This document shows, one piece after another, positions 1 through 64,000 of a stretch of 64,000 nucleotides of DNA. The translations under genes and the position numbers were made by a program. Under the pieces are notes generated by a model. That model worked only from the letters and a program-made list of their open reading frames with translations, was not told the origin of the DNA and did no database searches. The stretch is from Shigella phage ESh25. The stretch lies in the sequence record ON528735; one strand, 5' to 3'. Positions within the stretch are counted from its first letter, which is position 1. Each line of letters starts with the position of its first letter.

Positions 1-682
<682 letters not shown>

Positions 683-683
<1 letters not shown>

Positions 684-1408
684 TATAGTACCTTTAGTGT
701 ATTTTTAATTTTAGAAAAAAGTTCTTCAAGAGAACCATCGTTTGTAATTACTAAATCGCCATCACGAATTGGCAATCCAGCTTCTGTAATATGAGTATCA
801 TTGGATTTTTGACCAGGACGAACTACATGAATTACTGTAGCACCCATCGCCCTAGCCGCATCCATTTCATGATCTTGACGAGTATCAGGAACGATATAAT
901 AATCATAACCTGAGTTAAATTTATCAAGATAATCTAAAGCAAATAATTTTACCCAATACATGCGGTCGAAGTTATTAACAATCAAATCCGTACCTAGGGC
1001 TTGCATCAGACGACGGACTGACCATTGATCTTCAATATTATTTATAACGTCAATAATCTTGTTAAATGCTACGGAATTAACTGATTCTTGTCCTTCGTCA
1101 TCAAAAACAAACACACCCTTAATTGGGCTTTTACCATTAAGATAGCAAAATGCTTGTTCCATAATCGTGATTACTTCTAATTTAGTCAGATTTAAATTAG
1201 TCTCACGATCATAGTCAATTCCTTCAAACTCTTTACGAGTTAAGCAAGGATAGTCAGTGTTTGCTGCAAATACTCCCCATGCATAAGCCAATGCATCCTT
1301 AATAGGACCAGCAAGTTGGTATTTAACTGCAGAATAATTACTCATGATAAAATCTGCAGTAGTATCTTTTCCACTACGCTTTACACCACTTAAAAAGATT
1401 AGTTTCAT
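683..1408 (-). CDS. 1: deoxynucleoside monophosphate kinase (gp1)
   Basis: P-loop SGVKRSGKDT near N-terminus. Start placed at the internal Met (MKLIFLSG, 241 aa) because it has a GAGGAG SD and the track Met at 1447 lies upstream of the predicted middle promoter. Confidence 0.85.
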
Positions 1409-1433
1409 ATGTTTCTCCTCAAATTTAATTAAG

Positions 1434-1457
1434 ATTATAACACACAAAACTGAAGCA
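1434..1457 (-). promoter_or_regulatory. MotA-dependent middle promoter for gene 1 (MotA box TGCTTCA, 11-nt spacer, -10 TATAAT)
   Basis: Minus strand reads aaTGCTTCAgttttgtgtgTTATAATctt about 26 nt upstream of the gene 1 ATG; coordinates +/-2 nt. Confidence 0.5.
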
Positions 1458-1988
1458 TTAAACTTCTGCTATAATTTTTCCATCTTTTTCTACTTGAAAA
1501 TACGTATAAGGAATCGTTGCTGTACATACTAAAGCTGGGTCTGAATCTTCCGTGTAGCTAAATTCTACTTCAGACAGGTCAGAAACCCAAGGCTTATAAA
1601 AATTTATTGACATCACGATTTCAGTTTTACTATTATCTAAAATGTAAAGCGTAATGTATTCAGGACCTGTTTTTTGGGCAGTATTTTCGCCTGTAAGATA
1701 GTTACTAGTTCCTAGCATCCATTCATACATTCCTATCCACGACTTAAGTTCTTCATCAACTATAAATCTCACAATGAGTGGATCATACTCAAATGTAACA
1801 CCTGGACGTTGTGCTCGGCCCAGTCCAAACGGCCCAGTCACGGTATCAGTAACAGGTATTCTAATTCCTGGAATAGGAACTGACTGAGCGTTTAAAGTAA
1901 AAGCAGATGTAGTATTACTATGTGGTATTGATACTACAAAGTTAGTTGTATTTGCTTGGTTAAAAATTTGTTGCAGAGCTTGCGACAT
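1458..1988 (-). CDS. 3: gp3 tail completion / sheath stabiliser protein
   Basis: Track ORF is 203 aa; internal Met (MSQALQQIF...) gives 176 aa, preceded by GAGGAA SD; position between genes 1 and 2. Confidence 0.8.
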   Translation of the reverse strand: MSQALQQIFNQANTTNFVVSIPHSNTTSAFTLNAQSVPIPGIRIPVTDTVTGPFGLGRAQRPGVTFEYDPLIVRFIVDEELKSWIGMYEWMLGTSNYLTGENTAQKTGPEYITLYILDNSKTEIVMSINFYKPWVSDLSEVEFSYTEDSDPALVCTATIPYTYFQVEKDGKIIAEV

Positions 1989-2094
1989 ATATTCCTCATA
2001 ATGCTTTATAACTGTTGGTGGTATAATGGGTCTAAGTCCCTTCCATTCAATTCCATTTAGAACAAACAACAGAAAAGAATGGAAGATAATAGAA

Positions 2095-2919
2095 TTAAAT
2101 ATTTGACCAGACTTTGTTTGCAGAGAAACGTTTTCCTTTTGAAACGAACTGCTGAAGTGGCATCAACACAACGTTCGCCCAGTCTTTCGGGGCGATTTCA
2201 ACAAGGCTACCCATAATATTACCAGGTATATATGCCTTAATCATTTGGTCTGCACCCCTAAATCCTTTCACTTGACTCCAATCAATTTTTAATTTCGTTT
2301 TATTAGTAATAGTAGGTGTATTTGAATATTGCTTTAAAAGCTCTTCTAGGAATTGCTGACGAGCTTTAGGTGGAATATAGTGCAAGTTCAATCCGTACAT
2401 TAAATTATGCTTACCTAAACCAAGGTAAATTATTAAAGGAAATTTATCCCAGTAAGGAAGAGTTTCCTTGTGTTTAGCATCATAAGCAAAAGCATATATT
2501 CGTCCCGGCTGCGGGCGAACAACTTTATGTCCTTTTACTTGCTTAATAGTTTCAGCAAACCACTTTCTGGTTTTATTATTAATTGCTGCACCTTCATTAC
2601 GAATTTTATCACGCAATGTTTGCCTGAATGAATTTATCATAAGCAGTTGTCTTTCTTGCTTATTGAGTTTATTCATTGGTTTTGATTCAAGCTTTTGAAT
2701 CTTTTCAGCCGTTTTAATTCCTGAAGCATATTTTGACATTGCCGAAGTAAACGTAGAGTATTTAATTCCTCTTTCTTCAGCAAATTGCTTTCCTGACATT
2801 CCTTTTGCTTTGGCCTTTTTATATTCAAGACCTATCTGAATCCATTTCTTTTCGTTTAATGATTGCTTAACCTTTGGAACTTGGGGAGTGCTTTCATTAA
2901 TTATTTGAAAAATAGCCAT
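2095..2919 (-). CDS. 2: gp2 DNA end-protector protein
   Basis: 274-aa basic protein, T4 gp2 length and position; stop/start overlap with gene 4. Confidence 0.85.
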
Positions 2920-3371
2920 TATGCCCCCTTAAAGCCAAGAGCTCGTAATCCATCTTCTGTTAGAATTCTAAATTTTATTCCACGCTTTTCAGCTAAAGAT
3001 TGCGCTGCTTTCCATTTGTCAGTATTAACGGAATATGTATAAATTTCATTCATAAATCTTTTCTTCGCTGCAGTTGTTAGATGTGCTGGTTTAACTGGTG
3101 GTTGTGTTTCTTTTTTAGGTTTTATTTCAATAAAAAATTCTTGTCCAGAAGAATCTTTCATCCAAATATCCATGAAGTATCTACGTTTTTTCCCTTCTGC
3201 ATTACAAAAATAAGGAATTACTGCTGTTTCACTACCCCATGCAATAATTTCTGGATTTTTATCTAACCATTCAAAAAAGAATTTTTCCCAATTTGATCTA
3301 TACGTAATTTTTTTAGGGTCACCTCTATACTTTGATATATTTTTAGGAACCCATTTTCCAGAATATGCCAT
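2919..3371 (-). CDS. 4: gp4 head completion protein
   Basis: 150 aa, matches T4 gp4 length and position; GGAG SD upstream. Confidence 0.85.
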
Positions 3372-3382
3372 TGGATTCTCCT

Positions 3383-3390
3383 TATAAATA
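3383..3390 (+). promoter_or_regulatory. late promoter TATAAATA for gene 53
   Basis: Exact TATAAATA about 29 nt upstream of the gene 53 ATG. Confidence 0.7.
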
Positions 3391-3397
3391 GATAATA

Positions 3398-3405
3398 TAT
3401 TTATA
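3398..3405 (-). promoter_or_regulatory. late promoter TATAAATA (minus strand) for genes 4/2/3, divergent from the gene 53 promoter
   Basis: Plus strand reads tatttata, i.e. TATAAATA on the minus strand, about 27 nt upstream of the gene 4 ATG. Confidence 0.6.
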
Positions 3406-3418
3406 AACAGGAGGGCCC

Positions 3419-4009
3419 ATGCTCTTTACATTTTTTGATCCGATTGAATATGCGGCCAAAACGGTGAATAAAAACGCGCCGACTATTCCTATGACAGATA
3501 TTTTTAGAAACTATAAAGACTATTTTAAACGCGCTCTTGCGGGATACCGCTTACGTACTTATTATATTAAAGGTTCACCACGCCCGGAAGAATTAGCAAA
3601 TACTATATATGGAAATCCACAGTTGTATTGGGTTTTATTGATGTGTAATGATAATTATGATCCATATTATGGATGGATTACTTCACAAGAAGCAGCTTAT
3701 CAAGCATCTATACAAAAATACAAAAATGTAGGTGGAGACCAAATAGTATATCATGTAAATGAGAATGGTGAAAAATTTTATAATTTAATATCATACGATG
3801 ATAATCCATATGTTTGGTATGACAAAGGTGATAAAGCTAGAAAATATCCTCAATATGAAGGAGCACTTGCTGCGGTCGATACGTATGAAGCTGCTGTTCT
3901 TGAAAATGAAAAACTTCGTCAAATAAAAATAATAGCAAAATCAGACATTAATTCATTTATGAACGACCTTATACGTATAATGGAGAAATCTTATGGAAAT
4001 GATAAGTAA
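3419..4009 (+). CDS. 53: gp53 baseplate wedge protein
   Basis: 196 aa, T4 gp53 length; precedes gene 5; GGAGGG SD. Confidence 0.9.
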   Translation: MLFTFFDPIEYAAKTVNKNAPTIPMTDIFRNYKDYFKRALAGYRLRTYYIKGSPRPEELANTIYGNPQLYWVLLMCNDNYDPYYGWITSQEAAYQASIQKYKNVGGDQIVYHVNENGEKFYNLISYDDNPYVWYDKGDKARKYPQYEGALAAVDTYEAAVLENEKLRQIKIIAKSDINSFMNDLIRIMEKSYGNDK

Positions 4010-5720
4010 TAACCTTAATTGGTTTGTTGGTGTTGTTGAAGATAGAATGGACCCATTAAAATTAGGTCGTGTTCGTGTTCGTGTGGTTGGTCTACATCCA
4101 CCTCAAAGAGCACAAGGCGATGTAATGGGTATTCCAACTGAAAAATTACCATGGATGTCAGTTATTCAACCTATAACTTCTGCAGCGATGTCAGGAATTG
4201 GAGGTTCTGTTACAGGGCCAGTAGAAGGAACTAGAGTTTATGGTCATTTTTTAGACAAATGGAAAACTAATGGAATTGTCCTTGGCACGTATGGTGGAAT
4301 AGTTCGCGAAAAACCGAATAGACTTGAAGGATTTTCTGATCCAACTGGGCAATATCCTAGACGTTTAGGAAATGATACGAACGTATTAAACCAAGGCGGA
4401 GAAGTAGGATATGATTCCTCTTCTAACGTTATTCAAGATAGTAACTTAGACACCGCAATAAATCCCGATGATAGACCACTATCAGAGATTCCAACCGATG
4501 ATAATCCAAATATGTCAATGGCTGAAATGCTTCGCCGTGATGAAGGATTAAGATTAAAAGTTTATTGGGATACCGAAGGATATCCGACAATTGGTATTGG
4601 TCATCTTATCATGAAGCAGCCAGTTCGTGATATGGCTCAAATTAATAAAGTTTTATCAAAACAAGTTGGTCGTGAAATTACAGGAAATCCAGGTTCTATT
4701 ACAATGGAAGAGGCGACGACTTTATTTGAGCGTGATTTGGCTGATATGCAACGTGACATTAAATCACATTCTAAAGTAGGACCAGTCTGGCAAGCTGTCA
4801 ACCGTTCTCGTCAAATGGCGTTAGAAAATATGGCATTTCAGATGGGTGTTGGTGGTGTAGCTAAATTTAACACAATGTTAACTGCTATGTTAGCAGGAGA
4901 TTGGGAAAAAGCGTATAAAGCCGGTCGTGATTCATTGTGGTATCAACAAACAAAGGGTCGTGCATCCCGTGTTACCATGATTATTCTTACGGGAAATTTG
5001 GAATCATATGGTGTTGAAGTGAAAACACCAGCTAGGTCTTTATCTGCAATGGCTGCTACTGTAGCTAAATCTTCTGACCCTGCTGATCCTCCTATTCCAA
5101 ATGACTCGAGAATTTTATTCAAAGAACCAGTTTCTTCATATAAAGGTGAGTATCCTTATGTGCATACGATGGAAACTGAAAGTGGACATATCCAAGAATT
5201 TGATGATACCCCTGGGCAAGAACGATACAGATTAGTTCATCCAACTGGAACTTATGAAGAAGTATCACCGTCAGGAAGAAGAACAAGAAAAACTGTTGAT
5301 AATTTGTATGATATAACAAATGCTGATGGTAATTTTTTGGTAGCCGGTGATAAAAAGACTAACGTCGGTGGATCAGAAATTTATTACAACATGGATAATC
5401 GTTTACATCAAATCGATGGAAGCAATACAATATTTGTACGTGGCGATGAAACTAAGACGGTTGAAGGTAATGGAACTATCCTAGTTAAAGGTAATGTTAC
5501 TATTGTAGTTGAAGGTAATGCTGACATTACAGTTAAAGGAGATGCTACCACTTTAGTTGAAGGTAATCAAACTAATACAGTAAATGGAAATCTTTCTTGG
5601 AAAGTTGCTGGGACAGTTGATTGGGACGTTGGTGGTGATTGGACAGAAAAAATGGCATCTATGAGTTCTATTTCATCTGGTCAATACACAATTGATGGAT
5701 CGAGGATTGACATTGGCTAA
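3993..5720 (+). CDS. 5: gp5 baseplate hub / tail lysozyme (cell-puncturing device)
   Basis: 575 aa; central T4-lysozyme-like domain (YWDTEGYPTIGIGHLI); C-terminal VxGxxxxx beta-helix repeats. Confidence 0.95.
   Translation: MEMISNNLNWFVGVVEDRMDPLKLGRVRVRVVGLHPPQRAQGDVMGIPTEKLPWMSVIQPITSAAMSGIGGSVTGPVEGTRVYGHFLDKWKTNGIVLGTYGGIVREKPNRLEGFSDPTGQYPRRLGNDTNVLNQGGEVGYDSSSNVIQDSNLDTAINPDDRPLSEIPTDDNPNMSMAEMLRRDEGLRLKVYWDTEGYPTIGIGHLIMKQPVRDMAQINKVLSKQVGREITGNPGSITMEEATTLFERDLADMQRDIKSHSKVGPVWQAVNRSRQMALENMAFQMGVGGVAKFNTMLTAMLAGDWEKAYKAGRDSLWYQQTKGRASRVTMIILTGNLESYGVEVKTPARSLSAMAATVAKSSDPADPPIPNDSRILFKEPVSSYKGEYPYVHTMETESGHIQEFDDTPGQERYRLVHPTGTYEEVSPSGRRTRKTVDNLYDITNADGNFLVAGDKKTNVGGSEIYYNMDNRLHQIDGSNTIFVRGDETKTVEGNGTILVKGNVTIVVEGNADITVKGDATTLVEGNQTNTVNGNLSWKVAGTVDWDVGGDWTEKMASMSSISSGQYTIDGSRIDIG
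5425..5640 (+). repeat. 24-nt periodic coding repeat encoding the gp5 triple beta-helix (VEGNGTIL VKGNVTIV VEGNADIT VKGDATTL VEGNQTNT)
   Basis: Octapeptide periodicity visible in the translation and as repeated gttgaaggtaat / gttaaaggtaat units. Confidence 0.7.
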
Positions 5721-5754
5721 TATACTTCCAATGAGCGCTGATTTAGGAGAATCC

Positions 5755-6249
5755 ATGGAAGGTTCTTCTATCGACGTCACCTTTACCGCTCAATTAGAAA
5801 CAGGTGAAACGTTAGTATCTATAAATATAACTAGTTACGAAGAAACTCCTGGGGTTTTAGTAGAAGAAAATCGCTTATATGGAACATATGAATCTGTGTT
5901 TGGATTTGGAGATGACGCGTTGAAATATCGTTTAAGCGATGAATTTAAAACTGCTGCTTCATGGGAAGAACTTCCTACTGATTCTGATACTCAGTTGTAT
6001 TTATGGAAAGCTCCTCAAAACCTCCAGAAGACATTCACTTACGAAGTAACATTAATATATGACTACCAAGAACAAAGTGAATCTGGAGGTTCTGGCAGTA
6101 ATTCTAGGTCATCTTCTGATACTACTGAACCGACGGATCCTCCTGCTCCAGTAAGAAAAACTCTAGTTAAAAATTACACAAAAACTATAGTTGGAAATTG
6201 GAGTCGTTGGGCTAATAAATTAAGAAGCTATGTATATGAGAGGTCATAA
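5755..6249 (+). CDS. hypothetical protein (T4 5.1 position)
   Basis: Track ORF 5692-6249 overlaps the gene 5 3' end. Start chosen at the Met preceded by TAGGAG SD (MEGSSIDV...); alternatives are 5692 and 5731. Confidence 0.55.
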
Positions 6250-6543
6250 ATGTCAGGATTGAGTTATGATAAGTGTGTTACTGCTGGCCATGAAGCGTGG
6301 CCTCCAACAGTTGTGAATGCTACGCAAAGTAAAGTATTCACTGGAGGAATTGCTGTTCTAGTAGCAGGCGATCCAATTACAGAACATACAGAAATTAAAA
6401 AGCCATATGAAACACATGGCGGAGTGACACAACCTAGAACTTCTAAGGTATATGTCACTGGAAAGAAAGCTGTTCAAATGGCTGATCCAATATCATGCGG
6501 TGATACTGTGGCTCAGGCATCATCTAAAGTATTCATTAAATAG
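6250..6543 (+). CDS. 5.4: gp5.4 PAAR-like spike tip protein
   Basis: 97 aa, small Gly/Val-rich beta protein directly after gene 5 and 5.1; T4 5.4 length and position. Confidence 0.8.
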
Positions 6544-6551
6544 GATTTAAA

Positions 6552-8534
6552 ATGGCAAATACCCCTGTAAATTATCAATTAACAAGAACAGCAAATGCTA
6601 TTCCCGAGATATTCGTCGGGGGTACGTTTGCTGAAATAAAACAAAACCTCATTGAATGGCTTAATGGCCAAAATGAATTTTTGGATTATGATTTTGAAGG
6701 CTCAAGATTAAACGTTCTGTGTGACCTTTTAGCTTATAATACATTGTACATTCAACAGTTTGGTAATGCTGCTGTGTATGAAAGCTTTATGCGTACTGCT
6801 AACTTACGAAGTTCAGTTGTTCAAGCTGCACAAGATAACGGATATTTACCTACTTCAAAATCCGCTGCGCAGACCGAAATTATGTTAACATGCACCGACG
6901 CATTGAATAGGAATTACATTACTATTCCTCGCGGAACTCGCTTTTTAGCATATGCAAAAGATACTTCTGTTAATCCATATAACTTCGTTTCTACCGAAGA
7001 CGTTATTGCTATTCGTGATAAAAATAACCAATATTTTCCGCGTTTAAAATTGGCCCAGGGACGTATAGTAAGAACTGAAATCATTTATGATAAATTAACA
7101 CCTATTATCATTTATGATAAAAATATTGATAGAAACCAGGTTAAATTATATGTTGATGGAGCGGAATGGATTAACTGGACGAGAAAGTCAATGGTTCATG
7201 CTGGTTCAACATCAACGATTTACTATATGCGTGAAACTATTGATGGAAACACTGAATTCTATTTTGGTGAAGGTGAAATTTCTGTTAATGCTTCTGAAGG
7301 AGCTTTAACTGCCAATTATATCGGAGGTCTTAAACCTACTCAGAACTCTACGATTGTTATTGAGTACATCAGTACTAATGGTGCTGACGCGAACGGAGCA
7401 GTCGGATTTTCATACGCAGATACATTAACAAATATAACTGTTATCAATATTAATGAAAATCCAAACGATGACCCAGATTTTGTTGGGGCAGATGGAGGCG
7501 GTGATCCAGAAGATATTGAGCGTATTCGCGAATTGGGTACTATTAAACGCGAAACCCAGCAACGATGCGTAACTGCGACTGATTATGATACATTCGTTTC
7601 AGAGAGATTCGGTTCTATTATTCAGGCGGTTCAGACTTTCACTGATTCTACTAAACCTGGTTATGCATTTATTGCTGCTAAACCTAAATCAGGACTATAT
7701 TTAACTACTGTACAACGCGAAGATATTAAAAATTATCTCAAAGATTATAATTTAGCTCCTATTACACCATCAATTATTTCTCCTAATTATCTTTTTGTTA
7801 AGACTAATTTAAAAGTCACATATGCTTTAAATAAGCTGCAAGAATCAGAACAGTGGCTAGAAGGTCAAATAATTGATAAAATTGATCGTTATTATACCGA
7901 AGATGTAGAAATTTTTAACTCATCTTTCGCTAAGTCTAAGATGTTAACTTATGTAGATGATGCAGATCATTCTATCATTGGTTCATCAGCGACTATTCAA
8001 ATGGTTCGTGAAGTACAAAACTTCTATAAAACGCCTGAAGCTGGTATTAAATACAATAATCAAATAAAAGACCGTTCTATGGAATCTAATACGTTTTCAT
8101 TTAATTCTGGACGAAAAGTTGTAAATCCTGATACTGGTTTAGAAGAAGATGTATTATATGACGTTCGCATAGTATCAACAGACCGAGATTCTAAAGGAAT
8201 TGGTAAAGTTATTATTGGTCCATTTGCTTCTGGCGATGTTACAGAAAATGAAAACATTCAGCCATATACAGGCAATGATTTTAATAAATTAGCAAATTCT
8301 GATGGACGCGACAAATACTATGTTATCGGTGAAATAAATTATCCAGCTGATGTGATTTATTGGAATATCGCTAAAATTAATTTAACATCTGAAAAATTTG
8401 AAGTTCAGACTATTGAATTATATTCTGACCCAACCGATGATGTTATCTTTACTCGCGATGGTTCACTGATTGTATTTGAAAATGACTTACGTCCACAATA
8501 CTTAACTATCGATTTGGAGCCTATACCACAATGA
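6552..8534 (+). CDS. 6: gp6 baseplate wedge protein
   Basis: 660 aa, T4 gp6 length; synteny. Confidence 0.9.
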   Translation: MANTPVNYQLTRTANAIPEIFVGGTFAEIKQNLIEWLNGQNEFLDYDFEGSRLNVLCDLLAYNTLYIQQFGNAAVYESFMRTANLRSSVVQAAQDNGYLPTSKSAAQTEIMLTCTDALNRNYITIPRGTRFLAYAKDTSVNPYNFVSTEDVIAIRDKNNQYFPRLKLAQGRIVRTEIIYDKLTPIIIYDKNIDRNQVKLYVDGAEWINWTRKSMVHAGSTSTIYYMRETIDGNTEFYFGEGEISVNASEGALTANYIGGLKPTQNSTIVIEYISTNGADANGAVGFSYADTLTNITVININENPNDDPDFVGADGGGDPEDIERIRELGTIKRETQQRCVTATDYDTFVSERFGSIIQAVQTFTDSTKPGYAFIAAKPKSGLYLTTVQREDIKNYLKDYNLAPITPSIISPNYLFVKTNLKVTYALNKLQESEQWLEGQIIDKIDRYYTEDVEIFNSSFAKSKMLTYVDDADHSIIGSSATIQMVREVQNFYKTPEAGIKYNNQIKDRSMESNTFSFNSGRKVVNPDTGLEEDVLYDVRIVSTDRDSKGIGKVIIGPFASGDVTENENIQPYTGNDFNKLANSDGRDKYYVIGEINYPADVIYWNIAKINLTSEKFEVQTIELYSDPTDDVIFTRDGSLIVFENDLRPQYLTIDLEPIPQ

Positions 8535-11500
8535 CAGTAAAAGCACCTTCAGTCACTAGTCTCAGAATTTCCAAGTTATCCGCAAATCAGGTGCAAGTAC
8601 GCTGGGATGACGTTGGTGCTAATTTCTACTATTTTGTAGAAATCGCTGAGACAAAAACAAACTCGGGGGAAAATCTCCCGAGTAATCAATACAGATGGAT
8701 TAACTTAGGATATACTGCAAATAACAGCTTCTTTTTTGATGATGCTGACCCGTTGACATCATACATTATCAGAGTAGCTACGGCGGCTCAAGATTTTGAG
8801 CAGTCTGACTGGATTTATACCGAAGAGTTTGAAACTTTTGCTACGAATGCTTACACATTTCAAAATATGATTGAAATGCAATTAGCTAATAAATTCATTC
8901 AGGAAAAGTTCACTCTTAATAATTCTGATTATGTTAATTTTAATAATGACACCATAATGGCTGCATTGATGAATGAATCATTTCAGTTCAGCCCATCGTA
9001 TGCTGATGTCTCATCAATTAGTAATTTTATTATTGGTGAAAACGAGTATCATGAAATACAAGGTTCTATTCAGCAAGTATGTAAGGATATTAACCGAGTT
9101 TATTTGATGGAATCAGAAGGGATTCTATATCTTTTTGAGCGTTATCAACCCGTAGTTAAAGTATCAAATGATAAAGGACAAACTTGGAAAGCTGTAAAGC
9201 TCTTCAATGACCGTGTAGGATATCCTTTATCTAAGACTGTATATTACCAATCTGCGAACACTACATACGTTCTAGGATACGACAAGATTTTCTATGGCCG
9301 TAAATCGACTGACGTTAGATGGTCAGCAGATGATGTCAGATTCAGTTCACAGGATATAACATTTGCTAAATTAGGAGACCAACTTCATTTAGGATTCAAT
9401 GTTGAAATCTTCGCTACTTATGCTACTTTACCAGCGAATGTATACCGTATAGCTGAGGCTATTACTTGCACGGATGATTATATCTATGTTGTTGCCAGAG
9501 ATAAAGTTAGATACATAAAAACGAGTAATGCACCCATAGATTCTGATCCATTATCTCCAACATATTCGGAAAGACTTTTTGAACCTGACACAATGACTAT
9601 AACCGGAAATCCTAAAGCAGTATGCTATAAAATGGATTCTGTTGGTGATAAAGTTTTTGCTCTTATTATTGGTGAAGTTGAAACATTAAATGCCAATCCG
9701 AGAACATCAAAAATAATTGATTCTGCTGATAAAGGAATATATGTTTTAAACCATGATACGAAAACGTGGAAAAGAGTTTTTGGTAATACTGAAGAAGAAA
9801 GAAGACGTATTCAACCTGGATATGCGAATATGTCAACTGACGGTAAATTAGTTTCTCTGTCTTCGAGTAATTTTAAATTTTTAAGCGATAACGTTGTTAA
9901 TGACCCTGAAACTGCAGCAAAATATCAGTTAATTGGTGCTGTTAAATATGAATTTCCTCGTGAATGGTTAGCTGATAAGCATTATCATATGATGGCATTT
10001 ATAGCAGATGAAAAATCTGATTGGGAAACTTTTACGCCTCAGCCGATGAAATACTATGCAGAACCATTCTTTAACTGGTCTAAAAAATCTAACACGCGCT
10101 GTTGGATAAACAACTCTGATAGAGCTGTAGTAGTTTATGCTGATTTAAAATACACCAAAGTTATAGAAAATATTCCGGAAACATCACCAGATAGATTAGT
10201 TCATGAATACTGGGATGATGGTGATTGTACGATAGTAATGCCAAATGTTAAATTCACGGGATTTAAAAAATACGCGTCTGGGATGCTTTTTTATAAGTCT
10301 TCTGGTGAAATAATTTCTTACTATGATTTTAACTATCGAGTGAGAGACACGGTTGAAATAATTTGGAAGCCAACTGGAATATTTTTAAAAGCATTTTTAC
10401 AAAACCAAGAGCGCGAAACTCCTTGGTCTCCGGAAGAAGAGCATGGATTAGCTGATCCTGATTTAAGACCATTGATTGGCACAATGATGCCTGATTCTTA
10501 TTTGCTACAGGATTCTAATTTTGAGGCATTCTGCGAAGCATATATTCAGTATCTTTCTGATGGATATGGAACTCAGTATAATAATTTACGAAATTTAATT
10601 CGTAACCAATATCCGCGAGAAGAGCACGCGTGGGAATATTTGTGGTCAGAGATATATAAAAGAAACATTTATTTAAATGCTGATAAACGTGATGCTGTTA
10701 CAAGATTTTTTGAATCACGTAGCTATGATTTTTATTCTACTAAAGGAATTGAAGCATCATACAAATTTCTTTTTAAAGTTCTTTATAATGAAGAAGTTGA
10801 AATTGAAATTGAATCTGGAGCTGGTACTGAATATGATATAATCGTTCAATCTGATTCTTTGACCGAAGACTTAGTAGGACAAACGATTTATACAGCTACA
10901 GGAAGATGTAATGTTACTTATATAGAAAGAAGCTATTCTAATGGTAAATTGCAATGGACCGTAACTATTCATAATCTTTTGGGAAGATTAATTGCCGGTC
11001 AAGAAGTTAAAGCAGAAAGACTCCCTAGTTTCGAAGGCGAAATTATTCGCGGGGTTAAAGGAAAGGATTTGCTTCAAAATAATATAGACTATATTAATAG
11101 AAGTAGATCATATTATGTAATGAAAATTAAATCCAATTTACCTTCTTCCCGCTGGAAATCTGACGTTATTCGTTTTGTTCATCCAGTAGGATTTGGATTT
11201 ATAGCAATTACCCTTTTAACGATGTTTATTAATGTTGGTTTAACTCTTAAACACACAGAGACTATAATTAATAAATACAAAAACTACAAATGGGATTCTG
11301 GATTGCCTACTGAATATGCTGATAGAGTAGCTAAATTAACTCCAACTGGCGAAATTGAACATGATTCAGTAACAGGAGAAGCAATTTATGAACCTGGCCC
11401 AATGGCTGGTGTAAAATATCCTCTTCCTGATGACTATAATGCTGAAAATAGTAATTCAATATTTCAAGGTCAATTGCCTTCTGAACGACGCAAGTTAATG

Positions 11501-11629
11501 AGTCCTCTATTTGACGCATCTGGAACAACATTTGCACAGTTTAGGGATTTAGTTAATAAACGTCTAAAAGATAATATAGGAAATCCAAGAGACCCTGAAA
11601 ATCCAACACAGGTTAAAATAGATGAATGA
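8531..11629 (+). CDS. 7: gp7 baseplate wedge initiator
   Basis: 1032 aa, T4 gp7 length; ATGA overlap with gene 6. Confidence 0.9.
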   Translation: MTVKAPSVTSLRISKLSANQVQVRWDDVGANFYYFVEIAETKTNSGENLPSNQYRWINLGYTANNSFFFDDADPLTSYIIRVATAAQDFEQSDWIYTEEFETFATNAYTFQNMIEMQLANKFIQEKFTLNNSDYVNFNNDTIMAALMNESFQFSPSYADVSSISNFIIGENEYHEIQGSIQQVCKDINRVYLMESEGILYLFERYQPVVKVSNDKGQTWKAVKLFNDRVGYPLSKTVYYQSANTTYVLGYDKIFYGRKSTDVRWSADDVRFSSQDITFAKLGDQLHLGFNVEIFATYATLPANVYRIAEAITCTDDYIYVVARDKVRYIKTSNAPIDSDPLSPTYSERLFEPDTMTITGNPKAVCYKMDSVGDKVFALIIGEVETLNANPRTSKIIDSADKGIYVLNHDTKTWKRVFGNTEEERRRIQPGYANMSTDGKLVSLSSSNFKFLSDNVVNDPETAAKYQLIGAVKYEFPREWLADKHYHMMAFIADEKSDWETFTPQPMKYYAEPFFNWSKKSNTRCWINNSDRAVVVYADLKYTKVIENIPETSPDRLVHEYWDDGDCTIVMPNVKFTGFKKYASGMLFYKSSGEIISYYDFNYRVRDTVEIIWKPTGIFLKAFLQNQERETPWSPEEEHGLADPDLRPLIGTMMPDSYLLQDSNFEAFCEAYIQYLSDGYGTQYNNLRNLIRNQYPREEHAWEYLWSEIYKRNIYLNADKRDAVTRFFESRSYDFYSTKGIEASYKFLFKVLYNEEVEIEIESGAGTEYDIIVQSDSLTEDLVGQTIYTATGRCNVTYIERSYSNGKLQWTVTIHNLLGRLIAGQEVKAERLPSFEGEIIRGVKGKDLLQNNIDYINRSRSYYVMKIKSNLPSSRWKSDVIRFVHPVGFGFIAITLLTMFINVGLTLKHTETIINKYKNYKWDSGLPTEYADRVAKLTPTGEIEHDSVTGEAIYEPGPMAGVKYPLPDDYNAENSNSIFQGQLPSERRKLMSPLFDASGTTFAQFRDLVNKRLKDNIGNPRDPENPTQVKIDE

Positions 11630-12626
11630 TTCAAGTGTTATCTATCGTGCGATAGTTACTTCAAAATTTAGAACAGAAAAAATGTTGAATTTTTATAATT
11701 CAATTGGGAGTGGTCCGGATAAAAACACTATCTTTATCACATTTGGAAGATCAGAACCGTGGTCATCAAATGAAAATGAGGTGGGCTTTGCTCCACCTTA
11801 TCCAACTGATTCTGTATTGGGTGTAACTGACATGTGGACTCATATGATGGGAACCGTAAAGGTTCTTCCATCTATGCTTGATGCGGTTATTCCTCGTAGA
11901 GATTGGGGAGATACTAGATATCCGGATCCATACACATTTAGAATTAACGATATTGTAGTGTGTAACTCAGCTCCTTACAATGCTACTGAATCAGGCGCAG
12001 GCTGGTTAGTATATCGTTGTTTAGATGTTCCTGATACTGGAATGTGTTCAATAACATCTTTAACTGATAAGGATGAATGCCTCAAATTAGGTGGAAAATG
12101 GACACCTTCTGTTAGGTCAATGACTCCGCCTGAAGGCCGAGGAGATGCTGAAGGAACAATTGAACCCGGAGACGGGTATGTGTGGGAATATCTTTTTGAG
12201 ATTCCGCCTGATGTATCTATAAATAGATGCACGAATGAATATATCGTGGTTCCTTGGCCTGAGGAATTAAAAGAAGACCCGACTAGATGGGGGTATGAAG
12301 ATAATCTCACTTGGCAACAAGATGATTTTGGATTAATTTACCGTGTTAAGGCAAATACTATCCGTTTTAAAGCATATTTAGATTCAGTTTATTTTCCTGA
12401 AGCTGCATTGCCGGGAAATAAAGGATTTAGACAAATATCAATAATTACGAATCCTCTTGAAGCTAAAGCTCATCCAAATGACCCAAACGTTAAAGCTGAA
12501 AAGGATTATTATGACCCAGAAGATTTAATGAGGCATTCGGGTGAAATGATTTATATGGAAAATAGGCCACCTATTATTATGGCAATGGATCAAACAGAAG
12601 AAATCAATATTCTGTTTACATTTTAA
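11622..12626 (+). CDS. 8: gp8 baseplate wedge protein
   Basis: 334 aa, T4 gp8 length; overlaps gene 7 end. Confidence 0.9.
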   Translation: MNDSSVIYRAIVTSKFRTEKMLNFYNSIGSGPDKNTIFITFGRSEPWSSNENEVGFAPPYPTDSVLGVTDMWTHMMGTVKVLPSMLDAVIPRRDWGDTRYPDPYTFRINDIVVCNSAPYNATESGAGWLVYRCLDVPDTGMCSITSLTDKDECLKLGGKWTPSVRSMTPPEGRGDAEGTIEPGDGYVWEYLFEIPPDVSINRCTNEYIVVPWPEELKEDPTRWGYEDNLTWQQDDFGLIYRVKANTIRFKAYLDSVYFPEAALPGNKGFRQISIITNPLEAKAHPNDPNVKAEKDYYDPEDLMRHSGEMIYMENRPPIIMAMDQTEEINILFTF

Positions 12627-12631
12627 ATTAA

Positions 12632-12649
12632 GGGAGCCCATGGGCTCCC
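12632..12649 (+). terminator. GC-rich palindrome hairpin (GGGAGCCCA/TGGGCTCCC) followed by a T-run
   Basis: Perfect 9-bp inverted repeat then tttttcttt, right after the gene 8 stop. Confidence 0.6.
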
Positions 12650-12657
12650 TTTTTCTT

Positions 12658-12665
12658 TATAAATA
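12658..12665 (+). promoter_or_regulatory. late promoter TATAAATA for gene 9
   Basis: Exact TATAAATA about 25 nt upstream of the gene 9 ATG. Confidence 0.7.
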
Positions 12666-12689
12666 CTATAAACTCATAAGGAAACCGCT

Positions 12690-13556
12690 ATGTTCATTCA
12701 AGAACCAAAGAAATTGATTGATACCGGCGAAATTGGTAACGCTTCTACTGGTGATATCTTATTCGACGGTGGTAATAAAATTAATAGTGATTTTAACGCA
12801 ATTTATAATGCGTTTGGCGATCAGCGTAAAATGGCAGTAGCAAATGGCACCGGAGCTGATGGTCAAATTATCCATGCTACTGGATATTATCAAAAACACT
12901 CTATTGCTGAGTATGCAACTCCAGTAAAAGTTGGCACTAGACATGATATTGATACCTCTACTGTAGGTGTTAAAGTTATCATTGAAAGAGGAGAACTTGG
13001 CGATTGTGTTGAATTCATTAATTCTAATGGATCAATATCAGTTACTAATCCTTTAACGATTCAGGCTATTGATTCAATTAAAGGTGTTTCAGGTAATTTG
13101 GTAGTAACTACTCCATATAGTAAAGTTACTTTACGCTGTATTTCATCTGATAATTCTACGTCGGTTTGGAATTATTCTATTGAAAGCATGTTTGGTCAAA
13201 AGGAATCACCAGTTGAAGGTACGTGGAATATTTCTACATCTGGATCAGTTGACATTCCATTGTTTCATCGCACTGAATATAACATGGCTAAATTGTTAGT
13301 TACATGCCAGTCAGCAGATGGAAGAAAAATTAAAACAGCAGAAATAAATATTCTTGTGGATATTGTTAATTCAGAGGTCATTTCTTCTGAATATGCTGTC
13401 ATGCGAGTTGGGAATGAAACCGAAGAAGACGAAATCGCTAATATTGCATTTAGTATTAAAGAAAATTATGTAACGGCGACTATAAGTTCTTCAACTGTCG
13501 GTATGAGAGCAGCAGTTAAAGTTATCGCTACGCAGAAAATCGGGGTGGCTCAATAA
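12690..13556 (+). CDS. 9: gp9 baseplate wedge / long-tail-fibre socket
   Basis: 288 aa, T4 gp9 length and position. Confidence 0.9.
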   Translation: MFIQEPKKLIDTGEIGNASTGDILFDGGNKINSDFNAIYNAFGDQRKMAVANGTGADGQIIHATGYYQKHSIAEYATPVKVGTRHDIDTSTVGVKVIIERGELGDCVEFINSNGSISVTNPLTIQAIDSIKGVSGNLVVTTPYSKVTLRCISSDNSTSVWNYSIESMFGQKESPVEGTWNISTSGSVDIPLFHRTEYNMAKLLVTCQSADGRKIKTAEINILVDIVNSEVISSEYAVMRVGNETEEDEIANIAFSIKENYVTATISSSTVGMRAAVKVIATQKIGVAQ

Positions 13557-15361
13557 TGAAACAAAATATTAATATCGGTAATGTTGTAGATGATGGTACC
13601 GGTGACTACCTGCGTAAAGGTGGTATAAAAATAAATGAAAACTTTGATGAGCTTTATTACGAGCTTGGTGACGGTGATGTTCCATATTCAGCTGGTGCCT
13701 GGAAAACTTATAATGCTTCATCAGGACAAACATTAGCAGCAGAATGGGGAAAATCATATGCCATTAACACTTCATCTGGAAGAGTAACTCTACAACTTCC
13801 TAAAGGAACAGTTAATGATTATAATAAAGTAATTAAAGCTAGGGATGTATTTGCAACATGGAATGTTAATCCAGTTACTCTAGTAGCCGCTTCTGGTGAT
13901 ACTATTAAAGGATCATCGTCATCAGTTGAAATTAATGTTCAATTTAGCGATTTAGAGTTAGTTTATTGTGCTCCAGGACGTTGGGAATATGTCAAAAACA
14001 AACAAATTGACAAAATTATTAGTTCAGATATTAGTAATGTAGCACGTAAAGAATTTTTAGTCGAAGTTCAAGGACAAACAGACTTTTTAGATGTTTTCCG
14101 TGGAACTAGCTATAATGTTAATAACATCCGAGTAAAACACCGCGGTAATGAATTATATTACGGCGATGTATTTAGTGAAAACAGTGACTTTGGCTCTCCT
14201 GGGGAAAATGAAGGAGAATTGATTCCTCTTGATGGATTTAATATTAGGTTAAGACAGCCTTGTAATATTGGTGACACTGTTCAAATTGAAACATTTATGG
14301 ATGGTGTATCACAGTGGAGAAGTTCATATACAAGACGCCAAATAAAAGTATTAGATTCAAAATTAACGTCAAAAACTTCTTTAGAAGGAAGTATTTACGT
14401 TACTGATTTATCAACAATGAAATCAATTCCATTCTCTGCATTTGGATTAATTCCTGGAGAACCTATTAATCCTAATTCTCTTGAAGTTCGTTTTAATGGA
14501 ATTTTACAACAACAAGCTGGAACAGCCGGATATCCTCTGTTTTTGTGTGAAGGTGCTAATTCAGATACGCAAGCAGGATGTATATCTCTTGGTGGTGAAT
14601 GGAAAGAATCGAATACAGATTATTCTATAGAATATGAAGATGGAAAACCTGTCAGTCTTTTATTTGATAGAAAATTTGAATCTGGCGATATAATCGTTAT
14701 AACATGGTTCAATAATGATTTAGGAACTCTTTTAGAAAAAGATGACATTATTGAATTAACTGATGACCGTTATGTTAGTAAAGGATCATCTACTGAAGTT
14801 ACTGGTGATGTAGCCTTAACAGATTTTGATAAAATCGGTTGGCCAAATGTTGAAAAAGTTGATTCTTATACTAGAACGTATAATTCAATATCATCTATTT
14901 TCGACAGCATTTATCCTGTTGGTTCAATTTATGAAAATGCTATAAACCCAAATAATCCGGTGACTTATATGGGATTTGGTTCATGGAAATTATTTGGTAA
15001 AGGGCAGGTTTTAGTAGGATGGAATGATGATGTTACGGATCCAAACTTTGCTTTAAACAATAATGATTTAGATTCTAGCGGAAATCCTTCACATACTGCC
15101 GGTGGAACAGTTGGAACAACAACAGTGACACTTGAGAATGCAAATCTTCCTGCGACTAAAACTGATGAAAGGGTTTTAATTGAAGATGAAAATGGATCAG
15201 TTATTATTGGAGGTTGTCAATATGACCCAGACGAAACTGGTCCTATATATACAAAATATCGTGAAGACTACGCAACAACAAACTCTTCACATACTCCTCC
15301 TGCTAATATTAGTAATATTCAACCGTCTATTACTGTATACCGTTGGATAAGGATTGCATAA
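13556..15361 (+). CDS. 10: gp10 baseplate wedge / tail pin
   Basis: 601 aa; synteny; TAATG overlap with gene 11. Confidence 0.9.
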
Positions 15362-16020
15362 TGAGTTTACTTAATAATAAAGCGGGAGTTATTTCCCGCT
15401 TAGCAGATTTTCTTGGTTTTAGAACTAAGAAAAATGATATTTCGGTTATGAATAATCAGCCAGTAGGCGCTGTAACAATTTCACAAATAGCAAAAGGTTT
15501 TTATGACCCAAATGTAGAATCTGCTATCAATGATGTTAGAAATATGGCAGAGCAACAGGTTGGAGCTGTATTAGTTAATATAAGCGGCGTATCTCCTACT
15601 GGCGTGCAACAAACCGACTATTGGTCATTTGAAGGAACTGTTACTGATACTTCAGCCAAACCAGGTGACCCAGTTATTGTTAACATGTTTGGTATTCCAG
15701 TTAAAGCTACTAATGGAATGACTTCAATCGAATTTACCAGTGCCGTTAGAACAGCTCTACAGGAAATGGTTGCAAAATTTATTGCAATTGATTCATTTGA
15801 AGACCATCCTACCATAGGAAATAAAATACAAGTTAAGTATTTAGATAACCAAGAACATATCTTAGAACAATACTCTGATAAAGGAATTACTTTCAAACAA
15901 GAAATAATTTCTCCTTCTAAACCCGGATACGGAACTTGGCAATTATTAGGTGCGCAAACTGTTACGCTAGATAGTCACACACAACCTACGGTATTTTATT
16001 ATTTTGAGAGAATAGCATGA
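15361..16020 (+). CDS. 11: gp11 baseplate wedge / tail pin (short-fibre attachment)
   Basis: Start moved to the internal Met ([20 protein letters not shown], 219 aa) that overlaps the gene 10 stop. Confidence 0.9.
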
Positions 16021-17573
16021 GTAACAATACATATCAGCACGTATCAAATGAATCAAAATATGTTAAATTCGATCCTACTGGATCGAATTTTCCTGACACT
16101 GTCACGACAGTGCAGTCTGCATTATCAAAAATAAGTAATATCGGCGTAAATGGTATTCCTGATGCAACTATGGAAGTTAAAGGAATAGCAATGATTGCGT
16201 CAGAGCAAGAGGTTTTAGATGGAACTAATAATTCTAAAATCGTTACACCAGCTACATTAGCAACAAGATTATTGTATCCAAATGCTACTGAAACTAAGTA
16301 TGGTTTAACGCGCTATTCAACAAATGAAGAAACATTAGAAGGCTCAGATAATAATTCATCAATAACGCCGCAAAAACTGAAATACCATACTGATGATGTG
16401 TTCCAAAATAGATATTCGTCTGAGTCGTCAAACGGGGTTATTAAAATATCATCAACACCTGCAGCTTTGGCTGGAGTTGATGATACTACGGCAATGACTC
16501 CATTAAAAACCCAAAAACTTGCAATAAAATTAATTTCACAAATAGCTCCTTCCGAAGATACTGCATCAGAATCTGTGAGAGGTGTAGTTCAATTATCTAC
16601 TGTTGCGCAAACTCGTCAAGGAACTCTCCGCGAAGGATATGCAATTTCTCCGTATACCTTTATGAATTCTGTTGCAACACAAGAATATAAGGGTGTTATA
16701 CGTTTAGGAACACAATCGGAAATTAACAGTAATTTAGGAGATGTTGCAGTAACAGGTGAAACACTAAATGGTCGAGGAGCTACTGGTTCTATGCGTGGGG
16801 TGGTAAAATTAACGACGCAAGCCGGTATTGCCCCTGAAGGTGATAGCTCTGGAGCATTAGCATGGAACGCAGATGTAATTAATACTCGTGGTGGACAAAC
16901 TATTAATGGTTCTTTAAATTTAGACCATCTTACAGCAAACGGAATTTGGTCGCGCGGCGGAATGTGGAAAAATGGCGATCAACCTGTTGCCACTGAAAGA
17001 TATGCGTCAGAAAGGGTTCCAGTTGGAACTATTATGATGTTTGCGGGAGATTCGGCACCTCCGGGTTGGATTATGTGCCACGGTGGAACAGTGTCAGGAG
17101 ATCAATATCCTGATTATAGAAACACAGTTGGAACAAGATTTGGTGGGGATTGGAATAATCCAGGGATTCCTGATATGCGAGGTCTTTTCGTCAGAGGAGC
17201 TGGCACAGGAGGTCATATTTTAAATCAACGAGGACAAGATGGTTACGGGAAGGATAGACTTGGTGTAGGATGTGACGGAATGCATGTCGGTGGTGTTCAG
17301 GCACAACAAATATCATACCATAAACATGCTGGTGCCTGGGGGGAAAATGGAAATAACAGAGGTTATGCACCGTTTGGCGCATCTAATGGCAATGGATATT
17401 TGGGCAATGGTAGAAGCGCCGACTGGGACAACCATTTGTTCTTTACTAATGACGGATTTGAAATGGGTGGTCCTCGTGACTCGTTCGGCACGTTAAATCG
17501 CGAAGGATTAATTGGTTATGAAACTAGACCATGGAATATATCATTAAACTATATTATTAAAATTCATTACTAA
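16017..17573 (+). CDS. 12: gp12 short tail fibre
   Basis: 518 aa; repetitive Gly/Thr/Ser-rich fibre sequence; ATGA overlap with gene 11; synteny. Confidence 0.9.
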
Positions 17574-17582
17574 GGATTACAA

Positions 17583-19040
17583 ATGATTGAATTAAAAGAG
17601 TTACCTTTTGTTGATAACGTTCCTGGCGAAGGCCAGGAGCGTATTTCATGGATTAAAAATGGTGAAGAAATATTAGGAGCTAGTACTAAGTATGGAAACG
17701 ATGGATCAATGAATAGACCAACTGTTTCCGTGTTTAAAAATGTTGAGGTTCTTGACGAAAATATAGGAATTCTTAAAACAGCATTAGAAACATCCCAGGA
17801 AGATATTAAAACCATTCAGGGTATCTTAGATGTATCTGGTGATATAGAAGCTTTATCGCAAATAAGTATCAATAAAAAGGATATCACTGATCTTAAAACG
17901 CTTACGAGTGAACATACCGAAATATTAAATGGAACTAATAATACTGTCGATAGCATTCTTGCTGACATTGGTCCATTTAATTCGCAAGCAAATTCAGTTT
18001 ATAGAACGATTAGAAATGATTTGTTATGGATTAAAAGGGAATTAGGACAATATGCTGGGCAAGACATTAACGGTCTTCCTGTTGTAGGAAATAGCAGCAC
18101 GGGTATGAAGCACCGTATCATTAATAATACAGATGCTATAACTTCCCAAGGAATACGCCTAAGTGATTTGGAAGAAAAATTTATTGAATCTGATGTAGGT
18201 TCACTGACAATTGAAGTCGGAAATCTTAGACAAGAGCTTGGACAAAGACCGTCTTCATTCAGTGAAAGCATATATTCACGTGTTCATAATTTAGATCAAT
18301 CGCAGATTAATCTTAGTTCCGAAATTAAATCTATCAAAACTTCTATTGGATATCCAGGAAATACTTCAATAATCACAGATGTTAACACTAATACCCAAGA
18401 AATTTCAGCTTTAAATGATGAACTAAATAAAAGCGGAGGTGTTAAACAGCGATTAACTGTCATTGAAACATCAATTGGCTCAGATGATATTCCTTCTAGT
18501 ATTAAAGGTCAAATTAAAGATAATACTACCTCTATTGAGTCTTTAAATGGAATTGTAGGTGAAAACACCTCGTCTGGTTTAAGAGCTAATGTTTCGTGGT
18601 TAAACCAAATTGTTGGAACTGATTCTAGCGGTGGACAACCTTCTCCTCCTGGGTCTCTTTTAAATAGAATTTCAACAGTTGAAACTTCCGTTAATAGATT
18701 GAACAATGATGTTCAAAACTTACAAGTTGAAATTGGTAATAACAATTCCGGAATTAAAGGACAAGTTGTAGCATTAAATAAATTAGTAAATGGAACAAAT
18801 CCAAATGGCTCAACTGTCGAAGAACGCGGATTGACTAATTCAATAAAAGCTAATGAGACTAACATTGCTTCAATTAATCAAGAGATTCGTAGCATTAAAA
18901 GCGATGTATCTTCATTACAAAGGGATGTTCAGACTTTACAGGAAGCAGGTTATATCCCTGAAGCTCCAAAAGATGGCCAAGCTTACGTTCGTAAAGACGG
19001 CGAATGGGTACTACTTTCTACCTTTTTATCACCAGCATAA
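17583..19040 (+). CDS. wac: fibritin (whisker antigen control, Wac)
   Basis: 485 aa with long heptad-repeat region and C-terminal foldon [27 protein letters not shown]. Confidence 0.95.
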
Positions 19041-19043
19041 CAT

Positions 19044-19059
19044 GGGGCCGCAAGGCCCC
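19044..19059 (+). terminator. hairpin GGGGCC-gcaa-GGCCCC after wac
   Basis: 6-bp GC stem with 4-nt loop followed by aaaggattttt. Confidence 0.55.
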
Positions 19060-19072
19060 AAAGGATTTTTAA

Positions 19073-20774
<1,702 letters not shown>

Positions 20775-20815
20775 TAAATATTATAAACTAATTAAAGCCC
20801 AGATTAGGAGAAATC

Positions 20816-23956
<3,141 letters not shown>

Positions 23957-23984
23957 TATTAAAGCATATTAAAGAGGATTAAAA

Positions 23985-25964
23985 ATGACTTTATTATCTC
24001 CGGGCATTGAGCTCAAAGAAACTACGGTTCAAAGCACCGTGGTTAATAACTCTACTGGTACAGCAGCTTTGGCCGGTAAATTCCAGTGGGGTCCTGCTTT
24101 TCAGATTAAACAGGTTACAAATGAAGTAGATTTAGTTAATACTTTTGGTCAACCAACCGCTGAAACTGCTGACTATTTTATGTCTGCGATGAATTTCTTA
24201 CAGTACGGAAATGACTTACGAGTAGTTCGTGCTGTTGATAGAGATACCGCTAAAAACTCATCTCCGATTGCTGGTAATATTGAATACACAATTTCTACCC
24301 CAGGTAGTAACTATGCAGTTGGAGATAAAATCACGGTCAAATATGTTTCAGATGATATTGAAACTGAAGGTAAAATTACTGAAGTAGACGCAGATGGAAA
24401 AATTAAGAAAATTAATATTCCTACTGCAAAAATTATCGCTAAAGCTAAAGAAGTCGGTGAATATCCGGAATTAGGTTCTAACTGGACTGCGGAAATTTCT
24501 TCGTCTTCCTCTGGTTTAGCTGCAGTAATAACTCTTGGAAAAATTATTACTGATTCTGGTATTTTATTAGCTGAAATTGAAAATGCTGAAGCTGCTATGA
24601 CAGCGGTTGACTTTCAAGCAAATCTCGAAAAATACGGAATTCCAGGAGTAGTAGCTCTTTATCCAGGCGAATTAGGCGATAAAATTGAAATTGAAATTGT
24701 ATCTAAAGCTGACTATGCAAAAGGAGCTTCTGCATTACTCCCAATTTATCCAGGTGGTGGTACTCGTGCATCTACTGCTAAAGCAGTGTTTGGATATGGA
24801 CCACAAACTGATTCACAGTACGCTATTATAGTTCGTCGTAATGATGCTATTGTTCAAAGTGTTGTTCTTTCAACTAAGCGTGGTGAAAAAGATATTTACG
24901 ATAGTAACATCTATATCGATGACTTTTTCGCAAAAGGTGGTTCAGAATATATTTTTGCAACTGCACAAAACTGGCCAGAAGGCTTCTCTGGAATTTTAAC
25001 TCTTTCTGGTGGATTATCATCAAATGCTGAAGTAACAGCAGGAGATTTGATGGAAGCTTGGGACTTCTTTGCTGACCGTGAATCTGTAGATGTTCAACTG
25101 TTTATTGCGGGTTCTTGTGCCGGTGAATCTTTAGAAACAGCATCTACTGTCCAAAAACACGTCGTTTCAATTGGGGATGCTCGTCAAGATTGCTTAGTAT
25201 TGTGCTCACCACCACGTGAAACTGTAGTTGGAATTCCTGTAACTCGCGCTGTTGATAACTTAGTCAATTGGAGAACCGCAACAGGTTCATACACTGATAA
25301 TAACTTTAATATCAGTTCAACCTACGCAGCAATTGATGGTAACTATAAGTATCAGTATGACAAATATAATGATGTGAATCGTTGGGTTCCATTAGCAGCT
25401 GATATTGCTGGTTTATGCGCAAGAACTGATAACGTTTCTCATACTTGGATGTCTCCAGCTGGTTATAATCGTGGCCAAATTTTGAACGTTATTAAACTGG
25501 CTATTGAAACTCGCCAAGCTCAGCGCGACCGTTTATACCAAGAAGCTATTAACCCGGTAACTGGCACAGGTGGCGATGGTTACGTATTGTATGGTGATAA
25601 AACAGCTACTTCTGTTCCTTCTCCGTTTGATCGTATTAACGTTCGTCGTCTGTTTAATATGTTGAAAACTAATATCGGACGTAGTTCAAAATATCGTTTG
25701 TTCGAATTAAACAACGCGTTTACTCGTTCATCATTCCGCACAGAAACTGCCCAGTACTTACAGGGAATTAAAGCTCTCGGTGGAATTTATGAATATCGTG
25801 TAGTTTGCGATACAACAAATAACACTCCGTCAGTAATTGATAGAAATGAGTTTGTTGCAACATTCTACATCCAACCGGCTCGTAGTATAAATTATATCCA
25901 ACTTAATTTCGTCGCAACTGCTACTGGTGCAGATTTTGATGAGTTAACTGGTCTTGCAGGTTAA
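23985..25964 (+). CDS. 18: gp18 contractile tail sheath
   Basis: 659 aa, T4 gp18 length; GAGG SD; synteny. Confidence 0.95.
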   Translation: MTLLSPGIELKETTVQSTVVNNSTGTAALAGKFQWGPAFQIKQVTNEVDLVNTFGQPTAETADYFMSAMNFLQYGNDLRVVRAVDRDTAKNSSPIAGNIEYTISTPGSNYAVGDKITVKYVSDDIETEGKITEVDADGKIKKINIPTAKIIAKAKEVGEYPELGSNWTAEISSSSSGLAAVITLGKIITDSGILLAEIENAEAAMTAVDFQANLEKYGIPGVVALYPGELGDKIEIEIVSKADYAKGASALLPIYPGGGTRASTAKAVFGYGPQTDSQYAIIVRRNDAIVQSVVLSTKRGEKDIYDSNIYIDDFFAKGGSEYIFATAQNWPEGFSGILTLSGGLSSNAEVTAGDLMEAWDFFADRESVDVQLFIAGSCAGESLETASTVQKHVVSIGDARQDCLVLCSPPRETVVGIPVTRAVDNLVNWRTATGSYTDNNFNISSTYAAIDGNYKYQYDKYNDVNRWVPLAADIAGLCARTDNVSHTWMSPAGYNRGQILNVIKLAIETRQAQRDRLYQEAINPVTGTGGDGYVLYGDKTATSVPSPFDRINVRRLFNMLKTNIGRSSKYRLFELNNAFTRSSFRTETAQYLQGIKALGGIYEYRVVCDTTNNTPSVIDRNEFVATFYIQPARSINYIQLNFVATATGADFDELTGLAG

Positions 25965-25972
25965 TTGATTAT

Positions 25973-25986
25973 GGGGCTTCGGCCCC
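25973..25986 (+). terminator. hairpin GGGGC-ttcg-GCCCC immediately after gene 18
   Basis: UUCG tetraloop hairpin. The track ORF start at 25965 reads through it (translated as GLRPL), which I take to be an artefact. Confidence 0.55.
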
Positions 25987-26003
25987 TATTCTCGAGGAAA
26001 CAA

Positions 26004-26609
26004 GTGATTATTTCTAAGTTTGTTACAATAAAACCAAGAAATCATTCAAAAATGTGGTCGACAATTCTGGGATATAAAGTATCATATCATGATACAGTAT
26101 CTGTTCCAATAGAATTAATGCCAAAGAATAGTAATAAAATAGTTGACGCTAAATGTGATTTGTGTGGTACTAAATTTAGTAGAAGCATTCAACTTTTAAA
26201 TAGAACACCCACACATGCGTGTAGAAAATGTAGCATTAAACAAGTTGCTATTAAAAATTCGGAAGTTCAATCTGGAATAAGCAGACCATGGCAAAGAGGT
26301 GATAAACATCCTCGATGGACTGGCAAAAGAAAAGAGTTTGCATTATATGCTAGTAGAGTTCATTCTATAACTAAGTCAGCTAAAATAAGAAAAATCTGGT
26401 CAAAATGGCCAAATGCTGATAAAATAGGAGTGTGTGGCGTAGAAGGTGCTTACCAACTCGATCATAAAGTATCTATCAAATATGGATTTGATAATTTAAT
26501 TCCGCCGGAAATTATAGCAAGCGTAAAAAATTTAGAAATAATCACTTGGGAATCTAACCGAGAAAAGTCAAAAAGAAATAGCGTAGATCTTTGGGATTTA
26601 CTAGAATGA
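26004..26609 (+). CDS. HNH-family endonuclease, candidate free-standing homing endonuclease inserted between genes 18 and 19
   Basis: Zinc-finger-like CDLCGTKF...THACRKC followed by HNH-like YQLDHKVSIKYGFDNL...NLEIITWESNREKSKRN. Start uncertain: in-frame GTG at 26004 with GAGGAAA SD, or ATG at 26052; track ORF begins 25965. Confidence 0.65.
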   Translation: MIISKFVTIKPRNHSKMWSTILGYKVSYHDTVSVPIELMPKNSNKIVDAKCDLCGTKFSRSIQLLNRTPTHACRKCSIKQVAIKNSEVQSGISRPWQRGDKHPRWTGKRKEFALYASRVHSITKSAKIRKIWSKWPNADKIGVCGVEGAYQLDHKVSIKYGFDNLIPPEIIASVKNLEIITWESNREKSKRNSVDLWDLLE

Positions 26610-26616
26610 TTCTAAA

Positions 26617-26634
26617 GGCCTGTTTCGGCAGGCC
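26617..26634 (+). terminator. hairpin GGCCTG-tttcgg-CAGGCC after the HNH ORF
   Basis: 6-bp stem with 6-nt loop immediately 3' of the HNH stop. Confidence 0.45.
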
Positions 26635-26635
26635 A

Positions 26636-26643
26636 TATAAATA
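26636..26643 (+). promoter_or_regulatory. late promoter TATAAATA, distal copy upstream of gene 19
   Basis: Exact TATAAATA 74 nt upstream of the gene 19 ATG, immediately after the hairpin. Confidence 0.55.
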
Positions 26644-26694
26644 CACTATATCCTTAATTCTTTAATTCTATATGCCCTAGGTTAAACATAGGGA

Positions 26695-26702
26695 TATAAA
26701 TA
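26695..26702 (+). promoter_or_regulatory. late promoter TATAAATA, proximal copy for gene 19
   Basis: Exact TATAAATA 15 nt upstream of the gene 19 ATG. Confidence 0.65.
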
Positions 26703-26716
26703 CTACAGAGGCTAAT

Positions 26717-27208
26717 ATGTTTGTAGATGATGTAACACGAGCGTTTGAATCTGGTGATTTTGCTCGACCTAACTTATTCCAAGTAGAAATTTCTTATCTT
26801 GGACAAAATTTTACGTTTCAATGTAAAGCCACTGCTTTACCAGCTGGTATTGTAGAAAAAATTCCAGTCGGTTTTATGAACCGTAAAATTAACGTAGCAG
26901 GTGATCGTACATTCGATGACTGGACTGTTACAGTAATGAACGATGAGGCACATGATGCTCGCCAGAAGTTCGTTGATTGGCAAAGCATTGCTGCGGGGCA
27001 AGGAAACGAAATTACTGGTGGAAAACCTGCAGAGTATAAAAAGAGCGCTATCGTTCGTCAATATGCTCGTGACGCTAAAACAGTAACAAAAGAAATTGAA
27101 ATTAAAGGTCTGTGGCCTACTAACGTGGGTGAACTTCAATTAGATTGGGATTCAAACAATGAAATCCAAACCTTTGAAGTAACTCTCGCTCTCGATTATT
27201 GGGAATAA
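26717..27208 (+). CDS. 19: gp19 tail tube protein
   Basis: 163 aa, T4 gp19 length; follows sheath gene. Confidence 0.9.
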   Translation: MFVDDVTRAFESGDFARPNLFQVEISYLGQNFTFQCKATALPAGIVEKIPVGFMNRKINVAGDRTFDDWTVTVMNDEAHDARQKFVDWQSIAAGQGNEITGGKPAEYKKSAIVRQYARDAKTVTKEIEIKGLWPTNVGELQLDWDSNNEIQTFEVTLALDYWE

Positions 27209-27215
27209 AATGAAT

Positions 27216-27229
27216 GGGGAGAAATCCCC
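27216..27229 (+). terminator. hairpin GGGGA-gaaa-TCCCC after gene 19
   Basis: GNRA-type tetraloop hairpin in the 19-20 intergenic region. Confidence 0.5.
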
Positions 27230-27240
27230 ATCCTGCTTAA

Positions 27241-28865
<1,625 letters not shown>

Positions 28866-28866
<1 letters not shown>

Positions 28867-29111
28867 TGGAAGGTTTAATTGAAGCTATTAAATCAAACGA
28901 CCTCGTAGCCGCTCGTAAATTATTTGCTGAAGCCATGGCTGCAAGAACGATTGATTTAATTAAAGAAGAAAAAATCGCTATCGCTCGTAATTTCTTAATC
29001 GAAGGTGAAGAACCTGAAGACGAGGATGAAGATGAAGATGATGACGAAGATAGCGATGATAAAGACGACAAAAAAGACAAAGACTCTGACGAAGACGAGG
29101 ATGATGAATAA
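28866..29111 (+). CDS. 67: gp67 prohead core protein with acidic C-terminal tail
   Basis: 81 aa ending [33 protein letters not shown]; position between genes 20 and 68. Confidence 0.85.
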
Positions 29112-29536
29112 TGCTTCTGATCCCTGAAACTCATGAATTAGTTCTCGAGAATGTCGAAGCACTTATTCCTGAAGCACAGGGTCGCTTTGACGAATTGTCT
29201 TCTGCTTTAAATAAAGACGATATAAATACAATTGTCGAGAATATGCTTGATGATGAAACTGATTTAGCGGTTGCATTAGCTTCTATTAATGAAAATATGC
29301 CGTTAAATGAATTTATCGTTAAACATGTTTCTGCCCGTGGTGAAATTACTCGCACTAAAGATCGCAAAACCCGCGAACGTAATGCATTTCAAACTACCGG
29401 GTTGTCTAAAGCAAAACGTAGACAAATTGCTCGTAAAGCTACCAAAACGAAGATTGCCAATCCAGCAGGTCAATCTCGTGCTCAGCGTAAGCGTAAAAAA
29501 GCTCTTAAACGCCGTAAAGCATTAGGATTAAGCTAA
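29111..29536 (+). CDS. 68: gp68 prohead core protein
   Basis: 141 aa, basic C-terminus; ATGA-type overlaps on both sides. Confidence 0.85.
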
Positions 29537-30174
29537 TGAATGAACCCCAATTACTAATTGAAACTTGGGGTCAACCTGGCGAAATTATTGATGGCGTACC
29601 AATGCTTGAATCTCATGATGGAAAAGACTTAGGTTTAAAACCGGGTTTATACATCGAAGGAATATTCATGCAAGCGGAAGTCGTCAATAGAAATAAACGT
29701 CTTTATCCAAAACGTATATTAGAAAAAGCGGTAAAAGACTATATTAATGAGCAAGTTTTAACTAAACAAGCTCTCGGAGAATTAAATCATCCTCCACGCG
29801 CTAATGTTGACCCGATGCAAGCCGCTATCATTATAGAAGATATGTGGTGGAAAGGAAATGACGTATACGGACGAGCTCGTGTTATTGAAGGTGACCACGG
29901 TCCTGGAGATAAATTAGCAGCTAATATTCGTGCCGGATGGATTCCAGGAGTTTCTTCTCGTGGATTAGGTTCATTGACTGACACAAATAAAGGTTATCGT
30001 ATCGTAAACGAAGGATTCAAATTAACTGTAGGTGTTGATGCAGTATGGGGTCCAAGTGCTCCAGATGCATGGGTAACTCCTAAGGAAATTACCGAATCAC
30101 AGACGGCGGAAGCCGATACAAGTGCCGATGACGCCTATATGGCTCTCGCAGAGGCCATGAAAAAAGCGTTATAA
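29536..30174 (+). CDS. 21: gp21 prohead core scaffold / prohead protease
   Basis: 212 aa, T4 gp21 length; position upstream of gene 22. Confidence 0.9.
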   Translation: MNEPQLLIETWGQPGEIIDGVPMLESHDGKDLGLKPGLYIEGIFMQAEVVNRNKRLYPKRILEKAVKDYINEQVLTKQALGELNHPPRANVDPMQAAIIIEDMWWKGNDVYGRARVIEGDHGPGDKLAANIRAGWIPGVSSRGLGSLTDTNKGYRIVNEGFKLTVGVDAVWGPSAPDAWVTPKEITESQTAEADTSADDAYMALAEAMKKAL

Positions 30175-30177
30175 ATA
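30170..30177 (+). promoter_or_regulatory. late promoter TATAAATA for gene 22 (overlaps the gene 21 stop)
   Basis: Exact TATAAATA about 28 nt upstream of the gene 22 ATG. Confidence 0.7.
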
Positions 30178-30204
30178 TTATTATCTAAACAACAGGACTA
30201 CAAA

Positions 30205-31014
30205 ATGCTTAAAGAACAACTGATTGCCGAAGCGCAGAAAATTGATGCTTCCGTTGCTCTTGATAGTATTTTCGAATCAGTTAATATTTCTCCGGAAGCA
30301 AAAGAAACTTTCGGCACTGTATTCGAAGCTACCGTCAAGCAGCACGCCGTTAAATTAGCTGAATCTCATATCGCTAAAATTGCTGAAAAAGCAGAAGAAG
30401 AAGTAGAAAAAAATAAAGAAGAAGCAGAAGAAAAAGCTGAGAAGAAAATCGCTGAGCAAGCTTCTAAATTCCTTGACCATCTTGCAAAAGAATGGCTCAC
30501 TGAAAATAAATTAGCAGTTGATAAAGGCATCAAAGCCGAACTGTTTGAATCCATGCTTGGTGGATTAAAAGAGCTCTTTGTTGAACACAACGTTGTTGTT
30601 CCAGAAGAATCAGTTGATGTTGTAGCTGAAATGGAAGAAGAGCTGCAAGAACATAAAGAAGAATCAGCTCGTCTGTTCGAAGAACTCAATATGCGCGACG
30701 CATATATCAATTATGTGCAGCGTGAAGTGGCATTGAGCGAAAGTACTAAAGATCTGACTGAGTCTCAAAAAGAAAAAGTCTCTGCTCTGGTCGAAGGTAT
30801 GGATTATTCAGATGCATTCTCAAGTAAATTGAGTGCCATCGTAGAAATGGTGAAGAAGTCTAATAAAGATGAAAGCACTATTACTGAGAGTATAAATACT
30901 CCTGATACTGAAGCAGCCGGACTGAATTTCGTCACTGAAGCTGTAGAAGATAAAACTGCACCTGGTGCAGAAGATATTGTAAGTGTATATGCGAAAGTCG
31001 CATCTCGTTTCTAA
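30205..31014 (+). CDS. 22: gp22 major prohead scaffolding core protein
   Basis: 269 aa, highly charged and helical (Glu/Lys-rich); synteny. Confidence 0.9.
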   Translation: MLKEQLIAEAQKIDASVALDSIFESVNISPEAKETFGTVFEATVKQHAVKLAESHIAKIAEKAEEEVEKNKEEAEEKAEKKIAEQASKFLDHLAKEWLTENKLAVDKGIKAELFESMLGGLKELFVEHNVVVPEESVDVVAEMEEELQEHKEESARLFEELNMRDAYINYVQREVALSESTKDLTESQKEKVSALVEGMDYSDAFSSKLSAIVEMVKKSNKDESTITESINTPDTEAAGLNFVTEAVEDKTAPGAEDIVSVYAKVASRF

Positions 31015-31032
31015 TTTTAAAGGTTAACACAA

Positions 31033-32598
31033 ATGACTATCAAAACTAAAGCTGAACTTTTGAACAAATGGAAGCCATTACTGGAAGGTGAAGGTTTACC
31101 GGAAATTGCTAATAGCAAACAAGCGATTATCGCTAAAATCTTTGAAAACCAGGAAAAAGATTTCCAGACAGCTCCAGAGTACAAAGACGAAAAAATCGCC
31201 CAGGCATTTGGTTCTTTCTTAACAGAAGCTGAAATCGGTGGTGACCACGGTTACAACGCTACTAACATCGCTGCTGGTCAGACTTCTGGCGCAGTAACTC
31301 AGATTGGCCCAGCTGTTATGGGTATGGTACGTCGTGCTATTCCTAACCTGATTGCTTTCGATATTTGTGGTGTTCAGCCGATGAACAGCCCGACTGGCCA
31401 GGTATTCGCACTGCGCGCAGTATATGGTAAAGACCCAATCGCTTCCGGTGCTAAAGAAGCATTCCACCCAATGTATGGTCCAGATGCAATGTTCTCTGGT
31501 CAGGGTGCTGCTAAGAAATTCGCTGCTTTGAAAGCAAGTGATACTCTTGAAGTCGGAACTATTTACACTCACTTCTTCCAGGAAACTGGTACAGTATATC
31601 TGCAAGCTACAGCAGCTAAACAAATTGATTCAGGCGCATCTGACGCAGACAAATTAGATGCTGAAATTAAGAAACAAATGGAAGCTGGTGTACTGGTAGA
31701 AATCGCTGAAGGTATGGCTACTTCTATCGCTGAACTTCAGGAAGGTTTCAACGGTTCTACCGATAACCCATGGAATGAAATGGGCTTCCGTATCGATAAA
31801 CAAGTTATCGAAGCTAAATCTCGTCAGCTGAAAGCTGCTTACTCTATTGAATTAGCACAAGACCTCCGCGCTGTTCATGGTATGGATGCTGATGCTGAAC
31901 TGTCTGGTATTCTGGCTACAGAAATTATGCTGGAAATCAACCGCGAAGTTGTTGATTGGATTAACTACTCCGCTCAGGTTGGTAAATCTGGTATGACCCT
32001 GACTCCGGGTTCTAAAGCTGGTGTATTTGACTTCCAGGACCCAATCGATATTCGTGGTGCTCGCTGGGCAGGTGAATCCTTTAAAGCTCTGTTGTTCCAG
32101 ATTGACAAAGAAGCAGTTGAAATTGCTCGTCAGACTGGTCGCGGCGAAGGTAACTTCATTATCGCTTCCCGTAACGTAGTTAACGTTCTGGCTTCAGTTG
32201 ATACCGGCATTTCTTATGCTGCACAAGGTCTGGCTACTGGCTTTAACACTGATACTACCAAGTCAGTATTTGCTGGTGTTCTGGGTGGTAAATACCGTGT
32301 ATATATCGACCAGTATGCTAAACAGGATTATTTCACCGTAGGTTATAAAGGTCCGAACGAAATGGATGCTGGTATTTACTATGCTCCATATGTAGCTCTG
32401 ACTCCGCTGCGTGGTTCTGATCCGAAGAACTTCCAACCGGTAATGGGATTCAAAACTCGTTACGGTATCGGTATCAACCCATTTGCAGAATCCGCTGCTC
32501 AGGCTCCGGCTTCTCGCATCCAGAGCGGTATGCCTTCTATTCTGAATAGCCTTGGTAAAAATGCTTACTTCCGCCGTGTATATGTTAAAGGTATCTAA
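31033..32598 (+). CDS. 23: gp23 major capsid protein
   Basis: 521 aa, T4 gp23 length; begins MTIKTKAELLNKWKPLLEGEGLPEIANSKQ; high-expression codon usage. Confidence 0.95.
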   Translation: MTIKTKAELLNKWKPLLEGEGLPEIANSKQAIIAKIFENQEKDFQTAPEYKDEKIAQAFGSFLTEAEIGGDHGYNATNIAAGQTSGAVTQIGPAVMGMVRRAIPNLIAFDICGVQPMNSPTGQVFALRAVYGKDPIASGAKEAFHPMYGPDAMFSGQGAAKKFAALKASDTLEVGTIYTHFFQETGTVYLQATAAKQIDSGASDADKLDAEIKKQMEAGVLVEIAEGMATSIAELQEGFNGSTDNPWNEMGFRIDKQVIEAKSRQLKAAYSIELAQDLRAVHGMDADAELSGILATEIMLEINREVVDWINYSAQVGKSGMTLTPGSKAGVFDFQDPIDIRGARWAGESFKALLFQIDKEAVEIARQTGRGEGNFIIASRNVVNVLASVDTGISYAAQGLATGFNTDTTKSVFAGVLGGKYRVYIDQYAKQDYFTVGYKGPNEMDAGIYYAPYVALTPLRGSDPKNFQPVMGFKTRYGIGINPFAESAAQAPASRIQSGMPSILNSLGKNAYFRRVYVKGI

Positions 32599-32613
32599 TC
32601 TTTGACGATTTAA

Positions 32614-32629
32614 GGGACCTTCGGGTCCC
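32614..32629 (+). terminator. hairpin GGGACC-ttcg-GGTCCC after gene 23
   Basis: 6-bp GC stem, UUCG loop, followed by tttagttgttttt. Confidence 0.6.
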
Positions 32630-32646
32630 TTTAGTTGTTTTTATGG

Positions 32647-32654
32647 TATAAATA
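32647..32654 (+). promoter_or_regulatory. late promoter TATAAATA for gene 24
   Basis: Exact TATAAATA about 28 nt upstream of the gene 24 ATG. Confidence 0.7.
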
Positions 32655-32681
32655 AATCATATAAACCAAAAGGAAAGCGCA

Positions 32682-33965
32682 ATGGCTAAAATCAACGAAC
32701 TTCTGCGCGAATCAACCACAACGAATAGCAACTCAATCGGTCGCCCAAATCTCGTTGCTTTGACTCGCGCTACCACTAAATTAATATATTCTGACATTGT
32801 AGCAACGCAAAGAACTAATCAACCTGTTGCTGCTTTTTATGGTATCAAATACCTTAACCCAGACAATGAATTTACATTTAAAACTGGTGCTACTTACGCT
32901 GGCGAAGCTGGGTATGTAGACCGAGAACAAATCACAGAATTAACAGAAGAGTCTAAATTAACTCTCAATAAAGGCGATTTATTCAAATATAATAATATCG
33001 TTTATAAAGTATTAGAAGATACACCATTTGCTGATATTGAAGAAAGCGATTTAGAATTAGCTCTTCAGATTGCAATCGTTCTTTTAAAGGTTCGTCTATT
33101 TTCTGATGCTGCAGTAACAAGCAAATTTGAAAACTCTGATAGCGAAATTGCGGATGCTAGATTCCAGATTAATAAATGGCAAACCGCAGTTAAATCTCGT
33201 AAACTTAAAACTGGCATCACAGTTGAATTAGCACAAGATTTAGAAGCAAACGGATTCGATGCTCCTAATTTCTTGGAAGATTTGCTTGCAACTGAAATGG
33301 CGGATGAAATCAATAAAGATATTCTGCAGTCTTTGATTACAGTGTCAAAACGCTATAAAGTTACAGGAATTACTGATACTGGATTCATCGATTTGAGTTA
33401 TGCATCTGCTCCTGAAGCTGGTCGTTCATTATACCGAATGGTATGTGAAATGGTTTCGCATATCCAAAAAGAATCAACTTATACAGCAACGTTCTGTGTT
33501 GCTTCTGCTCGTGCCGCTGCGATTCTTGCTGCATCAGGTTGGTTAAAACATAAACCAGAAGATGACAAATATCTTTCACAAAATGCCTACGGGTTCTTAG
33601 CTAATGGTTTACCGCTTTATTGCGATACTAACAGCCCATTAGATTATGTAATCGTTGGCGTAGTAGAAAATATCGGTGAAAAAGAAATTGTTGGATCAAT
33701 TTTCTATGCTCCGTATACAGAAGGTCTTGACTTAGATGACCCTGAACATGTAGGTGCATTTAAAGTTGTTGTTGATCCAGAAAGCTTACAACCGTCTATC
33801 GGTTTATTAGTTAGATATGCTTTATCAGCAAATCCTTATACCGTAGCAAAAGATGAAAAAGAAGCAAGAATAATTGACGGTGGAGACATGGATAAAATGG
33901 CGGGTCGTTCAGATTTGTCTGTTTTATTAGGTGTTAAGCTACCAAAAATTATCATTGATGAATAA
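32682..33965 (+). CDS. 24: gp24 capsid vertex protein (gp23 paralogue)
   Basis: 427 aa; shares gp23-like segments (ELAQDL, ATEM, FYAPY); synteny. Confidence 0.9.
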   Translation: MAKINELLRESTTTNSNSIGRPNLVALTRATTKLIYSDIVATQRTNQPVAAFYGIKYLNPDNEFTFKTGATYAGEAGYVDREQITELTEESKLTLNKGDLFKYNNIVYKVLEDTPFADIEESDLELALQIAIVLLKVRLFSDAAVTSKFENSDSEIADARFQINKWQTAVKSRKLKTGITVELAQDLEANGFDAPNFLEDLLATEMADEINKDILQSLITVSKRYKVTGITDTGFIDLSYASAPEAGRSLYRMVCEMVSHIQKESTYTATFCVASARAAAILAASGWLKHKPEDDKYLSQNAYGFLANGLPLYCDTNSPLDYVIVGVVENIGEKEIVGSIFYAPYTEGLDLDDPEHVGAFKVVVDPESLQPSIGLLVRYALSANPYTVAKDEKEARIIDGGDMDKMAGRSDLSVLLGVKLPKIIIDE

Positions 33966-33971
33966 AATAAA

Positions 33972-33987
33972 GGGACCGAAAGGTCCC
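33972..33987. terminator. bidirectional hairpin GGGACC-gaaa-GGTCCC between gene 24 (+) and rnlB (-)
   Basis: Flanked by A-run on one side and T-run on the other; lies between convergent genes. Confidence 0.6.
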
Positions 33988-33994
33988 TTTTTAT

Positions 33995-34999
33995 TTAGCT
34001 CACCAACTCAATCCAAGCTGGACGAAGTACATCTTGTACCATTTTAACTAATTCTTTTTTAATCAAAGAAGGATTATCTGCTTGAGTTAGAGTAATACCT
34101 TCACGAGAAGTTTCTTCCAAAATATCTTGAACAGTTAGCCCCATCACCTTTCCAAAATCCTTTGGACCAATTTCGCCAATTTTAGAAATAACGTTATTTA
34201 CCCGGTTCAGTGTAACGTAACAAGCTAAAATTCCCACCAATTTGTTATCAGCTTCTGATAGCTCAACTTTAGCTTTAATAGGCTTATCAGACTTTTTCTT
34301 TTCACTAAATTTGGAATTCTTGCATTTGATGGCTACACGATTGCGATTAGGCAGCCAAGAAGGATAACAAGGTTTCAATACATATCCTTCAGCGGTAAAT
34401 ACTTCGCCTTTTACTTCAGCATTCCAAACGCATTTATTTGCATCAACTAATCCAGCATGGTCTACCGTAAAATTATAATCCTGGACGACAGAATCTAAAT
34501 CATTTGGCAATTTAATAAGTTCTTCAAATTTACCGCGACCTAAAAGTGGAGCCATTTTAAATTTAAATGTATTGCAGAATGATTCCATCATATAATCATC
34601 GACATAAGTCACATCACCACTTTCTGTAGTAACAATAATGTCAAATACATAGAAATCTTTATCACCATAATCAACATTCTTCTGAATGCCAGGTCCAGCG
34701 AATTCGCCAAAAACTTGATAAGTCACAACAGCTGAAGTTTCCATAATATCTTGTACTGCTTTAATGGAATCAGCGTAATTCTTTAGAATAATTTCATACC
34801 CAAAGAAATCTTCAGCAGGAAGAATCGGTCCAGTACGTTTAGCGCAAGTTACTTTATCACGCTCAATAATCAATGAGAAATTTGTGCCGTGAATCTTTTC
34901 ACGAGCTACCCATTCGCCGCCAGTCAATCCCAAGCTATAAAGTTTTTCAATAAATTTAGAGTTGTAATGATTTTCAAGACTGCTATACTTTTTAAACAT
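33995..34999 (-). CDS. rnlB: RNA ligase 2 (Rnl2)
   Basis: 334 aa; nucleotidyltransferase lysine motif KIHGTN near N-terminus; T4 position after gene 24. Confidence 0.85.
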
Positions 35000-35008
35000 A
35001 ATTAATCC

Positions 35009-35287
35009 TCAAAATGTAATTTCTAACCAATCACCATCACGCTGATCACTATTGACTTTAAAATTAAATCCTTCTTTTCTCAGCCAATCACCAATTTCTT
35101 CAGTAATCAATTTATCACGAGCAGTACAATAATAACTAAAATATGTTTTACCTTGTTCAGCTGCTTTATTAGCAAGTTCTGAAAAATCTTTAATAAAACA
35201 CTCTAGCTTAAACTGTTTACTTTTTAATGCTTTTTCACGTAATTGATTAGCAAAAGATTCATTTTCATAAAGATCATACTGTTCCAT
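35009..35287 (-). CDS. hypothetical protein (T4 24.2 position)
   Basis: 92-aa ORF tightly packed between rnlB and the next ORF. Confidence 0.55.
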   Translation of the reverse strand: MEQYDLYENESFANQLREKALKSKQFKLECFIKDFSELANKAAEQGKTYFSYYCTARDKLITEEIGDWLRKEGFNFKVNSDQRDGDWLEITF

Positions 35288-35489
35288 TTTTCACCTTTTT
35301 ATTAATGTGTCTTTTTCTATAGACAACTTTTTCTCGAGTCTCAAATTTATTCTTTGCAGTCATAGCTCGAGCCCATAATACAGCCACTTCTTTCGCCTGT
35401 AAGTTTAATTCACGAGCAATTTCAATGAATGACTTTCCAGACTCATGAAGCGTAAACACCACAACTTCAGTTCTCATAATCAATCTCAT
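35274..35489 (-). CDS. hypothetical small protein with helix-turn-helix-like segment (T4 24.3 position)
   Basis: 71 aa; SGKSFIEIARELNLQAKEVAVLWARAM resembles an HTH. Confidence 0.5.
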   Translation of the reverse strand: MRLIMRTEVVVFTLHESGKSFIEIARELNLQAKEVAVLWARAMTAKNKFETREKVVYRKRHINKKVKNGTV

Positions 35490-35558
35490 GTTATCGAGTT
35501 GGTGCCATTATATACATCATTTTCTGATTGTGTTTTGTGTGCTTTCAAAATGAAAAAA

Positions 35559-35572
35559 GGGGCCGAAGCCCC
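35559..35572 (-). terminator. hairpin GGGGC-cgaa-GCCCC downstream of hoc on the minus strand
   Basis: Minus strand reads hairpin then TTTTTT. Confidence 0.55.
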
Positions 35573-35584
35573 TTATGATTATGA

Positions 35585-36721
35585 TTATGGATAAGTATAG
35601 ATGATACCAGTTTCTAAAGCAGTTTTATGGATGATGTATCCATTACGTGATTCTTGAACATCAACTTCTGGATAATCTTTCATCATCTTCTGAAGCGTAT
35701 AACGATGCAAGTAGTACTTACTATCTGGATCATCAGTTTTCCAATCTTTACCTTCTTCTGTCATTTTTTGGATTTCATCCATAACCCACCAACCGCACCA
35801 GATATAAGCTGAAGTACGATGTGGAAGAGGATGAACATAAGGCAATTCACCTTCTGGTTCCGGAGCAACTTTATCAGTTACCTGAACTTGACCTGTTGTT
35901 TTAACTGTTTTACTATCATAGTCGGTTGCTGTAACGACAGCAGTAACTTCAATAGTTTGACTTCCAATAGATGAGGTGTCAACGGTGTATACGTTAGTTG
36001 ACCCTTCTACAGGAGAAGAATCTTTCTTCCATGAATAAGTAATTTGTGCTGCTTCAGGTGCTCCAGTAACATTAGCCGTAAATGTAGCCGAAGCATCTTG
36101 CTGAACGTTAATAGAAGGAGGAGTCAATGTAACCTGTGGATTCATTGTCTTCTTATTAACTGTCAATGATACTTCATTAGAAGTAACTTCCTTTTCATTG
36201 TAATTTTCTGCAGTTACTTGCGCTACACATTTAATTCTTTTTACTCCACTTGTAGTTGGAGTATAGTTAAATGTAGAGTTAGTTTCTCCACCAATTTGAG
36301 AATCATCTACATACCACTTATATGTAGCAGACGCTCCATCAGGTTGAGAAGCTAAGGCAGCGGTAAATTGAACTGGAGTTCCAATTACTCCAGCTGAAGG
36401 ACTATTAGGAGTTACTGTTATTGTAGTAGTCTGTGTCTTATTTTGAACTGTGATAGTTGTCGTAGTTTCTGCTGTTTCAGGTTCAGCTTCAGATTCTGGA
36501 ACTGTATTTGTTGCAACTACTTTAATAGTCTTTTGACCTGCAGGTCCTTTTAGTACATAGCTAAAAGTTGCTTCAGCTCCATCCTGTGGAACATTATCTA
36601 CACTCCAAGCATAGGTAATAGTTCCACCTTCAGTTTGACCACTGGGTGCAGCAGTAAACTGCTTGGTTTCATCAATAACTCCTGTTGGGGTTTTAGGAGT
36701 TATATCAACTGTAAAAGTCAT
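35585..36721 (-). CDS. hoc: Hoc highly immunogenic outer capsid protein (Ig-like domains)
   Basis: 378 aa; tandem beta-rich Ig-like repeats (recurring TYxW / VTAxxY patterns); T4 position. Confidence 0.85.
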   Translation of the reverse strand: MTFTVDITPKTPTGVIDETKQFTAAPSGQTEGGTITYAWSVDNVPQDGAEATFSYVLKGPAGQKTIKVVATNTVPESEAEPETAETTTTITVQNKTQTTTITVTPNSPSAGVIGTPVQFTAALASQPDGASATYKWYVDDSQIGGETNSTFNYTPTTSGVKRIKCVAQVTAENYNEKEVTSNEVSLTVNKKTMNPQVTLTPPSINVQQDASATFTANVTGAPEAAQITYSWKKDSSPVEGSTNVYTVDTSSIGSQTIEVTAVVTATDYDSKTVKTTGQVQVTDKVAPEPEGELPYVHPLPHRTSAYIWCGWWVMDEIQKMTEEGKDWKTDDPDSKYYLHRYTLQKMMKDYPEVDVQESRNGYIIHKTALETGIIYTYP

Positions 36722-36730
36722 AAGTTATCC

Positions 36731-37411
36731 TTATTTTAATGTTACGAAAGAAGAATTGCGTGTTTCACGAATTAGAACTGATCCGTCACGATTAATGTAG
36801 TAAATTAAGCTAAACAAAGTTTGATGCGCAGACGCATGTTCAAAACTGGTTGGGCGAGATTTCCAATCTGGGGTTTCAGCAATCCATTGATAAATCCACC
36901 AAGGAACAGTGCAGAATCCTGGATTTTTTCCAATCAGCTGAAGATTCGGACTAAAGTTTTCCGGAAGAGTAAATACAGACGGCTTTTCAGATTCAATAAT
37001 CTCAGCTACAGCCTGTTCGAATTTTTCTTCAACAAAAGGAGTATCTTCAATTAAAACAGTGGTATTTTCAGGAATTTTATCCGTTTCTACTACTTCAATT
37101 TTAATGTCAGATTTAACCGGAGAATCAATCAGAAGTGCTGCCTCTGGATTGACTTCTTCATCGTCATATTTTAATCCGTCTGCAGCATCAGCAGCATCAA
37201 TTAAGTCTTTAATAGATAACCCATCAGTCTCTGGCATAGGTTCACTAGCGAGCTTCTGGAGAGCTTCTTCAATATCATTAACGATATTATCAAAAGATTT
37301 ATTCTTTTTGACCTTTATACCAAACTGTTCAGCATATTCAGCTAATTTAGCTTTAGCTTCTTTATTATCATCAAGAGCCTTCAGCTCTGCAATATAATCT
37401 TTATCTATCAT
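36731..37411 (-). CDS. inh: Inh, inhibitor of prohead protease gp21
   Basis: 226 aa acidic protein; T4 inh length and position next to hoc. Confidence 0.75.
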   Translation of the reverse strand: MIDKDYIAELKALDDNKEAKAKLAEYAEQFGIKVKKNKSFDNIVNDIEEALQKLASEPMPETDGLSIKDLIDAADAADGLKYDDEEVNPEAALLIDSPVKSDIKIEVVETDKIPENTTVLIEDTPFVEEKFEQAVAEIIESEKPSVFTLPENFSPNLQLIGKNPGFCTVPWWIYQWIAETPDWKSRPTSFEHASAHQTLFSLIYYINRDGSVLIRETRNSSFVTLK

Positions 37412-37424
37412 AATATTTCCTCAG

Positions 37425-37432
37425 TATAAATA
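37425..37432 (+). promoter_or_regulatory. TATAAATA late-promoter motif facing the segD-like ORF
   Basis: Exact TATAAATA about 29 nt upstream of the ATG at 37461, the same geometry as the structural-gene late promoters. Confidence 0.45.
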
Positions 37433-37460
37433 TAGATATATTTATTACTCGGAAAATAGT

Positions 37461-38078
37461 ATGTACCACTTTGTATATGAAACAACAAATCTAATAAATG
37501 GTAAAAAGTATATAGGAAAACACTCTACTGATGACTTGAATGATGGTTACCTTGGTTCCGGTAAGGCAATTCAGCAGGCTATAAAGAAATATGGTGAAAA
37601 CAATTTCTCTAGAACAATACTAAAAGAGTTTAAAACTTCCGAAGAAGCGTACATGTATGAAGAAGAAATTATAACTCCTGAAATAATAAAAAGCAAAAAT
37701 TATTATAATATGAAACCCGGTGGAATTGGTGGAATTGTTATGACTACAGAGGTTATAGCAAAGATGAAAGAATCTTCCGCTAAGAGATTTGAAAACTCAC
37801 CGGGCACGGTATTAGGTACAACTTGTTACACTAATGGAACTAAAAATATTTTTATTAAACCTGGAGAACTTGTTCCAGAAGGATTTGTAAAAGGGATGGT
37901 TCATCCTAATAGAAAGTCCAGAAAAGGATGTAAAGTCAAACCGACTACCACAGGAACTTTTTGGGTCAATAATGGTGCAATAAATAAATTAATACAGCCA
38001 GACGGTATTATTCCCGACGGATTTATTAAAGGTCGTCTCATGAAAAGAGATTCTAAAGGCAAATTTAGTAAGGCATAA
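37461..38078 (+). CDS. segD: GIY-YIG homing endonuclease-like protein (SegD-like)
   Basis: N-terminal GIY-YIG module (FVYETTNLINGKKYIGKH...NNFSRTIL...EEEI...YYNMKPGG); T4 segD position between inh and uvsW. Confidence 0.75.
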   Translation: MYHFVYETTNLINGKKYIGKHSTDDLNDGYLGSGKAIQQAIKKYGENNFSRTILKEFKTSEEAYMYEEEIITPEIIKSKNYYNMKPGGIGGIVMTTEVIAKMKESSAKRFENSPGTVLGTTCYTNGTKNIFIKPGELVPEGFVKGMVHPNRKSRKGCKVKPTTTGTFWVNNGAINKLIQPDGIIPDGFIKGRLMKRDSKGKFSKA

Positions 38079-38080
38079 TT

Positions 38081-39589
38081 ATGGATATTAAAGTACATTT
38101 TCACGACTTCAGTCATGTACGCATCGATTGTGAAGAGAGCACGTTCCACGAATTAAGAGATTTCTTTTCGTTTGAGGCCGATGGATATAGATTTAACCCT
38201 CGCTTCAGATATGGCAACTGGGATGGACGAATCCGTCTTTTAGATTATAATCGTCTTCTTCCGTTTGGTTTAGTCGGGCAAATTAAAAAGTTCTGTGATA
38301 ACTTTGGCTATAAAGCCTGGATTGACCCACAAATTAACGAAAAAGAAGAATTATCAAGAAAAGATTTTGATGAATGGCTTTCTAAATTAGAAATCTATTC
38401 AGGAAATAAAAGAATTGAACCACACTGGTATCAAAAAGATGCAGTGTTCGAAGGATTAGTTAATCGTCGTAGAATTCTTAATCTTCCAACATCCGCAGGT
38501 AAATCTTTAATTCAGGCTCTGCTCGCTCGGTATTATTTGGAAAATTACGAAGGTAAAATTCTTATCATTGTTCCAACAACTGCTCTAACAACTCAGATGG
38601 CTGATGACTTCGTTGACTATCGTTTATTCAGTCATGCAATGATAAAGAAAATTGGTGGCGGAGCATCAAAAGATGATAAATATAAAAATGATGCACCAGT
38701 CGTTGTTGGTACATGGCAAACTGTAGTTAAACAACCAAAAGAATGGTTCTCACAGTTTGGAATGATGATGAATGATGAATGTCATCTTGCTACAGGAAAA
38801 AGTATTTCATCTATCATATCAGGTTTAAATAACTGCATGTTCAAATTTGGTCTATCTGGTTCATTACGTGATGGCAAAGCCAATATCATGCAGTATGTTG
38901 GAATGTTTGGTGAAATATTTAAGCCAGTAACGACTTCTAAATTAATGGAAGATGGACAAGTAACTGAGCTAAAAATTAATAGTATTTTTCTTCGCTATCC
39001 CGATGAATTCACTACTAAATTAAAGGGAAAAACTTATCAAGAAGAAATAAAAATTATTACTGGGCTTAGTAAAAGAAATAAATGGATCGCTAAATTAGCT
39101 ATTAAGCTTGCGCAAAAAGATGAAAACGCTTTTGTCATGTTTAAACATGTATCACATGGTAAAGCTATTTTCGATTTAATTAAAAATGAATACGATAAAG
39201 TTTATTACGTATCAGGGGAAGTTGATACCGAAACCCGCAATATAATGAAAACCTTAGCTGAAAATGGTAAAGGAATAATTATAGTAGCTAGTTATGGTGT
39301 ATTTTCTACTGGTATTTCAGTTAAAAATCTGCATCACGTTGTTTTAGCGCACGGTGTTAAATCAAAAATCATTGTATTACAAACAATCGGTCGTGTATTA
39401 CGTAAGCATGGTTCTAAGACAATAGCAACAGTCTGGGACCTCATAGATGATTGTGGTGTTAAGCCAAAATCTGCTAATACGAAAAAGAAATATGTTCATT
39501 TGAACTATCTTTTAAAACACGGCATTGATCGTATTCAGCGCTACGCAGATGAAAAATTTAATTACGTAATGAAAACAGTTAATTTATAA
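38081..39589 (+). CDS. uvsW: UvsW SF2 DNA/RNA helicase
   Basis: 502 aa; motif I LNLPTSAGKS; motif II DECH; synteny. Confidence 0.9.
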   Translation: MDIKVHFHDFSHVRIDCEESTFHELRDFFSFEADGYRFNPRFRYGNWDGRIRLLDYNRLLPFGLVGQIKKFCDNFGYKAWIDPQINEKEELSRKDFDEWLSKLEIYSGNKRIEPHWYQKDAVFEGLVNRRRILNLPTSAGKSLIQALLARYYLENYEGKILIIVPTTALTTQMADDFVDYRLFSHAMIKKIGGGASKDDKYKNDAPVVVGTWQTVVKQPKEWFSQFGMMMNDECHLATGKSISSIISGLNNCMFKFGLSGSLRDGKANIMQYVGMFGEIFKPVTTSKLMEDGQVTELKINSIFLRYPDEFTTKLKGKTYQEEIKIITGLSKRNKWIAKLAIKLAQKDENAFVMFKHVSHGKAIFDLIKNEYDKVYYVSGEVDTETRNIMKTLAENGKGIIIVASYGVFSTGISVKNLHHVVLAHGVKSKIIVLQTIGRVLRKHGSKTIATVWDLIDDCGVKPKSANTKKKYVHLNYLLKHGIDRIQRYADEKFNYVMKTVNL

Positions 39590-39602
39590 GGGCTTCGGCC
39601 CT
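39589..39602 (+). terminator. hairpin AGGGC-ttcg-GCCCT between uvsW and uvsW.1
   Basis: UUCG tetraloop hairpin; the track ORF start at 39603 abuts it. Confidence 0.45.
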
Positions 39603-39614
39603 TTGGAGAAAAAG

Positions 39615-39848
39615 ATGTTACTAGAATTTAAACAATTTCTTTATGAAGCTTCTATTGATGAATTTATGGGTAAAATTGCCTCTTGTCAAACATTAGAAGG
39701 TTTAGAAGAACTTGAAGCTTATTATAAGAAAAGAGTTAAAGAAACTGAATTAAAAGATACTGATGACATCTCTGTGAGAGATGCTTTGGCAGGAAAAAGA
39801 GCTGAATTAGAAGATTCAGACGATGATGAAGTAGAAGAAAGCTTTTAA
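39615..39848 (+). CDS. uvsW.1: UvsW.1 small acidic protein
   Basis: Start moved to the Met preceded by GGAG SD (MLLEFKQFLYEAS...); acidic C-terminus. Confidence 0.7.
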   Translation: MLLEFKQFLYEASIDEFMGKIASCQTLEGLEELEAYYKKRVKETELKDTDDISVRDALAGKRAELEDSDDDEVEESF

Positions 39849-39903
39849 ATTAAAAAAGGCCCAACCAAAAAGGAAGGGCCAAAACTATAGACTAAAGGTC
39901 ACA

Positions 39904-40071
39904 CTATAGCAAAAGTTGTGTTTCATTTAGTTGTTCTTCCGAACTTTCTGAAACTGATAGTTCTTTAATGTAATTATAACAAGGCCCAGGATGTACAGGA
40001 CCTTTGTCTGTTTCAACAACCAATGCAGAATCGATTGGAGTTTTACAGACAACGCAAATCTTATCTGACAT
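39904..40071 (-). CDS. small Cys-containing protein (T4 uvsY.-2 position), missing from the ORF track
   Basis: Hand translation MSDKICVVCKTPIDSALVVETDKGPVHPGPCYNYIKELSVSESSEEQLNETQLLL (55 aa); GAGGAGACA SD; below the track length cutoff; coordinates +/-2 nt. Confidence 0.5.
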   Translation of the reverse strand: MSDKICVVCKTPIDSALVVETDKGPVHPGPCYNYIKELSVSESSEEQLNETQLLL

Positions 40072-40099
40072 GATTGTCTCCTCTAAATTATATATCTAT

Positions 40100-40324
40100 T
40101 TATATAACTCTCATATGCATATCAATGCCCATATCTTTGGAATAAAAATATTCATCAAGATATCCAGCAAATTTTCCTTTAACATAAAGTACATCTTCAC
40201 CGCATGGGTGGTCGGCCAGGATACGAATATCCTGACGCTTGAGATTATACTTTTTCATTAAGAATTGAATTTCCGTTTCGAATTCTTCTTCATAATTAAA
40301 AGCATCATCAATGCTATATTTCAT
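40100..40324 (-). CDS. hypothetical protein (T4 uvsY.-1 position)
   Basis: 74-aa ORF; its start overlaps the uvsY stop. Confidence 0.6.
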   Translation of the reverse strand: MKYSIDDAFNYEEEFETEIQFLMKKYNLKRQDIRILADHPCGEDVLYVKGKFAGYLDEYFYSKDMGIDMHMRVI

Positions 40325-40737
40325 TATTTTCCAGCCTCAAATGCTCGCATGTCTTGAATATGCTTAATAGCAAATCCGCGTGATTTAATAGCATCAAGAG
40401 CTCCGCTACAGAAATCCAATAAAATTCCCCAATATTGTAATGAAGTATCAACTTTTAAAACATCCTTATCAGCTGATAGAACTGTCTTCATTTCTGATTT
40501 CTCATAACGGTCCATACTAAATTCATCACCATCTCCTCGTCCCGAGTAGTAGTCTAATTTAGCTTTAAGAGCAACTTTTTTCTGTGCTTCAATTCTAAGC
40601 ATTTCCTTTTTAATACTTGAATGCTTATTGAGCCATTTACTATATAACATCACATTATTAGCTGCTTCATACTGCAATTTAGTCGAATCTATAAACACAT
40701 CTTTCTTCAATTCTTCTTGAAGATCTTCTAATCTCAT
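40324..40737 (-). CDS. uvsY: UvsY recombination mediator protein
   Basis: 137 aa, begins MRLEDLQEELKKDVFIDSTKLQYEAANNVMLYSKWLNK; T4 UvsY length. Confidence 0.9.
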   Translation of the reverse strand: MRLEDLQEELKKDVFIDSTKLQYEAANNVMLYSKWLNKHSSIKKEMLRIEAQKKVALKAKLDYYSGRGDGDEFSMDRYEKSEMKTVLSADKDVLKVDTSLQYWGILLDFCSGALDAIKSRGFAIKHIQDMRAFEAGK

Positions 40738-40777
40738 ATTGTTCTCTATTCAATTGTTATTGGATGGACTTAGATTC

Positions 40778-40803
40778 ATTATACCACGTATAAACGTGAA
40801 GCA
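40778..40803 (-). promoter_or_regulatory. MotA-dependent middle promoter for uvsY (MotA box TGCTTCA, 13-nt spacer, TATAAT)
   Basis: Minus strand reads aTGCTTCAcgtttatacgtggTATAATgaatc in the gene 25-uvsY intergenic region; coordinates +/-2 nt. Confidence 0.55.
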
Positions 40804-41202
40804 TTATACTCTATTACTGGAAGCCAGTTGTAGTTTTATCTGCTCAATATCATCAGGGTTATCGATGACTGAAAAGCGTATTTCTACTATCAAAGTATAA
40901 TCATCATAAACCGGTATTACATTAACTGCTAATTTATCAATACGTGGCTCATAGTTTCTTACTGCGCTTTCGATGTTACGCTCAACTGTGTCAGCAGTAA
41001 GAGGAGTCATATTTTCAAAAAGCTGGTCTGATAAATCACATCCAAATTCAGGGTCAAACGGTCTTGAACCTTTTCTTGTTGTAATAATTCCCAAAAGACT
41101 GTTTTTAATTGACCTTAATCCAAGCGATCTGGAAACGTCTTTGTCCCAGTCCATTTTCATTTCTGGGTCGATGTCAGAATAAAGCTTATTAATATTTGCC
41201 AT
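40804..41202 (-). CDS. 25: gp25 baseplate wedge protein (lysozyme-like fold family)
   Basis: 132 aa, T4 gp25 length; overlaps gene 26 stop. Confidence 0.9.
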   Translation of the reverse strand: MANINKLYSDIDPEMKMDWDKDVSRSLGLRSIKNSLLGIITTRKGSRPFDPEFGCDLSDQLFENMTPLTADTVERNIESAVRNYEPRIDKLAVNVIPVYDDYTLIVEIRFSVIDNPDDIEQIKLQLASSNRV

Positions 41203-41828
41203 TATAGTAACTCAAAGAACTCTTTGAGGCCTCTTATTACATGAGCATGGGTTTTTCCACACTCTGGACATTTAATTGGAACAGCCAAATAAACGGTAGG
41301 CTTTAAAAGCATATCTTTTATAGCTACAATATCTGACTCTGTGATGATAGAATATAAATCTTCTAGTTCCTTTTCATTTAAGTCTTCAACTGGAATGCTT
41401 TCCCCGTTAGCATGAATCGTTTCTATGCATGATACTATCATGTGGGCTATATTTTTATCATCAAAAATTTTAGGGTATCGGAATTTAATTTTAATGTCAC
41501 CCAGTGTATACCAGAGGTCTTCTGGTGCATCTATTTGTGTATGTAATAGATTTATATGGGTTGGTATTTCAGTTCCACAGGTGCACTTCCAGGAGTTTTC
41601 GTGATTAACTTCACCAAGAGAATGTGCCCATAAATGAATCAACAGTAGTTCTGATTCTTGGCGGTTTAAATCTTTTGCATTTGTGCAGTCTTTGATTAGC
41701 TTTTTAACAATTACTTCTACAGAACCATTATTTTTGGCAGTAATAAGTTCTAGATATTCTTTAAGCGTGAATGCGCGACAGTTGATTATTTTAGAACCAA
41801 CTCTCACATCAAATTTGTATTCATACAT
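41202..41828 (-). CDS. 26: gp26 baseplate hub protein
   Basis: 208 aa, T4 gp26 length; GGAG SD. Confidence 0.85.
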
Positions 41829-41849
41829 ATTTAGCTCCTTTATTTATCA

Positions 41850-41857
41850 TATTTATA
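41850..41857 (-). promoter_or_regulatory. late promoter TATAAATA (minus strand) for genes 26/25
   Basis: Plus strand reads tatttata about 22 nt upstream of the gene 26 ATG; overlaps the divergent gene 51 promoter. Confidence 0.6.
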
Positions 41858-41861
41858 AATA
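41854..41861 (+). promoter_or_regulatory. late promoter TATAAATA for gene 51
   Basis: Exact TATAAATA 18 nt upstream of the gene 51 ATG, followed by AAGGAG SD. Confidence 0.65.
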
Positions 41862-41878
41862 GAATAAAAGGAGCATCT

Positions 41879-42631
41879 ATGGCAAACATTATTCGTTGTA
41901 AATTACCAGATGGTGTTCATCGTTTTAAACCATTTACGGTAGAAGATTATCGAGATTTTTTGTTAGTTCGAAACGATATAGAACATCGGTCACCACAAGA
42001 ACAAAAAGAAGTAATTGCTGATTTAATTGCTGATTATTTTGGAGACTATCCAAAGACTTGGCAACCATTTATATTTTTGCAGGTATTTGTAGGGTCAATA
42101 GGTAAAACTAAAGTACCAGTCACATTTGTATGTCCAAAATGTAAAAAAGAAAAGACAGTTCCATTTGAAATATACCAAAAAGAATTAAAGGAGCCTGTTT
42201 TTGATATAGCTAATGTTAAAATTAAATTAAAGTTTCCTTCTGAGTTTTATGAAAATAAAGCAAAGATGATTACTGAAAATATTCATTCTGTTCAAGTAGA
42301 TGAAATATGGTATGATTGGAAGGAAATTAGCGAATCAAGTCAAATAGAACTTGTTGATGCCATCGAGATAGAAACATTAGAAAAAATTCTCGATGCAATG
42401 AATCCTATTAATTTAACATTGCACATGTCGTGTTGTGATAAGTACATTAAAAAATACACTGATATAGTAGATGTGTTTAAGCTATTAGTTAATCCAGATG
42501 AGATATTTACTTTTTATCAAATTAATCACACACTCGTAAAAAGTAATTATAGCTTAAATTCAATAATGAAAATGATTCCTGCCGAGCGCGGATTCGTATT
42601 AAAACTGATTGAGAAGGATAAACAACAATGA
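41879..42631 (+). CDS. 51: gp51 baseplate hub assembly catalyst
   Basis: 250 aa with Cys pairs (CPKCKKEK ... CCDKY); synteny. Confidence 0.85.
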
Positions 42632-43800
42632 GTATGTTGCAACGCCCCGGATATCCAAATCTCAGCGTTAAATTATTTGAGAGTTATGACGCTTGGAGTA
42701 ATAATAGATTTGTTGAATTAGCTGCTACTATTACCACATTAACTATGCGTGACTCTCTTTATGGTCGAAATGAAGGAATGCTACAATTTTATGATTCTAA
42801 AAACATTCATACAAAAATGGATGGAAATGAAATAATTCAGATTTCTGTAGCTAATGCAAACGATATTAATAATGTTAAAACACGAATTTATGGATGCAAG
42901 CATTTTTCCGTGTCAGTAGATTCAAAAGGCGATAACATCATTGCTATTGAATTGGGAACTATTCATTCTATAGAAAATCTTAAATTTGGTAGACCGTTTT
43001 TCCCTGATGCAGGTGAATCTATAAAAGAAATGCTTGGCGTCATTTATCAAGACCGTACATTATTAACTCCAGCTATAAATGCTATAAATGCTTATGTTCC
43101 TGATATTCCGTGGACTAGCACATTTGAAAACTATTTGTCATATGTAAGAGAAGTTGCTCTAGCTGTAGGAAGTGACAAATTTGTATTTGTGTGGCAAGAC
43201 ATCATGGGAGTTAACATGATGGACTATGATATGATGATAAATCAAGAACCATATCCAATGATTGTAGGTGAGCCAACTTTAATAGGTCAATTCATCCAAG
43301 AATTGAAATATCCATTAGCATATGATTTTGTTTGGTTGACTAAATCAAACCCGCATAAACGTGATCCAATGAAAAATGCTACTATCTATGCGCATTCGTT
43401 TTTGGATTCTTCATTGCCAATGATTACTACAGGAAAGGGTGAAAACTCTATTGTAGTGTCAAGGTCAGGTGCTTATTCTGAAATGACTTATAGGAATGGC
43501 TATGAAGAAGCTATTCGTCTTCAAACTATGGCGCAATATGATGGCTATGCTAAATGTTCTACTGTCGGTAATTTTAACTTGACTCCTGGTGTTAAAATTA
43601 TTTTTAATGATAGTAAAAACCAATTTAAAACAGAATTTTACGTTGATGAAGTTATCCATGAATTATCAAATAATAATTCAGTAACTCATCTATATATGTT
43701 CACTAATGCAACGAAACTGGAAACAATAGACCCAGTTAAGGTTAAAAATGAATTTAAATCTGATACTACCACTGAAGAAAGTAGTTCTTCCAATAAGTAA
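42628..43800 (+). CDS. 27: gp27 baseplate hub protein
   Basis: 390 aa; ATGA overlap with gene 51; synteny. Confidence 0.9.
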
Positions 43801-44281
43801 TAAAGAAGTTTCTATTCCTAAGATGGGTCTTAAACATTATAACATTTTAAAAGATGTTAAAGGTCCTGATGAAAATTTAAAACTTCTTATTGATTCTATT
43901 TGTCCGAATTTATCACCGGCAGAAGTTGATTTCGTTTCTATTCATTTATTGGAATTTAATGGAAAGATTAAATCTCGTAAAGAAATAGATGGTTATACTT
44001 ATGATATTAATGACGTTTATGTATGTCAAAGATTGGAATTTCAATACCAAGGAAATACATTTTATTTTAGACCTCCTGGAAAATTTGAACAATTTTTAAC
44101 TGTAAGCGATATGTTATCCAAATGCTTGCTTAAGGTCAATGATGAAGTTAAAGAAATTAATTTTCTTGAGATGCCAGCATTTGTTTTAAAATGGGCAAAT
44201 GATATTTCTACAACTTTAGCAATTCCTGGCCCTAATGGTCCAATAACCGGAATTGGCAATATTATTGGATTATTTGAATGA
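43748..44281 (+). CDS. 28: gp28 baseplate hub distal protein
   Basis: 177 aa; overlaps gene 27 3' end and gene 29 start. Confidence 0.8.
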
Positions 44282-46050
44282 AAAAGCCACAAGAAATGCA
44301 AACGATGCGTAGAAAAGTTATTTCAGATAATAAACCAACACAGGAAGCGGCTAAATCCGCTTCTAATACTTTATCTGGTCTTAATGACATTTCTACAAAA
44401 TTAGATGATGCTCAAGCTGCCTCTGAATTAATAGCTCAGACTGTTGAAGAAAAATCAAATGAAATAGTTGGAGCAATTGATAACGTTGAAAGCGCAGTAA
44501 GTGATACTACTGCCGGTTCTGAGTTAATTGCCGAGACTGTTGAAATTGGCAATAATATCAATAAAGAAATAGGCGAATCACTCGGAAGCAAATTAGATAA
44601 ATTAACGAGTTTATTAGAACAAAAAATTCAAACAGCTGGAATTCAACAGACTGGAACGAGTTTAGCAGTAGTCGAAAATGCTATTCCTGTTAAAGTCGTC
44701 GAGGATGATACAGCTGAATCTGTGGGTCCTTTATTACCGGCTCCTGAAGCAGTTAATAATGATCCTGATGCTGATTTTTTCCCTACTCCTAAGCCAATTG
44801 AACCAAAACAAGAGTCTCCAGAAGAGAAGCAAAAAAGAGACGCATTTAACTTAAAATTATCTCAAGCTTTAGATAAATTAACAAAGACAGTTGATTTCGG
44901 ATTTAAGAAATCTATTTCAATTACTGATAAAATATCTAGCATGCTATTTAAGTATACCGTCAGTGCTGCTATTGAAGCTGCTAAAATGGTTGCATTGATA
45001 ATGGCTGTTGTTATTGGAATAGACCTGCTGATGGTTCATTTTAAATACTGGTCAGATAAATTTTCAAAAGCCTGGGATTTATTTAGCACTGATTTTAAAA
45101 CTTTCTCAAGCGAAACAGGAACTTGGGGCCCTTTATTACAAAGCATCTTTGAATCTATTGATGAAATTAAAAAGTTCTGGGAAGCTGGAGATTGGGGCGG
45201 ATTAACAGTAGCTATTGTTGAAGGGCTTGGAAGTGTTCTTTATAATTTAGGAGAGCTTATTCAACTTGGAATGGCTAAATTATCTGCGGCAATTCTTCGA
45301 GTTATTCCTGGTATGAAGGATACTGCTGATGAAGTAGAAGGAAGAGCACTAGAAAATTTCCAAAATACTACAAATGCTTCTCTTAGCAAAGAAGACCAAG
45401 AAAAAGTTGCAAATTATCAATATAAAAGAATGAATGGCGATCTTGGTCCAATAGCAAAAGGGCTAGACAAAATTGCGAACTGGAAAACTCGTGCATCTAA
45501 CTGGATTCGTGGTGTTGATAATAAAGAAGCACTAACGACTGATGAAGAGAGAGCAGAGGAAGAAGAAAAATTAAAGCAACTTTCTCCGGAGGAAGCTAAA
45601 ATTGCTTTAATGAAAGCTAATGAAGCTCGTGCTGCTATGAATCGTTTTGATGAATACGCTAATTCAGCTGATATGAGTAAAGACTCAACGGTTAAATCAG
45701 TTGAATCTGCCTATGAAGACCTTAAAAAACGGATGGATGACCCGGATTTAAATAATTCACCGGCAGTTAAAAAAGAACTTGCTTCTAGATTTGCTAAAAT
45801 TGATGCTACTTATCAAGAGCTCAAGAAAAATCAGCCTAATGCCAAACCTGAAACTTCTGCTAAATCACCAGAAGCGAAACAGGTCCAGGTTATTGAAAAG
45901 AACAAAGCACAGCAAGCTCCTGTTCAACAAGCATCTCCTTCGATCAATAATACTAATAATGTTATTAAGAAAAATACTGTCGTTCATAATATGACACCCG
46001 TAACGAGCACGACTGCTCCTGGTGTATTTGATGCGACTGGAGTTAATTAA
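44278..46050 (+). CDS. 29: gp29 tail tape-measure / baseplate hub protein
   Basis: 590 aa, helical and charged with a hydrophobic central segment (AAIEAAKMVALIMAVVIGIDLLMV). Confidence 0.9.
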   Translation: MKKPQEMQTMRRKVISDNKPTQEAAKSASNTLSGLNDISTKLDDAQAASELIAQTVEEKSNEIVGAIDNVESAVSDTTAGSELIAETVEIGNNINKEIGESLGSKLDKLTSLLEQKIQTAGIQQTGTSLAVVENAIPVKVVEDDTAESVGPLLPAPEAVNNDPDADFFPTPKPIEPKQESPEEKQKRDAFNLKLSQALDKLTKTVDFGFKKSISITDKISSMLFKYTVSAAIEAAKMVALIMAVVIGIDLLMVHFKYWSDKFSKAWDLFSTDFKTFSSETGTWGPLLQSIFESIDEIKKFWEAGDWGGLTVAIVEGLGSVLYNLGELIQLGMAKLSAAILRVIPGMKDTADEVEGRALENFQNTTNASLSKEDQEKVANYQYKRMNGDLGPIAKGLDKIANWKTRASNWIRGVDNKEALTTDEERAEEEEKLKQLSPEEAKIALMKANEARAAMNRFDEYANSADMSKDSTVKSVESAYEDLKKRMDDPDLNNSPAVKKELASRFAKIDATYQELKKNQPNAKPETSAKSPEAKQVQVIEKNKAQQAPVQQASPSINNTNNVIKKNTVVHNMTPVTSTTAPGVFDATGVN

Positions 46051-46058
46051 GGAATAAT

Positions 46059-47153
46059 ATGGCAATTGTTAAAGAAATAACTGCTGATTTAATTAAAAAG
46101 TCCGGTGAGAAAATTTCAGCCGGACAGAGTACTAAATCAGAAGTAGGAACTAAAACATACACAGCCCAGTTTCCAACTGGGCGTGCTAGTGGTAATGACA
46201 CTACAGGGGACTTCCAGGTAACAGATCTATATAAGAATGGATTATTATTTACTGCATACAATATGTCATCTAGGGATTCTGGAAGTCTTAGAACGATGAG
46301 ATCTAACTACTCTTCTTCATCTTCGAGTATTTTACGTACAGCCAGAAACACTATCAGTAATACAGTATCAAAACTATCAAATGGACTAATATCAGATAAT
46401 AATTCAGGAACAATAAGTAAAGTTCCTGTTGCAAATATTCTTTTACCTAGATCTAAATCTGACGTCGATACGTCATCACATAGATTTAATGATGTTCAAG
46501 ATAGTCTTATTACAAAAGGTGGAGGTACTGCTACTGGCGTGTTAAGCAATATGGCTTCAACTGCAGTATTTGGAGCACTGGAAAGTATAACACAAGGTAT
46601 AATGGCTGATAATAATGAACAGATTTATACGACAGCCAGAAGTATGTATGGTGGTGCTGAGAATAGAACTAAAGTGTTCACTTGGGATTTGACTCCGCGT
46701 TCCACAGAAGATTTAATGGCTATTATTAATATCTATCAATATTTTAACTATTTTTCTTATGGTGAAACGGGTAAATCTCAATATGCTGCTGAAATAAAAG
46801 GATATCTAGATGAGTGGTATCGCTCTACTTTTATTGAGCCATTAACTCCAGAAGATGCAGTTAAAAATAAGACGTTATTTGAGAAAATGACATCGAGTTT
46901 AACTAACGTTCTTGTAGTTTCAAACCCGACAATTTGGATGGTGAAAAACTTTGGTGCAACATCTAAGTTTGATGGAAAAACGGAAATATTCGGTCCATGT
47001 CAAATCCAGAGTATCAGATTTGATAAAACACCTAATGGTAACTTTAACGGATTAGCTATTGCTCCAAATCTCCCTAGTACATTTACTCTCGAGATTACTA
47101 TGAGAGAAATTATCACGTTAAACCGTGCTTCTTTATATGCGGGGACTTTTTAA
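46059..47153 (+). CDS. 48: gp48 baseplate tail-tube cap
   Basis: 364 aa, T4 gp48 length and position. Confidence 0.85.
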   Translation: MAIVKEITADLIKKSGEKISAGQSTKSEVGTKTYTAQFPTGRASGNDTTGDFQVTDLYKNGLLFTAYNMSSRDSGSLRTMRSNYSSSSSSILRTARNTISNTVSKLSNGLISDNNSGTISKVPVANILLPRSKSDVDTSSHRFNDVQDSLITKGGGTATGVLSNMASTAVFGALESITQGIMADNNEQIYTTARSMYGGAENRTKVFTWDLTPRSTEDLMAIINIYQYFNYFSYGETGKSQYAAEIKGYLDEWYRSTFIEPLTPEDAVKNKTLFEKMTSSLTNVLVVSNPTIWMVKNFGATSKFDGKTEIFGPCQIQSIRFDKTPNGNFNGLAIAPNLPSTFTLEITMREIITLNRASLYAGTF

Positions 47154-48118
47154 TGTATTCTTTAGAGGAATTTAATAATCAAGCAATAAACGCAGATTTC
47201 CAACGTAATAATATGTTCAGCTGTGTTTTTGCTACAACTCCATCAACTAAAAGCTCTTCGTTGATAAGTTCAATTAGCAACTTTTCTTATAATAACTTGG
47301 GCCTAAATTCAGATTGGTTAGGATTAACTCAAGGCGATATTAATCAGGGAATTACTACGCTAATTACAGCTGGCACACAAAAACTGATAAGAAAATCAGG
47401 GGTTAGTAAATATCTTATTGGTGCCATGAGTCAACGTACAGTTCAAAGTTTATTAGGCTCATTTACAGTTGGTACATATTTAATTGACTTCTTTAACATG
47501 GCATATAACTCATCTGGATTGATGATATACTCTGTAAAAATGCCAGAGAATAGATTATCCTATGAAACTGACTGGAACTATAATTCTCCTAATATTCGTA
47601 TAACTGGGAGAGAATTAGATCCTTTGGTTATTTCATTTAGAATGGATTCAGAAGCTTGTAACTATCGTGCAATGCAAGACTGGGTTAACGCTGTTCAAGA
47701 CCCAGTAACTGGATTGCGTGCTTTGCCGCAAGATGTCGAGGCAGATATTCAGGTTAATCTTCATTCTCGCAATGGATTACCACATACTGCGGTGATGTTC
47801 ACTGGATGCATTCCAGTGTCCGTAAGCGCTCCTGAGTTATCATATGATGGAGATAACCAAATAACTACATTTGATGTTACTTTTGCGTATAGAGTGATGC
47901 AGGCTGGAGCAGTTGATAGACAAGCTGCCCTTGAATGGCTTGAATCTGCTACTATAAATGGTATTCAAAGCGTTCTCGGAAATAGTGGAGGTGTTACTGG
48001 ACTATCTAATTCGCTTTCACGACTTAGTAGATTAGGGGGAACTGCAGGAAGCATTTCAAATATTAATACTATGACAGGAATTGTCAATTCGCAAAGTAAA
48101 ATATTAGGAGCAATATAA
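47153..48118 (+). CDS. 54: gp54 baseplate tail-tube initiator
   Basis: 321 aa; TAATG overlap with gene 48. Confidence 0.85.
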   Translation: MYSLEEFNNQAINADFQRNNMFSCVFATTPSTKSSSLISSISNFSYNNLGLNSDWLGLTQGDINQGITTLITAGTQKLIRKSGVSKYLIGAMSQRTVQSLLGSFTVGTYLIDFFNMAYNSSGLMIYSVKMPENRLSYETDWNYNSPNIRITGRELDPLVISFRMDSEACNYRAMQDWVNAVQDPVTGLRALPQDVEADIQVNLHSRNGLPHTAVMFTGCIPVSVSAPELSYDGDNQITTFDVTFAYRVMQAGAVDRQAALEWLESATINGIQSVLGNSGGVTGLSNSLSRLSRLGGTAGSISNINTMTGIVNSQSKILGAI

Positions 48119-48122
48119 CAAT

Positions 48123-48140
48123 GGGGACCTTTCGGTCCCC
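48123..48140. terminator. hairpin GGGGACC-tttc-GGTCCCC between gene 54 (+) and the alt-region genes (-)
   Basis: 7-bp GC stem between convergent transcription units, followed by atatttttat. Confidence 0.6.
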
Positions 48141-48146
48141 ATATTT

Positions 48147-48437
48147 TTATTTACGGAATGAAATAAAAGCAGCAACTGAAGCAACAGAGGTTTCTTCAAT
48201 ATAAACCTCAATTTTTACCGGAGCTTCTGACTCAAATTTACCTGTTACTACACCTTGGAAAATACTTTCAGTCTGTTCTGGCTTTGAAAAATTTTCAGAA
48301 GGAAAAATTCCGAACTTTTTATCGGTTCCGAAAATTTTAATAAATTCATCATAAACTGCTTCATTGAAAGCGTTATCAGCAGGAATAACGCCTTCAACTA
48401 CAAGTTCTTGACCTAAAAAGCGTAAAGAAGATTTCAT
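48147..48437 (-). CDS. hypothetical protein (T4 alt.-3 position)
   Basis: 96-aa ORF with GAGGAA SD, immediately downstream of early-promoter cassette copy A. Confidence 0.6.
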   Translation of the reverse strand: MKSSLRFLGQELVVEGVIPADNAFNEAVYDEFIKIFGTDKKFGIFPSENFSKPEQTESIFQGVVTGKFESEAPVKIEVYIEETSVASVAAFISFRK

Positions 48438-48445
48438 TTTGTGTT

Positions 48446-48498
48446 CCTCATGTTATGTCAGTAAGATTACTATAACACAACACGAGGGACTTGTAAAC
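48446..48498 (-). promoter_or_regulatory. early-promoter cassette, copy A (-35 GTTTAC, extended -10 TGnTATAGT, 5' UTR and SD)
   Basis: Minus strand reads GTTTACAAGTCCCTCGTGTTGTGTTATAGTAATCTTACTGACATAACATGAGG; 52 of 53 identical to copy B at 63770-63822. Confidence 0.6.
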
Positions 48499-50555
48499 TA
48501 CATTTTGAACTTTTTAGACATTCCGTTGATGTTAACCAAAGAAGCTAAGATTTGAGAAACTTCGCTTTCCTCTTCTTTTGATTCTTCTACAAGGAATTGA
48601 TTAAATCCAGCCATTGGACGAAATTCACCAGTTTCCATTAGATGGTCGCCATCATATACTGATTCTTCTAATTGTTCAGAAGGAGGAACGATTGTACCTT
48701 CGATTAGATACTTATTATAAGCAGTTTCTTTCATAAAGTAAGTACTTACTTTATTAATCTTCAGTAAAATTCCACGTGGTAGAATAACTTCAGCTTCTGA
48801 TGGAAATCCTGACAAATGACCTGGAACGATAACTTTAACTCGTTCAGCTCCTTTAATTACCATACCCACGCTAGTTTCTGCATCTTCATTAGCATATGTA
48901 GAATGACTACCCATATGCATCAAATCTTCTGCATCAACGGAACCTTCTCCTTCACCAGAAAATACTGCGCCGGAATCATCTAGAGCCATATAGTTTTTAC
49001 CATGCTCACCGAAGATATTTGGTTTAAGCGATGTGGATACGAAGTTCTTGAAATAGAACATTTTGTTTTCAATGTTATGACGCAAAGTTTTAAATGTAAC
49101 TTCTTGTCCACGGTAAAGTGTAGTTCCTGGAGGAAGAACTGAACCTTTAGCGAATGCAGAATCAAGCGTCTCGATGTGCTTAATAGCACGTTCCATATAT
49201 TCTTCACGGGTAGAATCCGGTTTACCTAAAAGGAACGAGTTCATTTCAACATATGAATCTGCGCAATAATCTTCAATTACATCAGACTCAGCCTGAGTCA
49301 ATCCTTTTGGAGTTACTTCAGTGCTTGCATATTCATACGCCTGAGCAGCGGATTCATCAATTAATTTATAAATTCCATTCATTACAAATTGAATAATAGC
49401 TGTCTTTTCATCTGGCGTAGCTTTAGAACCTTTAACTAAATCATTGATAATTTTCTTAATAACATCAAAACTATTAGAAATATTAATATCAGCAAGATCG
49501 CTTAAAATTTTATCAGTTTTATAATCAAAGAATTCTTTATTCTTTAAATATTCTTGAGAACCTTGATATGTTATATCGCTCTGCAACTTGATAGATGGAT
49601 CACGTAAACGTGCATGGGCTAATGCAATATGATTTCGGAAGCTTTCTAGTTCATAATCGTTAGATTTAAAACGAGAAGCACTTCTCATACCACCGATAGC
49701 TCCTTTGCTGAAGTTTGAACCAATCTGAATAACGCCAGAGTTCATTGGTCCTTCTGCTTTATATACCGGAACTTTAGATTCAAACTCTTGATATTTCTTA
49801 GCAGCGAAGCTATCACCCTGAAGTGAAGCATCAACAGTAGAATATTGAGCTTGTGCTGCTAATCGACGACTAATTTTAGTTTTCTGAATAACAGCTTGAT
49901 CCGTACGCTTATCATTTTCTAAAGCAATAGAAGCAGCAACTGCGACAGCTTTAGGAACAGCATTACCTGTTTTAACGTCTACATAAACATCACCGACTTT
50001 CGATTCAACTTTTGTGAATAACTCAGTTGAAATAGGAGGTACACCTGGAATGTCTTCTAAATTGGCATTTTTACGGTAAACCATAATATATGCATATTTC
50101 TTATCATAGTCCCAGATTTCCTTTAAAAGAACATATCGACCTGCTCCTTTAGTACGTACTAAACGGTCAGCAATAACTTGCATTTGACGAGCAGCGCCGT
50201 TTGTTTTACTTTTTAGTACGCGGAATAGGCATGCATCAATTTTATACTGTTTCATTGTTTGAAGAGCAGTATCAAAAACCGCATTAATGACACCAATTGG
50301 ATTTCCACCCAAGTTTTTAAGCTTAACTAACGATAATTTCTCGTTGACGCCTATCATTACGATATGCATCATTTTGTCGCCTGGCTTAACGTTTTTATTC
50401 GTATCACCGCCAGAGGTGTATGTACAAAATCGAAATCCAGGAAGAACGCTTTCTTCACCGGCTTGAATAGCAAAAATTTGAGGTATTTTATGCTTAGGAT
50501 TTAAGTTAACAACCGGCGCCGAAGCGCCGTCAAATAATTCTGTAATAAGTTCCAT
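48498..50555 (-). CDS. Alt-like ADP-ribosyltransferase paralogue
   Basis: 685 aa; N-terminal about 190 aa closely parallel the adjacent Alt (MELITELFD...KYAYI...STELFTKVESKVGDVY); C-terminal R-S-E triad (TLYRGQ, FVSTSL, SEAEVILPRG); divergent middle. Confidence 0.75.
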   Translation of the reverse strand: MELITELFDGASAPVVNLNPKHKIPQIFAIQAGEESVLPGFRFCTYTSGGDTNKNVKPGDKMMHIVMIGVNEKLSLVKLKNLGGNPIGVINAVFDTALQTMKQYKIDACLFRVLKSKTNGAARQMQVIADRLVRTKGAGRYVLLKEIWDYDKKYAYIMVYRKNANLEDIPGVPPISTELFTKVESKVGDVYVDVKTGNAVPKAVAVAASIALENDKRTDQAVIQKTKISRRLAAQAQYSTVDASLQGDSFAAKKYQEFESKVPVYKAEGPMNSGVIQIGSNFSKGAIGGMRSASRFKSNDYELESFRNHIALAHARLRDPSIKLQSDITYQGSQEYLKNKEFFDYKTDKILSDLADINISNSFDVIKKIINDLVKGSKATPDEKTAIIQFVMNGIYKLIDESAAQAYEYASTEVTPKGLTQAESDVIEDYCADSYVEMNSFLLGKPDSTREEYMERAIKHIETLDSAFAKGSVLPPGTTLYRGQEVTFKTLRHNIENKMFYFKNFVSTSLKPNIFGEHGKNYMALDDSGAVFSGEGEGSVDAEDLMHMGSHSTYANEDAETSVGMVIKGAERVKVIVPGHLSGFPSEAEVILPRGILLKINKVSTYFMKETAYNKYLIEGTIVPPSEQLEESVYDGDHLMETGEFRPMAGFNQFLVEESKEEESEVSQILASLVNINGMSKKFKM

Positions 50556-50558
50556 GAT

Positions 50559-52652
50559 TTATCCTTGAACGAACTTGTAAGGCATGTTTGTAATATCTAT
50601 GCAAGACGCAATAATTCCAAGAGATGATTCTACTTTCTGTTTAACGTTTGATGAAACAAATGATGCAAAGTCAACTCTGTCTTCTATTTCAATATCACCT
50701 GTCATTGCAACTACTTCACCGGTTTCCATTAAATGGTCTCCGTCATAGATTACCGATTCGGTGAGCTCTTCCGTGGTCATAACTTCAGCTTGAATGAGTT
50801 TTGTATTATTAGATGTTGTTCCGTCATTATTAGAAGCATCAGTTATTTTATTAACTTTGACCATCAATCCACGCGGTAGAATAACTTCAGCTTCTGTTGC
50901 TATTCCGAGACTTCCTGGATATACAACATTAACTTTATGAGCTCCATCAATTGCCCATCCTATTTGAACTTTAACGTATTCAGGATTTTCTTTATACGCT
51001 CTTATTTCGTTTGGATTAATAGTTATTCCTTCTTCATTTTTATCAACTGTTAATTCATTGCGAGCTTCTGGTTCTAAAAGACCAATACCAGCATGTGTGA
51101 TTCCAAAACGTCCAAAAATGATAGGAGTTAAAGAAGTAGATACAAAATTTCTGAAGTAGAACACTTTATTTTTAACTAACGCTTCATATATAGGAGCAGT
51201 CATACTTTGAGCACGATAAACTGTAATGCCTTCTGGTATACGGTCACCATTTTCAAAAGCTGAATCTAAGTTATTTATAGCAGATTCAATTTCTTTTTCA
51301 CTCATTACATCATATCGTTCTGGATTGTAGCGGCCTAAAAGAAGATTATTGATGTCAGTATATCCTGAACCGCAATATTCTCTAATGCCACGCTTTTGCG
51401 ATGGAGTATATTTAGAACCATCACGGGCAATAGTAATATCAATCATTGGACCTGCACCAATTCCGGAAAAGCTATAAATCATTCGTTTGAGGAATTTAGT
51501 TTTTGCTGCGTTCCAAGAATTTTTAGTTATTTCTTCCCAGACTTCATCTGGCTGCCCTTTACGAGTTTTATTATGTTTATCAAGCCAATTATCTTTATAT
51601 TCTTCAAAGAATTGATTAACAGCTGCTGCGTATTTCTCTAAACATTTTATTGAAGTAGTTGGTTCATTTTTAATCGCATTAAGAATTACATCTTTAATTT
51701 TTTCAGAAACTTCATTAACCTCACTTTTTGAAAAGAATTTATAGTCATAGTGAAGTTCATCTGCAGTTCCTTCGGCAATAATTTTTGCTGCCTTAGTTTT
51801 AGAAGCTAATGAATTAATTCCAAGCTTCATTTCTTCTGCTTCGGGAATTAAAGGAGCGGTAGCAGGTTTATTAAAATTAGCTGCTGTAGATTCATACTTC
51901 TGGAATAATTCACTTTCAAATCTAGAAGATTCCAATGATTGACTTTGCGCAATTGCTCTACGGGAAATTTTAACTTTAACGATTACAGCTTGGTCAGAAC
52001 GTTTATCATTTTCTTGTGCAATAGATGCTGCAATTGCCTCATTTTTAGTTACTTGAGCTCCAGTATCTTTATTGATATAAACATCACCAACCTTCGATTC
52101 AACTTTAGTAAAGAGCTCGGTACTAATTTCAGGAACTCCTGGAATGTCTTCTAATGATACGTTTTTGCGATGTATAAGAATATATGCATACTTTTTATCG
52201 TAATCCCAGAGTTCCTTAAGAAGGACGTATCTGCCACCTGAACGACTACGGATAAGTCTATCAGCAATAACTTGAATTTGTCGAGCTTGGCCAGCAGTTT
52301 TAGACTTAAGAATACGAAGCATACAAGCATCAATTTTATATTGACGCATTGTTTGCATTGCAACAGTAAAAACTGAATTGATATAATTAATTGGGCTTGG
52401 ACCAAGACCTTTTAATTTAGCAATTGAACCTTTAGCAGTTAATGTAAAAGGAACAATATGCATCATTTTATCGCCCATCTTTAAATCACGATTAGTATCA
52501 CCTCCAGATGTATAGGTACATAAACGAAAGCCTGGTTGTTCAATTGCATCATCAACATGAACTGAAAAAATTTGCGGTATTTTCTTCTTTGGATTTAAGT
52601 TTGTAATCGGAAGAGTAGTATCTTCGTCAAATAATTCTGTAATAAGTTCCAT
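50559..52652 (-). CDS. alt: Alt ADP-ribosyltransferase (capsid-packaged ART)
   Basis: Start taken at the second Met (MELITELFD...); R-S-E triad (TVYRAQ, FVSTSL, TEAEVILPRG); minus-strand TATAAATA upstream; position adjacent to the ligase region as in T4. Confidence 0.8.
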   Translation of the reverse strand: MELITELFDEDTTLPITNLNPKKKIPQIFSVHVDDAIEQPGFRLCTYTSGGDTNRDLKMGDKMMHIVPFTLTAKGSIAKLKGLGPSPINYINSVFTVAMQTMRQYKIDACMLRILKSKTAGQARQIQVIADRLIRSRSGGRYVLLKELWDYDKKYAYILIHRKNVSLEDIPGVPEISTELFTKVESKVGDVYINKDTGAQVTKNEAIAASIAQENDKRSDQAVIVKVKISRRAIAQSQSLESSRFESELFQKYESTAANFNKPATAPLIPEAEEMKLGINSLASKTKAAKIIAEGTADELHYDYKFFSKSEVNEVSEKIKDVILNAIKNEPTTSIKCLEKYAAAVNQFFEEYKDNWLDKHNKTRKGQPDEVWEEITKNSWNAAKTKFLKRMIYSFSGIGAGPMIDITIARDGSKYTPSQKRGIREYCGSGYTDINNLLLGRYNPERYDVMSEKEIESAINNLDSAFENGDRIPEGITVYRAQSMTAPIYEALVKNKVFYFRNFVSTSLTPIIFGRFGITHAGIGLLEPEARNELTVDKNEEGITINPNEIRAYKENPEYVKVQIGWAIDGAHKVNVVYPGSLGIATEAEVILPRGLMVKVNKITDASNNDGTTSNNTKLIQAEVMTTEELTESVIYDGDHLMETGEVVAMTGDIEIEDRVDFASFVSSNVKQKVESSLGIIASCIDITNMPYKFVQG

Positions 52653-52675
52653 CATAGCCTCTCTAGTGTTTATTC

Positions 52676-52683
52676 TATTTATA
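52676..52683 (-). promoter_or_regulatory. late promoter TATAAATA (minus strand) for alt and its paralogue
   Basis: Plus strand reads tatttata about 24 nt upstream of the alt ATG; preceded on the minus strand by a hairpin and T-rich stretch. Confidence 0.6.
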
Positions 52684-52690
52684 AAATTAA

Positions 52691-52704
52691 AGGCCCGAAG
52701 GCCT
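52691..52704 (-). terminator. hairpin AGGCC-cgaa-GGCCT between the ligase-side early unit and alt
   Basis: Hairpin immediately after the 62-aa ORF stop, followed on the minus strand by a T-rich run. Confidence 0.5.
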
Positions 52705-52893
52705 TTAGTAATCTAGTGGTAAGAGAGTACGATATATTTCAAACTTTGGTCCTTTTTCATAGGCATCAAATGTTTCTGTAAATTTATTATAAGCGTATGC
52801 ATCTACAAATTCGAGAATGACTTGTGATACAGAAGTAGAAACATCTCCACCTTCTTTTTGAGCAATGACAATTGTTTCTAAGTAAGCTTTCAT
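52705..52893 (-). CDS. hypothetical small protein between ligase and alt
   Basis: 62-aa ORF whose start overlaps the gene 30 stop; assignment to a named T4 ORF uncertain. Confidence 0.45.
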   Translation of the reverse strand: MKAYLETIVIAQKEGGDVSTSVSQVILEFVDAYAYNKFTETFDAYEKGPKFEIYRTLLPLDY

Positions 52894-54353
52894 AAACCAG
52901 TTACCTCATGAAAATCACCAAATACATCCTCGAATGTATTAGCTTTAGTTTTATCTTCACGTAAACGAATCGCAATCGGAAGAAATAATTTAACGTAATC
53001 AGTGCGGCCATCAGATTTTAACCAACCGTTGCATTCGCACTCTAGAATTTTTCCAATATAATAATTTTGGTTTTCCATAATGCGAGTACGGTCAAGTTCA
53101 TGTGATTTTACGCCGGCTTTGTCTTTTAAGCCTGAACCAGCATTTACCTTAATTTTTCCACACTCTGACTCAAGAATAAATCCACCCGCTTTAGTAGGGT
53201 CTTTACGGTGAGGATAAATTCCTACAATTTTTAAATCAACATCAATTACTTCTTTAAATTTATAAAGATTTTTTGAACGAGCATTTTCCCATAATCCATC
53301 GATATTTTTGAGAATAATACCTTCAAGACCTTGGTCAATATACTTTTTATAAATTACCTTAGCTTCATCTAGGTTATTTACTACCTGGTTTTCAATTAAA
53401 ATTACTTTATCATAACCTGATGTCATTTGTTCTAGTTTAGAAAAACGTACATCATATTTCAAACGAAATGCAGGAAGACCGTATATTTCTACCAACGGGA
53501 CATAATCCCAAACCTGAAACTTCATGCATTGAGCTTCTTTTTCAGAAATGGTTCCTTTTAAGGATTTATTGGCGATTCCATTAGAAGTAGTACGAGATTC
53601 CGCTACTTCGGCGAATTCTTTAGCTTTACTAATTTCAGGATAAGCATTAAAAAGAAAATCTAGGCCTTCTGGTTCCTTTTTAACTTGCTCATGGTATACC
53701 AATTCGCCATCAATTAACACACCTTCTGGATGAATCTGGCGGGCTTCAGCAGTCATTTTGATTAACTCTTCCTTAAGAAGATCTAATCCTAGATATTCAT
53801 TACCAGCTCGTGATAAAAGACGAACATCATCTAATTCATCGCCTCGGACTTCAGCAAAACACCGGGCTCCATCTGCTTTTAACTGCGCAAAGGCTGGAAA
53901 CTTGATATTCTTACTAATGCCCTTTTCATCATAAGAACTTGCCAGCATTTGAGGTTGTTCAGGAATTAAACCTGGCCAAACTTTGTTTGCAATAGATACT
54001 GAAGCACCGCATTCAAGGTCTCGCATCATCACTCGACGCAAAACTTCAACATCATCCTTTTTACCATCAGTGATATATCCAGTTAATTCCTCAATTGCAG
54101 CATTTCCAGTCAATTTCCGAGTAGCTAACGTGAATTCAATGAAATCAAGCATATCGGTAATGGTCAGCATTCCAAAACTCTGGGTAGCAATACCAGGTTT
54201 AGGCCATTTCTTGATATAATACTGTAACCCACGAGAATAAGTCAGACGATATACTCGTTTAAGCAATTCATTATCTTTATTCTTTTCAAGAATTGCTTGC
54301 TTCTGCTTAGTTGATCCAATAGATGCTATTTCATTCAGAATTTTAAGAATCAT
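52890..54353 (-). CDS. 30: ATP-dependent DNA ligase gp30
   Basis: 487 aa; adenylation motif KADGARC; begins MILKILNEIASIGSTKQKQAILEKNKDNELLKRVYRLTY. Confidence 0.95.
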   Translation of the reverse strand: MILKILNEIASIGSTKQKQAILEKNKDNELLKRVYRLTYSRGLQYYIKKWPKPGIATQSFGMLTITDMLDFIEFTLATRKLTGNAAIEELTGYITDGKKDDVEVLRRVMMRDLECGASVSIANKVWPGLIPEQPQMLASSYDEKGISKNIKFPAFAQLKADGARCFAEVRGDELDDVRLLSRAGNEYLGLDLLKEELIKMTAEARQIHPEGVLIDGELVYHEQVKKEPEGLDFLFNAYPEISKAKEFAEVAESRTTSNGIANKSLKGTISEKEAQCMKFQVWDYVPLVEIYGLPAFRLKYDVRFSKLEQMTSGYDKVILIENQVVNNLDEAKVIYKKYIDQGLEGIILKNIDGLWENARSKNLYKFKEVIDVDLKIVGIYPHRKDPTKAGGFILESECGKIKVNAGSGLKDKAGVKSHELDRTRIMENQNYYIGKILECECNGWLKSDGRTDYVKLFLPIAIRLREDKTKANTFEDVFGDFHEVTGL

Positions 54354-54619
54354 TGTTCATCCTTCAGAGTTTGATTTACAGCTCTATTATAAATCAATTC
54401 ATCATTAAGCTCAGTTAAAGACCTATGATATGTAGTTCTAACTTTATTTCCTTGCATCCAGTGCTTGATATAAATGAAACCTTGCTCTACACATTTTTTA
54501 AAAATTCGTTCGTCTTTTTGAGCTCGGAATTCTGGATTGCATCTAAAGAATTGATTTACGTGACCGTAATCACGCGTAGTATTACCTTCATTTTCATAAA
54601 TAGTGTGAACGACAAACAT
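54350..54619 (-). CDS. hypothetical protein (T4 30.1 position)
   Basis: 89-aa ORF overlapping the gene 30 start. Confidence 0.55.
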   Translation of the reverse strand: MFVVHTIYENEGNTTRDYGHVNQFFRCNPEFRAQKDERIFKKCVEQGFIYIKHWMQGNKVRTTYHRSLTELNDELIYNRAVNQTLKDEQ

Positions 54620-55458
54620 TAGAATGCTCCTTGGAAAATATTATCACCACAAGTAGGTCTATTATACAAATACTCTATGCCACCAGGTTTAATATAGTTC
54701 CATGTCTGAAACGGATGTGTCTGATATGGATGATATAGATGATTATAAGGATTAAACCCAGGAGTTCTCCAGGTAGTGTTCCAAGGAAAAGAATCATTTT
54801 TAATCATCTTTTCAATTACATCTTTTATAGCTTTTTCACTATCAAAACTTTCTTTATTTTCCTTCGGTGAAAAAAGTTTATTTTCTACATCATTCCATGT
54901 ATAAACTCGCTGCGCAGTTTTTGGAATATTGTCACGCTCTCCTCGAGCCATCCAATAAACAGGAACATTTAATATTTCACTCGCATGATCGCAATGATGC
55001 GCGAGATCGTCAATATAACAAATTACGTTATATTTCTCTTTTGCCTTTTTGAACAACTCTTCTTTTGAAGAATCATGACCACACATCAATACTTCTGAGA
55101 AGGCACCAGGAAAAAGAGCATTCAAATTAAATTGACGATTTAGCAGAGCGTCAATAGAATCACCCAATGCTGTAACAGCTACAAAATTATAATCTTCTTT
55201 TAATTTGTTAATTACACACAGGGCATCTTTATACGGAGACAAATAGCGAATAAAATCTGAACGATTATACTTTTCGATTAATTTAACACCAAGTTCTTCA
55301 TCGCAATTAAAGAGCTTACCAGGAGAAATAAATTTTTCGTCCTGAATCATTTTTAAAATATGTTCCAACGGAAGATTATATTTTTGGGCAAAATAAGGAA
55401 GACCTGATTGCCAGCTTAAACATACACCATCAATATCAGTCAAAATAGTAGGCTTCAT
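54619..55458 (-). CDS. HAD-superfamily hydrolase-like protein with aromatic-rich C-terminal extension (T4 30.2 position)
   Basis: N-terminal motif ILTDIDGV (DxDG[T/V]); downstream VAVTA and YIDD consistent with HAD motifs II and IV; C-terminal W/Y/H/P-rich tail. Confidence 0.55.
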   Translation of the reverse strand: MKPTILTDIDGVCLSWQSGLPYFAQKYNLPLEHILKMIQDEKFISPGKLFNCDEELGVKLIEKYNRSDFIRYLSPYKDALCVINKLKEDYNFVAVTALGDSIDALLNRQFNLNALFPGAFSEVLMCGHDSSKEELFKKAKEKYNVICYIDDLAHHCDHASEILNVPVYWMARGERDNIPKTAQRVYTWNDVENKLFSPKENKESFDSEKAIKDVIEKMIKNDSFPWNTTWRTPGFNPYNHLYHPYQTHPFQTWNYIKPGGIEYLYNRPTCGDNIFQGAF

Positions 55459-55919
55459 AGAGAGTCTCTTAATAGGTTTAACACATCAATAAATTCAGCT
55501 TCGGTTAGTATTGTATCATCTTTTGTTAGACTACTAGCCATGCTGTGCTTCAAAACTTTTCCTTTCGAGGCTTGTAATGCATCACGAAAGCCCTTGTTTT
55601 GAATCGCTGCCTCAAAATACGCATTTGTGTATAATTCTTTCCACGCTGTAGAGTATCTTGAAAACGGAACTCCGAGCCAGAAGAGGGTCCCACGGTCCTG
55701 AGCTCTAGCATAAGACCTTCCAGCTTGTTGGGCGGCAAGCCCGGATAACCCAAATACACGACGCTGCTGTTCAACATTTTTCACCTTACATCCTTGGAGG
55801 AATCCTTCGAGACCTCCAAATTGGATACCATCCATAACAAAAGGCCATTGGGCGAAATTACTTAATGCGCATGATGGCCATTTAAAATTGCTTCTAATCT
55901 CTAACTCAGACATTTTCAA
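55455..55919 (-). CDS. NADAR (YbiA/DUF1768)-like ADP-ribose-processing protein (T4 30.3 position)
   Basis: 154 aa; signature ALSNFAQWPFVMDGIQF resembles the YbiA FSNFAAWP...DG...W/F core. Confidence 0.55.
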   Translation of the reverse strand: MKMSELEIRSNFKWPSCALSNFAQWPFVMDGIQFGGLEGFLQGCKVKNVEQQRRVFGLSGLAAQQAGRSYARAQDRGTLFWLGVPFSRYSTAWKELYTNAYFEAAIQNKGFRDALQASKGKVLKHSMASSLTKDDTILTEAEFIDVLNLLRDSL

Positions 55920-56112
55920 TACTTATAATTTCAACATCAGCCCAATGACCATAGCAAGGAAGACGAAATTCAACTGGCCAGTTAGGGTCCTTTTCTAATA
56001 TAATAGACTGAACTTGTGGCTCTTCATATTCATCGGTATACGGACCTTTATACGTTACTTTATATGTGACCTTAATATACTGAATTCCAAAAATCTTATT
56101 AATTATATTCAT
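55906..56112 (-). CDS. hypothetical protein (T4 30.4 position)
   Basis: 68-aa ORF, overlapping neighbours. Confidence 0.5.
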   Translation of the reverse strand: MNIINKIFGIQYIKVTYKVTYKGPYTDEYEEPQVQSIILEKDPNWPVEFRLPCYGHWADVEIISIENV

Positions 56113-56306
56113 ACTAATTCCTTTAATCCGTAAATAGGAGATAATTCATCGCCCATACGAAGGTCTTCATTTCCATCTACCCAGGAAACAATATAAGCCT
56201 CTTTTATTTGAATACCACTCCATTTAAATGGAGGTAGAACCTTAGAAATTAATCCAGGTATACCAACTCCCTTTAATTCAACAGTTTGACCTAAAAAGAA
56301 TTTCAT
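56109..56306 (-). CDS. hypothetical protein (T4 30.5 position)
   Basis: 65-aa ORF, ATGA-type overlaps. Confidence 0.5.
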   Translation of the reverse strand: MKFFLGQTVELKGVGIPGLISKVLPPFKWSGIQIKEAYIVSWVDGNEDLRMGDELSPIYGLKELV

Positions 56307-56593
56307 TAGAACCTCATCTGAAAACCGTGCGATTTAACATTACCGCCACCAATATCAGAGATATTAATTTCGCGCGCAATTGAAGGGTCAATGTCAATTT
56401 CACGATTGAGTTTAGTGATAGCTAAAGTATCGCGCCCATTTACAGTACGGAACTCTAAAGGGCAGACTACATTAACGTAGTTTTTAATCGATTCACTGGT
56501 AGGTTGCAAATGAGCAGGAAGGTCTTTAGGCGCCTTTGAGAAAACAACTTCACAGAAATTTTTGCGGGTATCAAAATAAGTAGTCATAAACAT
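56306..56593 (-). CDS. hypothetical protein (T4 30.6 position)
   Basis: Track ORF start at 56644 reads through a hairpin (GLRPL); start moved to MFMTTYFD, preceded by GAGGAA SD. Confidence 0.55.
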   Translation of the reverse strand: MFMTTYFDTRKNFCEVVFSKAPKDLPAHLQPTSESIKNYVNVVCPLEFRTVNGRDTLAITKLNREIDIDPSIAREINISDIGGGNVKSHGFQMRF

Positions 56594-56610
56594 AATATTT
56601 TCCTCAGTAA

Positions 56611-56624
56611 GGGGCCGAAGCCCC
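56611..56624 (-). terminator. hairpin GGGGC-cgaa-GCCCC between 30.7 and 30.6
   Basis: GC stem-loop in a short intergenic spacer; may be an RNA processing or attenuation site rather than a full terminator. Confidence 0.4.
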
Positions 56625-56633
56625 TGTTTTATT

Positions 56634-56999
56634 TTAAATATCAAATTCGTTAAGAACTACATCAAAGATTGCTTCAAGATGCTCAGGTTTAGCTCTGTTA
56701 CTCAGAATATGACGAATCCAAGTTTTAACCAAAAGCTTGCGATTATCACCATTCCAGCAAGGATGAGTCCCTAAATCGCGTTGACGAAAATCATCATCCA
56801 GAGCGATTTTGAAGTTTGAACCTTCCATTGTGATTGAAACCGTGATGCCATTTTCAAATCGCATATAAACGTAGTTAGGAGTCATATACTGTTCAATTTC
56901 GCATACTGATCCATTTTGATGTTTCCAAAGGCAGATAGTATCAATAGAACCTGCAATACCATTAGAAACATATTTACGTTCAAAGTTGATGTAGTTCAT
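56634..56999 (-). CDS. hypothetical protein (T4 30.7 position)
   Basis: 121-aa ORF; upstream GTTTAC...TATTAT early-promoter-like motif around 57010-57050. Confidence 0.55.
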   Translation of the reverse strand: MNYINFERKYVSNGIAGSIDTICLWKHQNGSVCEIEQYMTPNYVYMRFENGITVSITMEGSNFKIALDDDFRQRDLGTHPCWNGDNRKLLVKTWIRHILSNRAKPEHLEAIFDVVLNEFDI

Positions 57000-57067
57000 T
57001 TTTATTCTCCGAGATGTTTAATTGCGGTACAGGTATATAATATCATATCCTGTACCAAAGTAAACAA

Positions 57068-57400
57068 TTATTTTACTACTTTCCAGTGCTTCATGTCAAG
57101 TTTACCAACTTTTTTCATCTTCTCAATTAAGCGTTCGGCACGTTGGCGAGCTGTAACATAATACCATTCGCCTAATTCATTTTGTTCAATTTTTCCAACG
57201 ATTACTGTATTCAATTCATAAATCCAACCAGTAAAGAAATTATGAACTTGAATTGTAAAGGTGAAATCTGTTCCCATACCTTCTGTTGTTTCTACTTCAA
57301 TAATATCACCTTCAACTGCCATTAAGAACCACATAGTTTCATCATATTTACCATTGAAGCATTTAGTTTTAACTGTAGCGTTCAGATTAATCGTTTTCAT
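57068..57400 (-). CDS. hypothetical protein (T4 30.8 position)
   Basis: 110-aa ORF; GGAG SD; upstream GTTTAC early-promoter-like motif around 57428-57457. Confidence 0.55.
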   Translation of the reverse strand: MKTINLNATVKTKCFNGKYDETMWFLMAVEGDIIEVETTEGMGTDFTFTIQVHNFFTGWIYELNTVIVGKIEQNELGEWYYVTARQRAERLIEKMKKVGKLDMKHWKVVK

Positions 57401-57487
57401 TTTATTCTCCTTTGTTTGTGTAAGATAATACTATCACAAAGGAACCATACTGTAAACAACTTTATGCAATCTTTGGAAAATAAAAAA

Positions 57488-57505
57488 GGACTCCCGAAGG
57501 AGTCC
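57488..57505 (-). terminator. hairpin GGACTCC-ttcg-GGAGTCC downstream of 30.9
   Basis: 7-bp stem; minus strand continues TTTTTTATTTT. Confidence 0.6.
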
Positions 57506-57510
57506 TCAAC

Positions 57511-57687
57511 TTATGCTTTCTGCTTACCAAAACGAGAAGCATCATCTCGAAGAACCGCACGTGCTCGGCGCATGATCTTCTCAACAGTTTGATTGATACG
57601 AGAGTTCGACCCACGCTTGTAGCCAGCGCGTTTAGAATCACCAACTTTCTTTTCAACTGCTTTCTTTGCTTTAGCTTGTTTTGCCAT
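57511..57687 (-). CDS. small Lys/Arg-rich protein (T4 30.9 position)
   Basis: Start moved to MAKQAKAKKAVEKK... (58 aa); highly basic. Confidence 0.5.
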   Translation of the reverse strand: MAKQAKAKKAVEKKVGDSKRAGYKRGSNSRINQTVEKIMRRARAVLRDDASRFGKQKA

Positions 57688-57977
57688 TATAAATTCTCTT
57701 TTAAATGAAAATGCAGGACTTATTGGCATTGCCTGCGCAAGCCCTCAAGGGGAACATAGGTTTTTGGATATTTAACGACCAGGATAACCATAAACCTCGT
57801 CAACATACCACCAAGACTTACACAGATAACACTTTTCTGACGCATGATAGTAACATTCAAGAGGTACACCGTAAAACTGCCGGGGTCTTAAAACTATAAT
57901 GATTCGCAAATCATTAATCAGACAGTTCGACGGCTCCTCGATTTTAGCTCACACTAAGGCAGTGAATCTCCAATAAA

Positions 57978-58226
57978 TTACTTCAGTGTTACCACAAAGT
58001 GACGAACTGCTTTTCGTGCAGCAGAAGCCAGAGGCTTAGCATACTTAAGTTCATCTTTTTCCTGAAGCTCAGCAGCTAATGCAGTTTGAGCAGGATTCAG
58101 ATGTTTGAAATAACGCAGAATTTCAAGAGCTTCGGCTTCAACATCAATAGATGCGCCATAGTTTTCGTGACCATTATTCCATGCGTTTCGTTGCAGTTCA
58201 AGAGCGTGTTGTAATTGTTTAATCAT
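57978..58226 (-). CDS. rIII: rIII lysis-inhibition accessory protein
   Basis: 82 aa, begins MIKQLQHALELQRNAWNNGHENYGASIDVEAEALEILRYF; T4 rIII length and position. Confidence 0.8.
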   Translation of the reverse strand: MIKQLQHALELQRNAWNNGHENYGASIDVEAEALEILRYFKHLNPAQTALAAELQEKDELKYAKPLASAARKAVRHFVVTLK

Positions 58227-58373
58227 TTAAAAATTCTCGTTAGAGATTAAAACTCGGTAGTCACGTTCTTCTGAATTTCATCTTCTTTCGACAGATCTCT
58301 CAGTTGTAGACTACCACATAGAATTGTTCGGTTAACTTATTATTCCGACACCCAATTCATATTATTATTTATA

Positions 58374-58709
58374 TCACTTATAAAGACACGGAATAGCTTT
58401 ATAGTGACAGGTAACGAATTTTTGTTTAATTTCTTTTGGCTGCTTAAGACCCAGAGCTACAAAAGGATGCGGAACATTTCGAATTTGACCAACTGGAAGA
58501 GAAGTCAAATCACCAACTTCGCAGAAACCTTCAGGAACATCAGGACCGACAGAGTGAACTACACACAGTTCAGGAACTTCACCTTGAACACGTTTACCGA
58601 TAATAAGTCCTGATTCTGTAACTTCTTCATCACCGGCTTGTGCGGGTTCAGAAACTAAAATAACATATTCACCGACAGCACGAATTGGTAGCTGTTGTAC
58701 TTCAGACAT
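58374..58709 (-). CDS. 31: gp31 co-chaperonin (GroES functional analogue)
   Basis: 111 aa, begins [22 protein letters not shown]; T4 gp31 length. My hand count of the sequence text in this stretch disagreed with the track by 1 nt; I followed the track. Confidence 0.85.
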
Positions 58710-58739
58710 CGTTTTTCCTTTTTGTTAACAGATGAATTA

Positions 58740-58764
58740 ATAATAACAAATAATTCTTAAAGCA
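58740..58764 (-). promoter_or_regulatory. MotA-dependent middle promoter for gene 31 (MotA box TGCTTTA, 12-nt spacer, TATTAT)
   Basis: Minus strand reads aaaTGCTTTAagaattatttgtTATTATtaattc upstream of the gene 31 ATG; coordinates +/-2 nt. Confidence 0.5.
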
Positions 58765-58765
58765 T

Positions 58766-59074
58766 TTATTTACCAATAAATTGGAGTAAATGCTCAACTT
58801 TCATACCATTAACAGAAATCAATTTGTTAATAGAAAAACCTCGCCACTCGCCAAGCTCAACATCAAATACTGGAATCATATCAGTAGATTCTTTCCGAGT
58901 AGATTCAGTCAATTTACCGGTTTGCATTGTTGGCATAAAGTCTGCATCACGAGTACCTTTCATGGTACGAATAGTACCATCAGACTTTTCAAAAACCACG
59001 TTTGAAATACCCATGGACAATTTAGTTTTCAAAATTTCACGAATTGCTACTTTCTGCTCAGTTGTCAGTTTCAT
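58766..59074 (-). CDS. hypothetical protein (between cd and 31; T4 31.1 position)
   Basis: 102-aa ORF, tightly packed. Confidence 0.55.
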   Translation of the reverse strand: MKLTTEQKVAIREILKTKLSMGISNVVFEKSDGTIRTMKGTRDADFMPTMQTGKLTESTRKESTDMIPVFDVELGEWRGFSINKLISVNGMKVEHLLQFIGK

Positions 59075-59311
59075 TTATTTACCTATTACAGTTTTAATAT
59101 GGGTTGTTCCACGTTCTTTAAGAGTGGAAAGCAATTTTTGGCATTTTTCTAAATCAGATTTCCAACTATATGGTCTATCAATACTAGTCCAATCAGTTTT
59201 ATAATACTGTTTCCATTTAGAGAAAAAATATTTCTTATACTCTACAGCAAACGAGATGTTCTCATTAGAATAAGAACTAATTGCTGTGAGTTGTACCAAA
59301 CGAAATTTCAT
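59075..59311 (-). CDS. hypothetical protein (T4 31.2 position)
   Basis: 78-aa ORF; its start overlaps the cd stop. Confidence 0.5.
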   Translation of the reverse strand: MKFRLVQLTAISSYSNENISFAVEYKKYFFSKWKQYYKTDWTSIDRPYSWKSDLEKCQKLLSTLKERGTTHIKTVIGK

Positions 59312-59892
59312 TATTCACCACAGAATTCGTTGATATTTTCCCAGTTTAACTTATTCAAGTTTTTCTTAGGAACATTAAACACTTCAATACCTGCATTTCG
59401 CAGAATATCATCCCAGCCAGGTTTATTTTTATCATATGTTTCGCAATAAACCAGCTTTTTAATACCAGATTGAGCTATCGCTTTTGCACAATCTGGACAA
59501 GGAGAAAGTGTTACATACATAGTAGCACCTTCAATAGAAGAGCCATTTCGTGCAGCAAACAAAATCGCATTTAGTTCAGCATGAATTTCATTTTTAGACG
59601 ACCATTCAGAGTGAGCGCTCCGGTGTTCTTTTGCCAAGACAAAGCGATCAGTTGAACCAAATGATACGCATTCAGGCTTATGGCCTTGAATGATAGTATG
59701 TTTAGGCTTATTCAACAACCAACCTTGCTCAGCAGCATAATCACAACAGTTCACACCACCAGCAGGTGAACCATTATATCCGGTAGAAATAATACGTCCA
59801 TTCTTTTCAATTACTGCTCCTACCTTCCAGGAGCAACATTTTGATTCCTGGGATACTAAATATGCAATTTGAAGTACTGTACTCGCTTTCAT
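59311..59892 (-). CDS. cd: dCMP deaminase
   Basis: 193 aa; zinc-binding deaminase motifs HAELNAI and PCPDCAKAI. Confidence 0.9.
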   Translation of the reverse strand: MKASTVLQIAYLVSQESKCCSWKVGAVIEKNGRIISTGYNGSPAGGVNCCDYAAEQGWLLNKPKHTIIQGHKPECVSFGSTDRFVLAKEHRSAHSEWSSKNEIHAELNAILFAARNGSSIEGATMYVTLSPCPDCAKAIAQSGIKKLVYCETYDKNKPGWDDILRNAGIEVFNVPKKNLNKLNWENINEFCGE

Positions 59893-60227
59893 TTCATAAT
59901 CACCAGATAAGCAGATTTAGCAGTTTCAACACGATAAATTTCGTGACGAAGTTTAGTTATACTTTTAATAACAGAACTAATTATATTCTGCCCATCTTTA
60001 AAGCGGTTTTTCTTATCAATAAAAATTGCACCAGCCATCTTTTTGTGAAGCTCAACTGGATACTTCGTCACAATAATAGCATCATACACAGAAGGATGAA
60101 TACTATTTACTAGAGTGTCATTCATTAAAGTTATTCTAATGAACTGTGCTGTTTCAGAGTCAAGCGCTCTATGATCGCCAGTATCATTTTCAAGACAATT
60201 ATCAATTATATCAGTTAAATTCATCAT
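59889..60227 (-). CDS. hypothetical protein (cd.1 position)
   Basis: 112-aa ORF with ATGA overlap with cd. Confidence 0.55.
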   Translation of the reverse strand: MMNLTDIIDNCLENDTGDHRALDSETAQFIRITLMNDTLVNSIHPSVYDAIIVTKYPVELHKKMAGAIFIDKKNRFKDGQNIISSVIKSITKLRHEIYRVETAKSAYLVIMK

Positions 60228-60463
60228 AGTACGCCATACACCCTTTGTGCTTCAACTAATCCATCAAAATCCAGTTTAAGATGCGATATTTGATCGCCAT
60301 CACCTGGATTCACAATTACTAATACTGAACGAGGAGTTTCGGTAATAACACGAACCGATGTTTCAGGAAATCGTTCAGAAACCTTATTTACCAATTCCTG
60401 TGCAAATAGCTTAACTTTTTCTTGGAATTCTTTAACAGTAATCGGTTTTTCACTTAGCAGCAT
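60224..60463 (-). CDS. hypothetical protein (cd.2 position)
   Basis: 79-aa ORF with overlap. Confidence 0.5.
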   Translation of the reverse strand: MLLSEKPITVKEFQEKVKLFAQELVNKVSERFPETSVRVITETPRSVLVIVNPGDGDQISHLKLDFDGLVEAQRVYGVL

Positions 60464-60524
60464 TTTGTTTTCCTCATTTGTTTGGTAGAGCTATAATATC
60501 ACAACTCTACCGTAAAGTAAACTA

Positions 60525-60830
60525 TTAAATTGCTTTGAATTCTGCTGTCTGCGATTCAAAGCGAATGTCGCCTTTGATAACTAACTCAGCATCAAGACCG
60601 AATACGACAATGATATGCGCGGAACCTGGATACAGCGTAATGGCAACAGAATCCACTTGGTCTGGAAGCAAAGTGTTCAATACATGAGTCACTTGAGCAT
60701 GGATTCGAAGTTCGGCTGCGTTATCAAGCTTTTCAAACATGTTATTAGCGATAATTTGACTAAACACTACTTCTACGATTTTAGAATAAGTCGGAAACAT
60801 ATTTACCTCACATAATTTTCTTCGAGCCAA
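60525..60830 (-). CDS. hypothetical protein (cd.3 position)
   Basis: 101-aa ORF. Confidence 0.5.
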   Translation of the reverse strand: MARRKLCEVNMFPTYSKIVEVVFSQIIANNMFEKLDNAAELRIHAQVTHVLNTLLPDQVDSVAITLYPGSAHIIVVFGLDAELVIKGDIRFESQTAEFKAI

Positions 60831-61003
60831 TCAATAACATCCAACGCATTATCAAAAGTTGAACCATCTACTTTGTCTTCTGTTTCATAATCAAGAACAT
60901 CTAAACCTACTCTTCCATCAACAATAGGCCATAAACAAAATAGATATTTCTTTTCTTTTTCAATTTTATCACAAAGACGATAAATCTTTTCTATGTTATT
61001 CAT
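60803..61003 (-). CDS. hypothetical protein (cd.4 position)
   Basis: 66-aa ORF; overlaps neighbours. Confidence 0.45.
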   Translation of the reverse strand: MNNIEKIYRLCDKIEKEKKYLFCLWPIVDGRVGLDVLDYETEDKVDGSTFDNALDVIDWLEENYVR

Positions 61004-61189
61004 AAGTTTTCCATGGTAAAGGCAGTTTAGTTTTCTTTACTGTTAGTTCAACATCAGGATTCTTTTCTCTTAATTTAAGGCATTCCTCCCAAGCTCTGAT
61101 TTCACTAGTGAATACACAAAATTGCCCATTACTAGTACCGACTAAACCACTATTTACAATAATAGCCCAAGTTTCATGATGCCATGCCA

Positions 61190-61190
<1 letters not shown>
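60996..61190 (-). CDS. hypothetical protein (cd.5 position)
   Basis: 64-aa ORF; start overlaps the pseT stop. Confidence 0.45.
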
Positions 61191-62390
<1,200 letters not shown>

Positions 62391-62394
<4 letters not shown>

Positions 62395-62621
62395 TTATTT
62401 TTCTCAACTAATGATTGAATATAATCATGCAGGTCTTTAGATGCTTTACCCCACTTATTTTGATATTCATTTTTGAGATTAGCACGGGATTGAGCTAATA
62501 AAACATCATTAGTTGGAGGTAAAGATTCTAACCGCTGAATCTGGCGTCCATAAATCATTGCAGCCATCTCGGATTCATAAATCAATCCTTTGAGATGTTC
62601 AAATTGATGCCATGAAATCAT
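62391..62621 (-). CDS. hypothetical protein (pseT.2 position)
   Basis: 76-aa ORF. Confidence 0.5.
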
Positions 62622-62917
62622 TTACATTTATCCTCTTTTAACTCTTGACGATAATAACATATCATAGTTTTTTGGTCATGTACATATCGTTTTACATCAT
62701 TAAGCCAAATACGAAATTCCTGGGAATCTTCAAATGGCATACCGACCCAAGCTTTACCATCAATAACTTTAACTTGCCAAGATAGTTTAGCTTCATCATA
62801 TGACTTTATCTGTACAGGCCAATTAGGATGAACTGTTTCTTTCTTTACTTCTAGAGGCTTTGTCGAACAACCAGCTAGAAGACCGATAGATAATATTACT
62901 GCTGATAGTCTAATCAT
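62618..62917 (-). CDS. predicted lipoprotein (signal peptide plus lipobox LLAGC)
   Basis: N-terminus MIRLSAVILSIGLLAGCSTKP: hydrophobic h-region followed by L-A-G-C, a lipobox match. Confidence 0.6.
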   Translation of the reverse strand: MIRLSAVILSIGLLAGCSTKPLEVKKETVHPNWPVQIKSYDEAKLSWQVKVIDGKAWVGMPFEDSQEFRIWLNDVKRYVHDQKTMICYYRQELKEDKCK

Positions 62918-63267
62918 TTAGAAAGGTCCTGGATGTCTTCTGCGAACTTGTTGAAGGAGTTGTTGATTTGTTTTTCAACCAATCCTGGCTTACGAGCCAC
63001 CACATCCGCCTTCTTTGCATCTTTGCGCAGTTTTTCATTTTCACGCTCAATATCAGCAATCGCCTCACGATTTTTATTATTCATCGCATCAATATAATTA
63101 TACTGAATTCGCAAATTATTTAATGCTAAGGCGTTTTCATTGGCCGTTTTTGTAATTTCTACAACAGACGTTTCTAATCTTTCTACCTTATTTTTTAAAA
63201 TAATAGATGTTCCGCCAAATGCTATTACAAGTAATAGCAATCCAGCTGTAAAATTACTTACATGCAT
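62914..63267 (-). CDS. predicted membrane-anchored coiled-coil protein
   Basis: N-terminal hydrophobic helix FTAGLLLLVIAFGGTSIIL followed by charged helical region; 117 aa. Confidence 0.55.
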   Translation of the reverse strand: MHVSNFTAGLLLLVIAFGGTSIILKNKVERLETSVVEITKTANENALALNNLRIQYNYIDAMNNKNREAIADIERENEKLRKDAKKADVVARKPGLVEKQINNSFNKFAEDIQDLSK

Positions 63268-63761
63268 AAAGTTTTAATAACCTCTATAATATCGTCTTGA
63301 GAAAGACCGTTAATTAAAATATGATGTTCAGCCGGAGATTTAGAAATTTTAAAGCACGCCGCAACATCTTCTGCCATATCCGATGCGCTACGATTTGGAT
63401 TACTAATTCCAAGACGATGCTTTCCTGTCAAAGGATTAACGATGATATAGCATTTGCAGCTATTGATATGAACATTAGGTTGAGTCTGATTAATAAACAC
63501 TTCACAATCATACTTAGCGAGTTGATTTTCTAAAAAGACTTTCATCTCCTCAACCGCATCAGGAAGCATATCACGGGCTTGCTCAAGATGACGATTTCGA
63601 TATTCTTTAATGGTCGTTTTCCGCTTGACTTGCTTAGCTAAATCTTTCTTAAGATCGGTGATATATCCAACTCGACGATTTCCTTTGAATACAGAAATCC
63701 CATCTGTAGTATCACCGTATGCTTCAACGACCATTTCAGTAGTAATAAGCTGCAAATCCAT
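63258..63761 (-). CDS. alc: Alc (blocks transcription of cytosine-containing DNA)
   Basis: 167 aa from the second Met (MDLQLITTEMVVEAY...); GAGGA SD; T4 position between pseT region and rnlA. Confidence 0.75.
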   Translation of the reverse strand: MDLQLITTEMVVEAYGDTTDGISVFKGNRRVGYITDLKKDLAKQVKRKTTIKEYRNRHLEQARDMLPDAVEEMKVFLENQLAKYDCEVFINQTQPNVHINSCKCYIIVNPLTGKHRLGISNPNRSASDMAEDVAACFKISKSPAEHHILINGLSQDDIIEVIKTLCM

Positions 63762-63769
63762 CATAAAGT

Positions 63770-63822
63770 CCTCATGTTATGTCAGTAAGACTACTATAAC
63801 ACAACACGAGGGACTTGTAAAC
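63770..63822 (-). promoter_or_regulatory. early-promoter cassette, copy B (-35 GTTTAC, extended -10 TGnTATAGT, 5' UTR and SD) upstream of alc
   Basis: Minus strand reads GTTTACAAGTCCCTCGTGTTGTGTTATAGTAGTCTTACTGACATAACATGAGG; one mismatch relative to copy A. Confidence 0.6.
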
Positions 63823-63826
63823 AGCT

Positions 63827-64000
<174 letters not shown>

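Follow-up and report, generated by a model that had tools for sequence, protein, structure and literature searches.

A full-length paralogue of the Alt ADP-ribosyltransferase in tandem with alt in Shigella phage ESh25 and related T-even phages

The stretch of Shigella phage ESh25 DNA analysed here (record ON528735; 64,000 nucleotides, hereafter the window) contains alt together with a full-length paralogue, alt.-2 ("Alt2"), as tandem minus-strand genes separated by 3 nt. T4 Alt is a head-packaged arginine mono-ADP-ribosyltransferase, present in about 40 copies in the mature head and ejected into the host together with the DNA, where the RNA polymerase alpha subunit is a target of its ADP-ribosylation. 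The reading that we favour, with moderate confidence, is that the pair represents the ancestral T-even alt locus, in which both paralogues are expressed late, packaged, processed and injected, and act on partly different targets.

Organisation of the alt locus

The alt pair is located between gene 30/alt.1 and alt.-3/gene 54, with a late promoter ahead of it and on the strand opposite to the baseplate genes (Table 1). The longest open reading frame for alt spans 50559-52655 (698 aa) and begins with MMELITE. The second ATG, at 52652, is the likely start, since a GAGAGG Shine-Dalgarno sequence (52663-52658) lies 5 nt ahead of it and the T4 annotation is identical. The alt stop codon (50559-50561) is followed by the alt.-2 ATG (50555-50553), and the same junction is found in T4. 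The overlap of the alt.-2 ribosome-binding site with the end of alt suggests translational coupling over the short gap.

The T4-type late promoter sequence upstream of alt is conserved in T4, T2, T6 and RB14 and, judged by its match to the consensus, would be active as a late promoter. The hairpin immediately upstream of it contains the alt.1 stop codon (52705-52707), reaches just downstream of alt.1 and is identical in the same four phages. The earlier note on this DNA had placed both genes behind a single late promoter; the copy of TATAAATA upstream of alt is indeed present, but it is not the only one on the minus strand. A second copy lies within alt, 717 nt ahead of the alt.-2 start codon, so that one late promoter for the pair is not established. 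T2, T6 and RB14 retain this internal copy, which the T4 alt allele lacks. It may be a coincidental match within coding sequence, or else a late promoter in its own right that could drive alt.-2 separately. As no terminator is found between alt.-2 and alt.-3, the latter is probably carried on the same late transcript, of which the hairpin between gene 54 and alt.-3 is the probable 3' end.

Table 1. Features of the alt locus in the window (positions in the 64,000-nucleotide stretch)
Feature	Coordinates	Strand	Remarks
alt	50559..52652	-	697-aa Alt ADP-ribosyltransferase, T6-type allele; R480, STS 505-507, E587, E589
alt catalytic codons R480; E587; E589	51213..51215; 50892..50894; 50886..50888	-	
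alt.-2 (Alt2)	48498..50555	-	685-aa Alt paralogue; R482, STS 507-509, E587, E589
alt.-2 catalytic codons R482; E587; E589	49110..49112; 48795..48797; 48789..48791	-	
Alt.-2 N-terminal alpha/beta module (residues 1-235, probable PF26846 Tevenvirinae_ADPRT)	49851..50555	-	55-82% identical to Alt
Alt.-2 all-helical central region (residues 240-415)	49311..49838	-	15-25% identical to Alt
Alt.-2 ADP-ribosyltransferase domain (residues 416-625)	48681..49310	-	STS and ExE separated by a divergent insert (about 516-565)
Alt.-2 acidic C-terminal tail (residues 632-685, pI 4.6)	48501..48662	-	YDGDHLMETGE conserved
alt.-2 ribosome-binding site AAGGA	50562..50566	-	overlaps last alt codon; read from sequence
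Late promoter consensus (T4-type) TATAAATA	52676..52683	-	upstream of alt
Second TATAAATA	51272..51279	-	within alt coding sequence, codons A-I-N-N
Terminator-like hairpin TAAAGGCC-TTCG-GGCCTTTA + T-run	52688..52707	-	immediately upstream of late promoter
CTAAAAAGT, upstream copy	50208..50216	-	5' breakpoint of T4-type deletion
CTAAAAAGT, downstream copy	48509..48517	-	3' breakpoint of T4-type deletion
alt.-3 (96 aa, DUF5498)	48147..48437	-	downstream of alt.-2, same strand
alt.-3 own sigma-70-like promoter TTTACA-17-TATAGT	48497..48469	-	
Bidirectional terminator-like hairpin	48121..48142	both	between gene 54 and alt.-3

Domain architecture and catalytic core

Alt and Alt.-2 share 41% identity overall (BLASTP, E 1e-159). 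A segment comparison gives 55-82% identity over residues 1-220 and 15-25% over residues 240-420. Within the ADP-ribosyltransferase core the value is 30-48%, falling to 5-12% in an insert (about 524-560) that separates STS from ExE; the helical centre and this insert are the only strongly divergent parts. In the structure models, compared without superposition, the central helix layout of Alt.-2 resembles that of Alt. The N-terminal module is conserved despite saturated synonymous sites (dS about 1.5), which points to selection and not to recent gene conversion, and this saturation suggests that the duplication is old. A role in head-core targeting and packaging is proposed for the module. Its probable family, PF26846, gave no direct match in the Pfam profile search, and is listed for a 99%-identical protein cluster (P0001) and for the tandem pair on contig L006.

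Both proteins contain the complete set of catalytic motifs, with YRAQ at 479 in Alt and YRGQ at 481 in Alt.-2, STS at 505 and 507, respectively, and EAEVILPRG at 587 in both. The alignment columns R81, S106, E188 and E190 are invariant in the window Alt, T4 Alt, Alt.-2, ModA and ModB. The C-terminal Pfam family PF03496 (ADPrib_exo_Tox) is matched with 129 bits by Alt and 71.2 bits by Alt.-2 (gathering cut-off 23.4), and PHROG 802 ("Alt-like RNA polymerase ADP-ribosyltransferase") is matched end to end by Alt (residues 1-696, E 4e-273) and by Alt.-2 (residues 1-685, E 9e-256). The catalytic domains have the C3/VIP2-type ADP-ribosyltransferase fold, which is intact in Alt.-2. The E-x-E motif and the likeness to Vis, iota Ia and CdtA suggest that Alt.-2 would catalyse arginine-specific, NAD-dependent ADP-ribosylation. 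An E577A exchange has been reported to inactivate Alt (PMC11404850); by our own assignment this residue appears to be the second Glu of the ExE motif, numbered from an upstream Met, and this Glu is kept in both Alt and Alt.-2.

These comparisons bear out what had been read earlier from the letters: two head-to-tail ORFs of 685 and 697 aa, 3 nt apart and with agreeing coordinates, a common MELITELFD start and a similar first ~190 residues, centres that differ strongly, as seen in the pairwise alignment that the note had proposed, and an ART triad retained in both proteins and aligned with T4 Alt, ModA and ModB.

Relation to T4 Alt, ModA/ModB and bacterial toxins

T4 Alt (gpAlt, NP_049811) is the orthologue of the window alt product, with 100% identity over the N-terminal 220 residues. 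The T4 gene has the same surroundings, with alt.1 and gene 30 on its upstream side, and shares the late promoter and the terminator hairpin with the window. The window Alt is 99.4% identical to T6 Alt and 70% to T4 Alt at the amino acid level, with only 11-35% identity to the latter over residues 260-400. Alt.-2, which is 41% identical to either Alt, agrees with T4 Alt in the order of its domains, the R-S-ExE residues, the two gp21 motifs and the acidic tail at the C-terminus, and differs from it in the centre and in the catalytic-domain insert. ModA and ModB belong to the same Alt/VIP2 clade as Alt (PMC5512222) and share the R-S-ExE catalytic core, but these proteins of about 200 aa show ~15% identity, are without the N-terminal module, helical centre and propeptides, and are non-virion products of early genes at another locus. 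Assignment of the pair to the ModA/ModB-type early enzymes was rejected, as three-domain proteins of 685 and 697 aa in a late-promoter context resemble these enzymes in the catalytic core only. Compared to bacterial C3/VIP2/iota-type toxins (Vis, CPILE-a, Certhrax, C3bot, VIP2, CdtA and Ia), the Alt-type proteins have an additional N-terminal portion of 410 residues, and a further insert separates their STS and ExE motifs. Their delivery would make use of the phage head, whereas those toxins use a translocon.

Predicted processing by the prohead protease

Cleavage of T4 Alt after ITE-6 and LTE-619 leaves a 68.2 kDa product, LTE-619 having been mapped by mass spectrometry (PMC5694885), and the computed mass of T4 Alt residues 7-619 is the same 68.2 kDa. 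Processing by gp21 was predicted from ITE-6 together with an L-x-E about 55-65 residues from the C-terminus. Such sites are located at ITE-6 and LTE-632 in Alt and at ITE-6 and LEE-631 in Alt.-2, at positions aligned with those of T4 Alt. The I-T-E at residue 6, common to both proteins, is the prohead-protease-type site that the earlier note had seen in their shared start. The L/I-x-E motif is short and occurs 7-10 times per protein, and the two conserved positions are therefore suggestive of cleavage but no proof of it. By analogy with LTE-619 of T4 Alt (PMC5694885), the C-terminal tail of Alt.-2, disordered in the model, is predicted to be a propeptide that is cut off at LEE-631.

The T4 remnant, distribution and selection

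The earlier note had left open whether the second gene has a counterpart in T4; it is the full-length form of T4 alt.-1 plus alt.-2. These T4 ORFs (NP_049810 and NP_049809), which have the same flanks as the window gene, correspond to the initial 348 nt of alt.-2 in the window, with matches at 329 of the 348 positions. In T4, the ORF is split by a 1-nt deletion in an A-run and has also lost 1,699 bp between two 9-bp direct repeats CTAAAAAGT, so that codons ~117-680, and with them the whole catalytic domain, are missing. In the T4 record, alt.-1/alt.-2 are explained as a duplicated initial portion of alt. The alignment shows that they are what a deletion has left of a full-length paralogue and that the T4 state is derived, since both repeats are present in the intact gene.

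The alt/alt.-2 pair is already known as a sequence feature and is annotated in hundreds of phage genomes, with the same layout in T2, T6, RB14 and RB51; about 401 phage records contain full-length Alt.-2 orthologues at at least 90% identity. The second gene is named alt.-2, "Alt2" or, as in RefSeq, "Alt-like RNA polymerase ADP-ribosyltransferase". In T2, T6, RB14, RB51 and the BASEL phages Bas35, 36, 39 and 40 it is the same gene, encoding 685 aa with 98-99% protein identity, placed 3 nt after alt and ahead of alt.-3. The novelty implied by the earlier note thus does not hold, and the window alt.-2 is another allele of an annotated gene, without substantive difference from the T2, T6, RB and BASEL copies. 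A tandem pair is also present on a more divergent contig, and in Dhakavirus MX01 there are three copies in a row. T4-type or T6-type Alt occurs next to an intact or a deleted Alt2, and some Alt2 bodies have Alt-type N-termini; such combinations are possible examples of reassortment.

Among Alt.-2 orthologues, protein identity is 97-99% (98.0-98.8% for the window protein versus RB14, T6 and T2), and dN/dS values of 0.04-0.06 among the window, RB14, T2 and T6 indicate that alt.-2 is under strong purifying selection; for alt, the values are 0.02-0.09 among its orthologues. Of 499 related records, about 91 (~18%), T4 included, have a deletion allele of alt.-2, and Alt2 is thus dispensable, at least in some settings.

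Proposed function and alternative explanations

In the favoured reading, a late transcript initiated at the TATAAATA upstream of alt would cover alt, alt.-2 and alt.-3 and end at the hairpin next to gene 54, with alt.-2 being translated by coupling to alt. By analogy with T4 Alt, the precursors of ~76-78 kDa would enter the prohead core through their common N-terminal module and terminal propeptides, and gp21 would cut them after ITE-6 and the L-x-E at about 631/632 into mature proteins of ~69-70 kDa. Mature Alt and Alt2 would then be ejected into the host with the DNA, where each would mono-ADP-ribosylate host proteins with the arginine specificity of the E-x-E type. The confinement of divergence to the helical centre and the STS-ExE insert makes it most likely that the Alt2 target set differs in part from that of Alt.

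That Alt2 is instead a redundant dosage or back-up copy, packaged and injected but directed at the same principal targets (RNA polymerase alpha and other Alt substrates), appears unlikely, although it is the stronger of the competitors to partly different targets. Such a role would agree with the architecture, catalytic motifs and cleavage motifs that the two proteins have in common, with the viability of the phages that have lost alt.-2, and with the established non-essential nature and many substrates of T4 Alt (PMC9026906; PMC5512222), as an enzyme that modifies many host proteins leaves room for overlapping targets. However, little identity is left in the centre and in the insert after an old duplication, while each paralogue is tightly conserved among its own orthologues, a pattern typical of subfunctionalised and not of redundant paralogues. 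According to a preprint, furthermore, two Alt variants could not substitute for each other against Mokosh, a type I defence (10.1101/2025.11.20.689424). Less probable again is that Alt2 is made late and stays undelivered, either as an enzyme acting in the producing cell or as a structural part of the head core or its assembly. The promoter position speaks for late synthesis only, Alt itself has been described as a core component besides being an enzyme (PMC11404850), and in the literature nothing was found on Alt2 by virion proteomics, nor by enzymology or genetics. Against this stand the N-terminal module, ITE-6, the L-x-E at about 631 and the acidic tail, which accompany packaging and processing in Alt and are conserved under selection, and a purely structural role is at odds with the conservation of all catalytic residues. 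The T4 annotation might even suggest a decaying duplicate, a pseudogene in the making, and T4 and about 90 other records do hold only a frameshifted, deleted remnant. For the window gene this is effectively refuted by an intact, conserved ORF of 685 codons with intact catalytic residues and fold, by the low dN/dS and by the derived nature of the T4 state.

Beyond the favoured reading of two injected enzymes with partly different targets, we put forward, tentatively and with less confidence, that Alt and Alt2, with three copies in Dhakavirus, may constitute a modular set of injected effectors. A constant N-terminal packaging module and cleavable propeptides would here be combined with fast-diverging specificity modules, namely the helical centre and the STS-ExE insert, which would be exchanged among T-even phages, each allele being directed against a different host defence or takeover target. 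If so, the model phage T4 would be missing an entire injected effector, and Alt2 would be an anti-defence enzyme that has gone unrecognised.

Organization and expression signals of the alt region

The segment belongs to a Tequatrovirus (T-even) genome. The alt region is located on the minus strand, opposite to the baseplate genes 48 and 54, and its features are listed in the table. The stop codon of alt and the ATG of its paralogue alt.-2 (also called Alt2) are separated by 3 nt, with an AAGGA within the final codons of alt, and as nucleotide sequence the pair is a diverged tandem repeat with a period of 2,091-2,097 nt. The alt ORF contains an in-frame ATG one codon further upstream (MMELITE, 698 aa), but the second ATG, which is also the start in the T4 annotation, is favoured by a GAGAGG Shine-Dalgarno sequence at 52663-52658.

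The proposal in the earlier note that the pair is preceded by a single T4-type late promoter consensus, TATAAATA, needs correction, as a second minus-strand copy is found inside alt. This copy is also present in T2, T6 and RB14 and missing from the T4 allele; because it lies within coding sequence, its conservation is uninformative either way. The whole window holds 21 TATAAATA matches against 9.7 expected by chance. No terminator-like site was found between alt, alt.-2 and alt.-3 on the minus strand, and the hairpin following alt.-3 scores as terminator-like on both strands. Ahead of the predicted alt late promoter is a terminator-like hairpin, inside which the alt.1 stop codon falls; the alt.1 product matches the Pfam family "Phage blade protein" (PF24647, E 2e-29). 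T4 escape mutants of the CmdTAC defence carry Alt.-3 with C-terminal extensions (PMC11618068). Rfam returned no family within 47000-54500, and the plus strand inside alt and alt.-2 contains no plausible ORF, the longest being 81 aa.

Features of the alt region and catalytic residues of its two ADP-ribosyltransferases
Feature	Position	Strand	Remarks
Genes 48 and 54		plus	baseplate genes
Gene 30	52890-54353	minus	ligase; first in transcription order
alt.1	52705-52893	minus	after gene 30; 62 aa
Late promoter match, TATAAATA	52676-52683	minus	before alt
alt	50559-52652	minus	after alt.1; 697 aa
Polymorphic centre of alt	51423-51935	minus
Second TATAAATA match	51272-51279	minus	inside alt
alt.-2	48498-50555	minus	after alt; 685 aa
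9-mer CTAAAAAGT	50208-50216 and 48509-48517		two copies in the intact gene
Sigma-70-like promoter of alt.-3	48497..48469	minus	TTTACA-17-TATAGT with TG extension; in the 60-nt gap after alt.-2
alt.-3	48147-48437	minus	after alt.-2; 96 aa; Pfam DUF5498
Hairpin, ATGGGGACC-TTTC-GGTCCCCAT	48121-48142		perfect 9-bp stem; between convergent genes 54 and alt.-3
Overlapping TATAAATA pair	41850-41857; 41854-41861	minus; plus	opposite strands
Alt catalytic residues	R480, S505, E587, E589
Alt.-2 catalytic residues	R482, S507, E587, E589

Family membership and catalytic residues

Alt and Alt.-2 both match PHROG 802 ("Alt-like RNA polymerase ADP-ribosyltransferase") over their full length and pass Pfam PF03496, while database proteins near-identical to the pair carry PF26846 (Tevenvirinae_ADPRT). 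Alignment of the pair with T4 Alt, ModA and ModB shows four invariant catalytic positions, namely Arg, the S-T-S Ser and the two Glu residues of E-x-E, which bears out the earlier note in that both ORFs retain their catalytic residues. Among R-S-E enzymes, E-x-E accompanies arginine specificity, in contrast to C3, which has Q-x-E. When searched by sequence against the PDB, full-length Alt.-2 matches no solved structure; the catalytic domain of Alt gives partial matches to CdtA and iota Ia, in an alignment that covers the helical segment as far as the YR motif and, less strongly, the ExE strand. The E577A mutation of Alt is reported to be inactivating (PMC11404850). On our reading of the sequence, this residue would be the second Glu of E-M-E, numbered from the upstream Met that is also present in T4.

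Divergence between Alt and Alt.-2

The two proteins are 41% identical (E 1e-159), and this identity is unevenly distributed. The N-terminal alpha/beta module is the most conserved part (55-82% over residues 1-220), followed by the catalytic core (30-48%), whereas the centre (residues 240-420) retains 15-25% and the insert between the STS and ExE motifs within the catalytic domain (~524-560) only 5-12%, in agreement with the earlier description of adjacent ORFs that are alike at the N-terminus and strongly different in the middle. In both the centre and the insert, dN is about equal to dS. In the N-terminal module the synonymous sites are saturated (dS ~1.5), so that its likeness reflects long-term selection and recent gene conversion can be rejected for this genome. 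The simplest reading of this conservation is that the module may have the same role in both proteins, core targeting for instance.

Predicted models of both proteins have the same architecture: an N-terminal alpha/beta domain (residues ~15-195), linker helices, an all-helical centre (residues ~250-410), the catalytic domain and a disordered tail. Structure prediction had been proposed for the divergent centres. Their very low identity stands, but the helices are alike in order and spacing according to the secondary-structure strings, and exchange for an unrelated domain is not suggested. This similar layout and a gapped low-identity alignment suggest common ancestry of the two centres followed by strong divergence. 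An exhaustive search of 1.84 billion representatives with the Alt.-2 centre gave one match, an Alt-like protein (E 9e-4), and none outside the Alt family. A word-indexed search with residues 230-420 returned only a query-identical fragment of 112 aa and is uninformative, probably owing to a limit of the index.

Distribution of alt.-2 and its remnant in T4

Across the 4.6-kb region, identity to many Tequatrovirus genomes is 97-98%, and 281 records cover at least 80% of it; by tblastn, ~401 phage records hold an Alt.-2 orthologue with at least 90% identity. The second gene is annotated alt.-2 in RB14, the RB51 record carries the same gene name, the T6 record notes "alt.-2 ... also similar to alt", and T2 has the layout of the window. 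In the BASEL phages Bas35, 36, 39 and 40 it is called "ADP-ribosyltransferase Alt2", and RefSeq names both genes "Alt-like RNA polymerase ADP-ribosyltransferase". A 2006 study (Nolan et al., PMC1524935) lists T4 alt.-1 and alt.-2, together with a full-length duplicate in 44RR, as paralogues that arose by duplication of alt. Being named, annotated, present in Pfam and PHROG and mentioned in the literature as an alt duplication, the pair is already known as a sequence feature, and as such alt.-2 is an ordinary member of the Alt family. In the searchable literature, no study of how the second paralogue functions came to light, virion proteomics of T2 and T6 and anti-defence roles included.

The earlier note left open whether the second ORF has a T4 counterpart, and the answer is a deletion remnant. 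In T4, alt is followed by the two small ORFs alt.-1 and alt.-2, which match the first 348 nt of the intact gene at 329 positions, with the reading frame split by a 1-nt deletion in an A-run. Beyond these 348 nt, the T4 sequence skips straight to the final 12 nt of the gene. The 9-mer CTAAAAAGT, present twice in the intact gene, occurs once in T4, exactly at the junction, which identifies the T4 state as the product of a 1,699-bp deletion with short direct repeats as its endpoints. All of the protein beyond about codon 117 is lost, and with it the entire catalytic domain. Of 499 records, 91, environmental isolates among them, match a 154-nt probe of the T4 junction without a break, and the other ~408 match it in two pieces, as expected for the intact gene. 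The T4-type deletion allele is thus more than a laboratory curiosity.

Allelic variation and reassortment

The Alt of ESh25 is a T6-type allele, being 99.4% identical to T6 Alt; its identity to T4 Alt is complete (100%) over residues 1-220 and drops to 11-35% over residues 260-400. Clustering of 114 family members at 70% identity splits the centre into at least seven groups and leaves the N-terminus as essentially one. By sequence, alt itself is a mosaic with allelic central modules. Bas35 (WilhelmHis) and Bas36 (Paracelsus) carry an intact Alt2 beside an Alt of 683 aa, which score and length place in the T4-type group for Bas35 and which for Bas36 is probably T4-type, judging from length only. 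Among close relatives, the Alt allele and the state of Alt2 (present or absent) seem to assort independently of each other.

Two metagenomic proteins from Logan assemblies (P0005 and P0006) combine a centre and catalytic domain 99% identical to Alt.-2 with N-terminal modules 94-99.6% identical to Alt; these hybrids could derive from recombination between tandem paralogues or be assembly chimeras. A divergent contig retains the pair (Alt 64%, Alt2 75% identity), and the Dhakavirus Escherichia phage MX01 has three tandem Alt-like genes at the same locus (ORF196, ORF195 and ORF194, within 1-6124), of which the copy adjoining alt.-3 is 48% identical to Alt.-2. [quoted passage not shown]

Predicted packaging and processing

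About 40 copies of T4 Alt are present in the prohead core, and the protein is ejected together with the DNA (PMC9026906). Mass spectrometry showed that the prohead protease gp21, which cuts at L/I-x-E sites, cleaves it at ITE-6 and LTE-619 to a product of 68.2 kDa (PMC5694885), and the computed mass of T4 Alt residues 7-619 agrees with this value. At the aligned positions, the Alt of ESh25 has ITE-6 and LTE-632 (predicted mature mass 70.1 kDa) and Alt.-2 has ITE-6 and LEE-631 (69.1 kDa). Both proteins end in an acidic tail (pI 4.2-4.6) with a conserved YDGDHLMETGE motif. By analogy, Alt.-2 is probably packaged like T4 Alt. The aligned cleavage motifs are supportive rather than decisive here, since L/I-x-E is short and frequent (7-10 motifs per protein).

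Proposed mechanism and alternative readings

In the most probable scenario, a late transcript would start at the promoter before alt, run through alt, alt.-2 and alt.-3 and end at the hairpin following alt.-3, with alt.-2 being translated by coupling. Both precursors would enter the prohead core, be trimmed at both ends by gp21 and be injected. Alt and Alt.-2 would then each ADP-ribosylate host arginines on partly distinct target sets, determined in each enzyme by the centre and the insert.

Alt2 could instead be a redundant copy with the same targets as Alt, sharing its architecture and catalytic residues and differing in centre and insert, which we consider unlikely. Production of Alt2 late in infection, without delivery to the next host, seems more doubtful still. 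That alt.-2 is a decaying duplicate is very improbable: among the window, RB14, T2 and T6 copies its dN/dS is 0.04-0.06 at dS 0.08-0.20, a constraint equal to that on alt, and with the catalytic residues invariant a pseudogene reading was rejected.

Knowledge of phage-injected ADP-ribosyltransferases derives almost entirely from T4, a phage that lost alt.-2 by deletion, while about four-fifths of related phages, T2 and T6 included, have an intact and strongly conserved second enzyme. If the targets of Alt2 differ from those of Alt, some of the earliest chemistry by which T-even phages take over the host or counter its defences would have been missed so far.

Follow-up and report, generated by a model that had tools for sequence, protein, structure and literature searches.

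A duplicated PeSL-type early-promoter cassette at alt.-3 and alc of a T4-like phage, with a hairpin that may block translation on read-through transcripts

The direct repeat described here is a duplicated cassette of the PeSL (promoter-early stem-loop) type and not a new kind of element. The promoter and the hairpin are well supported at both of its copies, one upstream of alt.-3 and the other upstream of alc. We infer that read-through RNA crosses both copies and is translationally blocked there: with moderate confidence, we believe that the hairpin of this PeSL-type cassette would prevent the early gene that follows it from being translated on read-through RNA.

Results

The repeat and its genomic setting

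The window (the whole 64,000-nt stretch of DNA that was analysed) belongs to a T4-like phage of the genus Tequatrovirus, and is 94-97% identical to T4 positions 118000-136514. Within it, a 54-bp sequence is present at 48445-48498 (copy A) and at 63769-63822 (copy B), 98% identical and with one mismatch, the sole difference being a T at 48467 in copy A and a C at 63791 in copy B. A preliminary description of this DNA had reported two near-identical copies with one mismatch at 48446-48498 and 63770-63822, and sequence comparison bears this out exactly; the 54 bp are that 53-bp stretch together with one further shared base. No match to the repeat arose by chance in 100 dinucleotide-preserving shuffles of the window, this is the only pair of long, high-identity, non-coding direct repeats in the 64 kb, and the sequences flanking copy A and copy B are unrelated on both sides. 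A search for more copies, which the preliminary description had proposed, was run on the window at up to 3 mismatches and on database records; it returned no third, diverged copy in the window, and the records show two places each.

The genes concerned are all on the minus strand, as are both cassettes, and the identities of the alt.-3 and alc reading frames were confirmed by comparison with annotated T4 and its relatives. Copy A takes up the space from the stop codon of an alt paralogue (48498-50555, 685 aa), a probable source of read-through transcripts, to the leader of alt.-3 (48147-48437, 96 aa); it serves alt.-3, with which the leftward transcription unit ends. The stop codon of the alt paralogue, TAG at 48500-48498, abuts copy A, and its G doubles as the first base of the copy A -35 hexamer. 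Copy B, for its part, is flanked by the rnlA stop codon, TAA at 63828-63826 and 3 nt upstream of the copy B -35 hexamer, and by the leader of alc (63258-63764, 168 aa), which encodes an inhibitor of host transcription. The 25 nt upstream of each cassette are A-rich coding sequence.

The region beside copy A has its own history of duplication. Two full-length alt (ADP-ribosyltransferase) paralogues lie in tandem at 48498-50555 and 50559-52655 on the minus strand (685 and 698 aa, 3 nt apart); identity between them is about 70-78% in stretches and reaches 97% over the first 31 nt. In T4 there is a single alt, with the remnants alt.-1 and alt.-2 where the window has its second alt copy. On the other side of alt.-3, between it and the convergent gene 54, the terminator scan calls on both strands a bidirectional hairpin resembling an intrinsic terminator (48121-48142), with a 9-bp G+C-rich stem (ATGGGGACC..GGTCCCCAT), a T-run after it on the plus strand (the gene 54 side) and a weakly T-rich tail on the alt.-3 strand. 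This hairpin would end transcripts that cross copy A.

The preliminary description had also noted that recombination between the copies could delete the 15 kb between them. Such an event is physically plausible, and cassettes of this kind are known recombination sites, but the 15.3-kb interval holds both alt paralogues and genes 30, 31, rIII, cd and pseT. Genes 30 and 31 are essential, so a phage with a simple 15.3-kb deletion should be inviable, and no such deletion was observed; the repeat itself poses no threat to genome stability.

Two early promoters

Both copies carry GTTTAC, an 18-nt spacer ending in TGT, and TATAGT, that is, a sigma-70-type TTTACA-17-TATAGT promoter with an extended -10 (TG) that matches the promoter consensus at 10 of 12 positions. 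In copy A the promoter occupies 48469-48498 on the minus strand, with its -35 element GTTTAC at 48498-48493, the TG at 48477-48476 and the -10 element TATAGT at 48474-48469; in copy B it occupies 63793-63822 on the same strand, with the -35 element at 63822-63817 and the -10 element at 63798-63793. The start sites would fall about 7 nt after TATAGT, near 48462 in copy A and near 63786 in copy B. The Shine-Dalgarno (SD) sequence GAGGA precedes the start codon ATG by 8 nt at alt.-3 and by 5 nt at alc. The earlier reading of each copy as a T4-type early promoter with leader and SD, placed directly 5' of alt.-3 and alc, agrees with the sequence and with T4 annotation.

The timing of these genes in T4 is in keeping with that reading. 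Omics data place alt.-3 and alc among genes with early RNA and early protein, alt among late genes, and rnlA among genes with early RNA and late protein (PMC9697503); middle promoters are located upstream of rnlA (PMC2988021 Table 1). Since alt.-3 is early and the gene upstream of it, alt, is late, copy A has to serve as an early promoter of its own.

A hairpin joining promoter spacer and SD

In both copies the sequence of the promoter spacer can base-pair with the leader and the SD, a feature that the preliminary description had overlooked. The 5' arm of copy A, CCUCGUGUUGUGUU (48474-48487, minus strand), lies in the promoter spacer and provides the anti-SD strand, and the 3' arm, GACAUAACAUGAGG (48446-48459, minus strand), contains the SD GAGG at 48449-48446; above them 48471-48468 pairs with 48463-48460 in an apical 4-bp stem. 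In the predicted fold of copy B the 5' arm is at 63798-63811 and the 3' arm, with the SD GAGG at 63773-63770, at 63770-63783 (both minus strand), and this helix can be extended on its outer side by pairing AAGUCC with GGACUU. The result is a helix of 14 bp, including 3 G.U pairs, topped by a stem of 4 bp, and the -10 box extends from the top of the long helix across the internal loop into the 5' strand of the cap stem.

The predicted structures are stable, with minimum free energies of -23.0 kcal/mol for copy A and -27.3 kcal/mol for copy B (z -5.35 and -4.65), and none of 200 shuffles folded as stably as the native cassettes. The predicted start sites are within the 3' strand of the apical stem, immediately before the 3' arm, and RNA that begins there, without the 5' arm, has no significant structure (z about -0.3). 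Opening the region from SD to AUG would cost 1.7-3.4 kcal/mol on the transcript from the cassette's own promoter, as against 9-12 kcal/mol on read-through RNA. The Tequatrovirus cassette also folds more stably on the sense strand than on the antisense strand (-23 to -24 versus -15 to -17 kcal/mol), a difference that favours a structure formed in RNA.

The spacer is conserved along with the leader because the two pair in an SD-containing RNA hairpin. The preliminary description had offered another reason for the conservation, namely a leader kept identical for a shared RNA-level regulator site. Such a site would bind a regulator acting in trans, be it an sRNA or a protein such as RegA or RegB. 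In its favour, the transcribed leader, ACUGACAUAACAUGAGGA, is identical between the window copies, with T4 copy A differing from it at one position, G47A. Yet we consider such a site highly improbable, and nothing in the analysis supports it. The conserved block runs 30 nt upstream of the predicted start, into spacer that is not transcribed, and intramolecular pairing explains this; there is no GGAG RegB motif, the SD being GAGG; and nothing in the window matches an Rfam family at gathering score, the only hits being chance hairpin matches with E of 1 or more. Beyond the genus, it is the pairing and not the sequence of the alc leader that is conserved, and a 2010 review records no characterised trans-acting sRNA in T4 (PMC3014915).

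Variation within Tequatrovirus

Both copies are present in each of about 500 Tequatrovirus genomes, T4 included (copy A in nearly all), so the repeat is old, and the suggestion in the preliminary description that it reflects recent copying does not hold. Among roughly 25 copies read for variants within the genus, 7 of 7 substitutions in the stem keep the pairing (U.G to U-A, G.U to A-U, C-G to U.G, A-U to G.U), an outcome with a chance of about 0.02 by our own estimate, and the changes outside the stem lie in loops or in the bulge. Stem variants are private to one copy; the loop change G39A alone is found in both copy types, in different genomes. Ongoing concerted evolution of the two copies finds no support here, since the stem variants are confined to one copy. 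Because divergence within Tequatrovirus is low, these variants argue only weakly for selection on the copy A hairpin itself.

alc leaders in other genera

The region upstream of alc was taken from 12 annotated phages and 43 IMG/VR contigs. It yielded 22 distinct main-type leaders from about ten lineages, including Gelderlandvirus, Karamvirus, Dhakavirus, Winklervirus, Bragavirus and Klebsiella phages, in which an anti-SD arm immediately 3' of GTTTAC forms a helix of 9-15 bp with the SD; the SD is inside the helix in all 22. The arm sequences vary, and the anti-SD tracks the SD variant: CUCC goes with GGAG, and CCUC with GAGG.

A covariance model was built on eight alc leaders from outside Tequatrovirus and used to align 19 distinct non-Tequatrovirus leaders. 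In this alignment, which is fitted to the model's structure and made up of related sequences, 94.5% of the cells are paired, as against 77% in shuffles (0 of 500 as high) and 34-49% in slid registers; 8 of 13 pairs are changed on both sides, and there are 44 compensatory cells as against 12 in shuffles, a number that none of 500 shuffles reached. The same model, with no Tequatrovirus sequence in it, also picks up the two cassettes of the window, with scores of 30.1 and 28.6 bits (E of 3e-4 and 7e-4 in 280 kb). RNAalifold predicted no structure on a plain MAFFT alignment of the 22 alc leaders because the helix registers are shifted by 1-3 nt, a difficulty resolved by per-sequence registers and the covariance-model alignment. 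Judged from these comparisons, the alc hairpin is conserved by covariation across genera.

The covariance model also matches a third place in the window, at 57398-57457 on the minus strand (25.8 bits). This is the homologue of T4 promoter 130310 upstream of 30.8, where GUUCCUUUG pairs with CAAAGGAG(A), covering the SD.

Some lineages depart from this pattern. In Kanagawavirus and one other lineage (L051/L069) the alc hairpin leaves the SD just outside the stem; in Mosigvirus and a few others (L070-L073) the alc leaders have a small spacer hairpin only; and VR25-type phages have an extra ORF at the position of the alc leader. Given these exceptional lineages, a hairpin near the promoter, and not occlusion of the SD, could be the feature under selection.

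One function that such a hairpin might have is that of a terminator or attenuator, or of a 3'-end stabiliser for the upstream gene (alt or rnlA), in which case the SD would be overlapped only because so much is squeezed into about 60 nt. The authors who described PeSL cassettes proposed a terminator or attenuator role for the stem-loop (PMC2839356, PMC4122927), and one RB49 stem-loop reduced downstream lacZ as strongly as rrnB T1 (PMC2839356). In most genera the hairpin starts 5-10 nt past the upstream stop codon, much as a stable hairpin right after a stop codon marks an intrinsic terminator; the few lineages that keep the hairpin while excluding the SD, and the other T4 and window early promoters with hairpins over the -10 box only, point the same way. 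The stem here, however, is not G+C-rich and has no U-tract, and neither hairpin is followed by a T-run or called by the terminator scan, so that an intrinsic terminator can be set aside. Enclosure of the SD in every main-type alc leader, with an anti-SD that co-varies with it, is also hard to square with a packing by-product, and alt.-3 has a canonical terminator 300 nt further on. We therefore regard this role as unlikely for the two cassettes of the window, and continue to favour a translational function of the hairpin.

The inverted repeat might instead act as DNA, as a recombination site or a protein-binding palindrome, in which case the near-identity of copies A and B would be a record of conversion and the hairpin would have no role in expression. 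PeSL cassettes do recombine, and form mini-circles in RB49 and phi1 (PMC2839356). The early cassettes of T4 fall into paralogous families (identity 0.98 for alt.-3/alc, 0.88 and 0.81 for the next pairs, against a median of 0.37), and the alt region beside copy A is plastic, with two alt paralogues here and remnants in T4. The comparison of sense and antisense stability is neutral outside Tequatrovirus, where the arms are near-perfect Watson-Crick palindromes; because these arms are strand-symmetric, that test leaves a DNA-level role possible. Against it, the 3 G.U pairs of the Tequatrovirus helix are A.C mismatches on the opposite strand, the variants retain RNA-type pairing including wobble pairs, and at alc the position and content of the anti-SD arm are conserved while its sequence turns over, which argues for selection on pairing with the SD and not for a fixed protein site. 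A purely DNA-level role thus seems to us improbable, more so than a terminator, and pairing of the SD in RNA remains our preferred reading.

alt.-3 leaders and the origin of copy A

In five other genera the flanks of the alt.-3 leader are orthologous to those in Tequatrovirus (the alt C-terminus KFKM*, CATGAGGA and ATGAAATC) and the promoter core is different. Four of the five have a small hairpin within the spacer, for example CCACAAGGATGTGG, with the SD free; in the fifth, represented by Kanagawavirus Q7622, the spacer pairs with the alt.-3 start-codon region instead. Because these five genera carry a different core, the alc-type cassette at alt.-3 is specific to Tequatrovirus. The boundaries of the repeat coincide with two motifs common to all such cassettes, GTTTACAA at the -35 element and CATGAGGA at the ribosome-binding site, and the comparison across genera is compatible with replacement, at alt.-3, of the patch between the shared -35 and SD motifs; no recombinant junction was observed. 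By parsimony, copy A would be an old patch copy of the alc cassette, the direction of copying being from alc to alt.-3.

Two observations concern leaders outside Tequatrovirus. In Kanagawavirus Q7622 (locus L032, 305-412) the spacer of the alt.-3 early promoter, CGAAUGAACG, is complementary to AUGCGUUCAUUC, the stretch with the start codon and the first few codons of alt.-3. The 107-nt segment has a folding energy of -32 kcal/mol and looks like an independent occlusion of the alt.-3 initiation region. In Mosigvirus the alc cassette (L057) and the alt.-3 cassette (L030) are alike, both of the small spacer-hairpin type and sharing the pattern GTTTACAAACAC..GGA..GTG.TACTAT..ATCAA.AACA.GAGGA, so a likeness of the alc and alt.-3 cassettes may recur outside Tequatrovirus.

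Discussion

Relation to known elements

Cassettes of the PeSL type have been described in T4-like phages (Arbiol et al. 2010 PMC2839356; Comeau et al. 2014 PMC4122927), and the present repeat resembles them in most respects. Like them, it is intergenic, stretching from one gene's stop codon to the ATG of the gene after it, with an SD before that ATG; it carries a strong early promoter of the sigma-70 type, TTTACA-17-TATAGT here and TTTACW-N17-TAYWAT in the PeSL PST/T4 pair; and its stem-loop contains G-T pairs and lies across the -10 box, as those of PeSL cassettes can. PeSL cassettes also occur in several similar copies per genome that are thought to exchange by recombination, next to plastic regions, and here there are two copies, of which copy A abuts the variable alt duplication. 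There are differences as well. The SD here is in the 3' arm and the anti-SD in the spacer, whereas in the PeSL papers the stem-loop does not include the SD; the copies are separated by 15 kb, with essential genes and not a small ORFan between them; and there is no T-run. The PeSL papers discuss termination and attenuation only, and the word 'translation' is absent from the 2010 text (PMC2839356).

The arrangement also recalls T4 genes e, soc, 49 and I-TevI, which have internal-promoter hairpins at their initiation regions (McPheeters et al. 1986; reviewed in PMC3014915). In those genes, as is predicted here from folding and comparison, the SD is held in a helix on upstream transcripts, and a promoter at the 5' strand of the helix gives an own transcript without the inhibitory strand. 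The difference lies in the promoter: those genes use late promoters (TATAAATA), which delay translation to late infection, whereas the internal promoter here is an early sigma-70 one, both genes being early in T4, and the predicted effect is the reverse, translation restricted to the immediate-early period. Neither alc nor alt.-3 is in the reviewed list of hairpins (PMC3014915). Our literature search found no T4 start-site map and no described leader hairpin for alc or alt.-3; the two promoters, or the likeness between them, may nevertheless have been noted before, for example in the 2003 T4 genome review (PMC150520) or the PeSL supplementary lists.

Proposed mechanism

Consider a cell in the first minutes of infection. 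Host sigma-70 RNA polymerase would start about 7 nt after TATAGT and produce a leader of 22-25 nt that contains the 3' arm only. This short leader would leave the SD GAGG free, so that alt.-3 and alc could be translated at once. RNA that reads through from upstream, by contrast, would carry both arms; the copy A spacer arm would pair with its SD-bearing partner, the SD would be locked in the 14+4 bp helix, and no translation would follow. At copy B, the sources of read-through RNA would be rnlA and the middle promoters upstream of it; at copy A, the source would be alt, a late gene. The logic would be that of T4 genes e, soc, 49 and I-TevI inverted in time, with an early promoter inside the inhibitory hairpin. 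In evolutionary terms, copy B would be the resident element of alc, its design shared by many T4-like genera, and copy A would go back to a Tequatrovirus ancestor in which a patch of the alc cassette, transferred by gene conversion or recombination, replaced an older alt.-3 promoter.

If a terminating ribosome is taken to unwind roughly 6-9 nt, the CCUC of the anti-SD arm, 11-17 nt beyond the upstream stop codon, is out of its reach, and translational coupling through a ribosome that terminates there seems unlikely.

If the block is real, it would offer a simple explanation in cis for how proteins of the Alc type are confined to the first minutes despite ongoing upstream transcription, and it may help to explain mismatches in timing between mRNA and protein in T4 omics data. 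Copied promoter cassettes would then bring a translational insulator with them, and recombination could rewire the timing of a gene in one step. For annotation, conserved inverted repeats at T4-type early promoters should then not be taken for terminators by default.

Other early promoters

A scan of the T4 early regions showed that hairpins across the -10 box are common. Among 28 strong T4 early promoters, 13 pair the SD with the spacer, where spacer shuffles lead one to expect 10.0 (p about 0.11); this excess is not significant, and because pyrimidine-rich spacers readily re-pair with the SD, we do not claim a genome-wide excess. Nonetheless, it is a tentative idea, and one we hold with less confidence than the block at the two cassettes, that many T4-like early promoters sit inside hairpins with an untranscribed anti-SD spacer, and that their genes are translated only from their own short transcript. 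Candidates in T4 are the promoters of regB, denV, motB.2, 30.8, nrdC.8, ndd.4, alc and alt.-3. If such a rule were true, shut-off of the early promoters would also halt synthesis of these proteins while the abundant delayed-early, middle and late read-through RNAs stay silent, and a unit of about 55 bp, comprising promoter, insulator and ribosome-binding site, could carry its timing programme to another gene by recombination, as it seems to have done from alc to alt.-3.

Several individual promoters are worth recording. Spacers of the anti-SD kind, with folds of -18 to -24 kcal/mol, are found in T4 (NC_000866) at 62797 (regB), 65413 (denV), 8218 (motB.2), 53943 (nrdC.8) and 166807 (ndd.4) (loci L097-L099); the two at 53943 and 166807 share 81% identity and still pair in spite of their differences. 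In the window, the promoters at 60493-60522 and 57037-57065 (minus strand) correspond to T4 Pe positions 133331 and 129918. Both have inverted repeats of 7-8 bp around the -10 box, GGTAGAG..CTCTACC and GGTACAGG..CCTGTACC, with the SD outside the main stem; they belong to the same class of cassette, in a different subclass.

Elsewhere in the window, on the plus strand at 5436-5603, a 24-nt coding repeat is present in six head-to-tail copies that encode octapeptides of the form VxGxxxxx (VEGNGTIL VKGNVTIV VEGNADIT ...), which we take to resemble the beta-helix of the gp5 tail needle.

Follow-up and report, generated by a model that had tools for sequence, protein, structure and literature searches.

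The open reading frame (ORF) at positions 55455..55919 of the analysed DNA of Shigella phage ESh25 (sequence record ON528735; 64,000 nucleotides, hereafter the window) was assigned to gene 30.3 (adfN) of a T4-like phage, and its product was found to belong to the NADAR superfamily. The identity of the gene, the fold of its product, the conserved residues and the intactness of the allele were all established in this analysis. The preferred reading, to which a probability of about 0.93 is given, is that the window copy encodes a functional AdfN orthologue, i.e. a NADAR DNA ADP-ribosylglycohydrolase that would enable growth on hosts carrying DarTG1. Its activity and its role in counter-defence would follow from those of the T4 orthologue, with which it shares 97% identity. 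The anti-DarTG1 function of T4 gene 30.3 is already known from published work; since this is the case, the result carries little weight for discovery and its practical value lies in annotation. With an intact adfN, the window phage is expected to form plaques on hosts that carry DarTG1, which bears on host-range prediction for T4-like therapeutic phages.

Gene 30.3 of a T4-like phage

The region displays 97-98% DNA identity with Tequatrovirus phages (Shigella phage Sf25, RB51 and others) and follows the gene order of RB51: alt.-3, alt.-2, alt, alt.1, 30 (ligase), 30.1, 30.2, 30.3, 30.4 ... rIII, 31, cd. The order in T4 agrees from alt onwards, with short alt.-2/alt.-1 remnants in T4 and a full-length alt.-2 in the window. 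Its sequence identifies the window as Tequatrovirus DNA, from a T4-like phage, and the ORF as gene 30.3 (adfN). The window thus holds tandem full-length Alt-family ADP-ribosyltransferase paralogues in the manner of RB51 alt.-2 and alt, while T4 keeps remnants of the duplication only.

The predicted protein matched the Pfam family Phage_30_3 (PF08010) with an E-value of 2.5e-69 and 231.9 bits (gathering cut-off of 36) along the entire profile (positions 1-138 of 138). It is 97% identical to gp30.3 of T4 and 99% identical to that of RB51. Five conservative changes distinguish it from the T4 protein (R11K, I53V, P89T, I125M and G128S), none of them at invariant or catalytic positions. A tblastn search detected homologues in 1510 phage records, and in 1503 of these the query was covered to at least 80%; the phages infect Escherichia, Klebsiella, Shigella, Aeromonas, Acinetobacter, Vibrio and other hosts, and identities go down to about 35%. 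The PF08010 match and the homologues in these records confirm that the ORF is a real gene, far beyond chance. A match to phrog_652 was also obtained (E = 4.2e-51). This profile has 296 positions, of which AdfN covers 126-272 only, so that the family also includes longer proteins that are extended at their N-terminus.

Most database records label adfN as 'hypothetical protein', and one, that of phage Shinka, as 'NADAR domain containing protein'. The homologue of Acinetobacter phage phi1_092060 (L006 4001-4483, 43% identity) is annotated as 'DprA-like DNA recombination-mediator protein', which is probably a mis-annotation.

The initial annotation had described a 154-aa ORF without naming its strand. 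The ORF list and its translation give 154 codons on the minus strand with a TTG start and with ALSNFAQWPFVMDGIQF inside. The ORF as such is real, but its start was corrected to the in-frame ATG at position 55913, as annotated in T4 and RB51. This codon lies two codons downstream of the TTG at 55919 and yields a protein of 152 aa. The numbering of E36 and K43 published for T4 fits the ATG start only (PMC11825919), and the two additional codons are probably not translated into the AdfN protein. Gene 30.4 and adfN overlap by 8 nt, the adfN ATG being situated in the final codons of 30.4 (AATGTCTGA), the end of which reads …GAAAATGTCTGA with the ATG embedded, and the TGA stop of adfN overlaps the ATG of gene 30.2 (ATGA). 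From the overlaps on both sides it follows that these genes form a translationally coupled string.

The early expression of the gene proposed in the initial annotation would follow from gene position only. A scan for sigma-70 promoters and terminators between 52600 and 58400 remained at chance level (22 promoters found, 20.3 expected) and can therefore not establish timing. Its best minus-strand promoter site (57099..57070, TTGACA-18-TAAAAT, 11/12) is found a short distance upstream of gene 30.7, and alt.1 has a hairpin resembling a terminator (52707..52688, minus strand) at its end. With these two signals as borders, a unit of about 4.4 kb would run from 30.7 through 30.3 to 30 and alt.1, which is only suggestive.

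Table 1. Position of adfN, its conserved elements and further genes considered in this analysis. Positions refer to the window, except for the last three lines, where they refer to the loci of other phages.
Feature	Position	Strand	Description or basis
adfN (T4 gene 30.3), coding sequence	55455..55913	-	152 codons and TGA stop (55455-55457); PF08010, identity with T4/RB51 and gene order
Additional codons TTG AAA, probably untranslated	55914..55919	-	ATG annotation in T4/RB51; E36/K43 numbering
SNF motif, codons S18-N19-F20	55854..55862	-	Conserved without exception in 68 family members; FSNF is its counterpart in YbiA (2B3W) by the family profile
E36 codon, catalytic glutamate	55806..55808	-	Invariant in 68 relatives; aligned to the YbiA Glu
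K43 codon, phosphate-coordinating lysine	55785..55787	-	Invariant in 68 relatives; aligned to the YbiA Lys
H123 codon, histidine of the last beta-strand, mark of the phage gp30.3 subgroup	55545..55547	-	Invariant in 68 relatives; predicted strand 120-123
C-terminal alpha-helix, residues 138-151	55461..55502	-	Predicted helix, intact
Out-of-frame ORF 30.3' within adfN	55550..55777	-	75 aa; Pfam DUF2883, E = 2e-48; annotated in T4 as internal translation product
Gene 30.2	54619..55458	-	279 aa; downstream of adfN
Alt-family gene (alt.-2)	48498..50555	-	685 aa
Alt-family gene (alt)	50559..52655	-	698 aa; ADPrib_exo_Tox, E = 1.9e-37
gp30.2 homologue or NT5C-type gene after adfN, Morganella phage	L004 4447-5085		
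gp30.2 homologue or NT5C-type gene after adfN, Acinetobacter phage	L006 4485-5147		
gp30.2 homologue or NT5C-type gene after adfN, KVP40-like Vibrio phage	L008 4476-4961		

NADAR fold and catalytic residues

Searched as a single sequence, the window protein gave no match to the Pfam NADAR family (PF08719) at E ≤ 10, so that a link to NADAR needs profile or structure methods. NCBIfam and PDB sequence searches with the protein alone gave no match either. For the profile approach, 107 relatives were gathered and the 68 full-length ones were aligned (36-86% identity). The profile of this alignment had a sole significant match in the PDB, YbiA of E. coli (2B3W, E = 0.0052), in which the SNF motif, the glutamate and the lysine of the gp30.3 family are aligned with their YbiA counterparts. 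When scanned singly, 25 of the 68 relatives matched PF08719, the best with an E-value of 1.5e-7. An AlphaFold2 model built on the family alignment reached a pLDDT of 92.8 and a pTM of 0.88. Foldseek comparison of the model with the PDB returned at the top YbiA (2B3W), the Phytophthora NADAR with ADP-ribose (8BAU) and the DarT1-linked NADAR of Geobacter lovleyi (8BAT), and nothing significant beyond these three. The profile match to YbiA, the PF08719 matches of the relatives and the structural comparison bear out the membership in the NADAR/YbiA family that had been proposed for the ORF. The comparison with NADAR structures, which the initial annotation had suggested as a check, ranked these structures first and revealed no unrelated fold. 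All sequence-level evidence places the window protein in the NADAR superfamily and in its phage gp30.3/AdfN-T4 subgroup (PF08010).

The residues on which the activity of NADAR proteins depends are present in the window protein, among them a Glu-Lys pair seven residues apart (E36/K43). Pairs with this spacing occur in the NADARs of E. coli C7 (E88/K95) and in PnNADAR (E43/K50), K95 of the former being the counterpart of K43 (Schuller et al., 2023). The last strand carries a histidine in phage gp30.3 NADARs, a glutamate in YbiA and an aspartate in DarT1-linked NADARs (PMC11125620; Schuller et al., 2023). In T4 AdfN, the E36A substitution abolished de-ADP-ribosylation in vitro and weakened the rescue of phage RB69, K43A allowed just partial rescue of RB69, and C-terminal truncation weakened the rescue and reduced the activity (PMC11825919).

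Probable anti-DarTG1 function and alternative readings

According to later papers citing their work, the gene family was predicted as NADAR by de Souza and Aravind. The resistance of T2 and T4 to DarTG1 was mapped to gene 30.3, which was renamed adfN for anti-DarT factor NADAR (Johannesman et al., Nat Commun 2025, PMC11825919). The same study found AdfN-T4 to be both necessary and sufficient against DarTG1: upon deletion of adfN, T4 and T2 no longer formed plaques on DarTG1 hosts, and RB69 was rescued by ectopic expression of adfN. Purified AdfN-T4 stripped ADP-ribose from DarT1-modified DNA while the E36A variant did not, and AdfN-T4 neither bound DarT1 nor had any effect on DarTG2 (PMC11825919). 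In an in vitro assay, the T4 phage NADAR accepted guanosine-ADPr as a substrate for hydrolysis, whereas thymidine-ADPr was not hydrolysed (Cihlova et al., 2024, PMC11125620). In a transposon screen of T4 (HIDEN-SEQ), adfN insertions were lost on DarTG1 hosts only (bioRxiv 10.1101/2025.11.20.689424). The removal of ADP-ribose from guanine in phage DNA, proposed for the ORF in the initial annotation as an anti-DarTG activity, has thus been demonstrated for the 97%-identical T4 orthologue in these three studies. Its scope is narrower than proposed, as it holds for DarTG1 (guanine) and not for DarTG2 (thymine). The construct in Methods 4.2 of PMC11125620 is given as 'E. coli T4 phage NADAR (gp30.3; residues 1-208)', a length that disagrees with the 152 aa of T4 gp30.3 in NC_000866.

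In uninfected cells, AdfN-T4 failed to neutralise DarT1, and the phages T5 and Bas25 were rescued only weakly (PMC11825919). Both observations imply a further T-even factor, and a simple model in which the enzyme alone suffices is therefore incomplete.

For the window phage, AdfN would be produced from a string of early-region genes that lies between rIII and the ligase gene. The DarT1 toxin of the host would ADP-ribosylate guanine bases of the infecting phage DNA, and AdfN would break the N-glycosidic bond between ribose and guanine using E36, K43 and H123. Replicable DNA would in this way be restored, allowing growth on DarTG1-carrying hosts. The target of AdfN would be the modification and not the toxin.

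Alternatively, the main substrates could be small ADP-ribose derivatives, such as cADPR-like immune signals or ADPr-1''-phosphate from RNA repair, and not ADP-ribosylated DNA. AdfN would then dampen signalling by NAD+ derivatives or remove by-products of repair. Small-molecule substrates were predicted for most phage NADARs by contextual analysis (Iyer et al., 2022); the homologue in T4-like phages of Klebsiella and Aeromonas lies inside a tRNA cluster, a context loosely tied to RNA repair, and NT5C/HAD-like genes follow adfN in several lineages. However, DNA guanine-ADPr hydrolysis and a DarTG1-specific phenotype were directly shown for the T4 orthologue. A reaction with small molecules would represent at most an additional activity. 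This alternative is considered unlikely.

It is less probable still that AdfN reverses or tunes the ADP-ribosylation of host proteins or RNA by the phage's own transferases, i.e. Alt, its paralogue or ModA/ModB. The two Alt-family genes that the initial annotation had placed about 3 kb away are real and are located on the same strand, the end of the nearer at a distance of 2.8 kb from the ORF; their proximity is, however, just part of the conserved gene order of T4. Alt-type enzymes modify arginine in proteins. NADAR activity on a protein arginine linkage is unreported in the NADAR and adfN literature examined, and the NADARs assayed take guanine-ADPr in DNA as their substrate, but not thymine-ADPr (PMC11125620; Schuller et al., 2023). 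Although co-expression of NADAR and ART in T4-like phages has been noted (Iyer et al., 2022), neither Alt nor ModA/ModB is ever invoked in the adfN papers, and adfN is not needed on E. coli K-12 hosts that lack DarTG1 (bioRxiv 10.1101/2025.11.20.689424). The earlier suggestion that the protein tunes the phage's own ART activity has accordingly found no support.

RB69 is naturally sensitive to DarTG1, a one-base insertion near nucleotide 411 of its gene cutting off the last 15 residues (PMC11825919), and with them the C-terminal helix. The RB69 DNA reads ACTAACTTGAAG versus ACTAAC-CGAAG in T4 and in the window, and the additional nucleotide leads to a stop after TILT. In the RB69 DNA, the +1 frame still encodes the lost tail EAEFIDVLNLLRDSL. 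Comparison with RB69 and T4 revealed that this type of insertion is absent from the window allele, the protein of which reads through to ...EAEFIDVLNLLRDSL and its stop codon. Nineteen nucleotides differ from T4, 12 of them in codons with an unchanged amino acid, and just 5 amino acids are changed, a pattern that fits purifying selection. The window phage can thus be taken, from its coding sequence, to carry an intact adfN allele and not an RB69-type null. Shortened copies do occur (137 aa in RB69; fragments in other phages, e.g. of 109 aa), but that the window allele is inactive and decaying like the RB69 copy is very unlikely given its full length, the presence of all invariant residues and of the C-terminal helix, and the few amino acid changes relative to T4.

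Neighbouring genes and related systems

The product of gene 30.2 begins with MKPTILTDIDGV, which includes a HAD-like DxDGV motif and reads as HAD motif I; gp30.2 itself had no match in Pfam or PDB sequence searches. Homologues with 46% identity are located directly downstream of the adfN homologues in a Morganella and an Acinetobacter phage, and that of the Acinetobacter phage displays sub-threshold matches to NT5C, Hydrolase and HAD_2. The adfN homologue of a KVP40-like Vibrio phage has other neighbours, and the gene that follows it clearly encodes an NT5C 5'(3')-deoxyribonucleotidase (E = 3.8e-11). A gp30.2 homologue or an NT5C-type gene right after adfN was thus found in Tequatrovirus, Mosigvirus (RB69) and the Morganella, Acinetobacter and KVP40-like Vibrio phages, and such a pairing was not found in the Klebsiella, Aeromonas and Ochrobactrum phages compared. 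The DxDGV motif, the sub-threshold matches of the one homologue and the NT5C gene in the analogous slot of the Vibrio phage raise the idea that gp30.2 may be a remote NT5C/HAD-like phosphatase.

That gp30.2 could be the T-even partner of AdfN-T4, or could act in the same pathway, e.g. by processing released ADP-ribose or nucleotides, is regarded as very unlikely. The HIDEN-SEQ text on DarTG1 reports adfN and never mentions 30.2 (bioRxiv 10.1101/2025.11.20.689424). Genes for gp30.2 were found in 1439 records and for AdfN in 1510, with matching genus profiles, but these distributions do not discriminate because both genes are widespread in Straboviridae.

In Aeromonas phage AS4 (L005 4001-4450) and Klebsiella phage Mineola (L007 4001-4450), the adfN homologue (about 42-44% identity) is located outside the ligase region, inside the phage tRNA gene cluster and with tRNA genes on its flanks.

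Among the characterised systems, T4 AdfN is the closest to the window copy, with which it shares the length of 152 aa, the slot between 30.2 and 30.4, E36/K43/H123 and the C-terminal helix; the two are five substitutions apart, and it is the T4 protein that was assayed, whereas the window copy is known from sequence. The DarG1 antitoxins, i.e. the NADARs of E. coli C7 and Geobacter lovleyi (PDB 8BAT), are associated with DarT1 and have an aspartate in the last strand and an N-terminal extension of the YbiA fold. In contrast, the window protein is an orphan without this extension and with a histidine in place of the aspartate: its neighbours are 30.2 and 30.4, no darT1 was found beside adfN, and the flanking genes had no ART or DarT match in Pfam. 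Furthermore, AdfN-T4 cannot stand in for DarG1 in uninfected cells. Strictly speaking, the window protein does not belong to the DarG1 antitoxins, yet it would work like DarG1.

YbiA of E. coli (2B3W) is a housekeeping N-glycosidase of riboflavin intermediates, encoded in a LexA-controlled operon, with a glutamate in the last strand. The window protein is just 17-19% identical to it and falls outside the YbiA family because it has a histidine (H123) rather than a glutamate at this place. AdfN-Bas32 and AdfN-Bas60, from T5-like phages and Vequintavirinae, are phage NADARs directed against DarTG1 and not DarTG2, as is AdfN-T4, but they belong to other NADAR clades, were independently acquired and are active without T-even infection (PMC11825919). 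Two further anti-DarTG factors of T-even phages are AdfM (the Tk.4 macrodomain of T4) and AdfA (anti-DarT factor A of T4/RB69). AdfM is an antitoxin-like hydrolase as AdfN is, but folds as a macrodomain and counters DarTG2 (thymine). The R164H variant of RB69 AdfA associates directly with DarT1 in a bacterial two-hybrid assay, whereas AdfN shows no such association and works as an enzyme on the modified DNA.

Finally, the out-of-frame ORF 30.3' inside adfN was compared with its T4 counterpart. Eight amino acid changes were counted in its 75 residues versus 2 in the adfN frame over the same stretch, and in RB69 the 30.3' frame is broken by a stop. ORF 30.3' is thus probably not under coding selection and would be a leftover of annotation and not a gene maintained by selection.
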